Below, piece by piece: positions 1-64,000 of a DNA stretch of 64,000 nt. The notes under the pieces are model-generated. The model was given only the letters and a program-made list of their open reading frames with translations. It ran no database searches and was not told where the DNA came from. Each line of letters opens with the position of its first letter. Position 1 is the stretch's first letter. A program made the translations under genes and the position numbers. Origin of the DNA: a virus. Lineage: Duplodnaviria > Caudoviricetes. The DNA lies in the IMG/VR virus record IMGVR_UViG_3300011717_000032, positions 1-64,000 of that record; one strand, 5' to 3'.

Positions 1-1314
1 CTAACTTACTGATTTTAATAATGCCCCATCGCTCCCCTGTAGGCTATGGGGCATTGATGGGGCAAAGGCGGCCAGTTTCTGATTGAGCATCGCTATTTGC
101 TCTGAGCTACTGTCAGCCATCCACGCTCCGTACACATTGAACACCATCTGGGCGCTAGCGTGGCCCATCTGGCTGGCAATGAAGCTGGGGTTAGCTCCAG
201 CTGACAATGACCAGCATGCGTAAGTATGACGCGACTGATAGGCTTTCCTGTGCCTAATGCCTGCTCGCTTAACAGCTGCGTCCCAGGAGTCACCTATCGA
301 ATCGACCTTATAAACAAAACCCACCTGCTCACTGCGCCTGACTAACTGAGGGTTAAAGACAAAGGTACAGTCATGCCGCTCGGTTCGGCCATACTCGCGC
401 AACTGAACATCAATGCGGTGCTGCTTACCCAGCCTTGTCATTTCAGCCTGATTTCTCAGGACGCTAACCGCAGGTTCTATCAGGTGAATCACTCTGTTCG
501 TGCTGGCCTCAGTTTTTGGTAGAGTGAATTCGCCCAGTTTCGTATAATTGCGGCGTACTGTTATTGTTCCCGCTTTAAGATCGATATCCTCCCAGGCCAG
601 GGAGAGCAGTTCCCCGTGACGCACCCCTGTGTACACTGCCAGTGACCACAGGTTTTTCGTCTGCTGATGCCGGCATGCATCAATAAGACGGATAAATTCG
701 TCACGAGTAAGCGGATCTGGCTCTACCCTGGCTTTCTTCAGCGGTTTAATACCTTCAAACGGACTCGCCTCTAAGTAGCCGTGATCAGCTGCAAACTGGA
801 ACATTCCGGCGATTGTTGTCATGTAATAATTTACGGTAACAACACTTCGCCCTTTCGCCGGGTTCTTTCCCTTCATTGGCGCCTGGTGACCGGTCAGTAA
901 ATCCTTCCTGATGTACAGCAGTTCCTCTTTGGTCACCGAGGCTACCAGCCGACCCTCTCCGATCCTCGGCACTACATTTCTTACGACCGACTCATAGCGA
1001 TTAAGGGCGTTCGAAGAAATTTCCATCTTTTTCAGATCCAGCCACTTTTCTTCAAGTTCTTTCACTGTGATTTCTTTCTTACCCACCCCAAAAGTTTTGA
1101 GGTGAGGTGATTCGGGAAACTGGGCCGCATAGTCGAACGTCCCTGTGCGGATTGCGAAGCAGACTGATGTTCGCAGTTCCCCGGCGATCTTCCTGTTCTT
1201 CATGGTGTCAGGGACACCGAGGTTTTCCCTGACACGCTTACCTTTGTAACTAAACCAGATGCGCAAAGAGCCGCCGTGGTTTTCGACGCCTGTCGGATAT
1301 GTGACTTTATCCAT
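1..1314 (-). CDS. int: Tyrosine integrase with N-terminal Arm DNA-binding domain (933W/Stx-phage-like family)
   Basis: YTGVRHGEL (catalytic R), QSRHTYA (HxxR region), MGH...VY (catalytic Tyr); N-terminus YPTGVENHGG. Confidence 0.95.
   Translation of the reverse strand: MDKVTYPTGVENHGGSLRIWFSYKGKRVRENLGVPDTMKNRKIAGELRTSVCFAIRTGTFDYAAQFPESPHLKTFGVGKKEITVKELEEKWLDLKKMEISSNALNRYESVVRNVVPRIGEGRLVASVTKEELLYIRKDLLTGHQAPMKGKNPAKGRSVVTVNYYMTTIAGMFQFAADHGYLEASPFEGIKPLKKARVEPDPLTRDEFIRLIDACRHQQTKNLWSLAVYTGVRHGELLSLAWEDIDLKAGTITVRRNYTKLGEFTLPKTEASTNRVIHLIEPAVSVLRNQAEMTRLGKQHRIDVQLREYGRTERHDCTFVFNPQLVRRSEQVGFVYKVDSIGDSWDAAVKRAGIRHRKAYQSRHTYACWSLSAGANPSFIASQMGHASAQMVFNVYGAWMADSSSEQIAMLNQKLAAFAPSMPHSLQGSDGALLKSVS
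22..64. repeat. Three TGCCCCA/TGGGGCA copies, candidate integrase arm sites
   Basis: Copies at 22-28 (+), 47-53 and 58-64 (-), overlapping the int 3' end. Confidence 0.45.
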
Positions 1315-1369
1315 TGGTTCCTCCAGACGCCCAAGAGCGATACGAGATTACCTTTTTCATGGCATCAAA

Positions 1370-1615
1370 TCACCCTGGCTGTTTGTTTTTCATCGAAGCC
1401 ACCCATGCATCGATCGCTTTCCGGTTGTACATGCACTCGCTGGATGGTTTCGGGTTTCCGTCCGGTGAAACGTGCATATATTCCTGACCGACCATCCAGC
1501 ATTCCTTTCTGGCCCGGAGGATTGTTCCGGGCTTAAGCCCGGTTACCGCGATAAGTACGCTTTCACAGACCCAGTCGTTCGGGACCAGGAGTACGATGTC
1601 CGATGTATTACGCAT
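1370..1615 (-). CDS. xis: Putative excisionase (DUF1233-like)
   Basis: Directly upstream of int; VPNDWV...TGLKPGTILRARKECW...MYNRKAID pattern. Confidence 0.8.
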   Translation of the reverse strand: MRNTSDIVLLVPNDWVCESVLIAVTGLKPGTILRARKECWMVGQEYMHVSPDGNPKPSSECMYNRKAIDAWVASMKNKQPG

Positions 1616-1970
1616 TAGTGCTCTCCATTTTTTTATCGGCCAGGCGAACACAGCGTTCGAAGGAAGAGGTCGTGACTATGTTTTTCAGCTCTTGAACGAG
1701 GTAATCGCTGCGCTGCTGGTGGAGCTGGAGCGTGCGTTCTTTCTCTTCCTGGCGAAGTATGGCCAGCTGGGCCGTGATAACACGTCGTTTTGCTTTAACA
1801 ACTCGTAGCGCGTTTTCAGCCTTCTTACGCCAAGCGCTCCATTCACTGCTGCTTTTAGAACTGAACAGCTGATCCTCAATGCTGAGCTGCACTTCTTCGG
1901 CGAGGAACAGCTGCTGCAGGCAGTCAGTAATTGTCTTCAGGTTTTCTACCTGGATATGCGTTTTTTCCAT
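1608..1970 (-). CDS. Hypothetical coiled-coil phage protein
   Basis: 120 aa ORF, stop overlaps xis start, co-oriented. Confidence 0.75.
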   Translation of the reverse strand: MEKTHIQVENLKTITDCLQQLFLAEEVQLSIEDQLFSSKSSSEWSAWRKKAENALRVVKAKRRVITAQLAILRQEEKERTLQLHQQRSDYLVQELKNIVTTSSFERCVRLADKKMESTNA

Positions 1971-2037
1971 CCTGAACCTCCGATAATTGGGAAAAGTATT
2001 TGACTGGCAACCTCAAGGACTCATCTAAGGCCAGCAC

Positions 2038-2259
2038 TCATTTTCGATCTTTCATTTTGCTGTACCGTTCGTGGCTCATTACTTCCCAGTTCTGGCCGCC
2101 ATCGCGAGAAAGCAGGCGCCAACGGCGGTTTACCCTCAGGCTTAGGTTTCCTGTGCTGTGCATCCGGCAGGGATACACTCGCCTGGATCTGTATTGCCTG
2201 AGCACCTGCACCGCCTGTGAATGCACCCATTCAGGAATGCGTATCGCTGTCAGGGCCAT
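2038..2259 (-). CDS. ParE/RelE-like small toxin-fold protein
   Basis: LSLRVNRRWRLL...WEVMSHERY resembles the RelE/HigB C-terminal strand motif; basic, 73 aa. Confidence 0.6.
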   Translation of the reverse strand: MALTAIRIPEWVHSQAVQVLRQYRSRRVYPCRMHSTGNLSLRVNRRWRLLSRDGGQNWEVMSHERYSKMKDRK

Positions 2260-2443
2260 TGTCCTTATCTCCCGCTGGTGGAATGACGGTGTAGCCGGCA
2301 CGTTCTGCCATCCATAAAAATGTTTCCAGAGACGCTGTTACTTCACCTTTTTGCACTGGGCGCGAATGAATCACCTTCCCGTTCTCGATAGTGAGCACGA
2401 CATCAATAGGGCCGTGCTCTACTGAATAATTAACATCAGCCAT
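2231..2443 (-). CDS. Small hypothetical protein (paralog of 2436-2657)
   Basis: VVLTIENGKV...LETFLWMA; ATG at 2443 overlaps the upstream stop. Confidence 0.65.
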   Translation of the reverse strand: MADVNYSVEHGPIDVVLTIENGKVIHSRPVQKGEVTASLETFLWMAERAGYTVIPPAGDKDNGPDSDTHS

Positions 2444-2657
2444 TTGATGTCTCCTGTATGCGCAGCTCCATATCACGAGCCATTTCAATAAACGTGTCCA
2501 AAGCACAGATATGCTCGTCGGGAGATAACCGCCGATCACATTTAACCTGGCCGTTTTCGATGTAGAGAACGACGCGGCCAGTGAAGTCAGGCAGAACATG
2601 CAGATCTACGTTCAGAACCGGGCGGCCACTCTGGCTAACGTTTTGCTGACTGATCAT
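2436..2657 (-). CDS. Small hypothetical protein (paralog of 2231-2443)
   Basis: VVLYIENGQV...LDTFIEMA; ATG at 2657 after GGAGG. Confidence 0.65.
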   Translation of the reverse strand: MISQQNVSQSGRPVLNVDLHVLPDFTGRVVLYIENGQVKCDRRLSPDEHICALDTFIEMARDMELRIQETSNG

Positions 2658-3015
2658 GCTTAGCCTCCGCTGCTGCTGGTTTATGCTTTTTGGCAAAATC
2701 GACCAGTTCTGCAATGAGATCGTCGATTAACTCTTTGCCGCTTTCCGTCAGGAACTCACCGCGGCCATTCACGTCTACAGCGCTGCTATAAATTCCCCTG
2801 ACAGCCTTAATCCCTTCAATATTCCCGAATTCACTCACGGCCTGTTTTTCAAATCGGCTCAATAGGCCATCGAGTAGAATCTCTGTTAATTCGATAGTTT
2901 TTATTTCGCCTTTTGGCTGGTTAATAATGATGCAGTTACTACCGGTTTTACGCTGGTGGCGGAGTAACGCTGATTTAAGAATTCGACGGCGATAAGTTTC
3001 GATTAATTTATCCAT
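2635..3015 (-). CDS. Hypothetical phage protein
   Basis: 126 aa ORF in a tight co-oriented early-left chain. Confidence 0.7.
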   Translation of the reverse strand: MDKLIETYRRRILKSALLRHQRKTGSNCIIINQPKGEIKTIELTEILLDGLLSRFEKQAVSEFGNIEGIKAVRGIYSSAVDVNGRGEFLTESGKELIDDLIAELVDFAKKHKPAAAEAKHDQSAKR

Positions 3016-3240
3016 CTAAATAATCCTTCTTTGCGCGTCTTCATTCGCCAGTACAATTTTCTCCTCTTTCTCGGTCCATGAATAAACAGAGCCAGCGAGG
3101 TCATAAGCCAGACCTAAAAGGCCATCAAGCTGGTAGCAATCGAAATCCTTATGATGGGCATGGATAGTTTGCATAAGGAAATTGAGTTGTTCTGCTTTGA
3201 TATTCAGCGTCTGAATATCTTGTCGTTCTTGAATAGACAT
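3016..3240 (-). CDS. Small helical hypothetical protein
   Basis: 74 aa ORF, GGGAG RBS, abuts next gene. Confidence 0.7.
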   Translation of the reverse strand: MSIQERQDIQTLNIKAEQLNFLMQTIHAHHKDFDCYQLDGLLGLAYDLAGSVYSWTEKEEKIVLANEDAQRRII

Positions 3241-3243
3241 AAC

Positions 3244-3342
3244 TTATCTCCCATATGCTTTCTTTAAAAAGAGATTGGCGATGTGCCAATATCCAGCGCT
3301 GCGCATTAATTGCGCTGTTTTAAAAGCGGCTTTATTTACCAT
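3244..3342 (-). CDS. 32 aa small ORF MVNKAAFKTAQLMRSAGYWHIANLFLKKAYGR
   Basis: Manual translation; fills the gap and stops 3 nt before the next start. Confidence 0.45.
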   Translation of the reverse strand: MVNKAAFKTAQLMRSAGYWHIANLFLKKAYGR

Positions 3343-3419
3343 AATAAAAACCCATTAAAAGGATGTAATATTCCCCAGCGATAAAGCTGTATTTATTCCA
3401 GATTAAATTATCGGTGTGG

Positions 3420-3617
3420 TTATTTGTTTTTGACTTTAACAGCCTGCTCTTCAATCAACCAAGCGCATACGTCGCCTGTGAGCCTGCGCAGTAGCGAGGC
3501 AATCGCTATCACTTCGGAATCAGCCATTCTGTCAGGATAAGACTCCATCATTCGACAAATAATTTCCGCTTGATGCGCTCGCTCAGCTACCTGCTCTAAT
3601 GAAATTTCATGCGCCAT
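3420..3617 (-). CDS. Small helical hypothetical protein
   Basis: 65 aa from ATG at 3617, overlaps the upstream stop. Confidence 0.65.
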   Translation of the reverse strand: MAHEISLEQVAERAHQAEIICRMMESYPDRMADSEVIAIASLLRRLTGDVCAWLIEEQAVKVKNK

Positions 3618-3927
3618 GATTCCCATCCTTTAACCCAGAAAGATATGAAGCTGCATGAGATATTTTATTTGTCGCAACGCCGAGTTCAGCAAGATCAGCG
3701 ATAACGCAGGTGAGACTGAGGATTTTGTCTCTATTAATTGCTTCCTCTTCTGACAAACTAAAAATACTTAAACTGAGATGATTTATTGCTTCAAAGATTG
3801 AAATCGTTTTGGTATCGCAATCAGATGCAATATCACCGTAATGAATATGAGAGCAATCTTTACTGAATCGAAAATCTTCGATATCAACTAATTGGTGAAA
3901 CTTTTTAGTAGTTGGCTCGCTGGTCAT
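3607..3927 (-). CDS. Hypothetical protein, first gene of the pL operon
   Basis: 106 aa ORF with GGAG RBS, AT-rich. Confidence 0.7.
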   Translation of the reverse strand: MTSEPTTKKFHQLVDIEDFRFSKDCSHIHYGDIASDCDTKTISIFEAINHLSLSIFSLSEEEAINRDKILSLTCVIADLAELGVATNKISHAASYLSGLKDGNHGA

Positions 3928-4109
3928 TTAGTTAACTCCGTTGTATGCCGATGAAATAAGCATACGATCACCAAAATTGTCTGTCAAACATAATTATGCG
4001 TGATAAACATATTTTAGGTATAACCAACTGTTTTCCTGACTTTAAAAGATATGTTTCAAAAGCAAAAAAAAGAGCCGGAAGGCTCTTTAGTATGTGCGGG
4101 GATGATGGG

Positions 4110-4799
4110 TTACGCGTGGCGTCGGAACTGTTGTGATTGGCTTAAAAGTACCTTGCCGCAAACGTGGAGCATATCCATCTCTTCATCAGTGATCTGCCAT
4201 TCTCTATACAGCGGATTGTCAGACAGCACGTGAAGTTGAGTTTTGATTTTCTGAAGGCGTTTTACAAAGAGATCGCCGCTAAAATCAAAAACATATATGC
4301 CGTCACCGTCGAAATGGTTGACTCCGACATCAACAAAAATGAGATCACCAGGCTCGATTGTGCCCTGCATGCTATCGCCGCGAACGTTAATGAGCTTGAC
4401 CTGATTTGCTGGCCTGTGGCCAAAGAGGTTTCTTGCTTCTTCGGTAACATACTCTATCGAACTAATAACTTCGATGAAGTCGCGGGTAGAGTTCCCATTG
4501 CCAGCGCTTGCAGAAACGTCCATTACATCAACCCGATACACGTCCCTTCTCCTTTCCGACGAAAGTGAATTGATACTGTATGTTTCTACAGTATCTTTTT
4601 TATCTTGGAAAGAAAATAGTTCGGAGAGTGGAACCTCTAACGCCTCGGCAATTTTTTTGAGGCTGGCTTCACTGTAGCCCTGCATACCTCTTTCGAGCCG
4701 TGAAATGTTGCCGACATCCCAATCAGTCAGGGACGCCAGCTGGTTTATAGTCATTTTCTTTGCTTTTCGCAGCTCTCTAATCCGTTGCCCTACGTTCAT
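4110..4799 (-). CDS. cI: CI-type repressor (HTH + S24 peptidase)
   Basis: N-terminal HTH; SAG cleavage site, RGDSM Ser and VKRL Lys motifs. Confidence 0.93.
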   Translation of the reverse strand: MNVGQRIRELRKAKKMTINQLASLTDWDVGNISRLERGMQGYSEASLKKIAEALEVPLSELFSFQDKKDTVETYSINSLSSERRRDVYRVDVMDVSASAGNGNSTRDFIEVISSIEYVTEEARNLFGHRPANQVKLINVRGDSMQGTIEPGDLIFVDVGVNHFDGDGIYVFDFSGDLFVKRLQKIKTQLHVLSDNPLYREWQITDEEMDMLHVCGKVLLSQSQQFRRHA

Positions 4800-4918
4800 C
4801 GAAGCACCCCCGCCAAATGTTATTTAATTTGTATTTTATACATAATTTTGCAACTCACACAACTCAACTTGCATAATATGTTTGTCACGCATATTATGTC
4901 TAAAACACAAATGGAGTT
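4800..4918. promoter_or_regulatory. OR/pR/pRM control region of module 1
   Basis: Divergent cI-cro intergenic region with inverted repeat CATAATATG...CATATTATG; related CATAATTATG palindrome near 3990. Confidence 0.7.
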
Positions 4919-5149
4919 ATGCGCATGTTCACACCGCTACGCAAAGCTCGCCTCAAAGCAAAGATGACCATTCAGGAGGTTGCATCATCCATTAAGTGCG
5001 ACCCCGGTAATCTTAGTCGAATGGAGCGAGGCATACAGAGGCCTTCTCCAGAAGTTGCTGAGAAGCTGGCCAAATTGTTCGACGCAGAATTGACAGAAAT
5101 TCAGATCCTCTATCCCGAAAGGTTTAGCTCTGATGGATATCAACCGTAA
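4919..5149 (+). CDS. cro: Cro-like HTH regulator
   Basis: Divergent from cI; XRE HTH (TIQEVASSIKCDPGNLSRMERG). Confidence 0.88.
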   Translation: MRMFTPLRKARLKAKMTIQEVASSIKCDPGNLSRMERGIQRPSPEVAEKLAKLFDAELTEIQILYPERFSSDGYQP

Positions 5150-5429
5150 TGAGCACCTGGTTATGCCCGACAACCATAGCCAGGCAGATTCGGAATGGAT
5201 TAAGCAGCAGCTATTAACCCTGGCACCATCCGCACGACAAAAAGCAATTCAGCGTTATGCGGCTGTGTACCAAGAATCGTATGAAGCTGAGCCTGTTTCT
5301 TACCGCAAGGAGAACCGGGCAAGGCACGAAGCAAACACACGGCTTCGCCTGTTCGTTAGAAATCACGGCAGAGCTTTACAGGGGTATACCGCCGAACCTC
5401 CCCTGGCTGGAACGCAAGCGCGTTTTTGA
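5133..5429 (+). CDS. Hypothetical early-right protein
   Basis: 98 aa ORF overlapping the cro stop. Confidence 0.7.
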   Translation: MDINRNEHLVMPDNHSQADSEWIKQQLLTLAPSARQKAIQRYAAVYQESYEAEPVSYRKENRARHEANTRLRLFVRNHGRALQGYTAEPPLAGTQARF

Positions 5430-5854
5430 TTGTTTTGGGTTTAAAGGTACCCGGACAGATGCAGGCTTAAAGGTGTCTGCTCAGGTTGGCAACCACCAGA
5501 ACCTCATCCCCATTTGTACTAGGGAAGCAGTACGTTTTTATGGGGAAGAGGGAAAGGGGGGTAAGGGGGGATTGGGTGCAGGGGAAGGAATAGGTCCTTT
5601 TCCAACAGGAGAGATCCATAGGTTAGGTAGATCTCAGTCTTAAGGGCTGAACCACAAAAAGCGCCGTATCAGCAAGGTAGTACGGAAGCTGAAAGCGCAC
5701 AGAAACGAGGAAGGTTCTTCCTGGAAGAGTGAATTTCAGGGGAGCTGATTCAGAAGGGAGGCTGGCAACCTTTGGGGAGGCCGCCAGCCATGTGAGGGGA
5801 ATCCATGAAAACCACATCACAAAATTATTATCTCATCACCGCGGGGGCAGCACA

Positions 5855-7465
5855 ATGCAGCTGACGATCACACCTAATTTTGCACAGGAACGCGCGCTTA
5901 ACATGCTGCGCCGGGACTGGAAGGCAAACGACACCTTCATGGTGTACTCGCCGACCGGCAGCGGCAAGACGGGTCTGGCCGCATTCATCGTGGCAGGGTT
6001 CGTCAGCCGTGGTAAGCGCGTTCTGTTCTGCGCGCCATACACCATCCTGATCGGTCAGACGGCTAATCGCTTTGTTGAGTATGGTCTGCCAGGTGATGAG
6101 ATTGGTTATATCTGGGCAGATCATCCGAACTACGATCCGTCCCTGAAAATTCAGATTGCCAGCGCCGACACGCTTATTCGCCGCGTGTTCCCTGATAACA
6201 TCGATCTGCTGATCATCGACGAAGCGCACCTGCGTAAAAAGCGCATCCTGCAGGACATCGAACGCCTGCGCGCCAACGGTGTGAAAGTGATTGGCCTGTC
6301 AGGTACACCGTTTTCGCCGTTCCTGGGTAAATACTATGACCGCCTCATTAAACCGACCACCATCGGCGAACTGATCCAGCGCGGCGACCTGAGTAATTAC
6401 GAGTTCTACGCGCCCACTAAACCGGATCTGAAAGGCGTCAAATCGGCCTCATCACTGGAGTTCGGCAGCGATTACAACGAGGCGCAGCTGGCTGAGATTA
6501 TGTGCGGTTCCACGCTGGTGGGCGATATCGTCCAGAACTGGCTGGAGAATGGACGTGACCTGCCGACGATCGCGTTCTGCGTCAACGTTGCCCATGCCAA
6601 TTTCCTGACCATCCAGTTTAACCAGGCTGGCGTTAATGCCGAGGTTATGACTGCTGACACGCCTGTGGAAGATCGCCAGACCATCATTCACCGCTTCGAG
6701 ACTGGCGCCACGAAAATAATCGTGAGCGTGGGTGTTCTCGTGGCCGGGTTCGACAGCGATGTTCGCTGCATCATCTACGCCAGGCCAACCAAAAGCGAAA
6801 TTCGCTGGTTACAGGCGCTGGGCCGCGGTCTGCGCACCGCGCCGGGTAAAGAGTCCTGCCTCATCTTCGATCACAGCGGCACCGTACATCGCTTGGGTTA
6901 CCCGGACTCTATCGAATATGACGATCTCCCGGGCAAAACTGACGGGATGGAGGAAAGCGCGCGCCACGCAGCCGAAGAACGCGAAGAGAAGCTGCCGCAC
7001 GAATGCTCGCTATGCCACTACATGAAACCAGCTGGCGTCTACGTCTGCCCGAAATGCGGCCACAAGCCGCTGGCCGGTGAGAACGTTGATACCGACACCG
7101 GGCGCAAACTCAAAAAGCTGGGCAACGAACAGCGTCAGCCCACTAAGGCCGAGAAACAGGCCTGGTGGAGCCAGATTAAGTTTTACCAGCGTCAGCGCCA
7201 GTCGCTGGGCAAAAAGCCCGTAAGCGATGGTTGGTGCAAACACACTTTCCATGAGCGTTTCGGGGAGTGGCCAAACGGCCTGAGCGATTACCCGATGGAC
7301 ATCACCCCTACGGTTTCGAACTTCATCAGGCACAAACAGATCGCTTTTGCTAAACAGCGCGAGAAAGCACAGGCGCAGCAAGAATGCCAGCCTGAGCCGA
7401 CCAGAATTCAGCTGGCGAGAAACCAGATGAAAGAAATCAAACAGCAGTTAGGAAAACGAGTATGA
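5855..7465 (+). CDS. SF2 DEAD/DEAH-box helicase with Zn ribbon
   Basis: SPTGSGKT Walker A, IIDEAH, QALGRGLR motif VI, CxxC...CxxC; start placed at ATG 5855. Confidence 0.92.
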   Translation: MQLTITPNFAQERALNMLRRDWKANDTFMVYSPTGSGKTGLAAFIVAGFVSRGKRVLFCAPYTILIGQTANRFVEYGLPGDEIGYIWADHPNYDPSLKIQIASADTLIRRVFPDNIDLLIIDEAHLRKKRILQDIERLRANGVKVIGLSGTPFSPFLGKYYDRLIKPTTIGELIQRGDLSNYEFYAPTKPDLKGVKSASSLEFGSDYNEAQLAEIMCGSTLVGDIVQNWLENGRDLPTIAFCVNVAHANFLTIQFNQAGVNAEVMTADTPVEDRQTIIHRFETGATKIIVSVGVLVAGFDSDVRCIIYARPTKSEIRWLQALGRGLRTAPGKESCLIFDHSGTVHRLGYPDSIEYDDLPGKTDGMEESARHAAEEREEKLPHECSLCHYMKPAGVYVCPKCGHKPLAGENVDTDTGRKLKKLGNEQRQPTKAEKQAWWSQIKFYQRQRQSLGKKPVSDGWCKHTFHERFGEWPNGLSDYPMDITPTVSNFIRHKQIAFAKQREKAQAQQECQPEPTRIQLARNQMKEIKQQLGKRV

Positions 7466-8427
7466 AGACGGCGGAAGCAGCAAAGGGCCAGTGGGCCATG
7501 ATTTTTGAACATTACGGCCTGCCGCCGATCACCGGTAAAAATCACTTCAAAGGCAAATGCCCACTATGTGACTCAATTGGTAAGTTCCGTATCGATGACC
7601 GTGACGGTGCCGGCACTTGGATCTGTACCTGCGGTAGCGGCGATGGATTGAAACTGGTTACGCAAACCCAGGGTAAACCCTTCAATGAGATTTGCCGTGA
7701 AATTGATGAGCTGATCGGCAACACCTTCACTCGCTTGAAAGTACCAGTCACCACCAGCGCGGGCAGCTTGCGTCAAAGGGTGCTCAGTAAGTTTTCTAAA
7801 CTGGCACCGCTGCGTGGGACTACTGGTGCCGATTACCTCAATGCGCGCGGCATCTATAAGCTCCCGGCTGAGGCTATCCGTTTCAACGATAAGCAACGCC
7901 ACAACGGAGCGGTTTATCAGTCCCTCTACTCTCTGGCCACTGATGATAAAGGTGAGCTTTGCTATCTGCATCAGACGCTTCTGGACGGCTCAAAAAAGGC
8001 CGACATCGGCACCAGCGCAAAGCGTCAGAAATCCCTGCAAGAGGACAATTATCTGGATCATGCCCGTTCAGTGGCGATTCGTATGTTCCCTGTTGCCAGC
8101 ACGCTTGGCATCGCCGAAGGCATCGAAACAGCCCTTTCAGCGCACCAGCTCTACGGCGTGAATACCTGGGCAACCATGACAAGCGGATTTATGAAGAAAT
8201 TCCGGGTACCGGCAGGCGTGAAGCATCTGATTATTTTCGCTGACCGCGACGAGAACAGCGCCACAGGGCTGGCGGCAGCATATGAATGCGCGCATGCGAA
8301 CCTGCTGGCGAAAAATGACCTGCAGCGTGTGAGTGTCTATTGGCCCGATCACGATGATTTTAACAACATGCTCATGAACGGCGATCAGGTTCGTGAATTG
8401 GTTTTCTACAAAAAGGCGGCTGCGTAA
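7462..8427 (+). CDS. DNA primase (Zn-binding + TOPRIM)
   Basis: CPLC...WICTC Zn domain, IAEGIETA, FADRD motif; ATGA overlap. Confidence 0.88.
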   Translation: MKTAEAAKGQWAMIFEHYGLPPITGKNHFKGKCPLCDSIGKFRIDDRDGAGTWICTCGSGDGLKLVTQTQGKPFNEICREIDELIGNTFTRLKVPVTTSAGSLRQRVLSKFSKLAPLRGTTGADYLNARGIYKLPAEAIRFNDKQRHNGAVYQSLYSLATDDKGELCYLHQTLLDGSKKADIGTSAKRQKSLQEDNYLDHARSVAIRMFPVASTLGIAEGIETALSAHQLYGVNTWATMTSGFMKKFRVPAGVKHLIIFADRDENSATGLAAAYECAHANLLAKNDLQRVSVYWPDHDDFNNMLMNGDQVRELVFYKKAAA

Positions 8428-9284
8428 TGCGTACAGATAACATCGAACATAAAGCACTCTTCACAATCCCGACGGCAGCGCACAGCACCACCCTGGCGAA
8501 CATCAAGCCGCTGCCGGCTCAAAGGAAAATCACCGGCCATAAACAGACTGATGCTTATCTCTGGGTGCTTGAGGTGATCCGACTGAACGAACCCGCACAC
8601 CTGGACGCTGCTGAAGCTGCGCTGGAGAAAATTAAGATCAGCCCGAAAGAGGCCGGTGAACGATATTCCCGTTATCTGCTGGCGAATGGTGCCGATCCTT
8701 TCCAGGTTGCATTCGGTACCATCGGCATGGATAACCCGGCGAACGCTATCAAGGCAGCGCGCGAGAATATTCAGAAGGCTGCTGGCGTCAGAGCGCAGTT
8801 CGGCAACTACGAAACAGCATTCGATGATGTAGAAGCTGAACGCGTGATTAAGTCCTCACAGAAATTTATTGATGATTATGACTGGGGCTGGACCTCCGAA
8901 GAACTGGAGTCCGGTCACATCGGCGGGGGACGCATGACAGAATTAGACGATCAGCGTCGCATATATGTTGATGGCTACCGTGACGTTCTGCCGGAACCTA
9001 ACACCCTCTCAGATGTGGTTCGTGAATTTATTTACTGGGACTGGCTTTACGAGGTGCGCAACACGGCTGGCAAGGAACTCGGTTACGAATATGGTTACTC
9101 CGAGCACCATCAGTCGGTGTATGACCGCGAGCGCTATTTGGAAAAACTGCTGGAGACCATCAAGCCCGTAACCCGCGCTGAGGCTGTTGAAGTTTGCCGC
9201 TGGTTTATGGAAAGCGGAAAGGGAGAATATATGGAAAACGACGGCGAGGCGGTCATTCTTAATCTGGTAGGGGAGTGCGAATAA
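8427..9284 (+). CDS. Hypothetical phage protein
   Basis: 285 aa ORF translationally coupled on both sides. Confidence 0.8.
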   Translation: MRTDNIEHKALFTIPTAAHSTTLANIKPLPAQRKITGHKQTDAYLWVLEVIRLNEPAHLDAAEAALEKIKISPKEAGERYSRYLLANGADPFQVAFGTIGMDNPANAIKAARENIQKAAGVRAQFGNYETAFDDVEAERVIKSSQKFIDDYDWGWTSEELESGHIGGGRMTELDDQRRIYVDGYRDVLPEPNTLSDVVREFIYWDWLYEVRNTAGKELGYEYGYSEHHQSVYDRERYLEKLLETIKPVTRAEAVEVCRWFMESGKGEYMENDGEAVILNLVGECE

Positions 9285-10087
9285 TGAAACTGGAGGCAGC
9301 TCTTAAACATTTCAGCCCCCAGGGCATGCTCATCAGTGACAGCGTGAAAGGTACATCACCGGATCGCCTCACTGGCACTGACGTAATGGCGGCCATCGGC
9401 ACCACCAGCAGCCGGGCGCGTTTCGGCCTGGCGGCATTCTTCGGCAAGGCCGGGATCAGCAAAACGGATGAGCAGATGGCGGTTCAGGCACTGGCCCGTC
9501 ATGCAATGGATTCCGCACCAAAGAACGTGCGTAAAGCAGCGGGTGCAGAGTTCGGTTGGTGCATGCAGCTTCTGGCGCAATTCGCCTTTGCAGAGTATTC
9601 CCGTTCGGCGGCCACCAGCGCACCGTGTAACAGCTGCAGCGGTACCGGCTTTACGGACCAACTGGAGGATGTAATCAAGCACCCTGGCATTTTCGATGCA
9701 GACGGTGCTGAGGTTGTGGCTCCTAAGATTAAGCGTGAGCTGGTGAAACGTACATGCGGAACATGCGGCGGTAAGGGAGTGATCCATGCCCGCTGTCGTT
9801 GCGGAGGTAAAGGCGAAGTGCTCGACCGTGCAGAGACAAAGAAAAAGGGTGCCCCGGTTTTTAAAACCTGTGAGCGTTGTTCTGGAAATGGATTTTCATC
9901 GGTGCCCTCTACAGCTGCGCATAAAGCGATTCTTAAACGTTTGCCAGATCTGCATGTAAGGACATGGACGCGCAACTGGAAACCTTTTCTGGAGGCGCTG
10001 GTGGACATTTGCCAACAGGAAGAAGGGAGGGCTGCCAGAGAATTTCAGGCAGCAACTACCCTGTGTGAAGAAAGCTACAAAATTTAG
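9284..10087 (+). CDS. Q: Late antiterminator Q (Zn-finger Antiterm type)
   Basis: Position before pR' and lysis genes; CNSCSGTG, CGTCGGKG and CERCSGNG Cys motifs. Confidence 0.88.
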   Translation: MKLEAALKHFSPQGMLISDSVKGTSPDRLTGTDVMAAIGTTSSRARFGLAAFFGKAGISKTDEQMAVQALARHAMDSAPKNVRKAAGAEFGWCMQLLAQFAFAEYSRSAATSAPCNSCSGTGFTDQLEDVIKHPGIFDADGAEVVAPKIKRELVKRTCGTCGGKGVIHARCRCGGKGEVLDRAETKKKGAPVFKTCERCSGNGFSSVPSTAAHKAILKRLPDLHVRTWTRNWKPFLEALVDICQQEEGRAAREFQAATTLCEESYKI

Positions 10088-10106
10088 CATTTTAACGACA
10101 TAAATC

Positions 10107-10136
10107 TTGCTTTTGTCCGAAGTTGTCGTGTAAGCT
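10107..10136 (+). promoter_or_regulatory. Putative late promoter pR'
   Basis: TTGCTT-18 nt-TAAGCT directly after Q. Confidence 0.6.
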
Positions 10137-10169
10137 TCAAATCGTGGGATATAACGCCTGCACGACATT

Positions 10170-10194
10170 AAACCCGCCTCTGTGCGGGTTTTTT
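10170..10194. terminator. tR'-like intrinsic terminator, probably bidirectional
   Basis: AAACCCGC-ctctgt-GCGGGTTTTTT. Confidence 0.8.
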
Positions 10195-10199
10195 GTTTT

Positions 10200-10290
10200 T
10201 ACGCCAGGGGCGGCCCTGAACAAGTCCGCCAGTTCGTAAACCGCGTGTTTGCGCGTCGACCCGAACCGTGGCGGCTGGGAGGTCGTCTGT
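10200..10290 (-). ncRNA. Candidate structured RNA downstream of the DUF3800 gene
   Basis: Nested stems CCGCCA/TGGCGG, GTTCG/CGAAC, CGCG/CGCG, then hairpin CAGGG-ccgc-CCCTG. Confidence 0.45.
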
Positions 10291-10291
10291 T

Positions 10292-11089
10292 TTAATCTGG
10301 TAATGGGTACTTGAGCATTACCTTCCTTGTTCTAAGCTCACGCGGTCCCTTTGTAGGATCATAAAAGTACCAGATGTTAAATTTACGCTCAGTGCCCCAA
10401 GTGTCATAGTGGAAGCCATCCCAACCTAAATAACTTGCGATTTTATTTGCTACCGCGATTTTTCGTGGGTTGGAGGCTTTATCCTGGTAGGCACTCATCA
10501 CAGCACCAAGTAAAAAATCGCAGATCTGTATTTGAGCCGATTCTTTTGAATCCTTTGTGATTACAGATTTTATAGCTTCATCTTTACCTGTTGCATTTTT
10601 TATAATGCTGTTAGCAATCTTATGGAAAGCCTCATCGGCTTTATCGTACCTAGATGCTATTGGGTCAACATCAATACGGAATTCACATTCTCTATCGGGG
10701 AATTTGCGAATCACTCGGATGATTTTTTTTGTCAGCAGTTCAGTGAAGTGTTTACGCATTGCTAAGTCATAATCACCATCATGGAATTCTTTATTTACAT
10801 GTGCTTTTTGAATAATAATGCAGTGAAATGCAAGCCATTGATATTTAAAGAAAGCTTCAATGACATCATCATAGAATGCAGCGTTTTGTTTAGAGTGAGC
10901 TTTTTGCCATTTAAGCTCATCTGAACAGTTATGTTTTTCACGAAGCTCCCGGATAATTTGAACGAAGTCGCCGCGGCGCTGGTATTTCATCCATAGGCTT
11001 CCAAACCCATAGAATCGTTGCCCGCCGGTTCCTGACTCATCACAGGAAACGTGCCAGATTAATTTACCCGGATTATCCTTGTCAGACAT
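10292..11089 (-). CDS. DUF3800-family protein (antisense moron)
   Basis: CDESG, ELKW and DSKESAQIQICDFLLGA motifs; AT-rich; opposite to the late operon. Confidence 0.82.
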   Translation of the reverse strand: MSDKDNPGKLIWHVSCDESGTGGQRFYGFGSLWMKYQRRGDFVQIIRELREKHNCSDELKWQKAHSKQNAAFYDDVIEAFFKYQWLAFHCIIIQKAHVNKEFHDGDYDLAMRKHFTELLTKKIIRVIRKFPDRECEFRIDVDPIASRYDKADEAFHKIANSIIKNATGKDEAIKSVITKDSKESAQIQICDFLLGAVMSAYQDKASNPRKIAVANKIASYLGWDGFHYDTWGTERKFNIWYFYDPTKGPRELRTRKVMLKYPLPD

Positions 11090-11299
11090 TGTAACCCTTA
11101 TCGAGATAGTGATAGAGGAGAGCAATATTTAATCATCTTGCAAGGCATTGATAAAGATCGTTTTTATCTTTATGGATCAGATTTTGTTCCGCGCTAGTAT
11201 GTATCGACATTTCTTACAAGACTGAGGCTGCCATTCGGCGGCCTTTTTTCATTTCCCCTCAATTTTTCTGAGAGGACCCACGGCAAAAGAGGGGGACCA

Positions 11300-11686
11300 A
11301 TGTCCGATCCAATTTCCGGCACGGGGTTAGCCGGTGGCACCCTGGCGGGAGCCAGCGTTTATGGACTGCTGACCGGGACCGATTACGGTGTAGTTTTTGG
11401 CGCATTTGCAGGGGCTGTATTCTACATCGCCACAGCCGCAGACCTGGGCGCAGCACGCCGACTTGCTTATTTTATCGTGTCCTATATCGCTGGCATTCTG
11501 TGCTCTGGCTTGGTCGGGTCGAAGCTGGCTAACTTGACCGGTTACAGCGACAAACCCCTGGACGCCATTGGTGCCGTTATCGTTTCTGCATTAGCCGTCA
11601 AAATCCTGACGTTCCTGAATAACCAGGATGTCGGCTCGCTGGTGGCGCTGATAACGCGCCGGGGAGGTTCTGGTGGTACTAAATGA
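11300..11686 (+). CDS. Putative holin
   Basis: Several TM segments, first gene of the lysis cassette. Confidence 0.8.
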   Translation: MSDPISGTGLAGGTLAGASVYGLLTGTDYGVVFGAFAGAVFYIATAADLGAARRLAYFIVSYIAGILCSGLVGSKLANLTGYSDKPLDAIGAVIVSALAVKILTFLNNQDVGSLVALITRRGGSGGTK

Positions 11687-11954
11687 CCCGACAGCAACTA
11701 TCAACGCGCTGCTCTGCGCCGGGGTAGTGATCACCCTGATGTTTTACCGTCGTGGTGATTCCCGTCATCGCCCGTGGGTATCCCGCCTGGCATGGCTGAT
11801 TACTGTGACGTACAGCGCCGTGCCACTGGCGTACCTGTGCGGGATTTACCCTCATTCATCGTGGGCCACCATTGGTGCCAACGTCATTTTCCTTTCCGTG
11901 CTGGTGGCCGTCAGAGGCAACGTTGCGCGCCTGGTTGATCATCTGAGGCAATAA
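11673..11954 (+). CDS. Holin-family membrane protein
   Basis: Three hydrophobic segments, RGNVARL tail, precedes endolysin. Confidence 0.75.
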   Translation: MVLNDPTATINALLCAGVVITLMFYRRGDSRHRPWVSRLAWLITVTYSAVPLAYLCGIYPHSSWATIGANVIFLSVLVAVRGNVARLVDHLRQ

Positions 11955-12583
11955 TGAACCAAACACAATTTCAGAAGGCGGCTGGTATCAGCGCCGGGTT
12001 AGCTGCGCGCTGGTATCCGTATATCGACGCAGCCATGAAAGAGTTCGGGATTACCGCGCCGCTCGATCAGGCCATGTTCATCGCACAGATAGGCCATGAG
12101 TCCGGTGGCTTTACCCGGCTGGTGGAAAACCTGAACTATGCGGCAGACAGTCTGGTGTCGGTGTTCGGTAAGCACCGCATCACAGCACAACAGGCCGCAG
12201 CTCTCGGCAGAACGGCCACGCAGCCAGCTAACCAGAAAGCGATCGCCAATCTGGTCTATGGCGGAGAGTGGGGCAAAAAGAACCTGGGCAATCAGGTGGC
12301 TGGTGACGGCTGGAAATACCGGGGCCGCGGTCTGAAGCAGATCACAGGCCTGAGCAACTACCGTAACTGCGGGCAGGTGATGAAGCTGGATCTGGTAACC
12401 CACCCGGAGCTACTGGAGCAGGATGTCTATGCCGCGCGATCAGCAGCATGGTTTTACGTGTCACACGGCTGCCTGCTTTATTCGGGCGATGTAGAGCGCG
12501 TCACGCTGATCATCAATGGCGGACGTAACGGCCTGGATAAACGGCGCACTCTGTTCAACCTGGCGAAGTCCGTTCTGTTGTGA
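11954..12583 (+). CDS. Endolysin, GH19 (chitinase-like)
   Basis: FIAQIGHESGG, KYRGRGLKQITG, INGGRNG motifs. Confidence 0.92.
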   Translation: MNQTQFQKAAGISAGLAARWYPYIDAAMKEFGITAPLDQAMFIAQIGHESGGFTRLVENLNYAADSLVSVFGKHRITAQQAAALGRTATQPANQKAIANLVYGGEWGKKNLGNQVAGDGWKYRGRGLKQITGLSNYRNCGQVMKLDLVTHPELLEQDVYAARSAAWFYVSHGCLLYSGDVERVTLIINGGRNGLDKRRTLFNLAKSVLL

Positions 12584-12590
12584 GGTCAAG

Positions 12591-12866
12591 ATGGGTATCG
12601 AAGTGATTATTGGGCTGGCTGCAGCGGTGATCGCTGCTATCGCTGGCGCATTTGGATTAGGCCATTCACGCGGCGCCAGCAAAGCGGAAGCAAAAGCTGA
12701 TCTGCAGCGTACCGAAGATAACGCCGCGGCAATGGTAGCAGCAGCAGAACGCCGGTTTGAAGCAACGAAAGAGGCCAGCAATGTACAGCAGACTGTTAAC
12801 CATATGCCTGATGACGATGTTGATTGCGAGCTGCATGACTCGTGGAAGCGCCCCGGTGGTGGTTGA
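12591..12866 (+). CDS. i-spanin-like (Rz) protein
   Basis: N-terminal TM followed by an Ala-rich coiled coil; follows endolysin. Confidence 0.75.
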   Translation: MGIEVIIGLAAAVIAAIAGAFGLGHSRGASKAEAKADLQRTEDNAAAMVAAAERRFEATKEASNVQQTVNHMPDDDVDCELHDSWKRPGGG

Positions 12867-12996
12867 TACCGCCTGTGACTGGGTAAAGCCAATCTACGTT
12901 ACTGATCACGACATCGATGTGCTGGACCGCCAGACGAAGAAGGACATTCTGGCGCATAACAAAGCGTGGCAGGCGAACTGCCAAAAACAGGAGTGA
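12781..12996 (+). CDS. o-spanin-like (Rz1) lipoprotein
   Basis: Overlaps Rz in another frame; lipobox LIASC. Confidence 0.75.
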   Translation: MYSRLLTICLMTMLIASCMTRGSAPVVVDTACDWVKPIYVTDHDIDVLDRQTKKDILAHNKAWQANCQKQE

Positions 12997-12999
12997 ATC

Positions 13000-13356
13000 A
13001 TGCTGCTGTGTTCACATTCAATCGCGGGGAAATTTCCATACCCGCCAAAAAGAGAGCAACCGATGAGCGAAGCAAAACCGCAGGACGGCAGTACCGTTAA
13101 GGGCTACCGCACGTTAACACCAGGCGACATTGAGCGCATGAACCGCCTGAAGGGCGTTAGTCGTCATTTTTGCAGTCTGCTTGATACCGAGCGCGGTGAG
13201 CTGCTCGCTATTCGCAATGGTCCGTCGATGCTGAGTGCTGAGCAGGCGCGTGAGTTTGATGACGCCCTGCGCTGCCTGTCTATCGCACGCACTAAAATGC
13301 AGGAAGCGTGTATGTGGTCCTGTCGTGCCGTTGCGCGCCCTGATGCTGATTGCTAG
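13000..13356 (+). CDS. Acb2-like cyclic-oligonucleotide sponge (anti-CBASS)
   Basis: VKGYRTL...MNRLK and RCLSIARTKMQEACMWSCRAVARP match the Acb2/Vs.4 pattern; internal ATG at 13063. Confidence 0.72.
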   Translation: MLLCSHSIAGKFPYPPKREQPMSEAKPQDGSTVKGYRTLTPGDIERMNRLKGVSRHFCSLLDTERGELLAIRNGPSMLSAEQAREFDDALRCLSIARTKMQEACMWSCRAVARPDADC

Positions 13357-13417
13357 CCATTCCAAAGCTCATCTGCTGGTGGGCTTGATAATGGGTTCAT
13401 TCACAATAGGAGCATAT

Positions 13418-13660
13418 ATGGCTAGCGCCGAACTAACCTCATCACAGCAGATCCGTTTTGGTCTGCTGTCAGCCGTGGATTTTGATACGGCCGCAGCAGC
13501 AGAAGCCATCAAGTTCGTTGAAGACGACCAGTTGAAGTTTCAGTTGTTCATCCAGCACCTCAGTCGCGTAACCAGCGAAAACGGCCTGGTTTACCGTACG
13601 ACCAAAGCAATCCAAGAAGCAAAAGAGACTCTTATCCTGTTCCCCTCGGAAGAGGCGTAA
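13418..13660 (+). CDS. Small phage protein (DUF2560-like)
   Basis: DTAAAAEAIKFV motif; homolog at 54060-54305. Confidence 0.75.
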   Translation: MASAELTSSQQIRFGLLSAVDFDTAAAAEAIKFVEDDQLKFQLFIQHLSRVTSENGLVYRTTKAIQEAKETLILFPSEEA

Positions 13661-13873
13661 AGCTATTACAGAAGCTCTTCACTGAGGAGCTTCGATAATG
13701 GATATCCCCTCTGGCGGTTAAATCTTAAGTATCCTCTGTAGGGGATAGAGCATTGCAGCAGGCATTCACTGAGTGCCTGTGATAATGTCATCAGTGGCTA
13801 GGGTAGCTCCCGAAAAGCGGCATCGTCACCGCCTGCCATTGATAACCTGACGAGAAACTTAGACGAGGTTGTG

Positions 13874-14284
13874 ATGGAGCCGCAAAGATTCACCCACGAA
13901 AATGAAGTGTTGGCTATGGCTCCTCTGAGCGATGAAGACGAAAATCTCTTCCTGACGCAGAGCGTATACCTGGTCGCTGGTGGGGAAATACAGTGGGATT
14001 TTGTTCTTAATGACGGGAAAGACCATCATTTTCGCCAGCAGCTACACAACCTTCTTAACGATGCGCAGCTATCCAGCTTCAAATGTTACATCCGTAACGT
14101 TTTGCAAAGCCTGCAGCAAGAAACCATGATGGTCGTTTTAGACCAGAAAGAGGTATCGGTTCCCTTCCACTACGAGATCGAAACCGGTGGTAGAAGAGTT
14201 AAGGTGCCAGAGCTTGATGGCGAGTTCCTGGACGCTACATGCCTCGGTGACTCCGTGCCGACATTCATCAGCGCCCGCCGCTAA
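13874..14284 (+). CDS. Hypothetical moron protein
   Basis: 136 aa acidic ORF with GAGG RBS; absent from module 2. Confidence 0.7.
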   Translation: MEPQRFTHENEVLAMAPLSDEDENLFLTQSVYLVAGGEIQWDFVLNDGKDHHFRQQLHNLLNDAQLSSFKCYIRNVLQSLQQETMMVVLDQKEVSVPFHYEIETGGRRVKVPELDGEFLDATCLGDSVPTFISARR

Positions 14285-14414
14285 CCAATAACACCGAATC
14301 ACAAGAGGTCGCTTAGGCGGCCTTTTTTTATGCGCCTCGCACGCGCACCAAAGAGAGTCATTCAGTCGTGAGTCACTTGCTGTTGCTGGTGGCTTTTTTA
14401 TTGGAGCCAACAAT

Positions 14415-14765
14415 ATGCCAGCAGCTATCCCTCGCGCCTGCCGTAAGCGTGGATGTTCCGGCACCACCACAGACCGTTCCGGCTACTGCGAGGCGCACCG
14501 TAATGAAGGATGGCAGCAGCATCAGCGCGGCCTGAGCCGCCACCGGCGTGGCTACGGCAGTAAGTGGGACATCATCCGCGTACGCATCCTTAAGCGTGAT
14601 CGACACATCTGCCAGCAGTGTCTGCGCAACGGCAGGCCACGCCCTGCGGAAACGGTCGACCACATTATTCCGAAAGCTCACGGCGGCACCGATGAAGACA
14701 GCAATCTCGAATCGCTGTGCTGGCCATGCCATAAACGCAAGACCGCGACGGAGAGAACCCGATGA
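14415..14765 (+). CDS. Terminase-associated HNH endonuclease
   Basis: CQQC...VDHIIPKAHGG...NLESLCWPCH. Confidence 0.92.
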   Translation: MPAAIPRACRKRGCSGTTTDRSGYCEAHRNEGWQQHQRGLSRHRRGYGSKWDIIRVRILKRDRHICQQCLRNGRPRPAETVDHIIPKAHGGTDEDSNLESLCWPCHKRKTATERTR

Positions 14766-14962
14766 GCTATACGCGCTGCACTTACTGCGGCTCGACGCTG
14801 CACACCGTAGCGAATTGCCCAAAGACGTGGGGAGGTTCAGCCCGCCGTGCGAACCTGCGCTGCGGTTACTGCGGTCAGTCAGGCCATAACTCCAGCGCCT
14901 GCCCGCACAATGCCAGCAGCGCGCGGCGCCGCAACCTCAGTGATGACTTCCATCTCGACTGA
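14762..14962 (+). CDS. Double CCHC zinc-knuckle protein
   Basis: Two exact Cx2Cx4Hx4C motifs; ATGA overlap with HNH. Confidence 0.75.
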   Translation: MSYTRCTYCGSTLHTVANCPKTWGGSARRANLRCGYCGQSGHNSSACPHNASSARRRNLSDDFHLD

Positions 14963-15066
14963 TGAAATGCGGAATGATTCCAAATGCAATCATTTCGATA
15001 TGAATGATATCGATTCTCACTACCGGGGGAGGGCGGGTCAAAAGTTCAGGCCCATGCCTGCTAAGT

Positions 15067-15076
15067 ACCGCCGCCT
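15067..15076 (+). other. Candidate cos core ACCGCCGCCT
   Basis: Identical 10-mer between HNH and terS in both modules (also 56929-56938), preceded by conserved GGGAGGGCGGGT..AAAGTTCAGG. Confidence 0.5.
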
Positions 15077-15124
15077 CAGTCAGATTTTTACACCCGCGAA
15101 ATATAAAATTTAACTGGAGCGTCT

Positions 15125-15595
15125 ATGGCTGGAGCGACGGGCCGATCCGGACGCCGCGCCAAGCCGACTGCCCGGAAGTTGCTGGCAGGCAATCCGGGTA
15201 AGCGCGCCCTCAATAAAGAAGAACCCTCCTTCACACCCATAACCGGCGTTGACCCGCCCGAGTGGCTCAGCGAATCCGCTGCGACAATGTGGAGAATGGT
15301 CTCTAATGAGCTGTGCGCGCAGGAGGTTTTGTGCGCCACGGATTTACACAACCTCGAAATGTTTTGTGTGGCCTATGCCAACGCCCGCGCTGCGCAGGTG
15401 GACGTTGCTAAAAACGGAATCACCGTAACCGGCGCAATGGGCGGTGTGATCAAAAACCCGGCGCTGACCGTGCTGAATGAAGCAATGCGGCAGATGGCCT
15501 CCTTCGGAGGCATGCTCGGGCTGGACCCCAGCAGCAGGCAGCGTCTGATTGGTGGGAACAAAAAACAGTCGGACAACCCCTTTAAAAACCTATGA
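15125..15595 (+). CDS. terS: Terminase small subunit (P27 family)
   Basis: GRRAKPT...[16 protein letters not shown]. Confidence 0.9.
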
Positions 15596-17322
15596 CGCGC
15601 AAAGCCTACCCTAACGTGAACGCCGCAAATCAGTATGCCCGTGACATCGTCCGGGGGAAAACTGTGGCGTGCCGCTACGTCATCGATGCGTGCCAGCGGC
15701 ACCTTGATGATCTGGCGAAAGAGAAAACGAAAAAGTTTCTTTACCGGTTCGATAAAGATCTGGCGGAAAAGGCGGCAAAGTTTATCCAGCTTCTGCCGCA
15801 TACGAAAGGCGAGTGGGCCTTCAAACGCATGCCCATCACCCTTGAGCCCTGGCAGCTGTTTATCGTCTGCTCGGCGTTCGGCTGGGTACGCAAGGGCTCG
15901 AAGCTGCGGCGTTTCCGCGAGGTTTATACCGAGATCCCGCGTAAGAATGGTAAGTCGGCGATCTCTGCCGGTGTGGCATTGTTCTGCTTCACCTGTGACG
16001 ACGAGTTTGGCGCGGAGGTTTACTCCGGCGCCACGACGGAAAAGCAGGCGTGGGAAGTGTTCCGCCCGGCGCGCCTGATGTGTAAACGCACCCCGGCGCT
16101 TTGTGACGCGTTTGGCGTGGAGGTTAATGCCTCCAACATGAACCGGCCGGAAGATGGTGCCCGTCTTGAGCCGCTGATCGGCAACCCTGGCGATGGTGCT
16201 TCTCCGAGCTGCGCCATTGTGGACGAATATCACGAACACGAGACCGACGCGCTCTACACCACCATGCTGACAGGTATGGGCGCCCGGCGTCAGCCGTTGA
16301 TGTGGGCCATCACCACTGCGGGCTACAACATTGAGGGGCCGTGCTACGACAAGCGCCGGGAAGTTATTGAAATGCTGAACGGCACGGTACCTAACGATGA
16401 GCTGTTCGGTGTGATTTACACCGTTGATGAGGGTGACGACTGGACCGATCCGGCGGTGCTGCGCAAGGCGAATCCCAATATGGGTATTTCTGTCTACAGC
16501 GATTTCCTGCTGAGCCAGCAGAAGCGGGCCATGAACAACGCCCGCCAGGCCAACGTTTTCAAAACCAAGCATCTGAACATCTGGGTATCAGCCAGGGCGG
16601 CTTACTTCAACCTCGTCAGCTGGCGCAACTGCGAGGATGAAACGCTGACGATCGAGCAGTTCGAGGGTCAGCCTTGCTACCTTTCGTTCGACCTGGCGCG
16701 AAAGCTCGATATGAACAGCATGGTGCGCATCTTCAGTCGTGATATTGATGGCAGGCGGCACTATTACTGCATAGCGCCTAAGTTCTGGGTGCCTTATGAC
16801 ACGGTATACAGCACGGACACCGATCATCAGCGTACTGCTGAACGCTTCCAGAAGTGGGTGAACTCCGGCCACCTGGAGGTAACCGAAGGTGCAGAGATCG
16901 ACTACCGCGTCATCCTGGAGGAAGCGAAGGCGGTCAACCGGCAGAACCCGGTAGAGGAATCGGCCATCGATCCCCACGGCGCCACGAACCTGTCCCACCA
17001 TCTGGCCGATGAGGGTCTCAGCCCGATAACCATCGTCCAGAACTACACCAACATGTCGGACCCGATGAAGGAGCTTGAGGCGGCGATAGAGGCCGGACGC
17101 TTCCACCATGACGGCCATCCCATACTGACATGGTGTATCTCTAACGTAGTGGGCAAGCACCTCCCCGGTAACGATGACGTTGTGCGGCCCATTAAGGAGC
17201 ACAGCGAGAACAAAATCGACGGGGCCACTGCCCTGATCATGGATATAGGCCGGGCCATGCTGCCGGAGACCCGACAGGATCTTAACGGCTTCTTTGAAAA
17301 TCCCATCATGGTAGGTTTCTGA
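15592..17322 (+). CDS. terL: Terminase large subunit
   Basis: PRKNGKS Walker A, IVDEYHE Walker B, KIDGATA nuclease motif. Confidence 0.95.
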
Positions 17323-18626
17323 TGAAGAAAAATAAGCAGCCGGGCAAGGTAAAAAGCGCCTTGCTCAACTGGCTGGGCGTGCCCATCAGCCTGACTACCG
17401 GAACGTTCTGGCAGGAGTGGTATGGCACGAGCAGCAGCGGCAAGGTGGTGACTGCAGATCGGGCGATCCAGCTTTCTGCGGTCTGGGCCTGCGTCCGGCT
17501 TCTGAGCGAGTCGGTATCCACACTGCCGGTTAAGATTTACACCCGGCAGGCTGATGGCTCGCGCAAGCTGGCGCAGAATCATCCGGTTTACCAGGTACTT
17601 TGTCGCCGTCCCAATCTGGAAATGACGCCGTCGCGCTTTATGCTGATGGTGGTGGCCAGCATCTGCCTGCGCGGTAATGCCTTTGTCGAGAAGCTGTTTA
17701 TCGGCAATAAGCTGGTATCGCTGGTGCCACTGCTGCCCCAGAACATGGTAGTAAAGCGGCTGGACACCGGTCGTCTTGAGTACACCTACACCGAAGACGG
17801 CAGGAAACGCGTTATCCTGGAGAAGAACCTGATGCACATCCGGGGCTTTGGCCTCGATGGTGTGTGCGGCATGATGCCAATGATGACGGGCCGGGACGTG
17901 ATCGGCGCGGCGATGGCCGTCGAAGAGTCAGCCGCCAAGATCTTCGAAAATGGCCTGCAAAGCTCGGGGTTTCTTTCAGCTGACGCGGCGCTTGATAAGG
18001 ATCAAAGAGAGCGACTTCGGGGATATATGCAGGCCTTCACCGGCTCTAAAAACGCCGGGAAAATTATGGTTCTTGAGGGCGGGCTGAAATACCAGAATGT
18101 CACCATGAACCCCGAGGCGGCGCAGATGCTTGAGTCGCGCTCCTTCAGTATTGAGGAGATCTGCCGCTGGTTCCGCGTACCGCCGTTTATGGTGGGCCAC
18201 ACCTCGAAACAGAGCAGTTGGGCATCGAGCCTCGAGGGGATGAATCTCCAGTTCCTGACCCATACGCTGCGTCCGCTGCTGGTGAACATTGAGCAGGAGA
18301 TCTCCCGCTGCCTGCTGAACGGTGAAGAGGACCTCTTCGCCGAGTTCTCAGTTGAGGGCCTGCTGCGCGCCGACAGCGCTGGCCGTGCGGCGTACTACAC
18401 CAGTGCGCTGCAGAATGGCTGGATGTCCCGCAACGATGTGCGCCGCCTGGAGAATATGCCTCCTATCGAAGGCGGCGATATTTACACGGTGCAGCTCAAC
18501 CTGACGCCGCTTGAAGATCTTAAACAGAACAGCCAGGCCGCGCAGGCATTCGCGCTGCGGCAGGTTCATAACCACGTATTCCCTGATATTCCCTTCGAAC
18601 AGTCACCGCTGAAAAAAGCGGCTTAG
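17322..18626 (+). CDS. Portal protein (HK97 family)
   Basis: AVWACVRLLSE, MSRNDVRRLENMPP; position after terL. Confidence 0.95.
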   Translation: MKKNKQPGKVKSALLNWLGVPISLTTGTFWQEWYGTSSSGKVVTADRAIQLSAVWACVRLLSESVSTLPVKIYTRQADGSRKLAQNHPVYQVLCRRPNLEMTPSRFMLMVVASICLRGNAFVEKLFIGNKLVSLVPLLPQNMVVKRLDTGRLEYTYTEDGRKRVILEKNLMHIRGFGLDGVCGMMPMMTGRDVIGAAMAVEESAAKIFENGLQSSGFLSADAALDKDQRERLRGYMQAFTGSKNAGKIMVLEGGLKYQNVTMNPEAAQMLESRSFSIEEICRWFRVPPFMVGHTSKQSSWASSLEGMNLQFLTHTLRPLLVNIEQEISRCLLNGEEDLFAEFSVEGLLRADSAGRAAYYTSALQNGWMSRNDVRRLENMPPIEGGDIYTVQLNLTPLEDLKQNSQAAQAFALRQVHNHVFPDIPFEQSPLKKAA

Positions 18627-18634
18627 GAGCATCC

Positions 18635-19480
18635 ATGACGATTAAAAGCCTTCCGGCTGCGCCGGAGGGGCGACCTTTTGCGCGCGAAAAACCTGATCTG
18701 CCGGCTGCGGCAATGGAGCGCTGGAACGGCGGCATCCGCGCCGCCCGGGACGGTGACAACAGCATTTCCATCTTCGACGTGATTGGTGCTGATTACTGGG
18801 GAGAGGGTGTGACGGCCAGCCGCATTGCGGGTGCGCTGCGCTCGCTCGGCGGTGCTGACGTGACGGTTAACATCAACAGCCCGGGCGGCGACATGTTCGA
18901 AGGCCTGGCGATCTACAACCTGCTGCGTGAGTACGACGGCAAAGTCACTGTGAAGGTTTTGGGTCTGGCGGCGTCCGCCGCGTCGGTTATCGCGATGGCC
19001 GGTGATGATGTACAGATCGGACGCGGCGCCTTCCTGATGATCCACAACTGCTGGGTCTATGCGATGGGTAACCGTCACGACCTGGCGCAGATCGCCGCTG
19101 ACATGGAGCCGTTTGATAAAGCGATGAGCGATATCTACCAGGCACGCAGCGGTCTTGATGCCGCCACCGTCGAAAAGATGATGGACGGCGAAACCTATAT
19201 TGGCGGCAGTGACGCGGTGGCGAAAGGCTTTGCTGACAGCCTCCTCTCCGCTGATGAAATTGCTGACGACGACGACAGCCCGGCGGCGGCGCTGCGCAAG
19301 CTTGATGCGCTGCTGGCCAAAACCGATACGCCGCGCTCTGAGCGTCGAAAACTTCTTAAAGCCTTATCCGGCAGCAAGCCAGGCGCTGCTGCCATCCCTG
19401 AAGGTACGCCGGGCGCTACCGAAGAAATCAACCCTGACAATCTCAAACAACTTGAAGACGCGCTGGCCGCGTTCGGCTAA
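18635..19480 (+). CDS. ClpP-like prohead protease
   Basis: INSPGGDMFEG, AASAASVIAMAG, MIHN. Confidence 0.92.
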   Translation: MTIKSLPAAPEGRPFAREKPDLPAAAMERWNGGIRAARDGDNSISIFDVIGADYWGEGVTASRIAGALRSLGGADVTVNINSPGGDMFEGLAIYNLLREYDGKVTVKVLGLAASAASVIAMAGDDVQIGRGAFLMIHNCWVYAMGNRHDLAQIAADMEPFDKAMSDIYQARSGLDAATVEKMMDGETYIGGSDAVAKGFADSLLSADEIADDDDSPAAALRKLDALLAKTDTPRSERRKLLKALSGSKPGAAAIPEGTPGATEEINPDNLKQLEDALAAFG

Positions 19481-19492
19481 TAAGGAAAGACC

Positions 19493-20713
19493 ATGTCTGA
19501 AGTTAACGAATTACTGAAAAAAGTCTCCGCGAAGCTGGAAGAAGTTTCCGGCACTTTCAGCCAGAAGGCCGAGGACGCGCTGAAGGAGGCTAAAAGCTCA
19601 GGTCAGCTGTCTGCGCAGACCAAAGAGGCGGTGGATAAAATTGCCACTGAACACAATGCGCTGAACGATGCGCTTAAGTCGCTAAAATCTTCAGTAGGTG
19701 AAATTGAGCAGCAGGTAGCTCAGATGCCGCTGGCCAGCGCTACAAAAATTATCGAGACCGTCGGCCAGACCGTTATCAGCAGCGAAGCGCTAAAAGCTTT
19801 CGCGGCAAGCGTTGAAGGCGGCAAGCGCGTCAGCGTTCCGGTTAATGCTGCGCTGATCTCCACTGACGTGGCAACCGGCGTGGTCGAGCCGCAGCGCCTG
19901 CCGGGTATTGATACCGCGCCGAAGCAGCGCCTCTTCATCCGGGATCTGATTGCTCCGGGTCGCACCTCGGCACCGGCCATCTTCTGGGTGCAGCAGACCG
20001 GATTCACCAATGCGGCGAAAGTCGTGCCGGAAGGCACCGCCAAGCCGTACAGCGATATCCAGTTCGCCACGCAGATCACCCCGGTGACCACCATCGCGCA
20101 CATGTTCAAGGCGTCCAAGCAGATCCTGGATGACTTCGCGCAACTGCAGTCCACTATCGACGCCGAGATGCGTTACGGCCTGAAATATGTCGAAGAGCAG
20201 GAAATTCTCTTCGGCGATGGTACCGGCGCGCACCTGAAAGGCATCGTCCCGCAGGCGTCTGCTTATGACGCTGCCTTTACTGTTGAGCAGCAGAACGGCA
20301 TCGACGATCTGCGCCTCGCAATGCTGCAGGCGCAGCTGGCGCGCTTCCCGGCTTCCGGCCACGTCCTGCACTTCATCGACTGGGCGAAGATTGAACTCAC
20401 CAAAGACACGCTGGGCCGCTATATCCTGGCGAACCCGGCGGCCCTGACCGGTCCGACCCTGTGGGGGCTGCCGGTGGTTGCGACCGAAGCTGCAGCCTTC
20501 CAGGGTAAATTCCTGACTGGTGCATTTAACGCCGCGGCGCAGCTGTTCGACCGTGAAGATGCCAACGTGGTGATCTCCACTGAGAACGCCGACGACTTCG
20601 AGAAAAACATGATCTCGATTCGCTGCGAAGAGCGCCTGGCGCTGGCGGTGAAACGCCCGGAAGCATTCATCTACGGAGCCTTCACTGCGCCTGCTGCAGG
20701 TGGCGGTGCGTAA
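19493..20713 (+). CDS. Major capsid protein (HK97 fold, with delta domain)
   Basis: Coiled-coil N-terminus, IRCEERLALAVKRPEAF C-terminus. Confidence 0.95.
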   Translation: MSEVNELLKKVSAKLEEVSGTFSQKAEDALKEAKSSGQLSAQTKEAVDKIATEHNALNDALKSLKSSVGEIEQQVAQMPLASATKIIETVGQTVISSEALKAFAASVEGGKRVSVPVNAALISTDVATGVVEPQRLPGIDTAPKQRLFIRDLIAPGRTSAPAIFWVQQTGFTNAAKVVPEGTAKPYSDIQFATQITPVTTIAHMFKASKQILDDFAQLQSTIDAEMRYGLKYVEEQEILFGDGTGAHLKGIVPQASAYDAAFTVEQQNGIDDLRLAMLQAQLARFPASGHVLHFIDWAKIELTKDTLGRYILANPAALTGPTLWGLPVVATEAAAFQGKFLTGAFNAAAQLFDREDANVVISTENADDFEKNMISIRCEERLALAVKRPEAFIYGAFTAPAAGGGA

Positions 20714-20766
20714 TCCTTAACGGCGGCCTGCGGGCCGCTTTTCTTTTTTCCTTTAAGGAGACAGCC

Positions 20767-20952
20767 ATGAAGCTGATCGCTATCAAGCCTATCTACTTTG
20801 AAGGCAGTGTGCTTACTGAAGGCACCGAGTTTGAGACGCTCGAGCAACACGGCCGCGACCTTCTGGCCAGCGGTTACGCTCAGGAGCCTGGCGAGAAAAA
20901 GCCGAATCCTGATAAAGACCAAAAGCCGAAAGGGAATGGCAAGGCCAAATAA
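20767..20952 (+). CDS. Small head-associated protein
   Basis: Homolog at 62656-62826 (MKLIAIKPIYF / MKLIALKPIYF). Confidence 0.7.
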   Translation: MKLIAIKPIYFEGSVLTEGTEFETLEQHGRDLLASGYAQEPGEKKPNPDKDQKPKGNGKAK

Positions 20953-20961
20953 GGAGTGAGC

Positions 20962-21288
20962 ATGCTGACTAAAGAGCAGGTGAAGCATCACTGCAATATC
21001 GAACAGGATTTCACGGAAGACGACGCCTGGATCGATACGGGCATAAAAGCCGCGGAGCGCTATGTTGAAAAATGGACCCGCCGTCGGCTTTATGAAAAGG
21101 CTGATGATCCGCTTTATATGGCCGATCCAGACGCGCTGCTTTATGGCGAGGATGTCGAAATGGCTATGTTGATGCTGATTGCCCACTGGTACACCAACCG
21201 TGAAACGGTCAGCACCGGCAGTACGACATCTGCGCTGGCTTTCTCTACTGAAGCACTCCTTCAACCCTACCGGATTTATGGCCTATGA
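20962..21288 (+). CDS. Head-tail connector (HK97 gp6-like)
   Basis: VKHHCNI...AHWYTNRE...LLQPYR. Confidence 0.9.
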   Translation: MLTKEQVKHHCNIEQDFTEDDAWIDTGIKAAERYVEKWTRRRLYEKADDPLYMADPDALLYGEDVEMAMLMLIAHWYTNRETVSTGSTTSALAFSTEALLQPYRIYGL

Positions 21289-21626
21289 AAGCGGGACGTC
21301 TGCGGCACAGGGTAACCCTTCAGAAACCGGCAACCGGGCGATTACCGTCCGGACAGCCTGCAACCGGCTGGGTGGATGTTGCTTCGGTTCGGGCAGAAGT
21401 CGCGGATGTATCGGGCCGGGAGATGATGGACGGCGGCGCAGAGTTGAGCAGCACCACAACCCGGATCTGGATGCGTCGTTATCCCGGCATTCCCGTAACC
21501 ACGGGATGGCGAGCCGTTCATCTTCCGCCTACCGGAGGCGGTGAGATATATGACATCAAGTCGGCTATCTCAGCAGAGAACGGCACCAGGCTCGAATTGC
21601 TTTGCGAGAAGGGGGTGAAACAGTGA
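21285..21626 (+). CDS. Head closure / head-tail adaptor
   Basis: AGRLRHRVTLQ motif, synteny. Confidence 0.88.
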   Translation: MKAGRLRHRVTLQKPATGRLPSGQPATGWVDVASVRAEVADVSGREMMDGGAELSSTTTRIWMRRYPGIPVTTGWRAVHLPPTGGGEIYDIKSAISAENGTRLELLCEKGVKQ

Positions 21627-22072
21627 TTTCAACGAGTCTTGATTTTTCCGGTCTGGCCGATATCGCGAAGGATCTGGAGACGCTCAGCAGGGCTGAAAAT
21701 AATAAGGTTTTGCGTGATGCCACGCGTGCTGGTGCAGAAGTTCTGCGACAGGAGGTAGAAGATCGTGCGCCCGTCCTTACCGGGAAACTGAAAAAAAACG
21801 TGGTGGTGGTGACCCAGAAGGGTCGCCGTCGCGGCGAAATCGCTTCCGGCGTGCATATCCGGGGCGTTAATCCGGTCACCGGCAACAGCGACAACAAAAT
21901 GAAGGCCAGCAATCCGCGCAACGCTTTTTACTGGCGCTTCGTTGAACTCGGTACATCGAATATGCCTGCGCATCCCTTCGTCCGTCCGGCATTCGATACC
22001 CGGCAGGAAGAGGCTACACAGGCAGCACTGGCCCGCATGAATCAGGCCATTGATGAGGTGCTGGCGAAATGA
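21623..22072 (+). CDS. HK97 gp10-family tail component
   Basis: YWRFVELGTSNMPAHPFVRPAFD. Confidence 0.9.
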   Translation: MISTSLDFSGLADIAKDLETLSRAENNKVLRDATRAGAEVLRQEVEDRAPVLTGKLKKNVVVVTQKGRRRGEIASGVHIRGVNPVTGNSDNKMKASNPRNAFYWRFVELGTSNMPAHPFVRPAFDTRQEEATQAALARMNQAIDEVLAK

Positions 22073-22398
22073 CAGAGGCTGACATCTATCAGCGGCTCAG
22101 TGCGCTGGCAGAGGGTAACGTTTTTCCTTACGTGGCGCCGCTGGGTACCGTTGCACCGTGGGTGATTTATCTGCTCCCGGGTTCAGTCAGCGAGGATGTT
22201 TTCTGCGGACCGGCAGAAACAGCAAGCACCGTTCAGGTTGATGCCTGGGCCTCGTCGATTGATGACGCCCGGGCGCTTCGTAATCAGGTTAAAGCTGCTC
22301 TGGCCGATCTGCATCCTGTCGGACTGAACGAGATCAACGGCTACGAGCCGGACACAGGACTTTACCGGGCCACGCTTGAAGTTCAGATCTGGCAATAA
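22069..22398 (+). CDS. Tail terminator (DUF3168-like)
   Basis: VQVDAWA motif, synteny. Confidence 0.82.
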   Translation: MTEADIYQRLSALAEGNVFPYVAPLGTVAPWVIYLLPGSVSEDVFCGPAETASTVQVDAWASSIDDARALRNQVKAALADLHPVGLNEINGYEPDTGLYRATLEVQIWQ

Positions 22399-22458
22399 AG
22401 CCACCCTTCATATTAACTCTGCCGCCTCGGGGCGGCTTTTTTATATCCGGAGATCACT

Positions 22459-23163
22459 ATGTCCTCGAATTATGAAAAATCGCAGCTGACGAAAATCCTT
22501 ATTTCGTCACTGCCAACGACCAGAGACGCAATGGAAACTGCCGTCTATCTCGATCTGAGCTGCACTCTCAAAGAGGCGCAGTTCACAGGCGGGCAAAAAC
22601 AGGATATTGACGTCACCACGCTATGCTCCACTGAGCAGGAGAACGTCAATGGCCTCCCGGCCCCTTCGGAGATATCACTGTCAGGTAACTTTTACCGTAA
22701 TGCTGCGCAGGATGCGTTGCGTGATGCGTATGACAACGACACGGTTTATGGCTTCCAGATCATCTTCCCGTCTGGCAATGGCTTTAAGTTCCTTGCCGAA
22801 GTCCGTCAGCACACCTGGTCTTCCGGTACTAACGGCGTAGTGGCGGCAACGTTCTCCCTGCGTCTGAAAGGGAAGCCGGTACCGATTGACCCGGCACTTA
22901 AACTGACCACTGATTTGCCCGCCGCACAATCTGTAGCGGTTGGGGCGGCGATCAGTATGGCGGTCGCCGCCGCTGGCGGTAAACTTCCCTACAGCTTTGC
23001 CTGGAAGAAAGGTGGTGTCACCATCAGTGGGCAAACATCTGATACATTCAATAAATCCAGCGCTGTTTCGGGTGATGCGGGAGATTACACCTGCGTGGTC
23101 ACTGATTCTTCTGCCCCGATTAAGACAATTACATCATCAACTTGTACCCTTACCGTCAATTAA
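22459..23163 (+). CDS. Major tail tube protein with C-terminal Ig-like domain
   Basis: IDVTTLCS motif; DAGDYTCVVTD Ig motif. Confidence 0.9.
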   Translation: MSSNYEKSQLTKILISSLPTTRDAMETAVYLDLSCTLKEAQFTGGQKQDIDVTTLCSTEQENVNGLPAPSEISLSGNFYRNAAQDALRDAYDNDTVYGFQIIFPSGNGFKFLAEVRQHTWSSGTNGVVAATFSLRLKGKPVPIDPALKLTTDLPAAQSVAVGAAISMAVAAAGGKLPYSFAWKKGGVTISGQTSDTFNKSSAVSGDAGDYTCVVTDSSAPIKTITSSTCTLTVN

Positions 23164-23197
23164 TGGAGATGCCGGGTTGGCCCGGCATGCATAGCAG

Positions 23198-23584
23198 ATG
23201 TCGCAAAATCTGAAAAAATTAGCCATGGCGAAGATGTCAGGCTTTCGTCATAAGACGGTGGGGGTTCCTGAGTGGGAAGGCGTCGAAGTTGTTCTTCGTG
23301 AGCCGTCTGGCGAAGCCTGGCTGCGCTGGCAGGAAGTAGTGAAAGTCGGTGCTGACGATGAAAATGTGTCGGTATCTGAAAAGGCCCACCGTAATCTTTG
23401 CGCTGACGTGGTTCTCTTCATTGACGTCCTGTGCGACACCGATAAGCAACCGGTATTCAGCGTCGATGAAGAAGGGCAGGTGCGTGAAATTTACGGACCC
23501 GTGCATTCACGCCTGCTGAAACAGGCGCTGGACCTTATTAATAACGCGGAAGAAGCGCGGGAAAAGTCGCAACCCCCGGCGTAA
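23198..23584 (+). CDS. Tail assembly chaperone (G-like)
   Basis: Between tail tube and tape measure; ends R-E-K on a slippery site. Confidence 0.85.
   Translation: MSQNLKKLAMAKMSGFRHKTVGVPEWEGVEVVLREPSGEAWLRWQEVVKVGADDENVSVSEKAHRNLCADVVLFIDVLCDTDKQPVFSVDEEGQVREIYGPVHSRLLKQALDLINNAEEAREKSQPPA
23559..23566 (+). other. -1 programmed frameshift site GGGAAAAG (G to G-T fusion)
   Basis: The -1 frame from this site is open and continuous with ORF 23593-23871. Confidence 0.8.
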
Positions 23585-23592
23585 AGTTCCTG

Positions 23593-23871
23593 ATGTCGCT
23601 TGCGCTCCGCATGGGGCGCACGCTTTCAGAGCTTCGGCAGAACATGACGGCGAGCGAGCTTCTGATGTGGATTGAGTTCGACAGGCAAAGTCCCGTTGGC
23701 GATATTCGCGGTGACATTCAGGCCGCCCAGATAGTCTCTGCCGTTTATGGTTCTCAGGGGGTCAAAGTGCCGCTGGAAGATGCGATCCTGCGCTGGGATG
23801 ATGACAAGAAATCAGCACCTGAAGATCCCTTTGCTGGTCTTGAGGCTGCACTTACTGCCGCAACGCAGTGA
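23593..23871 (+). CDS. Tail assembly chaperone T portion
   Basis: In the -1 frame relative to G; likely made only as the fusion. Confidence 0.75.
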   Translation: MSLALRMGRTLSELRQNMTASELLMWIEFDRQSPVGDIRGDIQAAQIVSAVYGSQGVKVPLEDAILRWDDDKKSAPEDPFAGLEAALTAATQ

Positions 23872-23925
23872 CTTTTGACCCAGATAATATTAGGATTCTT
23901 AGACTTATAATACTGGGGAACCTAA

Positions 23926-24258
23926 ATGGAAGTTTTACTAGTTTCAATTGTTATAGGCTTAATTCCAGCCTTAATTGCTCAAAGCAAAGGGCGATCTTTC
24001 TTTGCATGGTGGGTGTATGGTGCTCTGCTGTTTATAATCGCTTTTGTGCATTCTCTGGTAATAAAGAAGGATGTTGCGGCAGAAGAAAAAGACTTAATTG
24101 AAAACGATGGCATGAAGAAGTGCCCATTCTGTGCAGAGTTAATCAAAAACGAAGCTATTAAATGTAAACACTGTGGTAGTGATTTAGCAGTCGATTCCCC
24201 ACCGGTTAAGACTGATGAAGAATACCTCGAAGAAGCCAGGCAAAAGGTCTGGAAATAA
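23926..24258 (+). CDS. Membrane protein with Zn ribbon (moron)
   Basis: Two TM segments + CPFC...CKHC; TATAAT at 23906-23911; terminator at ~24268-24289. Confidence 0.82.
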   Translation: MEVLLVSIVIGLIPALIAQSKGRSFFAWWVYGALLFIIAFVHSLVIKKDVAAEEKDLIENDGMKKCPFCAELIKNEAIKCKHCGSDLAVDSPPVKTDEEYLEEARQKVWK

Positions 24259-24308
24259 TAAAAAATAAAACCGCTTCGGCGGTTTTTTTACGTCTGGAGT
24301 TAGAATAA

Positions 24309-27300
24309 ATGGCAACTTTACGTGAGTTAATAATCAAAATTTCCGCTAACTCGCAATCATTCCAGACGGAAATTTCCCGCGCCTCGCGCATGGGGCAGGA
24401 CTATTACCGCACCATGCAAAATGGCGGTCGGCAGGCCGCAGCAGCATCGCGTGAAAGCGAAAGAGCATTATCCGATCTTACTGATGGTTTTGCATCGGCA
24501 GGAAGGGCTGCTGCCGCCGCTACGGCAGCTTTTGCGACTGGCAAACTTGTGCAGATTGCAGATGAGTGGAATTCTGTAAATTCGCGCCTTAAGCAGGCAT
24601 CTTCTTCTGCTGATGATTTTGCAGTCTCTCAGCGCCAGTTAATGGAAATCAGCCAGCGAACCGGAACGGCATTTTCCGATAACGCAAACCTTTTTTCACG
24701 CGCAGCAGCTTCCATGCGCGAATACGGGTATAGCTCTGATGAAGTCCTGAAAATTACCGAGGCTGTTTCAACCGGCCTCAAACTTTCAGGAGCAAATACC
24801 CAGGAAGCAAGTTCTGTTATCACACAATTCAGCCAGGCGCTTGCACAGGGAGTTCTTCGCGGCGAAGAATTCAACGCCGTTAACGAAGCAGGTGATCGTG
24901 TCATCCGTGCACTTGCCGCCGGAATGGGCGTGGCCCGCAAAGACCTGAAGAGCATGGCTGACCAGGGGCAACTTACGATCGATAAGGTTGTTCCTGCATT
25001 AATGAGCCAGTTGGGCTCATTGCAGGGTGAGTTTGCCAGCATGCCGCAAACAGTCTCCGGATCCCTGCAAAAAGTCACCAACTCGTTCATGGCATGGGTT
25101 GGAGGTGTCAACCAGGCTACTGGTGCTACCGATGCGCTCTCTGGTGGCCTCGACGGAGTTGCCCGGACGCTTGATTCATTTACCTCATCGGCAGTAAGTG
25201 GTGCATTGAGTGATGTTGCCGACAATATGTCTACGATAACAACAGTGGCGGGGGCGCTTGTTGGTGTCGGGCTAGCAAGATATCTGAGCGGCGTTGCAAC
25301 CAGCGCCACGAGTGCAACAGGTGCGCTAATTTCTGCGGCTAAGTCAGAGGTTGCTCTTGCAGTTGCACAGGATAAGGCTGCACAGTCTGCCGTTGCAGCC
25401 TCAAGGGCAGAAGTTTATAGGGCTCAGCAAGCTGTACAGAGATCGCGTGGCGCAGATGTTCAGGCTGCTCAGCAAGAGAAGATTGCTGCGGCAGAAGCAA
25501 AAGTCACTGCAGCCCAGGCCAGGCTGACGACCGCTTTAACCAGCGGTTCTGCCACAGAAAAAGTCAGAGCCAGAACAGCGCTTGAGCGTGCGCAGGCAGG
25601 GCTGGTGGCAGCTAAAAACGCCGATGCGCAGGCTATCGCTGAAATGCGCTTAGCTGCAGCAGAGGCCGCCAGAGATCGGAACCTTGCTAATCGTGTTTCC
25701 ACACAAAGCAATCTCAATAGCGTAACATCTGTTGGCACCCGCCTTATGAGCGGTGCGCTTGGGATTATTGGCGGCGTGCCGGGTTTGGTAATGCTTGGGG
25801 CTGGCGCCTGGTATGCAATGTATCAAAATCAGGAGCAGGCCAGGCGTTCCGCCCAGGAATATGCCAGTCAGATTGACGAAATTAGAGAAAAGACTTCCCG
25901 AATGTCTTTATCGGAAACAGACGACAACAGGGGAAGAACTGTAAGTGCGCTGGTTGAGCAAAATCGTCTGGTTGATGAGCAAGCTAAAAAGGTTGGTGAG
26001 CTAAAATATCAAATTGACGATTTGAATGCTTCTCGCGGCAAGCCCGGAATTACCAGCGAGAACGATGCAAACATTCTGAGAGCCATAGCTATTGTGACTG
26101 ATCAGCTCGCCGTTGAGGAAGGGAAATTAAATGATATGCGGGAGAAATCTCGCAATATTCAGCAAACCCTTGAGGGCATTGAAAGGCAGCGAAACGATCT
26201 AATCAAGGAACATGCCTGGCGTCAGAATGCATTGTACCAGTCGCAGTTGATGATGAATGGGCAACATGAAAAGTTTAATAACCTTCTCGGATTAGGCAAT
26301 AAGCTTCTCATGGCCCGTCAGGGGCTGGCTAACGTTCCACTCAGACTTCCTCAGGCCGATCTCGACAAAAAGCAAACCGATGCCCTTGAAAAGAGCCGCC
26401 GGGATCTGGAGTTGTCACGACTTAAAGGTGAGGCCAAAGAACGTTTACGGCTGAGTTATGCAGCTGACGATCTGGGATTAACCAGTGACCCTCAATTCCA
26501 GACAGGCCGTCAGGAGTTGATTAATAACGGCCTTGCGGAATGGCGAAATAATGAGGCCAATAAACCTAAGGCGAAAGGGGGAAAAACCGAAGGTGAGAAA
26601 ACAGAGGATGTGTATAAACGCCTCATCACCCAGCAGCAGGAGCAGATCGCGCTTTCCGGTCAAAACACCGAACTCGCCAAAACCAAATATCAGGTAACCC
26701 AGGGTGAACTGGGTATTCTTTCTGAAGCTCAGAAGACAGAACTTCTTCGAAATTCTGCGGCGCTTGATCATCTTAACGCTGTAGAGCGGCTTAAATCCCT
26801 GAATAAGGAACTGCTGGAGCCAGAGGAGGCGCTGCTAAATACCACTCGTGAACGCATTAAACTGCTGCGAGAGGCTGCACCTGCGACTGAAGAATACCGC
26901 AAGACAATGGAGCGGATATCAAAAGCATCGGTTCAGGAAGCTCCGAAGTTCGGTGGTATTGATTCATCTGTCGGCGGTGCCAGCGGCGAACTTATTCGTG
27001 TGGCTGATGCGCAAAAAGAACTGGAAAAATGGCATGAAACTCAGCTTGAGATGCAGAAAGAGTTGCTCGACCAGAAGGAGATTAATGAGCAAACCTACGC
27101 TGATCGTGTCGCTGAAATTAACAAGACTAATGCTTCGCAATTACAGGATATACAGGCTGGATACACATCTGCCAGCCTTTCCATGTTCTCAGACCTCGCT
27201 GGCCAGTCGGCGCAGCTGCTACAGGGAATCGGACAGGAGGGGAGCCTTGCCTATAAGACCCTTTTTATTGCCAGCAAGGCGGCGGCAATGGCGCAGGCCG

Positions 27301-27764
27301 TGATCAACACCGAACTGGCAGCGACCAAGGCTATGGCGGAAGGCGGCCTGATTATGGGGATCCCGGCGGCCACAGCAATCCGCGCCGTTGGTTACGCGTC
27401 AGTGGCTTTGATAGCCGGACAGTCGCTTGCCGGTATGGCTCATGATGGCATTGACCGGGTACCGGAAACAGGGACCTGGTTGTTGCAGAAAGGAGAGCGT
27501 GTGGTAACAGCCAGCACCTCTGCCAAGCTCGATGCGACCCTGGAGAGGGTGCAGCAGGCCAGGCAGGCCTCGGCTGGTGGAACCGTTCATATCCAAAATT
27601 CATTCACCGGAAAACCCGATGACGCAACGCTGATGGCTATCGACCAGCGAAACCGCCAACTGGTGATATCGATCCGTAAGGAAATGGCGGCTCAGGTGGT
27701 AAAGCCAACTAATGAGTTTGGCAGGGCCTTAAATGGATTCTATGGCCGGACCAGGAAGGAGTGA
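24309..27764 (+). CDS. Tail tape measure protein
   Basis: 1151 aa, Ala-rich; tape-measure motif QFSQALAQGVLRGEEFNAV. Confidence 0.95.
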   Translation: MATLRELIIKISANSQSFQTEISRASRMGQDYYRTMQNGGRQAAAASRESERALSDLTDGFASAGRAAAAATAAFATGKLVQIADEWNSVNSRLKQASSSADDFAVSQRQLMEISQRTGTAFSDNANLFSRAAASMREYGYSSDEVLKITEAVSTGLKLSGANTQEASSVITQFSQALAQGVLRGEEFNAVNEAGDRVIRALAAGMGVARKDLKSMADQGQLTIDKVVPALMSQLGSLQGEFASMPQTVSGSLQKVTNSFMAWVGGVNQATGATDALSGGLDGVARTLDSFTSSAVSGALSDVADNMSTITTVAGALVGVGLARYLSGVATSATSATGALISAAKSEVALAVAQDKAAQSAVAASRAEVYRAQQAVQRSRGADVQAAQQEKIAAAEAKVTAAQARLTTALTSGSATEKVRARTALERAQAGLVAAKNADAQAIAEMRLAAAEAARDRNLANRVSTQSNLNSVTSVGTRLMSGALGIIGGVPGLVMLGAGAWYAMYQNQEQARRSAQEYASQIDEIREKTSRMSLSETDDNRGRTVSALVEQNRLVDEQAKKVGELKYQIDDLNASRGKPGITSENDANILRAIAIVTDQLAVEEGKLNDMREKSRNIQQTLEGIERQRNDLIKEHAWRQNALYQSQLMMNGQHEKFNNLLGLGNKLLMARQGLANVPLRLPQADLDKKQTDALEKSRRDLELSRLKGEAKERLRLSYAADDLGLTSDPQFQTGRQELINNGLAEWRNNEANKPKAKGGKTEGEKTEDVYKRLITQQQEQIALSGQNTELAKTKYQVTQGELGILSEAQKTELLRNSAALDHLNAVERLKSLNKELLEPEEALLNTTRERIKLLREAAPATEEYRKTMERISKASVQEAPKFGGIDSSVGGASGELIRVADAQKELEKWHETQLEMQKELLDQKEINEQTYADRVAEINKTNASQLQDIQAGYTSASLSMFSDLAGQSAQLLQGIGQEGSLAYKTLFIASKAAAMAQAVINTELAATKAMAEGGLIMGIPAATAIRAVGYASVALIAGQSLAGMAHDGIDRVPETGTWLLQKGERVVTASTSAKLDATLERVQQARQASAGGTVHIQNSFTGKPDDATLMAIDQRNRQLVISIRKEMAAQVVKPTNEFGRALNGFYGRTRKE

Positions 27765-27768
27765 TCAC

Positions 27769-28236
27769 GTGCCCGACATTTTTTATCCACACGATTACCT
27801 GCCGATGCCATTGCAGGATGGTTATGGTTTCAAGCCTGTAAGCCCGCGGCAGCGCACCGAAACGACATCCGGCCGGGCCCGACAGCGCCGAAAGTATACA
27901 TCAACACCAACTATCGCCACCGTTAACTGGATTTTTACAAAGCATAATCAGGCCCAGCTTTTTGAGGCATGGTTCCGCGATGCACTTACGGATGGTGCCG
28001 CATGGTTTTTGATGAAGCTGCAAACACCGCTGGGCTGCCAGCAAGCCTATAAATGCCGGTTCACCGACATTTATGAGGGACCGACGCTGGTTTCACCAAA
28101 ATACTGGCGTTACAGCGCGCAACTGGAGTTATGGGAGCGTCCGTTGCTACCACCGGGGTGGGGCAATTTCCCGGAACTGGTGGCCGGCAGCGATATTATC
28201 GATCTGGCACTGAACAGGGAGTGGCCTGAAGCATGA
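27769..28236 (+). CDS. Minor tail protein (distal tail-like)
   Basis: Follows TMP; GTG start at 27769. Confidence 0.8.
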   Translation: MPDIFYPHDYLPMPLQDGYGFKPVSPRQRTETTSGRARQRRKYTSTPTIATVNWIFTKHNQAQLFEAWFRDALTDGAAWFLMKLQTPLGCQQAYKCRFTDIYEGPTLVSPKYWRYSAQLELWERPLLPPGWGNFPELVAGSDIIDLALNREWPEA

Positions 28237-28721
28237 CCAGTCCAGTTCTGAACAGGCTTTATGCCAGCGGCGGTGATGAAGTTATTATCGACACGCTGCA
28301 GATCACCGTTGGCGGCCAGAACTACTGGCTTACCCGCGGCTGGGATGACATTACCGTCACGCTGGAGAATGGCGCTCAGGCAACATTCATTGGCTCCGCC
28401 GTTGATGTGGCGTTGCCGGCGCGAAATTCTGACGGCACCCAGGATCTGAAATTCGCCATCAGCAATATCGACGGCGTGGTTTCAACAGCGATCCGCAACG
28501 CGCTGGATAACCTCAGCGATGCTACCATGACTTTCCGCCGGTATGTCTCGACCGACCTTTCCGCACCCGCAACGCCGCCATTTACACTGGCAATTAAAGA
28601 GGGGTACTGGACGGCGACGGAGGTGCAGATCACCGCTGGCTACATGAATATTCTCGATACCGCATGGCCGCGCTACCGTTACACGCTGCCTGACTTCCCG
28701 GGCCTTCGTTATCTCCAGTAG
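28233..28721 (+). CDS. Minor tail protein (DUF1833-like)
   Basis: LYAS...LQI, QDLKFAISNIDG, FPGL end. Confidence 0.8.
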   Translation: MTSPVLNRLYASGGDEVIIDTLQITVGGQNYWLTRGWDDITVTLENGAQATFIGSAVDVALPARNSDGTQDLKFAISNIDGVVSTAIRNALDNLSDATMTFRRYVSTDLSAPATPPFTLAIKEGYWTATEVQITAGYMNILDTAWPRYRYTLPDFPGLRYLQ

Positions 28722-28730
28722 GAAATTACC

Positions 28731-29111
28731 ATGTTCAATCCTGATAAATACCGTTCAGTTAACTGGCTGAAGGGCGGTCGCACTTACCCTGATCTTGACT
28801 GTTTTGGCATCGTAAATGAAATCAGGCGCGATCTTGGCCTGACACCGTGGCCTGACTTTGCGGGGGTCACGAAGGATGATAACGGCCTCGATCGGGAGGC
28901 GCGCGGGCTGATGGCTGACCTGCAGCGTTGCGACCCCGCACCGGGCGCGGGCATTGCCTGTTATTCGGGATCTGTAGTGACGCACGTTGCCATCGTCGTG
29001 GAGATTGACGGCGTGCTGCATGCCGCCGAGTGTAATCCCCGCACTAACGTAACCTTTCTGCCGCTGGCGCGTTTTGCGCGCCGCTTTGTTCGCGTGGAGT
29101 ATTACCAGTGA
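28731..29111 (+). CDS. NlpC/P60-like tail assembly protein
   Basis: DLDCFGIV Cys motif and HVAIVV His motif. Confidence 0.8.
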   Translation: MFNPDKYRSVNWLKGGRTYPDLDCFGIVNEIRRDLGLTPWPDFAGVTKDDNGLDREARGLMADLQRCDPAPGAGIACYSGSVVTHVAIVVEIDGVLHAAECNPRTNVTFLPLARFARRFVRVEYYQ

Positions 29112-32100
29112 CGATTCGCATCTACCCCTCCCGGTTGCCCGGCGAGCCGCTGGAAACGCACCATCATGAAACGATGACCCTCAACGCCTGGTTCACCCAA
29201 AACGTGCAGGGCTGGACGCCGGAACAACGGCACCCGGTCGCGGTTGAAATCGCCGGCGTTCCGGTGCCCCCGTCAGAATGGGCGCTGTGCGTCATTCACC
29301 CTAACAGCGACGTCAGGCTGTATCCGGTGCCCTACGGTACCGGCGCGGAGATCGCTCTGTGGGTGGCTGTCAGCGTGGCCGTCGCCTCGGCGGCGTACTC
29401 AATCTACATGATGAGTACCATGCAGACCGGCGGCAGCGGTGCCCAGGCTGCGAGCGGTGATCAGATTGACCTCAACCCGGCCAAAGCGAACGCAGCGAAA
29501 CTGGGTGACCCCATCCGTGAAATCTTCGGGAAATACCGGGTGTGGCCTGATTACGTGATGCAGCCGGTGAGCCGTTTCATCAACGAGACCAGCATGGAAA
29601 CCAGCATGTTCCTGTGCGTGGGCGTCGGCGACATGGTGATTAATCAGTCTGACATCAAGATAGGCAATACGCCGATTTCGGCGTTCGGTACCGACGTGCG
29701 TTACACCCTCTATCCGCCTGGCGCCACGGTATCCGGCGACGCGCGCACCGAAAACTGGTTCAACTCACCAGAAGTGGGGAATACGGGGTCCGGTACCGCT
29801 GGTCTGGATCTGGGTTCAAGTGGCCCGGAAACAGTGAGTATCATCGCGGATGCGCTGGTCGTTTCCGGCAACACCATCACCCTGGTTGACGTATCGGCAT
29901 CCGGCGGGGATGAGGAAATCCCACCGTCGTGGATGGTCGGAACGGTGATCACCGTGCTGGCTCCCAACTCTTATACGGTCGTGTCGTCCGGCGGTTACAG
30001 CGTGATTTATGGCGGGATAGAGGAGCTGGCCCCGGCTGTCGACCTGCCGGTGACGCTGAACTATAACGGCAACGACTATGACCTGGTGATCGCCAGCTAT
30101 GCCCCCGGCGTTCCGGCGGTACCGGGAGTAGGGGGCAGTGCCGCGACCTTAACCGCCAGCGCAGCGCCGACTACTTACGATTTCAGCACCGCGCCGGTGA
30201 CGTTCAGCATTAGCTGGCAGGGCACGACATATCCTGTTTCGCTGGTTACCAACTACGTCACCATGTCTGGTCTGGTTTCGTCGATCACCTCGCAGCTCTC
30301 AGGCTCCGGCCTGGTCGCGCGCGATAACAGTGGGCGTCTCGAAATCGGTGAAGCCAGCAGCCCGTTCGCAGGCGGATCCATCACGAACAGCCCGTTACCC
30401 GCGTCTGCGTTTGGGGATGCCCCGGTTAATACGACAGGCGTGAAGTCAGCTGGCGGCACGGCGGAAGTCAGGGCGCACATCACTCTGGCCTACAACAGCG
30501 CCGCTGGCACGCCGTTCACCGGACTGCCGGAGGGCATTCAGCGTTTCTCTCTGGGCCTGGCCGGAAATCAGTTCCGCATAACGGCTATCGACAGCCAGAC
30601 GGTCACGATTGAGCGTATAACGGTCACCACAGGCCCGGCAGGTGAGACGATCACTACGCCTGACCCATCCTGGCCTGGATTCACCGAGCGCACTCTTCTT
30701 GATGCCACCGTGACGGGTGTCAGTGACGACTATGAGTGGGTAGGACCTTTCCTGGCCTGCCCGGATGGCGAAACGCTGGACGCATTCGAGGTGAATATCA
30801 ACTTCCAGAGCGGTTTGGTTCGTTACACCGACCAGGGAAACAAACGCTCAATGCCGGTACGCCTAGTTATCCAGTATCGCAAGGTTGGCACCACCACCTG
30901 GTCGCAGCAGTCCCCGTTCTATTCGCGCAGCACCGAAAACCAGATCGGGTTTACGCACCGCTACAACGTGTCGCCGGGGCAGTATGAGATCCGCATGCGC
31001 CGCACCGAACCGGTTAAGGGTGGCAGCACGCGTGATCAGGTGTTCTGGCAGGCGCTGCGCTCACGGCTGAGTAAGCGCCCCACGAAGTACGACGGCGTCA
31101 CCACCATGGCGCTGACTGTGCGCACAGGTAACCGCCTGGCGGCCATGTCCGATCGCCGGATAAGCGTCACGCCAACACGGATTTACAGCGGCGGCAGAGC
31201 GGCACGGAGCATCAGCGGCGCGCTGTACCACGTCCTGGAGTCGCTGGGGTTCACGGCCAGCCAGATTGACACGGCGGCGATTAACGCGCTGGAGCAAACT
31301 TACTGGACCCCCCGCGGCGAAAAGTTCGACTGGGCCAGCGGTGAGAGTAAGTCAGCGCTCGAGGTGCTGCAGAAAATCACCAACGCCGGGATGGGATACT
31401 TCCTGTTGTCTGACGGCCTGGCCTCTGCCGGCAGGGAAGGGATTAAATCCTGGGTAGGCATGATCACCCCGCAGGAAACCACCGAGGAACTGCAGACAGC
31501 GTTTAAAGCCCCGTCGCAGGACGATTACGACGGCGTGGACGTGACCTACATCAATGGCACCACCTGGGCAGAGGAAACCGTGCAGTGCCGCCAGCCTGGC
31601 AACCCTACGCCGGTGAAAATCGAGAGCTACACGCTGGACGGCGTTCTGGATGAGGACCGTGCTTATCGCATCGGCATGCGCCGGTTGCTGGGCTACCAGC
31701 TTCAGCGCCTGCAGCACACCACCTCAACCGAGATGGATGCGCTCTGCTACGAGTTCATGGATCGTATTGTTATGGCAGACGATATCCCAGGCGGTCAGCA
31801 GCTGAGCTGCCTGATTACGGATATGACGTATGACAGCAGCAAAATTACCCTGACGCTCAGCGAGCCGCCGGACTGGTCGTTTGAAAACCCGCGCGTGATT
31901 ATCCGCCATCAGGACGGACGGGCATCGGCAATGGTGGTGCCGACACGTATTGACGATTACACGCTCTCGGTGCCGTACAGCGCAGCGCTGGAGCCGGAAC
32001 TGTGGGCGATGAACGACGCGTACATCGAGCCGCCGCGGCTGCTGTTCTGTTCGTCTGTCCGTGTCCCGTATGACGCACTGGTTGGGGAAATTACGCCGGG

Positions 32101-32191
32101 TAACGACGGGATCAGCCAGGTCACCGCCATTCAGTACCACCCGGGCAAGTATGCCTATGACGACGCCACTTACCCCGGCGATGTCGCTTAA
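29108..32191 (+). CDS. Central tail tip / host-specificity protein (J-like)
   Basis: 1027 aa; GDPIREIFGKYRVWPD motif, synteny. Confidence 0.88.
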   Translation: MTIRIYPSRLPGEPLETHHHETMTLNAWFTQNVQGWTPEQRHPVAVEIAGVPVPPSEWALCVIHPNSDVRLYPVPYGTGAEIALWVAVSVAVASAAYSIYMMSTMQTGGSGAQAASGDQIDLNPAKANAAKLGDPIREIFGKYRVWPDYVMQPVSRFINETSMETSMFLCVGVGDMVINQSDIKIGNTPISAFGTDVRYTLYPPGATVSGDARTENWFNSPEVGNTGSGTAGLDLGSSGPETVSIIADALVVSGNTITLVDVSASGGDEEIPPSWMVGTVITVLAPNSYTVVSSGGYSVIYGGIEELAPAVDLPVTLNYNGNDYDLVIASYAPGVPAVPGVGGSAATLTASAAPTTYDFSTAPVTFSISWQGTTYPVSLVTNYVTMSGLVSSITSQLSGSGLVARDNSGRLEIGEASSPFAGGSITNSPLPASAFGDAPVNTTGVKSAGGTAEVRAHITLAYNSAAGTPFTGLPEGIQRFSLGLAGNQFRITAIDSQTVTIERITVTTGPAGETITTPDPSWPGFTERTLLDATVTGVSDDYEWVGPFLACPDGETLDAFEVNINFQSGLVRYTDQGNKRSMPVRLVIQYRKVGTTTWSQQSPFYSRSTENQIGFTHRYNVSPGQYEIRMRRTEPVKGGSTRDQVFWQALRSRLSKRPTKYDGVTTMALTVRTGNRLAAMSDRRISVTPTRIYSGGRAARSISGALYHVLESLGFTASQIDTAAINALEQTYWTPRGEKFDWASGESKSALEVLQKITNAGMGYFLLSDGLASAGREGIKSWVGMITPQETTEELQTAFKAPSQDDYDGVDVTYINGTTWAEETVQCRQPGNPTPVKIESYTLDGVLDEDRAYRIGMRRLLGYQLQRLQHTTSTEMDALCYEFMDRIVMADDIPGGQQLSCLITDMTYDSSKITLTLSEPPDWSFENPRVIIRHQDGRASAMVVPTRIDDYTLSVPYSAALEPELWAMNDAYIEPPRLLFCSSVRVPYDALVGEITPGNDGISQVTAIQYHPGKYAYDDATYPGDVA

Positions 32192-32248
32192 CAGCACTTC
32201 AATATTTTCTGACCCGCTACGGCGGGTTTTTTTATGCCTGGAGCGAGC

Positions 32249-34732
32249 ATGACTACCTATTTCACGAAAGAACCGCTGGGATCGACGAGTCCATATGTTT
32301 TATACGATAACTCACAGAACTTTGACTACGCGCTGAATGATATTACCCAGGCCATCTGGAAAGACCGCTTTGGCAGAGATCGTCGCAGCTGGTATGGCAT
32401 CGAGAAGCTGGCAGAAAACGCGATAACCTCATTAGGTTATATCACGCTTGATTCTTTCCAGGCAGGAGCCACGTTAACGCGTCCGAATCAGGTGCTGCGA
32501 AATCTGCCAACCATGGAGTACTTCCGCTGGGATGGTGCATTTCCTGTTGGAGGCAAAGTTGTGCCTCCGGGATCCACGCCGACACCTCAGGGGCCAGGGG
32601 GATGGGTCAGCGTTGGTGATGGTGCGCTGCGGAATAACTTAGCAAGTCCAGGCGGGGCTGCTCTGGTGGGTGTGGGGCCTGGCAAAACACAGGCTCAACT
32701 CAACGCAGAGTTGTCCAGCCAGATTGCACAGGCTTCCGGCAATGGTGTGGTAACTGATTTCGGTTACTGGGGATTATCCGCTAACAATACTACGCCCGCG
32801 GCGGGAGAGTTCTCGTGCCCTACAGGATACCTGGCAACATCGACTTCCATAACTTTCCATCAGACGGATAAAAATGGCCGCGATCTGGATGGCATCATTG
32901 CGCTGCTGCAGCCCGGAAGTGTTCTTCTGGCCTATGGGAAAATAAACAGCGCAAAGCGCACTGTAATGAAGGTGGTATCGGTCACCACAACATCGACCAG
33001 CGTGACAGTAACTTACTCCATTAATTCTCACGCAGGCGCCAACGTATCTGTTGGAGAGGAATACAAATTCATCTTTGCGATCCCTTCCTCGGCGGTTGGC
33101 TATGTCCCGCAGGCGCCAGCCACCGGTGGTCCCTATGCGCAGAACGGTGGGTTGTGGGAGAAAATTAAGAGCTATGAACTCGGCCGCGCGATGTTCACCG
33201 TAACCGGGTCATCATTCTCCTATAAAAAGAACCCGGATAACTCACTGCTCGTGTCCTGGTCACAATTGCGGCTTTATAGCGGACTTCCCGGGGTAACGGG
33301 CGTCCAGGATGCGACGAACTTATCTGTTCCTGTGGGGCAGGCTCTGTATATCGACCTGGACAGCGCCCTTCCTTACGCCGTTCAGTCAGCGGCGATTGAT
33401 TCTGTCGTGGTCAATGCGGTGTATGGCCGTATTATTATTCTCGTGGGTAATTACCAGGCTGGTTTCGCCTTTGGTGTGCTGGCTCAGCGGCTTCTCACGG
33501 CCAGCAATAATAAAAATACCCGGCGCATTGTGTCAGGGACTATCACCTCCTCTACATTGTCCGGCGCAAACTACACAATCACTACCGGTATTGGCCGTTC
33601 GTTTATAGAGCAAAACAACGGCTCTCATGAGTATGAGATTGCCCCCGTGACTGACGTGGAGGTTGCGCCAGGGCAGGGTCTTGTTGTTGACTTCACCAAT
33701 GGCAGCAAGAACAGCAGCAATCAGTACATCCCTGTGGTTGAGGCCATCGCATCCAACTCGACAGCGGGGTGGATGTCTGCGGATAAATACATCCTGTTTG
33801 GCACGACCGGAAAGAGTGGAGCCACCTTCGGTGCTTACCGGTTCGCATCCGCTGGCGGGGCGGTTGCAGATGATACCAAAATCGTCATTCAGCGTTCCTC
33901 GCCAACCTTCATGAACATCATCATGAAAACAACGCAGAACGGCTCAGATAAATACATCCGCTACCATATGGATCGCCGTGAAAATTCTGATACCCGCTCA
34001 GATGTCTGGCGTATCAATACGGTCCACGAAGTTATCAGGGTTTTTGGCGAGTTTGGTTTCGCAACCGGCACTGAAATCTGCTCTTCGGGTGAGTTTGAGT
34101 GCGCCATCATGGAGACAGGGAAAACCGACTACATGGGTGGCTGGCGGCATGGTGATGACCAGGCTGTACTCGTCACCATGTTTGCTGACGGCAAGGTTCT
34201 CGACCCCGCTTATGTTGGTAATTTTAAATGCAGCCGGTTTGAGGTTATTCAGAAGTCTGAACTGCTTGAAGTCGATAATCCGGTCAGAAATGTTCGCGCT
34301 ACGGCTTACCGGCGCTGGGTGTTTGAAGACGGCAAGATGGAACTGTTCAGCCATGTTGTTTTCGCTGCGGCGATCAACCTGAAGATCGCTTTCTTTAACA
34401 TGTTCCCGATTCACCGCCTTGCCCCGGACAATACCACGCTCGTGACGGGCACAGCATATCGTAGCCCGTTGTATGAACCTGAGGATGTAAGCACGGTTGG
34501 CTTCCCAATCACCTATACCAAATCCAACATCATTAAATACAGCGGACCGAACGGCTGGGGGGCTGAGGTTGAGGTGGTTGATGGATGGGATAAGCCAAAC
34601 AGGAATACATGGATCCAGAACGCCGAAGAATACAATAAGGGATACTTCGACTACACGGGTGACAATTACCCGGTTGTAGCAGGGGATACTTTGACTGGTC
34701 GGGCGGTGTACCGAATTTTCGACACCAATTAA
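32249..34732 (+). CDS. Tail fibre/spike receptor-binding protein
   Basis: Tailspike-type N-terminus (EYFRWDGAFP...WVSVGDGALR) followed by unrecognised domains. Confidence 0.85.
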   Translation: MTTYFTKEPLGSTSPYVLYDNSQNFDYALNDITQAIWKDRFGRDRRSWYGIEKLAENAITSLGYITLDSFQAGATLTRPNQVLRNLPTMEYFRWDGAFPVGGKVVPPGSTPTPQGPGGWVSVGDGALRNNLASPGGAALVGVGPGKTQAQLNAELSSQIAQASGNGVVTDFGYWGLSANNTTPAAGEFSCPTGYLATSTSITFHQTDKNGRDLDGIIALLQPGSVLLAYGKINSAKRTVMKVVSVTTTSTSVTVTYSINSHAGANVSVGEEYKFIFAIPSSAVGYVPQAPATGGPYAQNGGLWEKIKSYELGRAMFTVTGSSFSYKKNPDNSLLVSWSQLRLYSGLPGVTGVQDATNLSVPVGQALYIDLDSALPYAVQSAAIDSVVVNAVYGRIIILVGNYQAGFAFGVLAQRLLTASNNKNTRRIVSGTITSSTLSGANYTITTGIGRSFIEQNNGSHEYEIAPVTDVEVAPGQGLVVDFTNGSKNSSNQYIPVVEAIASNSTAGWMSADKYILFGTTGKSGATFGAYRFASAGGAVADDTKIVIQRSSPTFMNIIMKTTQNGSDKYIRYHMDRRENSDTRSDVWRINTVHEVIRVFGEFGFATGTEICSSGEFECAIMETGKTDYMGGWRHGDDQAVLVTMFADGKVLDPAYVGNFKCSRFEVIQKSELLEVDNPVRNVRATAYRRWVFEDGKMELFSHVVFAAAINLKIAFFNMFPIHRLAPDNTTLVTGTAYRSPLYEPEDVSTVGFPITYTKSNIIKYSGPNGWGAEVEVVDGWDKPNRNTWIQNAEEYNKGYFDYTGDNYPVVAGDTLTGRAVYRIFDTN

Positions 34733-34805
34733 AAAAACTAAGGATTAATAATTTTGCTGATGATATCTTAACAAAAAGTAAAGGCGGGATTCCCCGCCTT
34801 TCTTG

Positions 34806-35984
34806 CTAGAAGTAGGATTCAGTTTTCTTCCTATTGAGTTTTGACCCTGTTCCTTTATGCCCAGCCGTAACATGAAATTCCCATTCGTTACGCTGCAATG
34901 CACCAGTAGTTAAACCGTAAAATCGCACTGTAAATCCACACTCAAGATTGTAATCCGGGAATTTCGCTACAACATCTGAACGCTGAATCTTTCCCTCAAG
35001 AAAGCCAGGGAGGATTTCCTGGCCAATTCTAAGGTTAAAGAACTCCTGTCCCATGCTCTCACTTGGAACGCACCATCCTGTGAAAACACAAGATCCATCA
35101 TCTTCCCTTATCTTGTCGACATAGCCATGCCATGTTATTTTGCTTTCATCATGATCGACGGTTAAATCCTGTTCCAGATTCAGTCCCATTCCTTTCAGAT
35201 ATTCATAAACACCTTCCATGACAAAGAATTTGAACGGACTTGAAGCTTTCGACGCGGCGTGCATATCGTAATATTCAGTTTGAGTCATTAAAAGCTTTTT
35301 GACCAGGTGATGACCTGCGCCCTTGAATGCTTTCAATGCCTCAATATCATTAACGTCAACAAGGCCCTCTAACTTATTGCGTGCACTTGCGATATAGTCA
35401 TCATAGTTCTTATGATGGAAATGAAGATAAATAATATCTGTGTCAGTCTGCAATCCTGATTCCACCTCTCCACGATGGAACCCATTTCCCAGGGCAGTTA
35501 TTCTTGATTTAGGGAAAAAAACCTTTTCAGGTTTATGGCTCAATGCGAATTCTTTAGCATTGAGTGGATGGTTGCCATATGTATATTTGATTTTAAGAGT
35601 TGAGTCTATTTCTTTGTATTTTAATAACTCATTTTTTACATCATCACTTGATAGAGAAACCTTACCCTTTGAAAACTCAACCCCAACAAATTCATCACAA
35701 TCCAATGGCATCATGAAATCATAATCATGAGCACACTTTAATTCTTCGTATTTATCTACAAAATATATATGTCTGGTATTGAAATCCTCAAAGGTGTTCC
35801 TGTCATAAACTACATTCATCCCTTTTTGCGAATATTCCTTCAGGACGTCAAGGCATCGCTCATCGACTGACCCATTATCGTAGACGTATAAATTGCCCAG
35901 TCCAAAAAGCTCAGCATGATGCAGTATCCATGGTTCAAGAAGCCGGTACTCATCCTTCTGCATCATCAAAACAGCAACTTTCAT
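34806..35984 (-). CDS. GT2-like glycosyltransferase (antisense moron)
   Basis: WILHH...YVYDNGS, MPLDCDEF DxD motif; AT-rich; shared terminator at ~34781-34800. Confidence 0.85.
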   Translation of the reverse strand: MKVAVLMMQKDEYRLLEPWILHHAELFGLGNLYVYDNGSVDERCLDVLKEYSQKGMNVVYDRNTFEDFNTRHIYFVDKYEELKCAHDYDFMMPLDCDEFVGVEFSKGKVSLSSDDVKNELLKYKEIDSTLKIKYTYGNHPLNAKEFALSHKPEKVFFPKSRITALGNGFHRGEVESGLQTDTDIIYLHFHHKNYDDYIASARNKLEGLVDVNDIEALKAFKGAGHHLVKKLLMTQTEYYDMHAASKASSPFKFFVMEGVYEYLKGMGLNLEQDLTVDHDESKITWHGYVDKIREDDGSCVFTGWCVPSESMGQEFFNLRIGQEILPGFLEGKIQRSDVVAKFPDYNLECGFTVRFYGLTTGALQRNEWEFHVTAGHKGTGSKLNRKKTESYF

Positions 35985-36126
35985 TTCAAGATCCTTTTAG
36001 TGTATGTGGCATAAATATATCACGGCGCTTTCGCTTGAGGGAGGCGTGTCGGCCGCAAACCGCTAAATCTCATGGTTGCGTCATTGATAGGCCGCGCCAT
36101 CTTGATCTGCGCGCCCTTTAAAACTA

Positions 36127-36142
36127 CTGTATATAAAAACAG
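36127..36142. promoter_or_regulatory. LexA (SOS) box
   Basis: CTGTATATAAAAACAG matches CTGT-N8-ACAG. Confidence 0.92.
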
Positions 36143-36160
36143 TAAAAAGGAGTGCAGATC

Positions 36161-36400
36161 ATGCCCCGCAAATCAGACATTCACAGCGCATTTGTCGCTG
36201 CAGTACAGCAAAACCCCAAGGGCTATCAGTGGTTACGCACTGATGACTTCATCCGGGAGTTGCGCGCCAGGAACTGGCATTTCACGCCGGACGACGCCAA
36301 TGAATGGATAGAGCGTTATCAGGAGTTCTTCGTCGACAAGACGCCGGAAGACAGCCAGAACCGTCTCTGGATGATGAGAAACATGGGGAGGGTCCTGTAA
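36161..36400 (+). CDS. SOS-controlled small hypothetical protein
   Basis: 79 aa, directly after the LexA box and AGGAG. Confidence 0.8.
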   Translation: MPRKSDIHSAFVAAVQQNPKGYQWLRTDDFIRELRARNWHFTPDDANEWIERYQEFFVDKTPEDSQNRLWMMRNMGRVL

Positions 36401-36717
36401 TGGGATTTCCCTCTCCAGCGGCGGATTACGTAGCCCCTCGTTTATCACCGGAAATTATCTGTGGCATAGGTATGGACAGTCGCATCCTGGAAACGTCATC
36501 CGGGTTTGCGGTGATCGAGCCGGTCACCCGACTGGTGCAGGGTCAGGTTCTGCTGATCCTCAGTGGCGGGCAGACCCAATTTGCTCGGTTTCTGGGAAAA
36601 GCATTAATCACAGAGGACGGCGAGGCGATAGAAGGCGACGCAGCGGAAGAGGTCGAAATCCTGGGCAGGGTGACTTTCTTTATCAATAGCACAGGCGCGG
36701 ATGATAGGCCGGTGTAA
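36400..36717 (+). CDS. Degenerate UmuD'-like protein
   Basis: Starts MGFPSPAADY; lacks the GDSM Ser and catalytic Lys motifs. Confidence 0.75.
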   Translation: MGFPSPAADYVAPRLSPEIICGIGMDSRILETSSGFAVIEPVTRLVQGQVLLILSGGQTQFARFLGKALITEDGEAIEGDAAEEVEILGRVTFFINSTGADDRPV

Positions 36718-36726
36718 AAATCCCAT

Positions 36727-36750
36727 AAAAAAGCCCGCATCAGCGGGCTT
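36727..36750. terminator. Intrinsic terminator, strongest on the - strand
   Basis: AAAAAAGCCCGC-atca-GCGGGCTT. Confidence 0.82.
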
Positions 36751-36878
36751 CTTATCACTCGGGAGCCGCGGCTCCTTTGCGTATCCTTTTTTGTCCTCTC
36801 ACCGTCTGGTCGGTGTCCTGCTGAGACTGCTAACTTCCTGTTATTGCTGGTGATGTCCTATCACCGTCCAATCATGAT
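36727..36878 (-). ncRNA. Candidate GGA-rich small RNA (CsrB/RsmZ-like architecture)
   Basis: Seven GGA motifs in 97 nt, two in hairpin loops, ending in a terminator. Confidence 0.5.
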
Positions 36879-36906
36879 TGGTGGAGCTGGCGGGAGTTGA
36901 ACCCGC
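36879..36906 (-). other. ssrA: 28-nt tmRNA 3'-end fragment (att-like)
   Basis: GCGGGTTCAACTCCCGCCAGCTCCACCA equals the enterobacterial ssrA 3' end; diverges immediately upstream. Confidence 0.85.
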
Positions 36907-36931
36907 CGCCACTGTGTAGATCCTGAAATGA

Positions 36932-37135
36932 CTACTGGAAGTAACCTTCCCATTCGTCAACCCAACCTTGAACCACTTGGTGCATGCTGGCGCGACCGTA
37001 TGTGAAAGAAGCAAAGTCTGGTTGCTGACGCATGTAGGCCTGGAAAAGAAGGCCTTTGGCTGGGTTGTTTTCGTGCCGCCCATCCCATTGGAGGTATAGG
37101 TCCCTACATCTGATTTTGGTTTCTTCTTTAGTCAT
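36932..37135 (-). CDS. Small hypothetical protein (67 aa)
   Basis: AAGGA RBS 8 nt before ATG 37135. Confidence 0.45.
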   Translation of the reverse strand: MTKEETKIRCRDLYLQWDGRHENNPAKGLLFQAYMRQQPDFASFTYGRASMHQVVQGWVDEWEGYFQ

Positions 37136-37304
37136 GTTGAAAATCCTTGCTACGCCTGGAAAGTGCCGAAAATCGGTTATCAAAACTGAGAAAAGGTTAC
37201 GACAAAACAGGACGTTAGGAAATCGTTGAAAGCATGAGAATTATTTGAGTTTTATAAAGAATTTCTTTTGATATCAATGAGCAATCCGCTTTCCCGGAAA
37301 CTAC

Positions 37305-37468
37305 TGCTGCGTCACATGGAGTGGTTCGAAGCCGCAGACCTGATCGTTAAAGGTATGGAAGGCGCGATTAACGCCAAAACCGTAACTTACGATTTCGAAC
37401 GTCTGATGGAAGGCGCTAAGCTGCTGAAATGTTCAGAGTTTGGTGACGCGATCATCGAAAACATGTAA
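37305..37468 (+). pseudogene. icd: 3' fragment of isocitrate dehydrogenase starting at the att core TGCTGCGTCACATGG
   Basis: [53 protein letters not shown] is the Icd C-terminus; upstream DNA is not icd. Confidence 0.93.
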
Positions 37469-37535
37469 TCCGGATTTCGGGTTATATGAAAACGGGAGCC
37501 TGATGGCTCCCGTTTTATTTACCCCTTCAGAATTC

Positions 37536-37570
37536 TTCCCCAAAATATTCCCCAAAACGCTTCCCCAAAA
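37536..37570 (+). repeat. Three TTCCCCAAAA direct repeats (integrase arm sites)
   Basis: Copies at 37536, 37548 and 37561, just past the int stop. Confidence 0.75.
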
Positions 37571-37581
37571 CTCTCCAGTGT

Positions 37582-38724
37582 TCACCCAGTTTTTGAATCG
37601 ATAACTACCCAATCTTTACCTCTGTCATCATTATATTGATCAGTTTGTTTACGAGATTTATGACCCAATAATTTCTGCGTGTCTATGCCCTGATCCCTGT
37701 ATAAACGCTCAGACAGAGAACGTTGTTCATGGAAGGTTGGGGCGGTTCCTTTTTCCCATTCAATTCCGCAGTTGTTTCTGGCCTTTTTAAAGGTTGTGGT
37801 CAAGCTGCTCGATGAGACGCAATCACCTCTTGTGGACTGCGAGGTAGAGTGCCGGAAATGAACAAGATATTTGCTCACTACAGCATCACGACATTTAGAA
37901 ACAACATCTCTTAAGGATATCCCCAATACATCACATCTCAGAGTCAAAGGGATGGCTAAGCGAGATCCTGTTTTTTCTTGTTCTACATGAAGCATGTCGT
38001 CCCAAATATCGGAGAATTTCATTTTACAGATATCCCCCAACCGTTGACCCGTAACTAAAGCCAACAGCATGCCAGTTTGTAAATACGGTTGCTGATGCTC
38101 CGCAGCCTCATAAATTTTCATCCATTCATCAAATGATAATCGATGTCGGGTAACTTTATGTCTTGGTTGCCTGGTCGCCATCGCCGGGTTGTAGCCTGGC
38201 GGAACGTGCCCGGAATGTTGAGCCTCTTTGAAAACGTCAATTAATACCATGCGAACAACTTGAGCCATTCTGTTGTGACCTTCGCTCTTTATTGCATCAG
38301 TAATTTCAGAAATATCAAGAGTTGAAATATCTTTAAGGTGCTGCATTCCGCAATGCTCTCTAAACAAGCGCAATGGCTTATTTTTTTGCAGAAAAGAGTT
38401 TGGCCTTAATTCATTATTCTTTACTCTTTCCTCCTGAATTACAGTGTATTTATCAATCCATTCAGTAACGGTGATGTCTGTTCTTTTCCCCTTCATTCTA
38501 GCCAGTCGGTCATTAACACTGAGTATTTGCCGGGTACGCTGTTCGGCAATGATTGTGTTTGCCTCAGTTGCAACTTGTTTAGCTTCGGCCTCATCAGTAC
38601 CCAGGCTATGGAATCGACCAGATACAGGATGTTTATACTGCCAGTAAACCTTTCCTGTCCGCTTATCAAGCTTGCAGTAAAGATTTGGTATTGAGATTTT
38701 ATGAGTCCGCGGTCTAGCAGCCAT
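37582..38724 (-). CDS. int: Tyrosine integrase, phage 21/e14 IntE-like
   Basis: MAARPR N-terminus, VTGQRLGD, TFHEQRSL, LLGH...Y. Confidence 0.95.
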   Translation of the reverse strand: MAARPRTHKISIPNLYCKLDKRTGKVYWQYKHPVSGRFHSLGTDEAEAKQVATEANTIIAEQRTRQILSVNDRLARMKGKRTDITVTEWIDKYTVIQEERVKNNELRPNSFLQKNKPLRLFREHCGMQHLKDISTLDISEITDAIKSEGHNRMAQVVRMVLIDVFKEAQHSGHVPPGYNPAMATRQPRHKVTRHRLSFDEWMKIYEAAEHQQPYLQTGMLLALVTGQRLGDICKMKFSDIWDDMLHVEQEKTGSRLAIPLTLRCDVLGISLRDVVSKCRDAVVSKYLVHFRHSTSQSTRGDCVSSSSLTTTFKKARNNCGIEWEKGTAPTFHEQRSLSERLYRDQGIDTQKLLGHKSRKQTDQYNDDRGKDWVVIDSKTG

Positions 38725-38950
38725 CAGAAATTATCCGTTTTAATCTGGGATTAGAATTCACAGGAATAGCAGGTTCCGCCATCATGCCAACGTAACGGGC
38801 CTCGCGGTCTACCATCCAGCATCGACCAACCTTAACAGCTGGTGGAGCGATCATTTTCCCTTTGGCATACTTTTTAAGTACACGTTCGCTGGGAGCCTGC
38901 TCACCAAATTCTTCTTTTGCCCAGTCGATTAAAGACATCATGCGCGACAT
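38714..38950 (-). CDS. xis: Excisionase (e14 XisE-like)
   Basis: WAKEEF...KYAK...KVGRCWMVD; overlaps the int start. Confidence 0.88.
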   Translation of the reverse strand: MSRMMSLIDWAKEEFGEQAPSERVLKKYAKGKMIAPPAVKVGRCWMVDREARYVGMMAEPAIPVNSNPRLKRIISDGC

Positions 38951-38983
38951 AGTTATCTCCACTAAACCGGCTGCACCCGGTTA

Positions 38984-39250
38984 CTATTTAAAAAATGTGC
39001 ATGATGAGCATCCGCCTCGGAGCCCATCATTGCAGGTACGGCATCGTTTTGTTTCAGTTCTATATAGCTGGTGGATCATCTCTTTAGGAACCATCATCGG
39101 CATCGGCACCCTGATCACCTGACGGCGGAGTTCGGCTATCTCGTCGGCCTGCTCCATGACGCGGGCGTGTAGGTCGCTGGCTTCTGCTCGCCACCATGCG
39201 ACATCGGCTTTAAGGCGGCGCGTACGCCGCTGTTTGAGTTTACTGGGCAT
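38984..39250 (-). CDS. Eaa-like early protein with C-terminal Cys motif
   Basis: RTRRLKADVAWWRAEA; CRTC...CSSC. Confidence 0.7.
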   Translation of the reverse strand: MPSKLKQRRTRRLKADVAWWRAEASDLHARVMEQADEIAELRRQVIRVPMPMMVPKEMIHQLYRTETKRCRTCNDGLRGGCSSCTFFK

Positions 39251-39380
39251 GGCTGAACACTCCCTGTATCGCGCTCCAAGCGATGTCCAGTAGTGATGTC
39301 CAGGCTACGTACAGATGAATCCCTGCAGCCACGCCAAATCCAATTACAATGGCATACTTCAACGCTTCTGACTTGCTCAC
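39240..39380 (-). CDS. 46 aa hydrophobic small protein
   Basis: Manual translation MSKSEALKYAIVIGFGVAAG...; overlaps both neighbours. Confidence 0.5.
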   Translation of the reverse strand: MSKSEALKYAIVIGFGVAAGIHLYVAWTSLLDIAWSAIQGVFSHAQ

Positions 39381-39550
39381 GGATTAACCCCCTTAGGTGG
39401 CGCATCCATCATGACGCGCCGCATGCGGCGACCACACGACAGCCGCACTTTACGCGCAGCTTTCTCGATCGCTTTAGCGGGCTTCCCGAGCGCGGAGCAG
39501 AAAATCAGGTTAGGCAGCATCACCGTGTAGACGTATCGGCCGTAGCTCAT
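39377..39550 (-). CDS. 57 aa basic small protein
   Basis: Manual translation MSYGRYVYTV...; ATGA/GTGA overlaps at both ends. Confidence 0.45.
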   Translation of the reverse strand: MSYGRYVYTVMLPNLIFCSALGKPAKAIEKAARKVRLSCGRRMRRVMMDAPPKGVNP

Positions 39551-40371
39551 TCGGCCCCCTGCTGCGGTGCTGCTGCGAAGTGGTCAATGGCCTTAGCCCA
39601 GATATCTTTGATGGTTGCCCAGTCAATTGGTACAGTGTTAGTCCACGACCCCTCGCCGCTACAATCTTCACAACCCTCACCAAAACACTCATGGCATGTC
39701 ATCGAGTATTCCAAATTGAACTCCCCGATAAGCGCTGCTTTCGCACCGTTCTCAGCGCTTAACCTCTTCGGAACAGCAACCCACCCATCGCGCAACTTGT
39801 AAGGCTGGCTTACAGGTTCGGCACCCTGAAGCATGGCGGCGCGGCAGTGGTTCCAGCCCTCATCAAACCATGCCTCAACATCGTCACCGCTCGATGAATC
39901 CGCAGGGCGTTCAGGCGGCACTTCCAGCACTGAATTTCCACACAACGTGGCGCGAGCCTGCCATGCTAACCAGGCGGCATTTTTCGCACCAACCCCAGCA
40001 ATGGGGAGGTTGTCTTCGTTATTCCATGCGTTAAATGCTGCTCGCTCATCTACCACCGCTGGCTGCGGTAACTGTGGTGCAGCGTAGAGCGGCCCCGGCG
40101 TAAGGTCATGGCGACGCAAGCGGATATCGCAAGTGCGTTCTTCAGTTGGATGATGCCAGGCGACAACATCAGCCACCGGATCCTGCCCCGCCTTCCGCAG
40201 CGCCAGCAACTCCTCGATAGCCTTCGCTGCGTCAGCCATCATGTAGCCGAGGTTGCCGCCGTCAGAACGTTTTGCTGCAGCTGCCAGTTCGTCGCGAACG
40301 CGGATCAGGCGCTCTTCTGTCAGCGGGCCGTTGGCCGGGTGGGTGGATGGGTCTTTGGTGAATTTGGTCAT
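39547..40371 (-). CDS. Mosaic Ea/Ead-like early protein
   Basis: 274 aa; modular segments typical of ea regions (GWNHCRAAMLQG). Confidence 0.75.
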   Translation of the reverse strand: MTKFTKDPSTHPANGPLTEERLIRVRDELAAAAKRSDGGNLGYMMADAAKAIEELLALRKAGQDPVADVVAWHHPTEERTCDIRLRRHDLTPGPLYAAPQLPQPAVVDERAAFNAWNNEDNLPIAGVGAKNAAWLAWQARATLCGNSVLEVPPERPADSSSGDDVEAWFDEGWNHCRAAMLQGAEPVSQPYKLRDGWVAVPKRLSAENGAKAALIGEFNLEYSMTCHECFGEGCEDCSGEGSWTNTVPIDWATIKDIWAKAIDHFAAAPQQGAE

Positions 40372-40373
40372 GG

Positions 40374-40562
40374 CTAACCCCTTAACGCTACAATTCTAAC
40401 TTCCGGATCAAACGACCCGGAAAGCTCATCAGTTGCATCCACAACGATGCTCACATGGTCGTTGTATTCATCTTCGCTCTGGTCGTGGTCTTGCCAAACT
40501 ACCATCGCCTCTGGCGGCATTTTGCGGAGCTTGCTTATCAGCTGCCTTACTGTCAGAGCCAT
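40374..40562 (-). CDS. Small hypothetical protein
   Basis: 62 aa, LTVRQLISKLRKMP. Confidence 0.65.
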   Translation of the reverse strand: MALTVRQLISKLRKMPPEAMVVWQDHDQSEDEYNDHVSIVVDATDELSGSFDPEVRIVALRG

Positions 40563-40566
40563 ATCT

Positions 40567-41175
40567 CTACTCCCCCACCTTAGTGATGATGCCAGCTGCT
40601 ACCAGTTCTGCAGTGTTGGCATCCTGGATATCAGCGAGAACTAAGCGACCATCACACAGCGCCGCGATGATTTCCTGATACTCCCAGCCGTAGCACATAC
40701 TTTCTACATAGACGCGAAGTGGTGGGTAGTCATGCTGCTTTCGGCGAATGAAAGCCTCAGCAGCCTCTCTGGTGAAGTGTGCGTTGATGTTCTGCCACTC
40801 CTTGCGAATCCCGCTTACGGTGTGTTCGTCGAGGTCAGCAAGAATCATCAGCTGCTCATCCTCTTCGCATTCCAGAAAATCGTTTTCCCACATATCCTGC
40901 GCGAGGCTATTCAACTCATCGCGCTCATCTTCGTCGGCGTCGTCCCAGTACTCCTGAGGGGATCCCCATTCGCCGCCATCGCAATGAATAATCCGGGACT
41001 CGCAGTATTCTTCAGCCAGTCCGTAAATCGTCGCCTGCTTCTGCACCATAAAAATCGGATCGGCAGTGATGTGGCGGTTAACGCCTTCACCGCGATGGTG
41101 ATACTTCAAACGCTCGATGAAATCTGCGAATGTTTCCGGAGTCAATTTTGCGCCGTCTGCGATTGACTTGCTCAT
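40567..41175 (-). CDS. Acidic early protein (Ead/Ea22-region type)
   Basis: 202 aa with a D/E-rich core. Confidence 0.75.
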   Translation of the reverse strand: MSKSIADGAKLTPETFADFIERLKYHHRGEGVNRHITADPIFMVQKQATIYGLAEEYCESRIIHCDGGEWGSPQEYWDDADEDERDELNSLAQDMWENDFLECEEDEQLMILADLDEHTVSGIRKEWQNINAHFTREAAEAFIRRKQHDYPPLRVYVESMCYGWEYQEIIAALCDGRLVLADIQDANTAELVAAGIITKVGE

Positions 41176-41366
41176 TGGGCTGCCTCCTGGCGAAGTTGGG
41201 TAACGTATTTAGCCAGTTCACCTTTTTTGTTCAGCGCCTGCATCTCCATCATGTCCGAGATAGCGAGTCCTGCGGCAGGCGAGATAACGACGAAATTGCC
41301 GTTAACTTCCAGAGTGCGGTCTTGTTCTTCCATTCGCTTAACGAATGAGACGATTTTATTGTTCAC
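41172..41366 (-). CDS. Small hypothetical protein flanked by 20-bp direct repeats
   Basis: 64 aa; repeats at 41181-41200 and 41372-41391. Confidence 0.65.
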   Translation of the reverse strand: MNNKIVSFVKRMEEQDRTLEVNGNFVVISPAAGLAISDMMEMQALNKKGELAKYVTQLRQEAAQ

Positions 41367-41857
41367 TTGGATGCCTCCTGGCGAAGTTGGGCGGCACGGT
41401 TACTGGCCTGCTGGTGAACCATTTTCCAGCCAACAACCTCATGCATATCGGATGAGCACTGCTGGTTGCTGAATTCAACCAGCATGGTCTCTGCCACGCC
41501 TGCGAGGCTATCAAGCTCACTGGCCCGAACCGCAGCTAGGAAGGAGTCGGTGGCCGGGGGTTCGCTGTGGTGCAGGGCATCATTGATAATCATCGCAGCA
41601 CATCCTGCCTGACCTGTATCCATAACCGATACATGCTCAAGGGTTACGGCCATTGCGTGTTTCAGCGCTGCATTCTCAGCAGCCAGCGCCGCGGCGATGT
41701 CACGAGTACGACGAAGCTCAAGAACAGCCACCTGAACTGCATAAGCAAAGTTTGCAGAAGGGAAGTTACGATCAATTTCTGCATCGCGCTGCATACGAAC
41801 CGCAACGGCCATCAATTCATCCAGCTGCTCGCCGGTCATTGGTTTATTGGTTGTCAT
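41363..41857 (-). CDS. Ead/Ea22-like protein
   Basis: ALAAENAALK coiled coil; PATDSFLAAVRA...QLRQ motif. Confidence 0.75.
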   Translation of the reverse strand: MTTNKPMTGEQLDELMAVAVRMQRDAEIDRNFPSANFAYAVQVAVLELRRTRDIAAALAAENAALKHAMAVTLEHVSVMDTGQAGCAAMIINDALHHSEPPATDSFLAAVRASELDSLAGVAETMLVEFSNQQCSSDMHEVVGWKMVHQQASNRAAQLRQEASK

Positions 41858-42869
41858 GATTCGCTTCCTGCTGAAGTTTGTGCTGCTTAACGAAGTGGGC
41901 CACTGCCTTTGACTGGCTGGTAACGACACCATTGAGGCTCACGTTCTTGCCGCGATAGATAGGGGCCGACCCGATCTCTTCTCCATCGAGTGAGACGTAA
42001 AGGATTTTCCCGCGTACCTCAGCGGAAGGGATTGGCTGAGACAGGCGATAGGTTTCACGGGCTTCAGCAATCGCTTTGTGTTCGTCGATAATGGACAGTG
42101 CTTCCGCCACCGCAGCACCCTGGATGGTGAATACACCTTCGTCACTGATCTCCGCCTGGGCCATCAGTTCCACGAAACGACGCGCATTCTTGATGCTGAG
42201 TTCTGGAGCGATAGCGCTGCGGGTAACTTTCGTTTTACCCTGGGCGGCCGCAACAGCTTTATCGTGCTGCAGCACCTCGCCAGCCTTTTCGCCGTACTCT
42301 CTTACGCGATCAACAGCAACATCGACGGAGACGGCCCCGGATTTAACTTCCTGCTGAACGTCATAATTCGCGGTGCTGAGCGTCAGTAACTTTTCAACGG
42401 TCCCGACTGACTTATTGACCAGCTTCGCAATCTCGCTGGTGGTCTGGTTGAAGGCGTTGTGTAGCTCCTGAATAACCGCAGCCTGCTCAATATCGGAAAG
42501 GGGCAACTGGTTATTGCTGGTCATGATCCTCGCCAGGCGCTGCACATCGCTGCCGTTGAACGGCATGATATGAATGCGGTCTACCGGCTTACCGGCTGCA
42601 CGGCAGCGCTCATAGCAGCGGCGACGGCGGTGGCCTTCAACGACCCAGACACCACCTTCATCACGTGCGATAACTTCAAGCGGAGGAACAGAACCACCGT
42701 TCATCAGGTAGGTGAACAGTTCGTCGTCTGCCTGGATGGTGCGTTCATCGTCGTCATGACGCTTGTTGAAACCTGCGCGAACGTGGATGTCGTCGAGACT
42801 GATGAACATCCCGGTATCAGTGCGCTTGATAGTCCCGTCTCGGGACATCTGCTTGAATGAGTTAGCCAT
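41844..42869 (-). CDS. ParB-like N-terminal domain DNA-binding protein
   Basis: VPPLEV...VVEGHRRRR ParB/Srx motif followed by an HTH. Confidence 0.82.
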   Translation of the reverse strand: MANSFKQMSRDGTIKRTDTGMFISLDDIHVRAGFNKRHDDDERTIQADDELFTYLMNGGSVPPLEVIARDEGGVWVVEGHRRRRCYERCRAAGKPVDRIHIMPFNGSDVQRLARIMTSNNQLPLSDIEQAAVIQELHNAFNQTTSEIAKLVNKSVGTVEKLLTLSTANYDVQQEVKSGAVSVDVAVDRVREYGEKAGEVLQHDKAVAAAQGKTKVTRSAIAPELSIKNARRFVELMAQAEISDEGVFTIQGAAVAEALSIIDEHKAIAEARETYRLSQPIPSAEVRGKILYVSLDGEEIGSAPIYRGKNVSLNGVVTSQSKAVAHFVKQHKLQQEANHDNQ

Positions 42870-43228
42870 CAGAGCGCCACCTCGTTATTGAGGAAAATGA
42901 CCACAGCAGGCAGTTCACGTAATTCACGCTGCGCTTCCAGTAAGTGCATATTGGTGGGCGTTTTGGTGTAACGTTCTTCGATGCGGTCACACTCTTTGGC
43001 CCAGCTGGTTACGTCTTCACGAAGAGTAGCGTTCTGCGTGGCCAGCTCTTTGCGCTGTGACATGGCTTCACAAAGAGCAACGCTGGTATAGTCCAGACGG
43101 TTAGCCAGTTCGGTCATGATCCCGCGATAAGCCGGGGGAAGGAGAGGGGCCGCTTTACGGGCAGCGTCGATCAACTGCTCTCTGGTCATGCGTGGTTGTA
43201 ACTCGGTGACGGTCTGTGCGTTCGTCAT
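42869..43228 (-). CDS. Hypothetical early-left protein
   Basis: 119 aa from ATG 43228 with GGAG RBS. Confidence 0.75.
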   Translation of the reverse strand: MTNAQTVTELQPRMTREQLIDAARKAAPLLPPAYRGIMTELANRLDYTSVALCEAMSQRKELATQNATLREDVTSWAKECDRIEERYTKTPTNMHLLEAQRELRELPAVVIFLNNEVAL

Positions 43229-44300
43229 GGTTAGTTTCTCCGTTATATAAGCGTCCTGCACGACGCTGAATTTTGGTTGCACGAATCCCGCGCCATACGG
43301 CGAGAGAAAATGATTCTGGTTCGCTTTAATAAGCACCCAGGGTAGGGCGCTTAATGAAGCGGGCGACTGCCATCGCCGGTTAGTTCTCCACACAGCTGGA
43401 AGCGCACTCCAACGTTTCACACCTGTCACCCATAACTGATGGATTAAGGAATGCGCTTTCAGCTGTGAAAATGGGCGGTCGGCATTAAGGACATTCACAA
43501 CTACCGACCGCCAAGACTACACACAGCTTTCGTTACTACGGGTTACCACGCTGGCTACGTGATTCTTGTGTGGTGGCTGGTGCTGATCTCCAGCTCAGTG
43601 GCGCGGTGTTTTAAAATCGTAACCGCCCGTTCCATCCGCGTTCGATCAGTCCATATGCTCGCCTAGAACGTTTCGCCTGCTTATCTTTTCTCAACCGTTT
43701 GACGGTCAGCCCCGCCATTCACCACAACGCAGAGCGCACTACGTTTGACCAACCTGCCGCCGATCTGCCCGCCTGACTGTTTGACTGACATACTGCGTAG
43801 CCACGACTCAGGACTATAAGGTTCTTGCGGGTTCCGGTGTAATGCGCTTTGCTGTTGTGTGCTGGCCTCTCACCAGCTCGACGCGACCATTATTTGTTTT
43901 AGATTCAACGCGCTTTTCTCTACTTCGTTTGTGGTGGCCGGTGCTGATCTCCGGCATCTTTTGGCCTCTTTGCGCAAGAGGGCGCATCAGCCTGCGCATT
44001 CATCACAACAAAAAGAGCACTACCGCGTTCTGCCGTCCCATCCTGGCTTTTGGTACCGCAACGGCTGCGAGATGTTTTTTGCATGCCAGCGCTCTTTTGG
44101 TTATGGCCTCGTCTCTTCCGAGGTGTCACACCTAACCGCCACGCTGGTGAAACGTCTCTGACTGTCGTTCGTGCCTGGCTTGCACATTCCGGCTACCCGG
44201 CATGGAAAGTAGCTTAGAGGAACCCTGCCGGACCGCTGCGACACATGTGCCATATGCCGTACTGCTCACCACATTGCGCGTAACAATAAGAACTGTGGTA
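43229..44300 (-). ncRNA. ~1.1 kb structured non-coding pL leader
   Basis: Three related long stems and two copies of a hairpin with compensatory changes; no convincing CDS. Confidence 0.55.
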
Positions 44301-44309
44301 CGGATTAAA

Positions 44310-44359
44310 TGTACCTTTAGTTACTTTAATGGTCAAGCGAGGAATGTACTTTTTGTTAC
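44310..44359. promoter_or_regulatory. OL operators (two 15-bp sites)
   Basis: TGTACCTTTAGTTAC (44310) and TGTACTTTTTGTTAC (44345). Confidence 0.75.
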
Positions 44360-44412
44360 CAGGAGGACCAAAAAAAAAGCCGGCTAGTTATCCGGCATTA
44401 AGAATTAGCAAC

Positions 44413-45072
44413 TTAGAGGTTTTGGGTGATTTGAACGACTTTCCCAACGATTCGGCAGTTGCCGTCTATTGGGATGGGTTTGAATGCAGGATTCAGTGGC
44501 ATCAGGTATGCGAAAGGGCTATCCCATACCAATTTTTTTACTGTCGCTTCAGCAGAACCATCGAGGAGAGCCACCACTATCTTCCCGTATAAATCATCTA
44601 GTTGACCATAATGAGGTTCAACAATAACGATAGATCCTTCAGGGATGGAGGGTAACCCATGGGGATTGGTCATCGACTCCCCACGAACTACTAAACCGAA
44701 TACCTCATCAGAAACATTTGCCGTAGTTTGCGTCCATGTAATCACGTCAGTAAGCCTTGAACATGCGTAAGTATCAGTCCACATCCCAGCCTGGACAGCA
44801 GAGATTATAGGGACTGCAGTAGGTGGTTTTAGGAATGGGATAACTTTGGTGTCATCAGTCTTTTCCTCACCTTTACCATAAAGTATCCATTCGGGGCTAG
44901 TTTGCAGCGCCATGGCCAGCTGGTGGAGGTTTTCACCGTCAGGCTTTGTCGTGCCGTTCTCCCACTTAGTCACAGACACGCGACTAACCCCAAGCCTTTT
45001 AGCAAGAGTCTGCTGTGTTATGTCGAGTTGGACTCGTCGGGATCTTATTCGGTCTTTCATCTCTGTTTTCAT
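44413..45072 (-). CDS. cI: CI-type repressor (HTH + S24 peptidase)
   Basis: HTH; VQAG cleavage site, RGESM and VKKL motifs. Confidence 0.93.
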   Translation of the reverse strand: MKTEMKDRIRSRRVQLDITQQTLAKRLGVSRVSVTKWENGTTKPDGENLHQLAMALQTSPEWILYGKGEEKTDDTKVIPFLKPPTAVPIISAVQAGMWTDTYACSRLTDVITWTQTTANVSDEVFGLVVRGESMTNPHGLPSIPEGSIVIVEPHYGQLDDLYGKIVVALLDGSAEATVKKLVWDSPFAYLMPLNPAFKPIPIDGNCRIVGKVVQITQNL

Positions 45073-45134
45073 GTAACCAATGTTACATAGAATCCTCGTA
45101 ACTGTTGTTTGCTATTTGATGTACCTTTTGTTAC
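45072..45134. promoter_or_regulatory. OR operators
   Basis: TGTAACCAATGTTAC (45072) and TGTACCTTTTGTTAC (45120) match the OL consensus. Confidence 0.75.
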
Positions 45135-45164
45135 CTTTAAAGCGTGAATTAAACAGGAGGAGTC

Positions 45165-45361
45165 ATGCGTAAATCAGATGTCATTGACCACTTTGGCGGG
45201 GTTTCAAAAACCGCAAGTGTTCTCGGGATCTCCCACCCGGCAGTTGTCGATGGGGAGATGTAATTCCTCAAAAGCAGGCGTTTGTTATTGAGCGAATTAC
45301 CAAAGGAAAACTCAAGTACGACGCAAGCCTTTATCAAAAGTCTACAGATTCAGCAGCTTGA
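45165..45361 (+). pseudogene. cro: Cro-like regulator with a 1-bp deletion (or sequencing error)
   Basis: Stops at 45263 after 32 aa; adding one T near 45245 restores AVCRWGDVIP...DSAA (65 aa). Confidence 0.8.
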
Positions 45362-45389
45362 TATTAACCACAGAGAAAAGGGGTAAGCC

Positions 45390-45944
45390 GTGGGTATAGA
45401 ACCTGAATGGAAAGTTGATAAGCAACCGGCCTGGCTGGTGGGTGCTATCAAAAAAACGATTACTGAACTGCCTGGCGGATATGCCGAAGCAGCCGAGTGG
45501 TTGGGGGTAACTGAAAACGCTTTGTTTAACCGCCTTCGCACCGATGGCGATCAGATCTTCCCGCTTGGATGGGCCATGGTTCTGCAACGTGCTGGTGGTT
45601 CTACTTACATTGCTGACGCAATCGCTCGGCATTCAAACGGCGTCTTCGTGCCGCTGGCTGATGTTGAAGAGGTTGAGAACGGGGACATCAATCAGCGTCT
45701 GATGGAATCCGTAGAGTGGATCGGCAAGCACTCACAGTATCTGCGTAAAGCAACGGCTGACGGTGTTATTGACGATGCTGAACGCGCTCAAATCGAAGAA
45801 AACAGCTATCAGGTGATGGCTAAGTGGCAGGAACATTTAACGCTGCTTTTCCGTGTGTTTTGCGCACCAGAAAAGAGTGACGCCCGCGAGTGTGCAGCTC
45901 CGGGCGTCGTGGCGTGTCGTATCAGTGGAGAAACTAACGCATGA
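45390..45944 (+). CDS. YmfL-family regulatory protein (CII position)
   Basis: PGGYAEAAEWLGVTENALFNRLR. Confidence 0.85.
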   Translation: MGIEPEWKVDKQPAWLVGAIKKTITELPGGYAEAAEWLGVTENALFNRLRTDGDQIFPLGWAMVLQRAGGSTYIADAIARHSNGVFVPLADVEEVENGDINQRLMESVEWIGKHSQYLRKATADGVIDDAERAQIEENSYQVMAKWQEHLTLLFRVFCAPEKSDARECAAPGVVACRISGETNA

Positions 45945-46267
45945 ACAGTGTAACGGTAAATCACCGTCTGCCGCAACTACGTGGCGTTCCAGTGCATGGG
46001 GCCTCGTCGTTTCGGTATGAGCGCATGGTATCAGGACGCTGGGTTCCGTGTAACCACAGTCGGGCGATGGCAATCGTGGGGGTATGGCGTCGTAAAGCGG
46101 AGGTCTTATGCCAGAGCTTGATCGCAGGTTCAGAGACCACTACGGCGTCCCGGTTAGGGTTATCCGGTGGGAGCCAGAGAGTCGACGCGTTATATACCTG
46201 CGCGACGGGTACGATCATGAGTGCTTCAGCCCTCTTGAGCAATTCCAGCGCAAATTTACAGAGCTAA
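45941..46267 (+). CDS. YmfM-like protein (possible division inhibitor)
   Basis: Position after ymfL; C-terminal half resembles e14 YmfM as recalled. Confidence 0.5.
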   Translation: MNSVTVNHRLPQLRGVPVHGASSFRYERMVSGRWVPCNHSRAMAIVGVWRRKAEVLCQSLIAGSETTTASRLGLSGGSQRVDALYTCATGTIMSASALLSNSSANLQS

Positions 46268-46287
46268 AGGACGACCATGAGCACTAA
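46108..46287 (+). CDS. DUF4222-like small protein (59 aa)
   Basis: Manual translation FRDHYGVPVRVIRWEPESRRVIYLRDGYDHECFSPLEQFQRKF; GGAGG RBS. Confidence 0.75.
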   Translation: MPELDRRFRDHYGVPVRVIRWEPESRRVIYLRDGYDHECFSPLEQFQRKFTELKDDHEH

Positions 46288-47164
46288 ATTAACCGGTTAC
46301 GTTTGGGACGCTTGCGCTTCTTCAGGCATGAAGTTGTCCAGCGTTGCCATCATGGCGCGTCTGGCAGACTTCAGCAGTGATGAGGGGGTTAGTTGGCCCT
46401 CTATCGCTACTATCGCACGTCAGATTGGGGCTGGTGAGAGCACAGTTCGCACGGCAATAGGCCAGCTTGAGAAAGATGGTTGGCTGACCCGGCAGCAGCG
46501 CCGAAAGGGCAACCGTAACGCATCCAACGTTTATCAACTGAACGTTAAAAAGCTCTGTGATTCTGCCTTTTCTCACCTGTCAGAATCTGACGCGTCAAAA
46601 TCTGATGCATCAAAATCCGACCCGTCAAAATTCGATGCGTCGAAAAACAGTAATAACGGCAGTTTTCACCCGTCAGAATCTGGTGGGGATCCGTCAGTAA
46701 ATTCAAATACTGATCCATCAGATAAAAAAACTCCTTGTCAGGTTCCTGGGGAACCCGACGGTGGGCAGGAAGTGAAACAACCTGATCCTGAAGTTTTGTT
46801 AACAGACAATTCCAAACTTGTGCTGAAGCATCTCAACCTGGTGAGCGGTTCTCGCTTCCAGAATTGCTCTGCATCGCTGGAGAACATTCGAGCAAGACTT
46901 CGGGAGGGATTCACGCCGGAAGATCTCATGATGGTGGTCGATTACAAACACGAGCACTGGAAAGGCCTGAAGGATTACCAGTACATGCGCCCAAAAACTC
47001 TTTTTATCCCCGGAAACTTTCCTGGCTACCTGCAGGTTGCTACTCGCTGGGATGCGAAGGGAAGGCCACAACGCGAGAGCTGGGATGCTGCACGAAAGCG
47101 TGACCCTTTGAAGTTCGGAGAACCAGACAAGCAAATTCCTTCAGGTTTCAGGGGAGCAAAATAA
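46277..47164 (+). CDS. Replication initiator (O-like; HTH + conserved C-terminal domain)
   Basis: WPSIATIARQIG HTH; YMRPKTLF; contains iterons. Confidence 0.9.
   Translation: MSTKLTGYVWDACASSGMKLSSVAIMARLADFSSDEGVSWPSIATIARQIGAGESTVRTAIGQLEKDGWLTRQQRRKGNRNASNVYQLNVKKLCDSAFSHLSESDASKSDASKSDPSKFDASKNSNNGSFHPSESGGDPSVNSNTDPSDKKTPCQVPGEPDGGQEVKQPDPEVLLTDNSKLVLKHLNLVSGSRFQNCSASLENIRARLREGFTPEDLMMVVDYKHEHWKGLKDYQYMRPKTLFIPGNFPGYLQVATRWDAKGRPQRESWDAARKRDPLKFGEPDKQIPSGFRGAK
46578..46652 (+). repeat. Five tandem 15-bp iterons (origin)
   Basis: Units like CGTCAAAATCTGATG at 46578, 46593, 46608, 46623 and 46638, followed by an AT-rich stretch. Confidence 0.82.
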
Positions 47165-47610
47165 TGAGCCTTATGAAAACACTCGAAATGTTTATCGCGG
47201 ATAACCCTGGCTTAACCAGCCGCGAGATTGCGGACGCTTTCTCAAATTTCAGCATCGACTCTGTTCAGCGCACCGTCTGCCGACTGCATGATTTTAACTT
47301 CACCACCCGCGAACTGGTTGGTTCTCAGTACCGCTACTACGCAGTGAATGCATCAGCTGGATGTGGTCAGCCGATTCAGCGCGTAGACACCGGAGCCGCC
47401 GATTTGATGAAGAACGCCAAAGCTCTACAGGAAAAGGGTCTGTACCGTCGGGCCGCTTCTCTCTGGCTTGAGGCATTCCAGTGTTCAGACCTCATCACCG
47501 AGCGCGAACGTTGCCTCAAAGAACGCCAGCGCTGCCTGCGCCAGGCCAAATCAACATGCAAACCAGAGGGGCAGTGGTTCCTGGCTGGTCAATTCAACGG
47601 TGGCCACTGA
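47164..47610 (+). CDS. wHTH + PerC-family regulator
   Basis: NPGLTSREIA HTH; AKALQEKGLYRRAASLW PerC motif. Confidence 0.8.
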   Translation: MSLMKTLEMFIADNPGLTSREIADAFSNFSIDSVQRTVCRLHDFNFTTRELVGSQYRYYAVNASAGCGQPIQRVDTGAADLMKNAKALQEKGLYRRAASLWLEAFQCSDLITERERCLKERQRCLRQAKSTCKPEGQWFLAGQFNGGH

Positions 47611-48269
47611 TGAAATACTCTCTGATTTACGCCGATCCAGCCTGGGAATACGGGAACACCATCAGCAACGGCGCTGCGACGAACCACTACGGAACCATGA
47701 AGCTTATCGAAATGAAGCGCCTGCCTATCTGGGAGCTGGCTGCTGAGGATGCTGTTCTGGCTATGTGGTTCACCGGCACTCATACCCGCGAGGCTATCGA
47801 ACTGGCTGAGGCGTGGGGCTTTAAAGTCCGAACCATGAAGGGATTCACTTGGGTGAAGTTCAACCCGCTGGCAGAACAGCACATCAACAAAGCGCTGGAA
47901 TCCGGCAATGTTGAGGACTTTTACGACTTCCTCGATCTGCTGAACGGTCAGACGAAGATGAATGGTGGCAATTATACCCGCGCCAACACCGAGGATCTAC
48001 TTATCGCCACCCGTGGTAAAGGGCTGGAACGGCTGAACGCGAGCGTGAAGCAGGTTATCTACAGCCCACTGGGTGAGCATAGCGCGAAACCGGAGGAGGC
48101 CCGCTTCCGTCTGGAGAAGCTTTACGGTGACGTTCCACGCATTGAGTTATTCAGTCGTTGCTGCGCACCCGGCTGGCATCACTGGGGGAATCAGGCCGAA
48201 TCATCTGATGTTGAGCTTTTGCCTGGCTGGGTGGCGTCGATCAGCAAACCGGAGGAACGAGCAGCATGA
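47610..48269 (+). CDS. MT-A70 family adenine methyltransferase
   Basis: IYADPAW, FTWVK, HSAKP...RIELFSR. Confidence 0.88.
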   Translation: MKYSLIYADPAWEYGNTISNGAATNHYGTMKLIEMKRLPIWELAAEDAVLAMWFTGTHTREAIELAEAWGFKVRTMKGFTWVKFNPLAEQHINKALESGNVEDFYDFLDLLNGQTKMNGGNYTRANTEDLLIATRGKGLERLNASVKQVIYSPLGEHSAKPEEARFRLEKLYGDVPRIELFSRCCAPGWHHWGNQAESSDVELLPGWVASISKPEERAA

Positions 48270-48490
48270 AACTTTCAGCCGAGCAGGAGAATGCAGTACG
48301 CGATGTTGCTCGCCGCTGCGTCCGGGAGATAAGGGAAGCGCTGAAACAGAAGCCCAAACCAAGCTGGAACACTGTTGTTCCGCCGATCCTGAAGAAGTAT
48401 CACGAACTGGTGAAGCCGATGGGCGTAACCCTGGTGAAGTTTAACAGTGAAATTGGTCGCCTGAATGGGCGCTATGGAGTGGAGTCATGA
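48266..48490 (+). CDS. Hypothetical protein
   Basis: 74 aa with ATGA overlaps. Confidence 0.7.
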   Translation: MKLSAEQENAVRDVARRCVREIREALKQKPKPSWNTVVPPILKKYHELVKPMGVTLVKFNSEIGRLNGRYGVES

Positions 48491-48807
48491 TCGGATTAAC
48501 ACCACGTCAGAGTGAAGTGCTGGATGCCATCAATCTCTACAAAGAGCGTACAGGGTTTCCGCCAACGATTTCCGAGCTGACCGTGATGATTGGATGCTCC
48601 TCAGGAAACACTGCTGCCGGGCATGTGAAATCACTTCAGAAAAAGGGTTACATCTCTGTTGCGCCTGGCGCAGCGCGGGGAATAACAGTTCTGAAAAGCG
48701 AATGGGATATGGATGCCGTTTCGATCATCAAGGCTCTTGTTAACGGTGAACAGGGTGCCAGAGAGAACGCCGTCGCCTGGCTGGAAGAACGCGGAGTGAA
48801 ACCATGA
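48487..48807 (+). CDS. LexA DNA-binding-domain-only protein
   Basis: LTPRQSEVL...GFPPTISEL...HVKSLQKKGYI...ARGI; no peptidase domain. Confidence 0.82.
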   Translation: MIGLTPRQSEVLDAINLYKERTGFPPTISELTVMIGCSSGNTAAGHVKSLQKKGYISVAPGAARGITVLKSEWDMDAVSIIKALVNGEQGARENAVAWLEERGVKP

Positions 48808-49193
48808 AATTAACTCTGCCGTTCCCACCAAGCGTTAACACCTACTGGCGCGCGCCGAACAGCGGCCCTCTTAAAGGTCGGCATCTTATCAGCGCAAAGG
48901 GAAGGGCATACCAGAGCGCAGCATGTGCCGCCATCATTGAACACCTACGCTGCCTGCCGAAACCATCAGCGGCAGCCGCAGCGGTAGAGATCGTCCTCTA
49001 TCCGCCGGATGCACGTCCGCGTGACATAGACAACTACAACAAGGCGCTGTTCGACGCTCTCACTCATGCTGGCATCTGGGAGGACGACTGTCAGGTAAAA
49101 CGCATGCTGGTGGAGTGGGGGCCTCAGGTACCAGGTGGGAAGGTGGATATCACGATCACTAAACATGAACCATTGGCGGGTGCAGCCGCCTGA
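48804..49193 (+). CDS. rusA: RusA Holliday junction resolvase
   Basis: LPFPPSVNTYWR, DIDNYNKALFDAL, EDDCQV. Confidence 0.92.
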   Translation: MKLTLPFPPSVNTYWRAPNSGPLKGRHLISAKGRAYQSAACAAIIEHLRCLPKPSAAAAAVEIVLYPPDARPRDIDNYNKALFDALTHAGIWEDDCQVKRMLVEWGPQVPGGKVDITITKHEPLAGAAA

Positions 49194-49208
49194 TAAGTGG
49201 AGAACAGT

Positions 49209-49505
49209 ATGAGCAAGTTGAAAGACCTGGTTTGCAGGCCAGATTTTTTAAGTGTCAGCAGCAATGAAGTAGCCAAGGAGTTTGGCAAACGTCATGACCA
49301 CGTTCTGCGTGATATTCGAGTTATCTTCAACTGGTTAGGTCTTCCAGAAGACCATCTTTCTGGAACTTATACAGATGATCTGGGCAGGGTTTATCCCTGT
49401 TACAGGCTCGATAGGAAATTAGCTTTAGTGTTGCTGACTTCCTATGACAACGCTTCTCGTTTGAAAGTGATTGAGTATTTTATTGAGAATGGTGGTCATC
49501 TATGA
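49209..49505 (+). CDS. Short Rha-family protein
   Basis: SSNEVAKEFGKRHDHVLRDI. Confidence 0.75.
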   Translation: MSKLKDLVCRPDFLSVSSNEVAKEFGKRHDHVLRDIRVIFNWLGLPEDHLSGTYTDDLGRVYPCYRLDRKLALVLLTSYDNASRLKVIEYFIENGGHL

Positions 49506-50203
49506 CAAATCTTGCCAACGTAAAAAGCGATCCTGGATTCTCTGCAATGTCTAGCCTCGAAATCGCTGGCCTTTGTGAAAAAAGACATGACCATGTGATG
49601 GCAGATATCAGGACCATGCTCAAACAGCTCAATATTCAATCTCCCGAATTTGTGGGAGATTACTTTGACGATAGGGGCCGAAATTATCCTTGTTTCCATT
49701 TGCCGAAGGATTTATGCCTGACGCTGGTATCAGGCTATAACGTTGTTCTTCGCAAACGGATCATCGACCGCTGGCTTGAACTGGAGCAACAGAACCAACC
49801 GAAGGTGCCGCAGTCATTCTCTGAGGCTCTGCGTCTTGCTGCTGAGCTTGAAGAGCAAAAGCAACAACTCAGTGACCAGTTGGCTATCGCTGCGCCAAAA
49901 GCAGAATTTGTGGATCGTTACGTTATGGCCACTGGCTCAATGACTTTCCGCCAGGTCGCGAAACTGTTGAACGCTAAAGAAACTGAATTCCGGCTATTCC
50001 TGCTGGAAAGCCACATCATGTACCGGTTGAACGGTACGCTTACGCCATATCATCAGCACATCGAGGCCGAACGCTTTGAAGTGAAGACCGGCACCACCAA
50101 TGCGTCGAACTATGCCTTTAGCCAGGCACGCTTTACAGCGAAGGGTGTGCGCTGGGTAGGTGGACTTTGGGCGGAGCATATCGCTAAGGGGCAAATGGCG
50201 TGA
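49502..50203 (+). CDS. Antirepressor (Rha + Ant/KilA-C)
   Basis: MSSLEIA...RHDHV; PQSFSEALRLAA; APKAEFVD; FTAKG. Confidence 0.88.
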   Translation: MTNLANVKSDPGFSAMSSLEIAGLCEKRHDHVMADIRTMLKQLNIQSPEFVGDYFDDRGRNYPCFHLPKDLCLTLVSGYNVVLRKRIIDRWLELEQQNQPKVPQSFSEALRLAAELEEQKQQLSDQLAIAAPKAEFVDRYVMATGSMTFRQVAKLLNAKETEFRLFLLESHIMYRLNGTLTPYHQHIEAERFEVKTGTTNASNYAFSQARFTAKGVRWVGGLWAEHIAKGQMA

Positions 50204-51189
50204 GAGCTTTACTGACACCTGAGATTGCACCTATTGCCGGGGTTGTGCTCTTCCGGCCCGGAACCGAGTTGATGTGGCTGTTCCGTCAGGGACGCGTTGT
50301 GATCGAAACTCCCGGCGAACAGCTGGCAGATATGCCGTCTGGAGCCTTACCACAATCTCATCAGCCCCTGGCCGAGGATTCCAGCTTACAGCCAGTTTTC
50401 GAAAACCCCAGGGTGATCCAGCGCGCTGGTGGCCTGTCTGTTCTTGATGCCTGGCTGATGAAAAAACGCGAATGCCAGTGGCCTCATAACGACTGGCATG
50501 CAGACGACTTCACCATCATGCGGCACGAACCCGGCAGTATCCTCCTGTGCTGGGGATGTGATAACCAGTTGCGTGATCAATCCACTGAAAGGCTGGCAGG
50601 CATTGCCCGTAAAAACCTGGTATCCTGGCTGTTGAAGACCGTAAGCGGTCAACTTGGCTTCAGTGAAGATCACGTGCTTACGCTGCCGGAGTTCTGCTGG
50701 TGGCTGGTGAAGAACGGTCTGGCAGATGTTATCCCGGAAAGCATGGCTATTAAGGCTCTGAGGCTACAGCCAGAACCTATGCAATCAGTAATGCGCGAAA
50801 GTGAAATTACTCCATCGTTACCAGCGGTAGAACTGCTGCAGGAGAAAGCAAAAAAAATAGTGGCGGTGAAGGTTGATCCAGACACCCCGGAATCCTTCAT
50901 GCTGAAACCTAAGCGCCGCCGCTGGGAAAATGAGAAGTACACCCGTTGGGTTAAGTCGCAGCAGTGCATGTGCTGTAACAGCCCGGCAGACGATCCCCAC
51001 CACCTGATAGGCCACGGGCAGGGTGGAATGGGTACAAAGGCGCATGACCTGTTTGTGATACCTCTGTGCAGAGAGCATCACGACGAGTTGCACGCTGGCC
51101 CTGTGGCATTTGAAGCGAAATACGGCGACCAGTTGACGCTGCTGTTTCGGTTTTTAGATCGTGCGCTGGCTATCGGCGTACTGGCGTAG
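50200..51189 (+). CDS. DUF968/YdfU-family protein
   Basis: MRALLTPEIA; CMCC...DDPHH...PLCREHHDELH. Confidence 0.88.
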   Translation: MRALLTPEIAPIAGVVLFRPGTELMWLFRQGRVVIETPGEQLADMPSGALPQSHQPLAEDSSLQPVFENPRVIQRAGGLSVLDAWLMKKRECQWPHNDWHADDFTIMRHEPGSILLCWGCDNQLRDQSTERLAGIARKNLVSWLLKTVSGQLGFSEDHVLTLPEFCWWLVKNGLADVIPESMAIKALRLQPEPMQSVMRESEITPSLPAVELLQEKAKKIVAVKVDPDTPESFMLKPKRRRWENEKYTRWVKSQQCMCCNSPADDPHHLIGHGQGGMGTKAHDLFVIPLCREHHDELHAGPVAFEAKYGDQLTLLFRFLDRALAIGVLA

Positions 51190-51201
51190 TGGAGACGCAA
51201 A

Positions 51202-51780
51202 ATGATTAACCCTTCTGAAGTTGGCAAGGCGGGCGAAATGGTTCGCCTGCGCACTCTCGAAAGCATCTGGATTCAGGGCAAGCTCCGCATGTGGGGCCGC
51301 TGGTCTTATATCGGTGGCGGTTCTGGCGGGAACATGTTCAACCAGCTGCTGGCATCTGGAAAAATCACCAAGACGGCTATCAACGATGCGCTTCGACGTA
51401 TGAAAAAATCCGGCATCAGCAAACCTGAGCTTGAAGCGTTCTTTAAGGAGATCCTTGAAGGTAAGCACAAAAGCGGCCTGGCGTTCTGTACCGACGACGA
51501 AGCAATGATTATTGACTCAGTGATGAGCGAAGTACTGGTCCGTTCTGGCAATGAAAAACTGCAGGCAGTCATTGAGAAGCGTTATGTACGCCGCTTGAGT
51601 AAAAAGGCCATTGCGCGAGATCTGAATGAAAAACATCCTGAGTGGTGCTTACGAACCTGCGAAAGCAGGATCGATGTCTGGCTAAATGTTGCCGAATCGA
51701 TGCTTTACAAGCCAATGTGTGACGCATTCGGCAAAAATGGCGACAAGTTTTACTTGAATGATTGCGCGGAAAATGCTTAA
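51202..51780 (+). CDS. Q: Late antiterminator Q (DUF1133 type)
   Basis: WIQGKLRMWGRWS, FCTDDEA; precedes the lysis cassette. Confidence 0.82.
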   Translation: MINPSEVGKAGEMVRLRTLESIWIQGKLRMWGRWSYIGGGSGGNMFNQLLASGKITKTAINDALRRMKKSGISKPELEAFFKEILEGKHKSGLAFCTDDEAMIIDSVMSEVLVRSGNEKLQAVIEKRYVRRLSKKAIARDLNEKHPEWCLRTCESRIDVWLNVAESMLYKPMCDAFGKNGDKFYLNDCAENA

Positions 51781-51831
51781 ATTCTGGTAAGCTCGGGACG
51801 TTAAAGCGAACTGAGCAACAAAACAAAACAG

Positions 51832-51856
51832 AAACCCGCCATTGAGCGGGTTTTTT
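51832..51856 (+). terminator. tR'-like terminator
   Basis: AAACCCGC-cattga-GCGGGTTTTTT. Confidence 0.8.
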
Positions 51857-51969
51857 ATCTTCTAAGGTCACCTTCTGGTGGCCTTTTCTATTTCAGGCTC
51901 CCGGATACCCCCATCACAGGTCTTGTCGTTATTCATCCGGAGAGCCTGATCTCTACACATGGATCAACT

Positions 51970-52368
51970 ATGCATGACCCACTGACCATTGCTGGCGGAG
52001 TAACATCCGCAACAATCGGAGTGACGTTCGCATCTATGTTCCCGGAGGCTACGCCAGGCGTAATGCTCGGTGCGCTGTCCGGTGCTGCAATGTACGTGCT
52101 GACATCCGATCCACATCAATTCTGGAAGCAGTTCCTGTTCGCCGTCATCAGCTTTGTTGGTGGGGTGTTCTTCTCAGTACCGATGGCGAAGATACTGGCC
52201 GGAGTGATTAATGCTGGTCTTGGCTTACTTAAGCCACCGGTAGTGATCGAAGTATCCCCGAATATCGGCGCGCTGGTTTCCGCTTCCATCTCTGTCGCAG
52301 TCCTGCTTCGTATCCTCGCCAAATCAAAACGGGGGAAGATGCCGGGACTGGAGGAGGAAGGCCAATGA
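51970..52368 (+). CDS. Putative holin
   Basis: Several TM segments; first lysis gene. Confidence 0.8.
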   Translation: MHDPLTIAGGVTSATIGVTFASMFPEATPGVMLGALSGAAMYVLTSDPHQFWKQFLFAVISFVGGVFFSVPMAKILAGVINAGLGLLKPPVVIEVSPNIGALVSASISVAVLLRILAKSKRGKMPGLEEEGQ

Positions 52369-52646
52369 CATGGCAAACCATCGTTCTGGATGCAAACGCC
52401 ATTATCTGCGCACTAATCGTTGTCAGGCTGATGTTCTTCAGTAAGAGCGGTAAACGGCATCGGCCAGGAGTGGCCTGGATGGCATATCTGATGATCCTTG
52501 CCTCCGGCTTCACTGCGTTCCGAATCCTCTATGGGAAATACCTGCAGGTGGATCCGGGAGAGTTAATGCTAAACCTCGCAATATGCGTCGCCGTGTGGCG
52601 TTCACGCGGTAACCTCGCAAAGGTATTCCAGAAGGCTGACCAATGA
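52365..52646 (+). CDS. Holin-family membrane protein
   Basis: Three TM segments, RGNLAK tail. Confidence 0.78.
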   Translation: MTWQTIVLDANAIICALIVVRLMFFSKSGKRHRPGVAWMAYLMILASGFTAFRILYGKYLQVDPGELMLNLAICVAVWRSRGNLAKVFQKADQ

Positions 52647-53185
52647 CCAAAGACGATATTTTCAATGGCATCCTCGGAAAAGAGGGAGGCTACGTGAATC
52701 ATCCTGATGACAAAGGCGGCCCGACGAATTGGGGAATTACCCAGGCGACCGCTCGCGCCCACGGTTTTAAAGGTGATATGCGTGACCTGACCCGTGAACA
52801 GGCCCTCATGATTCTGGAGAATGATTACTGGTATGGGCCACGCTTCGACCAGGTAGCGGTTGTCTCCCCGACCATTGCAGCTGAGCTCTGCGACACAGGT
52901 GTGAATATGGGGCCCTCGGTTCAGGTGAAGTGGTTACAGCGCTGGCTTAACGCATTCAATGACCAGCAGAAACTTTATCCAGACCTGAGCGCCGACGGTC
53001 AGATTGGGCCACGCAGCATTAGCGCACTAAAGTCATTTCTGGGTAAACGAGGCAAAGAAGGCGAGTCCGTATTGCTTCGCGCTCTAAATTGCAGCCAGGG
53101 TCAGCGTTACCTCGAACTGGCAGAGCAGCGACCTGCAAATGAGTCATTCATCTACGGATGGATGCGGGAGCGCGTGAGCCTATGA
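52643..53185 (+). CDS. Endolysin, GH108 + peptidoglycan-binding domain
   Basis: KEGGYVNHPDDKGGPTNWGIT, DGQIGPRS, FIYGW. Confidence 0.93.
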   Translation: MTKDDIFNGILGKEGGYVNHPDDKGGPTNWGITQATARAHGFKGDMRDLTREQALMILENDYWYGPRFDQVAVVSPTIAAELCDTGVNMGPSVQVKWLQRWLNAFNDQQKLYPDLSADGQIGPRSISALKSFLGKRGKEGESVLLRALNCSQGQRYLELAEQRPANESFIYGWMRERVSL

Positions 53186-53454
53186 CGAATCTGAAAGCTA
53201 TCTTTGCGTTTATCGCCGCCGCCGCGCTGGTGGTGCTTGGAGCTTTTGGTATTGGCAGTATGCGCGGCCGGGAGAAGGCAGAAGCCAAAGTTGATAAGCA
53301 GCGAACCGATGAGAATGCCGCGGCCACCAAAGCAGCCGCAGAACGCCGCGTTGAAGTAACCAAGGAGACCAGCAATGTTCAGCAGACTGTTAACCATATG
53401 CCTGATGACGATGTTGATCGTGAGCTGCGCGCAAACTGGACCCGCAAAGGTTGA
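53182..53454 (+). CDS. i-spanin-like (Rz) protein
   Basis: N-terminal TM; homolog of 12591-12866. Confidence 0.75.
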   Translation: MTNLKAIFAFIAAAALVVLGAFGIGSMRGREKAEAKVDKQRTDENAAATKAAAERRVEVTKETSNVQQTVNHMPDDDVDRELRANWTRKG

Positions 53455-53593
53455 AGTTATCGACACCGGATGTGACTGGGTCAACGTCATTCGCCTCAGT
53501 GAGCACGACATTGAAGTAATGGATCGGCAGACGAAGAAAGACGTACTGGCGCATAACAAATCAGTGCAGGCGAACTGCCGCAAACAGGAGTAG
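53375..53593 (+). CDS. o-spanin-like (Rz1) lipoprotein
   Basis: Lipobox LIVSC; overlaps Rz. Confidence 0.75.
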   Translation: MFSRLLTICLMTMLIVSCAQTGPAKVEVIDTGCDWVNVIRLSEHDIEVMDRQTKKDVLAHNKSVQANCRKQE

Positions 53594-53596
53594 CGC

Positions 53597-53944
53597 ATGC
53601 TTCTGAGTTCACATTCCATAGCGGGTCTTTTCCCGTATCCGAAAAAGCGAGAGCAACTGATGAGTGAAGCAAAACCGCAGGATGGCAGCACAGTAAAGGG
53701 TTATCGAACCCTTACCGACGACGACATCGCACAAATGAATGAGCTGAAAGATATTAGCCGTGACTTTTGCGAAAAGCTCGATATCGAGCGCCATCACATT
53801 CACCTTGAGATTGAGGAAGGTGACGCACCGGATAAAGACCAGTGCAATGACGCTCTGCGCTGCCTGTCCATTGCCCGTACCAAAATGCAGGAAGCCTGTA
53901 TGTGGGCCTGTCGTGCTGTAGCGCGTCCTGCCTCTGATTGTTAA
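53597..53944 (+). CDS. Acb2-like cyclic-oligonucleotide sponge (anti-CBASS)
   Basis: VKGYRTL...MNELK, RCLSIARTKMQEACMWACRAVARP. Confidence 0.72.
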   Translation: MLLSSHSIAGLFPYPKKREQLMSEAKPQDGSTVKGYRTLTDDDIAQMNELKDISRDFCEKLDIERHHIHLEIEEGDAPDKDQCNDALRCLSIARTKMQEACMWACRAVARPASDC

Positions 53945-54059
53945 GCCATTACAAAGCTCATCTGCTGGTGGGCTTGATAATGGTATCCCCCAGAGAGGAT
54001 AAATTAAAAATATCCTCTGTAGCGGCTAAAGAAGTCAATCATTTATAAGAGGATAATCA

Positions 54060-54305
54060 ATGTCCGAAGTTACCGTCACACCTGCACAACAGATACGTTT
54101 GAATTTATTGGCATCTCTTGGTTATGACACTGCGGCAGCCGCAGAGGCCATTAAGTTCGTTGGTGATGATCCGCTGAAGTATCAGATTTTCGTAAACCAG
54201 TTAAGCCGGGTTACAACTGAAAATGGGTTGGTGGCCAGAACGACCAAAGCCATTAAAGAGTCGGAAGAAGCGCTCCTGCTTTTTGACACTGAATCTGGCA
54301 GTTGA
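54060..54305 (+). CDS. Small phage protein (DUF2560-like)
   Basis: Homolog of 13418-13660. Confidence 0.75.
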   Translation: MSEVTVTPAQQIRLNLLASLGYDTAAAAEAIKFVGDDPLKYQIFVNQLSRVTTENGLVARTTKAIKESEEALLLFDTESGS

Positions 54306-54474
54306 GCATTACCGTTATCTGGCTGGCCTCGCTTATGCGGGGCTTTTTTATGCGCTTCGCACGCGCACCATGAAGAGAGTCTTTCAGTAGTGAGCCTGGG
54401 TGATGCCGTTAGGTTGCGTTTACCTCTCGGGCGGTATTGCCGTGTGGCAGGCTCACGCCTAAAAGGAAACGCAC

Positions 54475-55932
54475 ATGCAGGTCACAATAGACGGTGTCCC
54501 GTATGCACCTGTCAATAATTCACGCGCTGTAATTGGAATCGCCATAACCACCCATAACAGAGCTGAAGTTCTTAAACGTGCTATTGAGCAGCACATGAAG
54601 CATCTGCCTACTGGAACATTGCTGGTGGTGATCGATGATGGCTCCAAACCTGCTGCAGTAGCGCCTGACGGTGTGCAACTGCTTCGTCATGAATCATCGC
54701 TCGGCATTGTCGCCTCGAAGAACGCCAGCCTGACCGCGCTGATTGATGCCGGATGTGAACACCTTTTTCTGTGGGATGATGACGCCTGGCCTATCTCCGA
54801 TAACTGGCATCTGCCTTACATAGAATCACCAGAACCGCACCTGGCTTACCAGTTCCTCGATTTGGCTGGCCGCAATAAGCTGAACGATATTGCTGTGCTG
54901 TACCGGGATGATAAGCACATCGCTTACACCGGTCAGCGCGGTGTGATGCTCTACTTCCACCGTAGCGCCATTGATAAGGTTGGCGGATTCGATCCGATAT
55001 ATTGCCGCGGTATGTATGAGCATCCAGATCTGGCCCTTCGCATTCACAACGCCGGGTTATCGACCTGGGCGTTCGCTGATGTGGCTGGCTCTGAAAAACT
55101 GATTCATTCGATGGATGAGCATGAAGAGGGCTCTCGCTCAATACCCCGGCCAGAACGCGAGAGTCTCGCAAAGGCAAATGCAATAATCTACAGCGCCCGT
55201 CGGGATAGTGGCTATACAGCATATGTACCTTACCGACAGCAGCATGATGTTGTTATCACGTCTCTCCTGACAAACCAGCCCGATCCGCAACGCAAGGTTA
55301 AGATGCCAGCCGATGCAGCCTTATTGCAGGCGTGGGCCCGTTCCATTCGTGGTGCTAAGGCTGTGGTGCTGGCAGACGAACTTGCTACTGCGCCGGAAGG
55401 TGTAACCCTGCAGTCTGTTCCTACATTGAACATGAGCCCGTACTTTGCGCGCTGGCTGCATATCTATCAACACCTGAGAGAGCATCCAGAATATCGCTTC
55501 GTGTGGTGTACCGACGGTACAGACGTTGAGATGCTTCGGGAACCTTGGGCAGCAATGCAACCCGGTAAAATTTACGTCGGCTCTGAGCATAAGACGTATG
55601 CAGAAGAGTGGATGAAGGCTAATCACCACGGCAAAGCCTATAGCGAGTTCCTCGAAAGATATCGTGACGATCAGCTGCTGAATGCTGGCCTGATTGGTGG
55701 CAGCCGTGAAGATGTAATTGAGTTTGCCCACCGGATCATCCGTCAGCACTACCTGATTGAAAGCCATCGCTTCTGGAAGATGGAGTCAGCACCCGCAACG
55801 CAGGTGGACATGGGCGCTTTCGGGATGGCTGCAAAGTCATTCGGTGATCGAATCGTTACCGGTCCTCTGGTTCACACCATCTTTAAAACTGAGGGTTTCG
55901 GTAAGGAGGCTGCCTGGTGGAAGCACAAATAA
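54475..55932 (+). CDS. Two-domain glycosyltransferase (GT2 + second GT-A domain)
   Basis: IDDGS, LWDDD, GGFD...YEHPDL; second domain WCTDGTDV, LLNAGLIGG. Confidence 0.85.
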   Translation: MQVTIDGVPYAPVNNSRAVIGIAITTHNRAEVLKRAIEQHMKHLPTGTLLVVIDDGSKPAAVAPDGVQLLRHESSLGIVASKNASLTALIDAGCEHLFLWDDDAWPISDNWHLPYIESPEPHLAYQFLDLAGRNKLNDIAVLYRDDKHIAYTGQRGVMLYFHRSAIDKVGGFDPIYCRGMYEHPDLALRIHNAGLSTWAFADVAGSEKLIHSMDEHEEGSRSIPRPERESLAKANAIIYSARRDSGYTAYVPYRQQHDVVITSLLTNQPDPQRKVKMPADAALLQAWARSIRGAKAVVLADELATAPEGVTLQSVPTLNMSPYFARWLHIYQHLREHPEYRFVWCTDGTDVEMLREPWAAMQPGKIYVGSEHKTYAEEWMKANHHGKAYSEFLERYRDDQLLNAGLIGGSREDVIEFAHRIIRQHYLIESHRFWKMESAPATQVDMGAFGMAAKSFGDRIVTGPLVHTIFKTEGFGKEAAWWKHK

Positions 55933-56510
55933 AGTTTATTGTGGTCGGTCATCATAAGCGCTTTGAGCAGGCAAGCTCACTGGCTGCAGCTATAGGGCCA
56001 GCTTGTACGATGCTGATTGATGAGCAATACAGCGGAGCAAATGCCGGACATCGCCGCGCGCTTGAGTGGGCATTATGGCAGGATTGCCGTGTAGTAATTC
56101 TGGAAGATGATGCGCTGCCCGTCGCTGGCTTTACTGAGCTGGTGGGTGAATGGCTGAACCGCTTCCCTGATTCGCTTGTGAGCTTTTACCTGGGCACTGG
56201 CCGCCCACCTCAGTATCAGATGCAGGTAGCCGAACGGCTGATTGTTGCTGATAAGACTCGGGCTGACTTCATCACGCTATCCCGCCTGATTCATGGTGTC
56301 TGTTACAGCGTACCTCCTCAGAAGATTCACAGCGTGCTCTCCCGATGGGATAGCAGTAAGCCTGCTGATTATGCAGTAGGTGACGCATATGGTGGTGCGG
56401 TGGTCTACCCATGCTGGTCTCTGGTGGACCATGCCGACGGCGAACCGGTTGAGCGACACCCTGACGCAGCCCCACGAACAGAGCGCCGTCGTGCGTGGAG
56501 GTTAGCCTGA
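55917..56510 (+). CDS. GT25-like glycosyltransferase
   Basis: GANAGHRRAL...VVILEDDA; AAGGAGG RBS, GTG start. Confidence 0.68.
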   Translation: MEAQIKFIVVGHHKRFEQASSLAAAIGPACTMLIDEQYSGANAGHRRALEWALWQDCRVVILEDDALPVAGFTELVGEWLNRFPDSLVSFYLGTGRPPQYQMQVAERLIVADKTRADFITLSRLIHGVCYSVPPQKIHSVLSRWDSSKPADYAVGDAYGGAVVYPCWSLVDHADGEPVERHPDAAPRTERRRAWRLA

Positions 56511-56860
56511 TGCCTGCGTTAATACCCAGAGCATGCCGCAAGCGTGGCTGTTCAGGCACAACTACAGACCGCTCAGGCTACTGCCCTACGCACCTTAATG
56601 AAGGCTGGCAACAGCATCAGCGAGGACAAAGCAGACATCAGCGCGGCTATGGCAGCAAATGGGACAGGCTGCGTCCTCTCGTTCTCAACAGAGATAAACA
56701 TCTTTGTCGGGAGTGCCTGAGGAATGGACGGTACACACCTGCTGAGACGGTCGATCACATTACCGCTAAAGCGAATGGGGGTACCGATGACCTGTCCAAT
56801 CTCGAAAGCCTCTGCAAGCCTTGCCACAGGGCGAAGACAGCGGTCGAAAGGCTCAAATGA
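56510..56860 (+). CDS. Terminase-associated HNH endonuclease
   Basis: CREC...VDHITAKANGG...NLESLCKPCH. Confidence 0.92.
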   Translation: MPALIPRACRKRGCSGTTTDRSGYCPTHLNEGWQQHQRGQSRHQRGYGSKWDRLRPLVLNRDKHLCRECLRNGRYTPAETVDHITAKANGGTDDLSNLESLCKPCHRAKTAVERLK

Positions 56861-56928
56861 TATCAATTCTCACTTGCATCGACCGAGGGGGAGGGCGGGT
56901 TGAAAGTTCAGGAACGACGCGCCAAAGG

Positions 56929-56938
56929 ACCGCCGCCT
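56929..56938 (+). other. Candidate cos core ACCGCCGCCT
   Basis: Same 10-mer and context as 15067-15076. Confidence 0.5.
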
Positions 56939-57017
56939 AACCTCTTTTCACATCGCCGCAGGTTAGAAAACTTTTTTATGGGGTCCCCCATTCGATGATT
57001 AATAGGAGTTTTCGATT

Positions 57018-57491
57018 ATGTCAGGACCACCGAAAACCCCGACCCATCTACGTTTGGTGAGGGGTAACCCATCAAAACGCCCGATCAACGAAAACGAACC
57101 AAAACCAGCTGCTGGGGTACCCCCAACACCGAAGCATTTCGACAAGCAGGGGAAATACTGGTTTAAGCGAATGGCCGAGGAGCTTGATGCTATCGGCGTG
57201 ATGTCGCAGCTGGATGCCAGAGCCCTGGAATTGCTGGTGGAGGCATATACCGAGTATCGGCACCACTGCGAAACGCTCGAAGTTGAGGGCTATACCTACC
57301 GGACCGAAACACAGACAGGTGATGTGATGATCAAGGCTCACCCGGCCGCGATCATGAAAGCCGATGCCTGGAAACGTCTTCGCGCCATGCTTGGTGAGTT
57401 CGGCATGACCCCAGCCAGTCGCTCTAAGGTGAATGCAAAAGCGCCGGATGCGGTTGACCCGCTGGCCGAGTTTATGAAAGCGAGGGACTAA
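57018..57491 (+). CDS. terS: Terminase small subunit (P27 family)
   Basis: GPPKTPT...GNPSKR, FGMTPASRSK. Confidence 0.9.
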   Translation: MSGPPKTPTHLRLVRGNPSKRPINENEPKPAAGVPPTPKHFDKQGKYWFKRMAEELDAIGVMSQLDARALELLVEAYTEYRHHCETLEVEGYTYRTETQTGDVMIKAHPAAIMKADAWKRLRAMLGEFGMTPASRSKVNAKAPDAVDPLAEFMKARD

Positions 57492-59227
57492 TGGCTAAGG
57501 TTGCAGATGGCATCCGCTACGCCGAGAAGGTAGTGGCAGGGGAAATTATTGCCTGCGAGTATGTGCGCCTTGCCTGTCAGCGTTTTATTGACGATCTGGC
57601 GAACGGTGAAGAGCGTGGAATCTTTTTCAGCGAGCCCCGCGCGCAGCACATATTAAATTTTTATAAGTTTGTTCCACATGTTAAGGGCGCACTGGCAGGA
57701 CAGCCCATTGAACTGATGGACTGGCATGTATTCATCCTGATTAATATTTATGGCTTCGTGATCCCGTTGGTTAACGAAGAAACGGGAGAACCGGTCCTGC
57801 GTAACGATGGGAGCGGGCGACCGGTAATGGTCAGGCGGTTCCGTACAGCAGATGTCGAAGTGGCCCGTAAAAACGCCAAATCAACTCTTTGCTCTGGCGT
57901 TGGGCTGTATATGGCTGGTGCTGATGGCGAGGGCGGCGCGGAGGTCTATTCTGCTGCTACCACTCGTGACCAGGCGCGAATTGTTTTTGAAGATGCGAAG
58001 AACATGGTCAAGAAGGCGAAAGCCACCCTTGGGCGACTCTTCGAATTCAACAAACTTGCCATCTATCAGGAGCAGACGGCTTCTAAATTCGAGCCGTTAT
58101 CATCAGACGCAAACAACCTCGACGGCCTGAACATCCACTGCGCCATCGTAGACGAACTGCATGCTCACAAAACCCGTGACGTCTGGGACGTGCTAGAGAC
58201 CGCAACAGGCGCGCGCCTTCAGTCGTTATTGTTCGGCATCACTACCGCAGGGTTCAACAAAGAGGGCATCTGTTACGAGCTGCGCGATTACGCCATTAAG
58301 GTGCTACGTGGCCTTGTAAAAGACGACACGTTTTTCGCAATCATCTACACCCTGGATGATGGTGACGATCCCTTTGATGAAAAAGTCTGGCAAAAGGCGA
58401 ATCCGGGGCTGGGTATATGCAAGCGCTGGGATGATCTGCGCCGTCTGGCGAAAAAGGCGAAAGAGCAGGTTTCGGCCAGGGTTAACTTTTTCACAAAGCA
58501 CATGAATATCTGGGTTACCGCTGAATCTGCCTGGATGGACATGATGAAGTGGGAAAAATGCGAAGTTATTGCCCCGCAGCATGAGCTTAAAACCTATCCC
58601 TCATGGGTTGGTGTGGATCTTTCAAACAAGATAGATATTTGTGCTGCAGTCAAAGTCTGGCGAGCGCCTGACGGCCACGTACATGCTGATTTTAAATTCT
58701 GGTTACCAGAAGGTCGCCTGGAGAAGTGTTCCCGCCAGATGGCCGAGCTTTATCGAAAGTGGGCAGAACTGGACAGGCTAATCCTTACTGACGGGGATGT
58801 AATCGACCATGCCCAGATCAAAGAGGAGCTTCAGCAATGGGTTGCAGGTGAGAGCCTGAAAGAAATCGGCTTCGACCCTTGGAGCGCAACCCAGTTTAGT
58901 CTGGCGCTGGCAGAAGAAGGGCTTCCGCTGGTGGAAGTACCGCAGACGGTTCGCAACTACTCAGAAGCGATGAAAGAAGTAGAAGCCCTGGTTTATGGTG
59001 GGCGCTTCCATCACAGCGATCACCCGGTCATGAACTGGATGATGTCGAACGTAACCGTCAAGCCTGACCGGAACGAGAACATTTTCCCGAACAAGTCCAC
59101 ACCAGAGGCCAAAATTGACGGCCCAGCTGCGTTGTTTACGGCAATGAGCCGCGTTCTGGTTAATGGGGGCAACGACCAGCAGGATCTTTCCGGATTCTTC
59201 AACAATCCCATCATGGTAGGTTTCTGA
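57491..59227 (+). CDS. terL: Terminase large subunit
   Basis: ARKNAKS, IVDELHAH, KIDG. Confidence 0.95.
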   Translation: MAKVADGIRYAEKVVAGEIIACEYVRLACQRFIDDLANGEERGIFFSEPRAQHILNFYKFVPHVKGALAGQPIELMDWHVFILINIYGFVIPLVNEETGEPVLRNDGSGRPVMVRRFRTADVEVARKNAKSTLCSGVGLYMAGADGEGGAEVYSAATTRDQARIVFEDAKNMVKKAKATLGRLFEFNKLAIYQEQTASKFEPLSSDANNLDGLNIHCAIVDELHAHKTRDVWDVLETATGARLQSLLFGITTAGFNKEGICYELRDYAIKVLRGLVKDDTFFAIIYTLDDGDDPFDEKVWQKANPGLGICKRWDDLRRLAKKAKEQVSARVNFFTKHMNIWVTAESAWMDMMKWEKCEVIAPQHELKTYPSWVGVDLSNKIDICAAVKVWRAPDGHVHADFKFWLPEGRLEKCSRQMAELYRKWAELDRLILTDGDVIDHAQIKEELQQWVAGESLKEIGFDPWSATQFSLALAEEGLPLVEVPQTVRNYSEAMKEVEALVYGGRFHHSDHPVMNWMMSNVTVKPDRNENIFPNKSTPEAKIDGPAALFTAMSRVLVNGGNDQQDLSGFFNNPIMVGF

Positions 59228-60531
59228 TGAAAAAAAACAAACAGCCAGGCAAGGTGAAAAGCGCCTTGCTTAACTGGCTTGGGGTTCCTATCAGCCTGAC
59301 TACCGGTACATTCTGGGAGGAGTGGTTTGGTACCAGTAGCAGCGGGAAGGTGGTAACGGCCGATAAAGCTATCCAGCTTTCAGCTGTCTGGGCATGTGTA
59401 AGGCTTTTAAGTGAGTCCATTTCGACTCTACCGCTGAAAATATACGTGCGTCAGCCTGACGGCTCGCGTAAGCCTGCGGCAGATCATCCGGCCTATTCTG
59501 TGCTATGCCGTCGACCCAATTCAGAAATGACGCCATCACGATTTATGTTGATGGTTGTTGCCAGTATCTGCCTGCGCGGGAATGCCTTTATTGAAAAGAA
59601 GTTCATCGCAAACCGGCTGGTTTCACTGGTTCCATTGCTACCACAGAACATGGTAGTGAAGCGCCTCGATAGTGGGGCGCTTGAATATACCTATACCGAG
59701 AAAGGCAAGGAGCGTGTCATTCCGGTAAAAAACATCATGCATATTCGCGGATTCGGCCTTGATGGTGTTTGCGGCATGATGCCGATGAAAACTGGTCGTG
59801 ATGTCATCGGCTCAGCCATGGCGGTTGAAGAGTCAGCAGCAAAAATTTTCGAGCAAGGATTACAGAGTTCTGGCTTCCTAACAGCAGAGCAAGCATTGAG
59901 CGATGAGCAAAGGGAAAGACTTCGCGGCTACATGGCATCATTCACCGGCTCTAAAAACGCCGGAAAAATTATGGTTCTTGAGGGCGGGCTGAAATATCAG
60001 GGTGTAACTATGAATCCTGAAGATGCCCAGATGCTCGAAAGCCGATCCTTCAGCATTGAGGAAATCTGCCGCTGGTTTCGGGTACCGCCTTTCATGGTAG
60101 GTCACACCACCAAACAAAGCAGTTGGGCCTCCAGCCTTGAAGGCATGAACCTGCAATTCCTGACTCACACACTTCGACCGCTGCTGGTGAATATTGAGCA
60201 GGAAATTGGTCGGTGCTTGCTCGATAGCGATGATGAAGTATTCGCCGAGTTCTCCGTTGAAGGACTTCTACGCGCAGATAGCGCGGGCCGTGCAGCTTAC
60301 TATACCAGTGCGCTGCAGAATGGCTGGATGTCCCGCAATGACGTTCGCCGTCTTGAGAACATGCCGCCTATTGAAGGAGGCGATATCTATACAGTTCAGC
60401 TTAATTTGACCCAGCTGAAAAACCTCGAAAACAGCAATCCTGCAGTTCAGGCACTCGCCCTGAGAGAACTGCATAACCATGTATTCCCCGATATTTCCTT
60501 TGAACAATCTCCGCTGAAACAGGCCGCTTAG
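59227..60531 (+). CDS. Portal protein (HK97 family)
   Basis: Close homolog of 17322-18626. Confidence 0.95.
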   Translation: MKKNKQPGKVKSALLNWLGVPISLTTGTFWEEWFGTSSSGKVVTADKAIQLSAVWACVRLLSESISTLPLKIYVRQPDGSRKPAADHPAYSVLCRRPNSEMTPSRFMLMVVASICLRGNAFIEKKFIANRLVSLVPLLPQNMVVKRLDSGALEYTYTEKGKERVIPVKNIMHIRGFGLDGVCGMMPMKTGRDVIGSAMAVEESAAKIFEQGLQSSGFLTAEQALSDEQRERLRGYMASFTGSKNAGKIMVLEGGLKYQGVTMNPEDAQMLESRSFSIEEICRWFRVPPFMVGHTTKQSSWASSLEGMNLQFLTHTLRPLLVNIEQEIGRCLLDSDDEVFAEFSVEGLLRADSAGRAAYYTSALQNGWMSRNDVRRLENMPPIEGGDIYTVQLNLTQLKNLENSNPAVQALALRELHNHVFPDISFEQSPLKQAA

Positions 60532-60544
60532 GAGCAATTTCCTG

Positions 60545-61393
60545 ATGAGCAAAAAACAACTTCCGGCTGCACCGGCGGGTCGCCCCTGCGCGCGTGTTAC
60601 CTGTGAAACGTTACCCTCTGCAATGGACCGCTGGGACGGTGGAATAAAAGCCGCGGCCACCGACGATAACAGCATTTCTGTTTTTGATGTTATCGGACAG
60701 GACTACTGGGGCGAAGGGGTGACAGCTAAACGTATTGCTGGTGCACTTCGGGCGATGAACGGCGCCGACGTTACGGTGAATATCAACTCACCGGGCGGCG
60801 ACATGTTCGAAGGTCTGGCAATTTATAACCTTCTCCGCGAATACGAAGGCCGTGTAACGGTGAAGGTGCTGGGCATTGCCGCCAGTGCCGCCTCGATAAT
60901 TGCGATGGCCGGGGATGATATTAAGATTGGCCGTGGTGCCTTCCTGATGATCCACAACTGCTGGGTATACGCGATGGGCAACCGCCATGACTTTGCTGAA
61001 CTGGCACAGTCTCTGGAGCCCTTCGATACCGCAATGGCTGATATCTACGCTGCGCGCTCCGGTCTTGATATGGCCGCCGTACAGAAGCTGATGGATGCAG
61101 AAAGTTATATCGGTGGAAGTGACGCCGTGGTGAAAGGCCTGGCAGACAGCCTGCTTTCGGCTGATGCGGTCAGCGATGGTGATGATTCACCGTCTGCAGC
61201 ATTGCGCAAACTCGATGCGCTGCTGGCTAAAACCAATACCCCGCGCTCTGAGCGCCGAAAACTGATTAAAGCCTTATCCGGTGGCATGCCTGGCGCTGTC
61301 ACCACCAATGACGGTACGCCGGGCGCTACCGCAGAAATCAAACCTGAAACTATCAATTCACTTGAAAGCGCCCTGGCGGCGTTAGTCAATTAA
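60545..61393 (+). CDS. ClpP-like prohead protease
   Basis: INSPGGDMFEG, MIHN. Confidence 0.92.
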   Translation: MSKKQLPAAPAGRPCARVTCETLPSAMDRWDGGIKAAATDDNSISVFDVIGQDYWGEGVTAKRIAGALRAMNGADVTVNINSPGGDMFEGLAIYNLLREYEGRVTVKVLGIAASAASIIAMAGDDIKIGRGAFLMIHNCWVYAMGNRHDFAELAQSLEPFDTAMADIYAARSGLDMAAVQKLMDAESYIGGSDAVVKGLADSLLSADAVSDGDDSPSAALRKLDALLAKTNTPRSERRKLIKALSGGMPGAVTTNDGTPGATAEIKPETINSLESALAALVN

Positions 61394-61402
61394 GGACCAT
61401 TT

Positions 61403-62614
61403 ATGTCTGAAGTAAACGATATTCTGAAAAAAGTTACTGCCAGCATTGAAGAGGCAACCGGCAAGTTCAACGCCAAAGCAGAAGACGCACTTAAAGAGGC
61501 GAAGAAATCCGGCAAGCTGTCAGAAGAAACAAAGGCAGCCGTTGATAAAATGGCTTCTGAGTTCAACGCCCTGCGCGAAGCAGAAAAAACGCTGAAGGCG
61601 GCGATGGGCGAGCTTGAGCAGCACGTTGCACAGATGCCGCTGGCAAATGCAAAACAGGTTGTCGAATCAATCGGTCATCAACTGATCTCTGCTGAAGCGC
61701 TGAAAAACTTTGCCGCAAGCGTGGATGGTGGTAAGCGCATCAGTATCCCTGTTAAAGCAGCACTGACCTCAGCGGATGTACCTGATGGTGTCGTCGAACC
61801 TCAGCGCATTCCAGGTATCGATACGGCACCAAAACAGCGCCTGTTCATCCGTGATCTGATTGCGCCAGGCCGCACTTCCTCTCCGGCAATTTTTTGGGTG
61901 CAGCAGACAGGCTTCACCAATAACGCGAAAGTGGTTCCTGAGAATACCCAGAAACCATATAGCGAGATTGAGTTCACACCAAAAATCACGGGCGTCAGCA
62001 CCATTGCTCACCTGTTTAAAGCTTCCAAACAGATCCTTGATGATTTCGCACAACTGCAGTCAACCGTTGATGCCGAAATGCGCTACGGTCTGAAATATGC
62101 AGAAGAGCAGGAAATCCTCTTCGGTGACGGCACTGGTGTTCACCTACACGGCATCGTTCCTCAGGCTTCAGCGTTCGACCCGGCGTTTACCGTTGAACAG
62201 CAGAGCGGTATTGACGATCTGCGCCTGGCAATGTTGCAGGCGCAGCTGGCGCGCTTCCCGGCTTCCGGCCACGTGCTTCACTTCATCGACTGGGCGCGGA
62301 TCGAACTGACCAAAGACAGCCTGGGTCGTTATATCCTGGCTAACCCGGCTGCGCTGACTGGACCGACTCTTTGGGGCCTGCCAGTTGTTGCTACGGAAGC
62401 GGCAGCCTTCCAGGGTAAATTCCTGACCGGTGCATTCAACGCAGGCGCACAAATCTTCGACCGCGAAGATGCCAACGTTGTGATCTCTACTGAGAACGCC
62501 GATGACTTCGAGAAAAACATGATCACCATCCGTTGCGAAGAACGCCTGGCGCTGGCCGTCAAACGTCCAGAAGCATTCGTGTATGGTGCATTCCGTACCG
62601 GTTCCGGCAGCTAA
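61403..62614 (+). CDS. Major capsid protein (HK97 fold)
   Basis: Homolog of 19493-20713. Confidence 0.95.
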   Translation: MSEVNDILKKVTASIEEATGKFNAKAEDALKEAKKSGKLSEETKAAVDKMASEFNALREAEKTLKAAMGELEQHVAQMPLANAKQVVESIGHQLISAEALKNFAASVDGGKRISIPVKAALTSADVPDGVVEPQRIPGIDTAPKQRLFIRDLIAPGRTSSPAIFWVQQTGFTNNAKVVPENTQKPYSEIEFTPKITGVSTIAHLFKASKQILDDFAQLQSTVDAEMRYGLKYAEEQEILFGDGTGVHLHGIVPQASAFDPAFTVEQQSGIDDLRLAMLQAQLARFPASGHVLHFIDWARIELTKDSLGRYILANPAALTGPTLWGLPVVATEAAAFQGKFLTGAFNAGAQIFDREDANVVISTENADDFEKNMITIRCEERLALAVKRPEAFVYGAFRTGSGS

Positions 62615-62655
62615 TAAACATTGCGGCCTTCGGGCCGCTCATACAGGTGGAAGTG

Positions 62656-62826
62656 ATGAAACTGATCGCACTTAAACCGATTTATTTCGGTGGCGTTGTC
62701 GTGTCTGAAGGACATCCGCTGGAGACGCTGGAACAACACGGTCGTGAGCTAATTAAAAAAGGCTACGCGAAGACCGACGAAACCGAGAAGCCTGAACCCA
62801 AAGCAGATAAGAAGGCGAAAAAGTAA
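62656..62826 (+). CDS. Small head-associated protein
   Basis: Homolog of 20767-20952. Confidence 0.7.
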   Translation: MKLIALKPIYFGGVVVSEGHPLETLEQHGRELIKKGYAKTDETEKPEPKADKKAKK

Positions 62827-63152
62827 TGATCGATCTTGATGTGGTGAAACAGCACTGCCGCATTGATACCGACTTTACCGGTGATGATGCCCTACTGGAG
62901 ATATATACGGGGGCAGCGGCGCGGTACGTCCAGAAATGGACAAGACGAACGCTTTATGAGACGGAGAGCAGTGCCGGATATAGCGAAGATCCTGATTCGA
63001 TTCTCCTGACGGAGGATGTAAAAGCCGCCATGCTCTTGCTGATTGGTCACTGGTATGCAAATCGTGAGGCGGTGAATATCGGCAACATAACCACAGCTGT
63101 CCCCTTCGCTGTAGAAGCTCTGTTACAGCCTTATCGTATTTATGGAGTCTAG
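62826..63152 (+). CDS. Head-tail connector (gp6-like)
   Basis: VKQHCRID...GHWYANRE...LLQPYR. Confidence 0.9.
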   Translation: MIDLDVVKQHCRIDTDFTGDDALLEIYTGAAARYVQKWTRRTLYETESSAGYSEDPDSILLTEDVKAAMLLLIGHWYANREAVNIGNITTAVPFAVEALLQPYRIYGV

Positions 63153-63160
63153 GAGGATTT

Positions 63161-63499
63161 ATGCAGGCCGGAAGACTCAGGGATATGGTTACTGTTCAGA
63201 AGTTTACGACTACGCGAGACACGTCAGGTCAGATGGTTGAGGCATGGACTAACGGTGCAACGATATGGGCAGAAGTAAAGGGAATCAGTGGTCGCGAGTT
63301 AGTTGCTGCTGGGGCTGAAACCTCCCAGGCAACTATCAGAGTATGGACCAGATTCCGTCGAGATATAACAGCCGCATCAAGGTTAATAGTTGTTACTGGC
63401 CCCTTAAAAGGTGCTGTGCTGAACATTATCGGCCCACCCATACCAGACGCCAAAGGCGTACAACTCGAAATTCTCTGCAAGCAGGGATCTGAGAAATGA
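63161..63499 (+). CDS. Head closure / head-tail adaptor
   Basis: MQAGRLRD motif, synteny. Confidence 0.88.
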   Translation: MQAGRLRDMVTVQKFTTTRDTSGQMVEAWTNGATIWAEVKGISGRELVAAGAETSQATIRVWTRFRRDITAASRLIVVTGPLKGAVLNIIGPPIPDAKGVQLEILCKQGSEK

Positions 63500-63945
63500 T
63501 CGGAACGAGCCTTGATTTTTCCGGACTGGCCGACATCGCAAAAGACCTTGAGGCGCTCAGTCGCGCTGAAAATAACAAAGTTCTGCGCGATGCCACGCGC
63601 GCCGGGGCCGAAGTGCTTAAAGATGAGGTGATCTCCCGCGCGCCGGTACGCACCGGAAAACTGAAAAAAAATGTGGTTGTGGTGACACAGAAAAGCCGCC
63701 GCCGCGGCGAAATTTCTTCTGGTGTGCATATCCGTGGCATTAACCCTCATACCGGCAACAGCGATAACTCGATGAAGGCGGATAACCCGAGAAATGCCTT
63801 TTACTGGCGCTTTGTAGAGCTGGGAACCGCGAATATGCCAGCGCATCCATTTGTGCGGCCAGCTTACGATACTCGCGAAGAAGAGGCTGCAAGTGCTGCT
63901 ATTGCCAGGATGAATCAGGCTATTGATGAGGTGCTTAGCAAGTGA
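63496..63945 (+). CDS. HK97 gp10-family tail component
   Basis: YWRFVELGTANMPAHPFVRPAYD. Confidence 0.9.
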   Translation: MIGTSLDFSGLADIAKDLEALSRAENNKVLRDATRAGAEVLKDEVISRAPVRTGKLKKNVVVVTQKSRRRGEISSGVHIRGINPHTGNSDNSMKADNPRNAFYWRFVELGTANMPAHPFVRPAYDTREEEAASAAIARMNQAIDEVLSK

Positions 63946-64000
63946 ATGAAGATGATATCTACGCCTTGCTTTCTCCCCTGGCAGAAGGCCGGGTGTATCC
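63942..64000 (+). CDS. Tail terminator, 5' end only (truncated by the window)
   Basis: GTG start MNEDDIYALLSPLAEGRVY, homolog of 22069-22398. Confidence 0.7.
   Translation, partial: MNEDDIYALLSPLAEGRVY

Follow-up and report, generated by a model that had tools for sequence, protein, structure and literature searches.

A GGA-rich ssrA trailer in a phage attachment-site half between tandem prophages, and its possible link to CsrA

Several described RNAs and attachment sites resemble the element analyzed here. The CsrA-sequestering RNAs CsrB and CsrC of E. coli and RsmX/Y/Z of Pseudomonas carry multiple A(N)GGA motifs at about one per 20 nt, some of them in short hairpin loops, and end in an intrinsic terminator. 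Regulatory RNAs can also be tails of other transcripts. One such example is 3'ETS-leuZ, reportedly described by Lalaouna and colleagues in 2015, which is said to come from the tail of a stable-RNA operon. The rrA, rrB and rrF RNAs lie downstream of the rrn operons, and PMC8144298 reports their interaction with Hfq and CsrA in vitro. In phage lambda, sib/tI is a structured, terminator-containing element just past attP, downstream of int. Finally, the attP of phages LLS and phiNP and the attR of CP4-57 in E. coli K-12 are attachment sites that contain a copy of the 3' end of ssrA, the tmRNA gene.

The DNA analyzed here, a 64,000-nt stretch of a viral genome record (the window), contains a 180-base block on its minus strand that resembles each of these systems in part. 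The block is almost certainly one half of an ssrA-type phage attachment site together with the native ssrA tail. As in the LLS and phiNP attP and the CP4-57 attR, the ssrA 3'-end copy is followed by the same trailer and terminator. Unlike those sites, the block has no adjoining ssrA-type integrase, is not at a prophage-chromosome junction, and lies between two tandem prophages about 400 bp from an icd-type core; CP4-57 has its own unrelated tail at attL. The trailer shares its motif density, loop sites and intrinsic terminator with CsrB/CsrC and RsmX/Y/Z, its CAGGACA-type words also occur in CsrB, and its K-12 homologue is crosslinked to CsrA in vivo. In contrast to them, it has no sequence or structure homology to the group and seven sites as opposed to 18-22. 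Neither a promoter of its own nor UvrY/GacA control is evident, and the trailer, should it be produced, would form the tail of another RNA. Similar to rrA/rrB/rrF and 3'ETS-leuZ, it is found downstream of a highly expressed stable RNA gene, with which it would be co-transcribed and from which it would be released by processing. However, the parent gene is that of tmRNA, the sequence is unrelated, and the tail travels on phage attachment sites. It resembles sib/tI in position and make-up, but it has no predicted RNase III-type duplex and is homologous to the host flank in ssrA-type phages. As the best overall explanation, we lean toward a composite one, in which an attachment-site half carries the native ssrA tail and this tail is a minor CsrA-binding decoy.

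An ssrA-type half-site in a tandem prophage region

An attachment-site half carries a copy of the 3' end of its target gene. The last 28 nt of tmRNA, which a sequence-only reading of the window had recognized on the minus strand, are identical to the E. coli ssrA 3' end from the crossover region to CCA (28/28; Table 1), and 36879-36906 is best read as a copy of the ssrA-type att core, or "tmRNA pseudogene". Membership in the tmRNA family (Rfam RF00023) calls for a full tRNA-like domain, a tag reading frame, pseudoknots and a gathering score of at least 47 bits. The partial tmRNA at 36879-36963 scores 20.8-25 bits with Infernal, under the 47-bit cut-off, and ARAGORN found no whole tmRNA or tRNA at the block, which is a gene fragment with its last 28 nt alone identical. 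The degenerate tmRNA-like stretch upstream of the core overlaps the end of a small open reading frame.

Table 1. Features of the block and its surroundings, by position in the window
Feature	Position	Strand	Basis or remark
UmuD-like gene, prophage A	36304..36717	+	PHROG 3469, E = 4e-44; convergent with the trailer
Intrinsic terminator	36728..36753	-	Fold prediction: 11-bp stem including A/U pairs, loop UGAU, U6
Conserved ssrA 3' trailer body	36754..36878	-	Seven GGA, four hairpins; 72-98% identity to ssrA-abutting Enterobacteriaceae sequence
HP4	36762-36775	-	Stem GGAGC/GCUCC
HP3	36800-36815	-	Loop ACCAGA; covaries
HP2	36831-36843	-	Loop AGGAA
HP1	36849-36865	-	Loop AGGAC; covaries
tmRNA gene, last 28 nt (T-arm, 3' acceptor strand, CCA)	36879..36906	-	28/28 match to E. 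coli ssrA positions 336-363
Degenerate tmRNA-like stretch upstream of the core	36907..36963	-	cmscan tmRNA match to 36963; partial ssrA alignment
Small ORF, conserved hypothetical, 67 aa from ATG	36932..37135	-	Directly upstream of the trailer, same orientation
icd att core (37302-37330) and phage-borne icd 3' end, prophage B	37302..37470	+	blastn: icd and integrase in E. coli; translation is the Icd C-terminus
Lambda-type integrase, prophage B, icd-type	37582..38724	-	Pfam Arm-DNA-bind_1, Phage_integrase; PHROG 7244; convergent with the icd fragment

Directly 3' of the core lies the trailer, 152 nt in total (36727-36878, minus strand). The U-tailed terminator that had been claimed at the end of the element is present as a hairpin followed by U6. 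It shows compensatory changes in the trailer-family alignment, is 100% identical to the copy in a Leclercia prophage, and is the natural ssrA terminator of the trailer family. In the window, it is oriented toward the 3' end of the UmuD-like gene, which is convergent with it.

The 78-kb provirus record from which the window comes holds two lambdoid prophages, 72-88% identical and collinear from the lysis genes through heads and tails. The whole record contains one ssrA core and trailer, with no adjacent integrase for this core and no second core bounding it. The integrase of prophage B resembles the int-xis-icd modules of phages ev017, ev207 and D2. The 29-nt icd core recurs at L065:13308-13336 (about 77.3 kb in the record), roughly 1 kb short of the record's right end, where it is followed by a displaced, internally deleted icd end. 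The association of icd core, icd 3' end and integrase, with recurrence of the core at the right end, indicates that both prophages are in tandem at icd. Stacking of two prophages in ssrA was rejected, since the adjacent integrase is accompanied by an icd core and an icd 3' end, with a second copy of the core beside the displaced icd end. Because the neighboring integrase has its own icd core and the ssrA core is single, the block counts as a retained or fossil half-site. This ssrA-type att half has been kept within the distal arm of prophage A, the left one, where it is cut off from the ssrA promoter.

Comparison with Leclercia suggests how the block came to this position. The full ssrA, the trailer and the UmuD-like arm are contiguous in a Leclercia genome, and the UmuD-like gene opens the arm found after the trailer in the ssrA-integrated Leclercia prophage as well. 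This contiguity indicates that the arm of prophage A came from an ssrA-integrating phage and that the integrase module was exchanged later. The block is 97-100% identical to that of a related Leclercia prophage, as opposed to 77-86% for the flanks. The small ORF is equally conserved in this comparison, so the block may be one recent mosaic piece. The equivalent place in prophage B has an apparent decayed remnant of the trailer. For the window itself, the block amounts to an old attachment-site half in a mosaic prophage and is no phage-designed regulator.

By its position, the trailer would be the 3' UTR of the small ORF. Homologues of this ORF with 70-99% identity occur in Citrobacter, Klebsiella and Serratia, and it matched no Pfam or PHROG family. 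A link between the ORF and the trailer was rejected, as the Citrobacter and Serratia homologues have no trailer downstream. A consensus scan of 36200-37700 gave no promoter-like (sigma-70-like) site. Transcription of the window copy would at most come from the small ORF, with the block as its 3' UTR and terminator, or from read-through of the integrase gene. Release of the RNA by tRNA-like processing at CCA, as the sequence-only reading had proposed, cannot occur in that form, since the block lacks the 5' acceptor strand of tmRNA.

Other phages carry the same block. In Escherichia phage LLS (PQ299149), where it is 91% identical, it lies at the attP and is annotated as "tmRNA pseudogene". It opens the record of Citrobacter phage phiNP, beginning with the last 25 nt of ssrA (87% identity), and phage Ayreon has part of it, in which 3 GGA remain. 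The K-12 attR copy is 87% identical. In phages of the LLS/phiNP type, the trailer is on the far side of attP, and integration would rebuild a tmRNA gene with a normal 3' end, tail and terminator. Carriage of the native tail would explain the approximately 150 extra bases beyond the att core in unrelated ssrA-integrating phages.

Origin, conservation and folding of the trailer

The trailer is widespread beside ssrA on bacterial chromosomes. It was matched in 4175 of 5426 complete E. coli genomes, and it abuts the annotated ssrA in 35 of 60 evenly sampled E. coli matches. E. coli AR436, for instance, has it directly 3' of an annotated intact ssrA. The island-free strain UPEC132 has the gene order smpB-ssrA-trailer-glaH, and E. 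whittamii has the same flank downstream. An exact 31-mer from the trailer center occurs in Escherichia, Klebsiella, Citrobacter and Leclercia species, and in one Leclercia genome ssrA is directly followed by a 98% identical copy. BLAST against 401 Enterobacteriaceae genomes gave about 30 long matches of 72-94% identity, and a search with R1, a covariance model built in the present analysis, picked up further, diverged copies behind ssrA genes with 82-96% identity to that of E. coli. In a single genome, one trailer-like copy sits after a tRNA 3' end. From these comparisons, the trailer is the native chromosomal 3' flank of ssrA, copied by ssrA-integrating phages, and no phage invention. The sequence-only reading had put the element forward as a candidate phage-encoded CsrB mimic; that idea is not supported, since the sequence is a copy of the native ssrA 3' trailer carried in attP.

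The arrangement in E. coli K-12 is different. CP4-57 provides an unrelated 85-nt tail beside ssrA, which is also terminator-ended, and the family trailer is found 22 kb from ssrA, immediately after the pseudogene psaA (b4645), at the CP4-57 attR. Since tmRNA matures normally in K-12 with the unrelated tail, the family trailer is dispensable for tmRNA function.

The trailer family has no name. Its members are defined here by homology over the whole of approximately 150 nt abutting an intact ssrA, with HP1, HP3 and the terminator. The window trailer scores 183 bits against R1 and is 72-98% identical to 34 homologues. An alignment of 35 non-identical copies is indel-free across the 119-nt body, the length of which is nearly constant (118-121 nt). 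The mean number of GGA per body is 6.3. Counted after CCA, the GGA motifs of the window copy start at +10, +21, +41, +61, +83, +93 and +104. Those at +10 and +21 are kept in 34 of the 35 copies, those at +93 and +104 in 31, and those at +41 and +61 in 27-28. The GGA at +41, +61 and +83 are missing in some homologues, one example being AAAAC in K-12. In contrast, GAC is kept in all 35 copies at +72 and +83, positions at which GGA varies, which suggests that the conserved feature is not simply the CsrA motif.

The hairpins HP1 and HP3 are backed by compensatory changes, both in RNAalifold and in an explicit count. Double-change cells number 51 in the alignment as opposed to 17 +/- 3 in shuffles, none of 500 shuffles reaching 51, and paired cells amount to 86% as opposed to 33-45% when the partners are slid. 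A strand-of-selection test was uninformative: G-U versus A-C counts were 24 versus 43 overall and about 8 versus 5 in covarying pairs. Taken at the level of the alignment, the trailer family is best described as a conserved, structured RNA with phased GGA sites.

All seven TCC positions that had been listed for the plus strand (36867, 36856, 36836, 36816, 36794, 36784, 36773) match exactly, and their placement agrees in part with the earlier description. The GGA at 36856 and 36836 are in 5-nt hairpin loops (AGGAC and AGGAA) with a probability of being unpaired of about 1.0. Four others are mostly single-stranded, with probabilities of 0.4-0.9. The GGA at 36773 departs from the description, as it is buried in the GGAGC/GCUCC stem (probability 0.01). 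The window trailer folds better than its shuffles (z = -3.4). For its composition, it is mildly enriched in GGA alone (7 observed versus 4.1-4.6 expected, P of about 0.08-0.10) and clearly enriched in AGGA (6 observed versus 1.3-1.8 expected, P of about 0.001-0.003). Across the 64 kb, at least 7 GGA are found in 0.8% and at least 6 AGGA in 0.06% of 152-nt segments. The sites are phased at 10.4 nt (R = 0.96), a value reached by 9 of 20000 random sets (P of about 5e-4), or by 1 of 20000 when AGAC is included. This phasing resembles the helical repeat of DNA and has no established explanation at the RNA level.

Evidence for CsrA binding and its possible consequences

An in vivo link to CsrA comes from the K-12 CLIP-seq data of Potts et al. 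2017 (PMC5694010). Supplementary Data 1 of that study lists peak_259, "psaA'", as an ncRNA peak on the plus strand at 2777942-2778098, with a logFC of 0.98 and a padj of 0.005. This peak falls exactly on the K-12 trailer copy (87% identical), on the sense strand, and its maximum lies 63 nt from the peak start, on the AAGGAC loop of hairpin 1. In the same table, the logFC is 0.48 for CsrB, 0.79 for CsrC, 0.98 for Spot 42 and 1.9 for GadY, so peak_259 is enriched no less than CsrB, CsrC and Spot 42. The main text of PMC5694010 counts nine ncRNAs with peaks and does not discuss the psaA' peak. In our literature search, no paper described the trailer as a CsrA partner or a small RNA beyond this row of the supplementary table. 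At about 2-fold, the enrichment is modest, and CLIP peaks occur in hundreds of RNAs.

The sequence-only reading had named existing CLIP-seq data as a check of CsrA binding, and in these data a transcript of the K-12 homologue is crosslinked to CsrA by UV in vivo. The same reading had named the absence of a transcript or of CsrA binding, or a lack of conservation of the GGA loops, as evidence against it. None of these was found; the GGA sites are kept among homologues, above all in the HP1 loop (34/35). Its idea of CsrA binding is supported for the trailer family, by conservation, structure and the K-12 crosslink, but not as regards a CsrB mimic evolved by a phage. The trailer RNA probably binds CsrA, and a role as a CsrA decoy is plausible for the whole trailer family. 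That it titrates CsrA to a physiologically meaningful extent is doubtful.

The trailer does not belong to a described family of CsrA-sequestering RNAs. Membership was judged by homology to Rfam RF00018, RF00084 and clan CL00106. The CsrB and CsrC models of Rfam gave no match at E <= 10. The RsmY model gave a weak full-length match (18.4 bits versus a 57-bit cut-off, E = 0.019), and the rsmX model matched the opposite strand (18.6 bits versus 56). Since no family reaches its gathering score, Rfam membership was rejected. Judged by motifs, the trailer does have the character of the CsrB/CsrC/RsmXYZ group, with 7 GGA, 6 AGGA and 2 sites in loops, conserved among homologues. It may act like a CsrA-binding RNA but outside the CsrB/CsrC/Rsm families.

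In strains in which the trailer abuts ssrA, it would be co-transcribed with tmRNA up to the terminator and cut off during tmRNA 3' maturation, and the released tail would bind CsrA as a minor decoy. tmRNA is among the most heavily transcribed RNAs. The tmRNA tail could be a CsrA-binding 3' external transcribed spacer that couples synthesis of the ribosome-rescue RNA to the Csr network, with island traffic at ssrA silently rewiring CsrA titration; we offer this proposal tentatively, as a possibility. If true, the tail would be made stoichiometrically with tmRNA in many enterics, among them about half of all E. coli strains. Mobile elements at ssrA would either keep the link through their own copy, as in phages of the LLS/phiNP type, or sever it by bringing in an unrelated tail and displacing the original by tens of kb, as with CP4-57 in K-12 and islands in O157. 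As the link is broken in the standard laboratory strain, it would have been missed so far. If the tail family titrates CsrA, it would be a CsrA antagonist with a new biogenesis route, the tmRNA 3' spacer, and it would tie trans-translation capacity to the control of carbon storage, motility and biofilm. Integration at ssrA would gain a regulatory consequence that is hidden in K-12 by the CP4-57 displacement.

Competing explanations

Some of the evidence can be explained at the level of DNA. The RGAC(A) words, phased at 10.4 bp on one face of the helix, could be sites for a recombination accessory protein or a host DNA-binding protein in the P' arm of ssrA-type att, RNA binding being secondary. 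The phasing itself speaks for this, as do the stronger conservation of GAC than of GGA at two sites, the indel-free 119 nt, the location of the trailer immediately beside the att core, and the one genome with a trailer-like copy after a tRNA 3' end. The explanation is nonetheless improbable. Elements that share the trailer differ in their P arms, which are unrelated to each other and do not contain the motif, one element has arm repeats of its own (ATGGTGAAA, three copies, 11-bp spacing), and the trailer is retained beside ssrA in island-free genomes. Compensatory hairpin changes and sense-strand CsrA crosslinking point to RNA. GGAC repeats as integrase arm-type sites were rejected as a general explanation, as the P arms of seven trailer-sharing elements are unrelated and without the word. 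Another function near the attachment site would be that of a sib/tI-like element, in which hairpins and a terminator across attP, downstream of int in the circular phage, could end and possibly retro-regulate int transcripts. The order int, att core, small ORF, trailer and terminator, found at the window junction and in LLS, fits such an element. The chances of this are very slim, because the ssrA-type host flank is itself a homologous trailer, so that the integrated and free states are alike and the logic of sib is defeated, and no long duplex of the RNase III type is predicted.

The remaining alternatives accept the trailer as an RNA. A phage-encoded CsrB mimic would retune carbon metabolism, motility and biofilm formation of the host, or the CsrA-controlled genes of the phage. 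The window copy is intact with 7 GGA, its identity to the related Leclercia prophage copy exceeds that of the flanks, and the trailer family binds CsrA in K-12 by CLIP. Such a mimic is quite improbable, however, since the sequence is host-derived and chromosomal copies are equally conserved. In addition, the promoter scan was negative, the copy in sister prophage B is decayed and that of Ayreon is down to 3 GGA, relatives of the small ORF occur without the trailer, and the Leclercia conservation, spanning the small ORF too, may reflect one recent mosaic block. Another alternative is that the block is the ssrA 3' flank only, a region of RNase cleavage with a terminator that shields genes downstream, or those of a prophage, from the very strong promoter of ssrA, its GGA richness and CLIP peak having no regulatory effect. 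The terminator stands out as the best conserved part and dominates the fold thermodynamically, CP4-57 brings a different tail that is likewise terminator-ended, and CLIP yields hundreds of peaks. For Streptococcus pyogenes M1UK, PMC9951164 reports read-through beyond the ssrA terminator into a prophage toxin gene, with phenotypic effects. A passenger of this kind is unlikely when set against the composite explanation that the native tail is also a minor CsrA-binding decoy. The 119 nt that precede the terminator, with their constant length, 72-98% identity across genera and covarying hairpins, go far beyond what a terminator needs. The enrichment in AGGA also argues against a mere passenger, and the CLIP summit lies exactly on the conserved loop.

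Phasing and pairing within the trailer

The GGA/RGAC words of the trailer, the GGA-rich stretch that natively follows ssrA in Enterobacteriaceae and ends in a terminator, are phased at 10.4 nt, with a P of ~5e-4 to 5e-5. Such phasing could result from a DNA-face constraint, or it could reflect a repeated module whose spacing suits CsrA dimers. At two trailer sites, GAC is more conserved than GGA. The CCA with which the tmRNA fragment ends lies within a perfect palindrome of 14 nt. As a result, the CCA end could base pair with the first GGA region in the precursor. The palindrome is present in most trailer copies but absent from those that have diverged most.

Coordinates of features (L065, later part of the same record; L074, contig 9 of genome G038; model R1, our covariance model of the trailer family)
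Feature	Location	Strand	Remarks
Prophage A	window 1-36906		left of tandem
Prophage B	window 36907-64000		right of tandem; continues to record position 77336 (L065:13336)
int-alpA RNA (RF02996)	window 13791-13855	+	Rfam, 44.9 bits; inside prophage A
GGA/RGAC words	window 36754-36878	-	at +10, 21, 41, 61, 72, 83, 93, 104 (nt after CCA)
Palindrome	window 36867-36881	-	CCAATCATGATTGG
67-aa ORF	window 36932-37135	-	good Shine-Dalgarno sequence
icd core	window 37302-37330		
icd core, second copy	L065:13308-13336		
Second R1 match	window 51828-51935	-	15.2 bits, E = 0.015
Prophage B equivalent of trailer	L065:12960-12985		record ~76.97 kb, outside window
Trailer-like sequence	L074:1471-1661		25.9 bits (R1)
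K-12 trailer copy	NC_000913.3 2777942-2778136		L062, L064

The tandem prophages at icd

Two collinear lambdoid prophages lie in tandem at icd, and their lysis, head and tail modules are 72-88% identical. The second icd core adjoins a displaced icd 3' end with an internal deletion, and the "provirus" record probably runs into host DNA over its final ~1 kb. At the position equivalent to the trailer, all that prophage B carries is a small terminator and a few bases similar to an ssrA 3' end in decay (GACTCCGCC..CACC). This site has the look of the same ssrA-type att half in eroded form.

The 67-aa ORF belongs to no known family, and its homologues are 70-99% conserved in Citrobacter, Klebsiella aerogenes and Serratia. 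The Citrobacter homologue has no trailer and marks the end of a prophage, with a host SRAP (yedK-like) gene on one side and an S24-peptidase/DinI arm on the other.

Trailer copies elsewhere

The K-12 copy of the trailer is flanked by ypjF and the convergent ypjA. A CsrA CLIP-seq peak on this copy starts 30 nt upstream of psaA, the ssrA pseudogene at the CP4-57 attR, indicating some transcription into the trailer from the CP4-57 side. In genome G038, a diverged trailer-like sequence is found directly 3' of an apparent tRNA 3' end, not of ssrA. Its location after a tRNA-like end suggests that the trailer arm moved to another integration site.

In the whole window, int-alpA RNA alone scores above the Rfam gathering threshold. 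Besides the trailer itself, model R1 has a single, very weak match in the window, which is probably due to chance.
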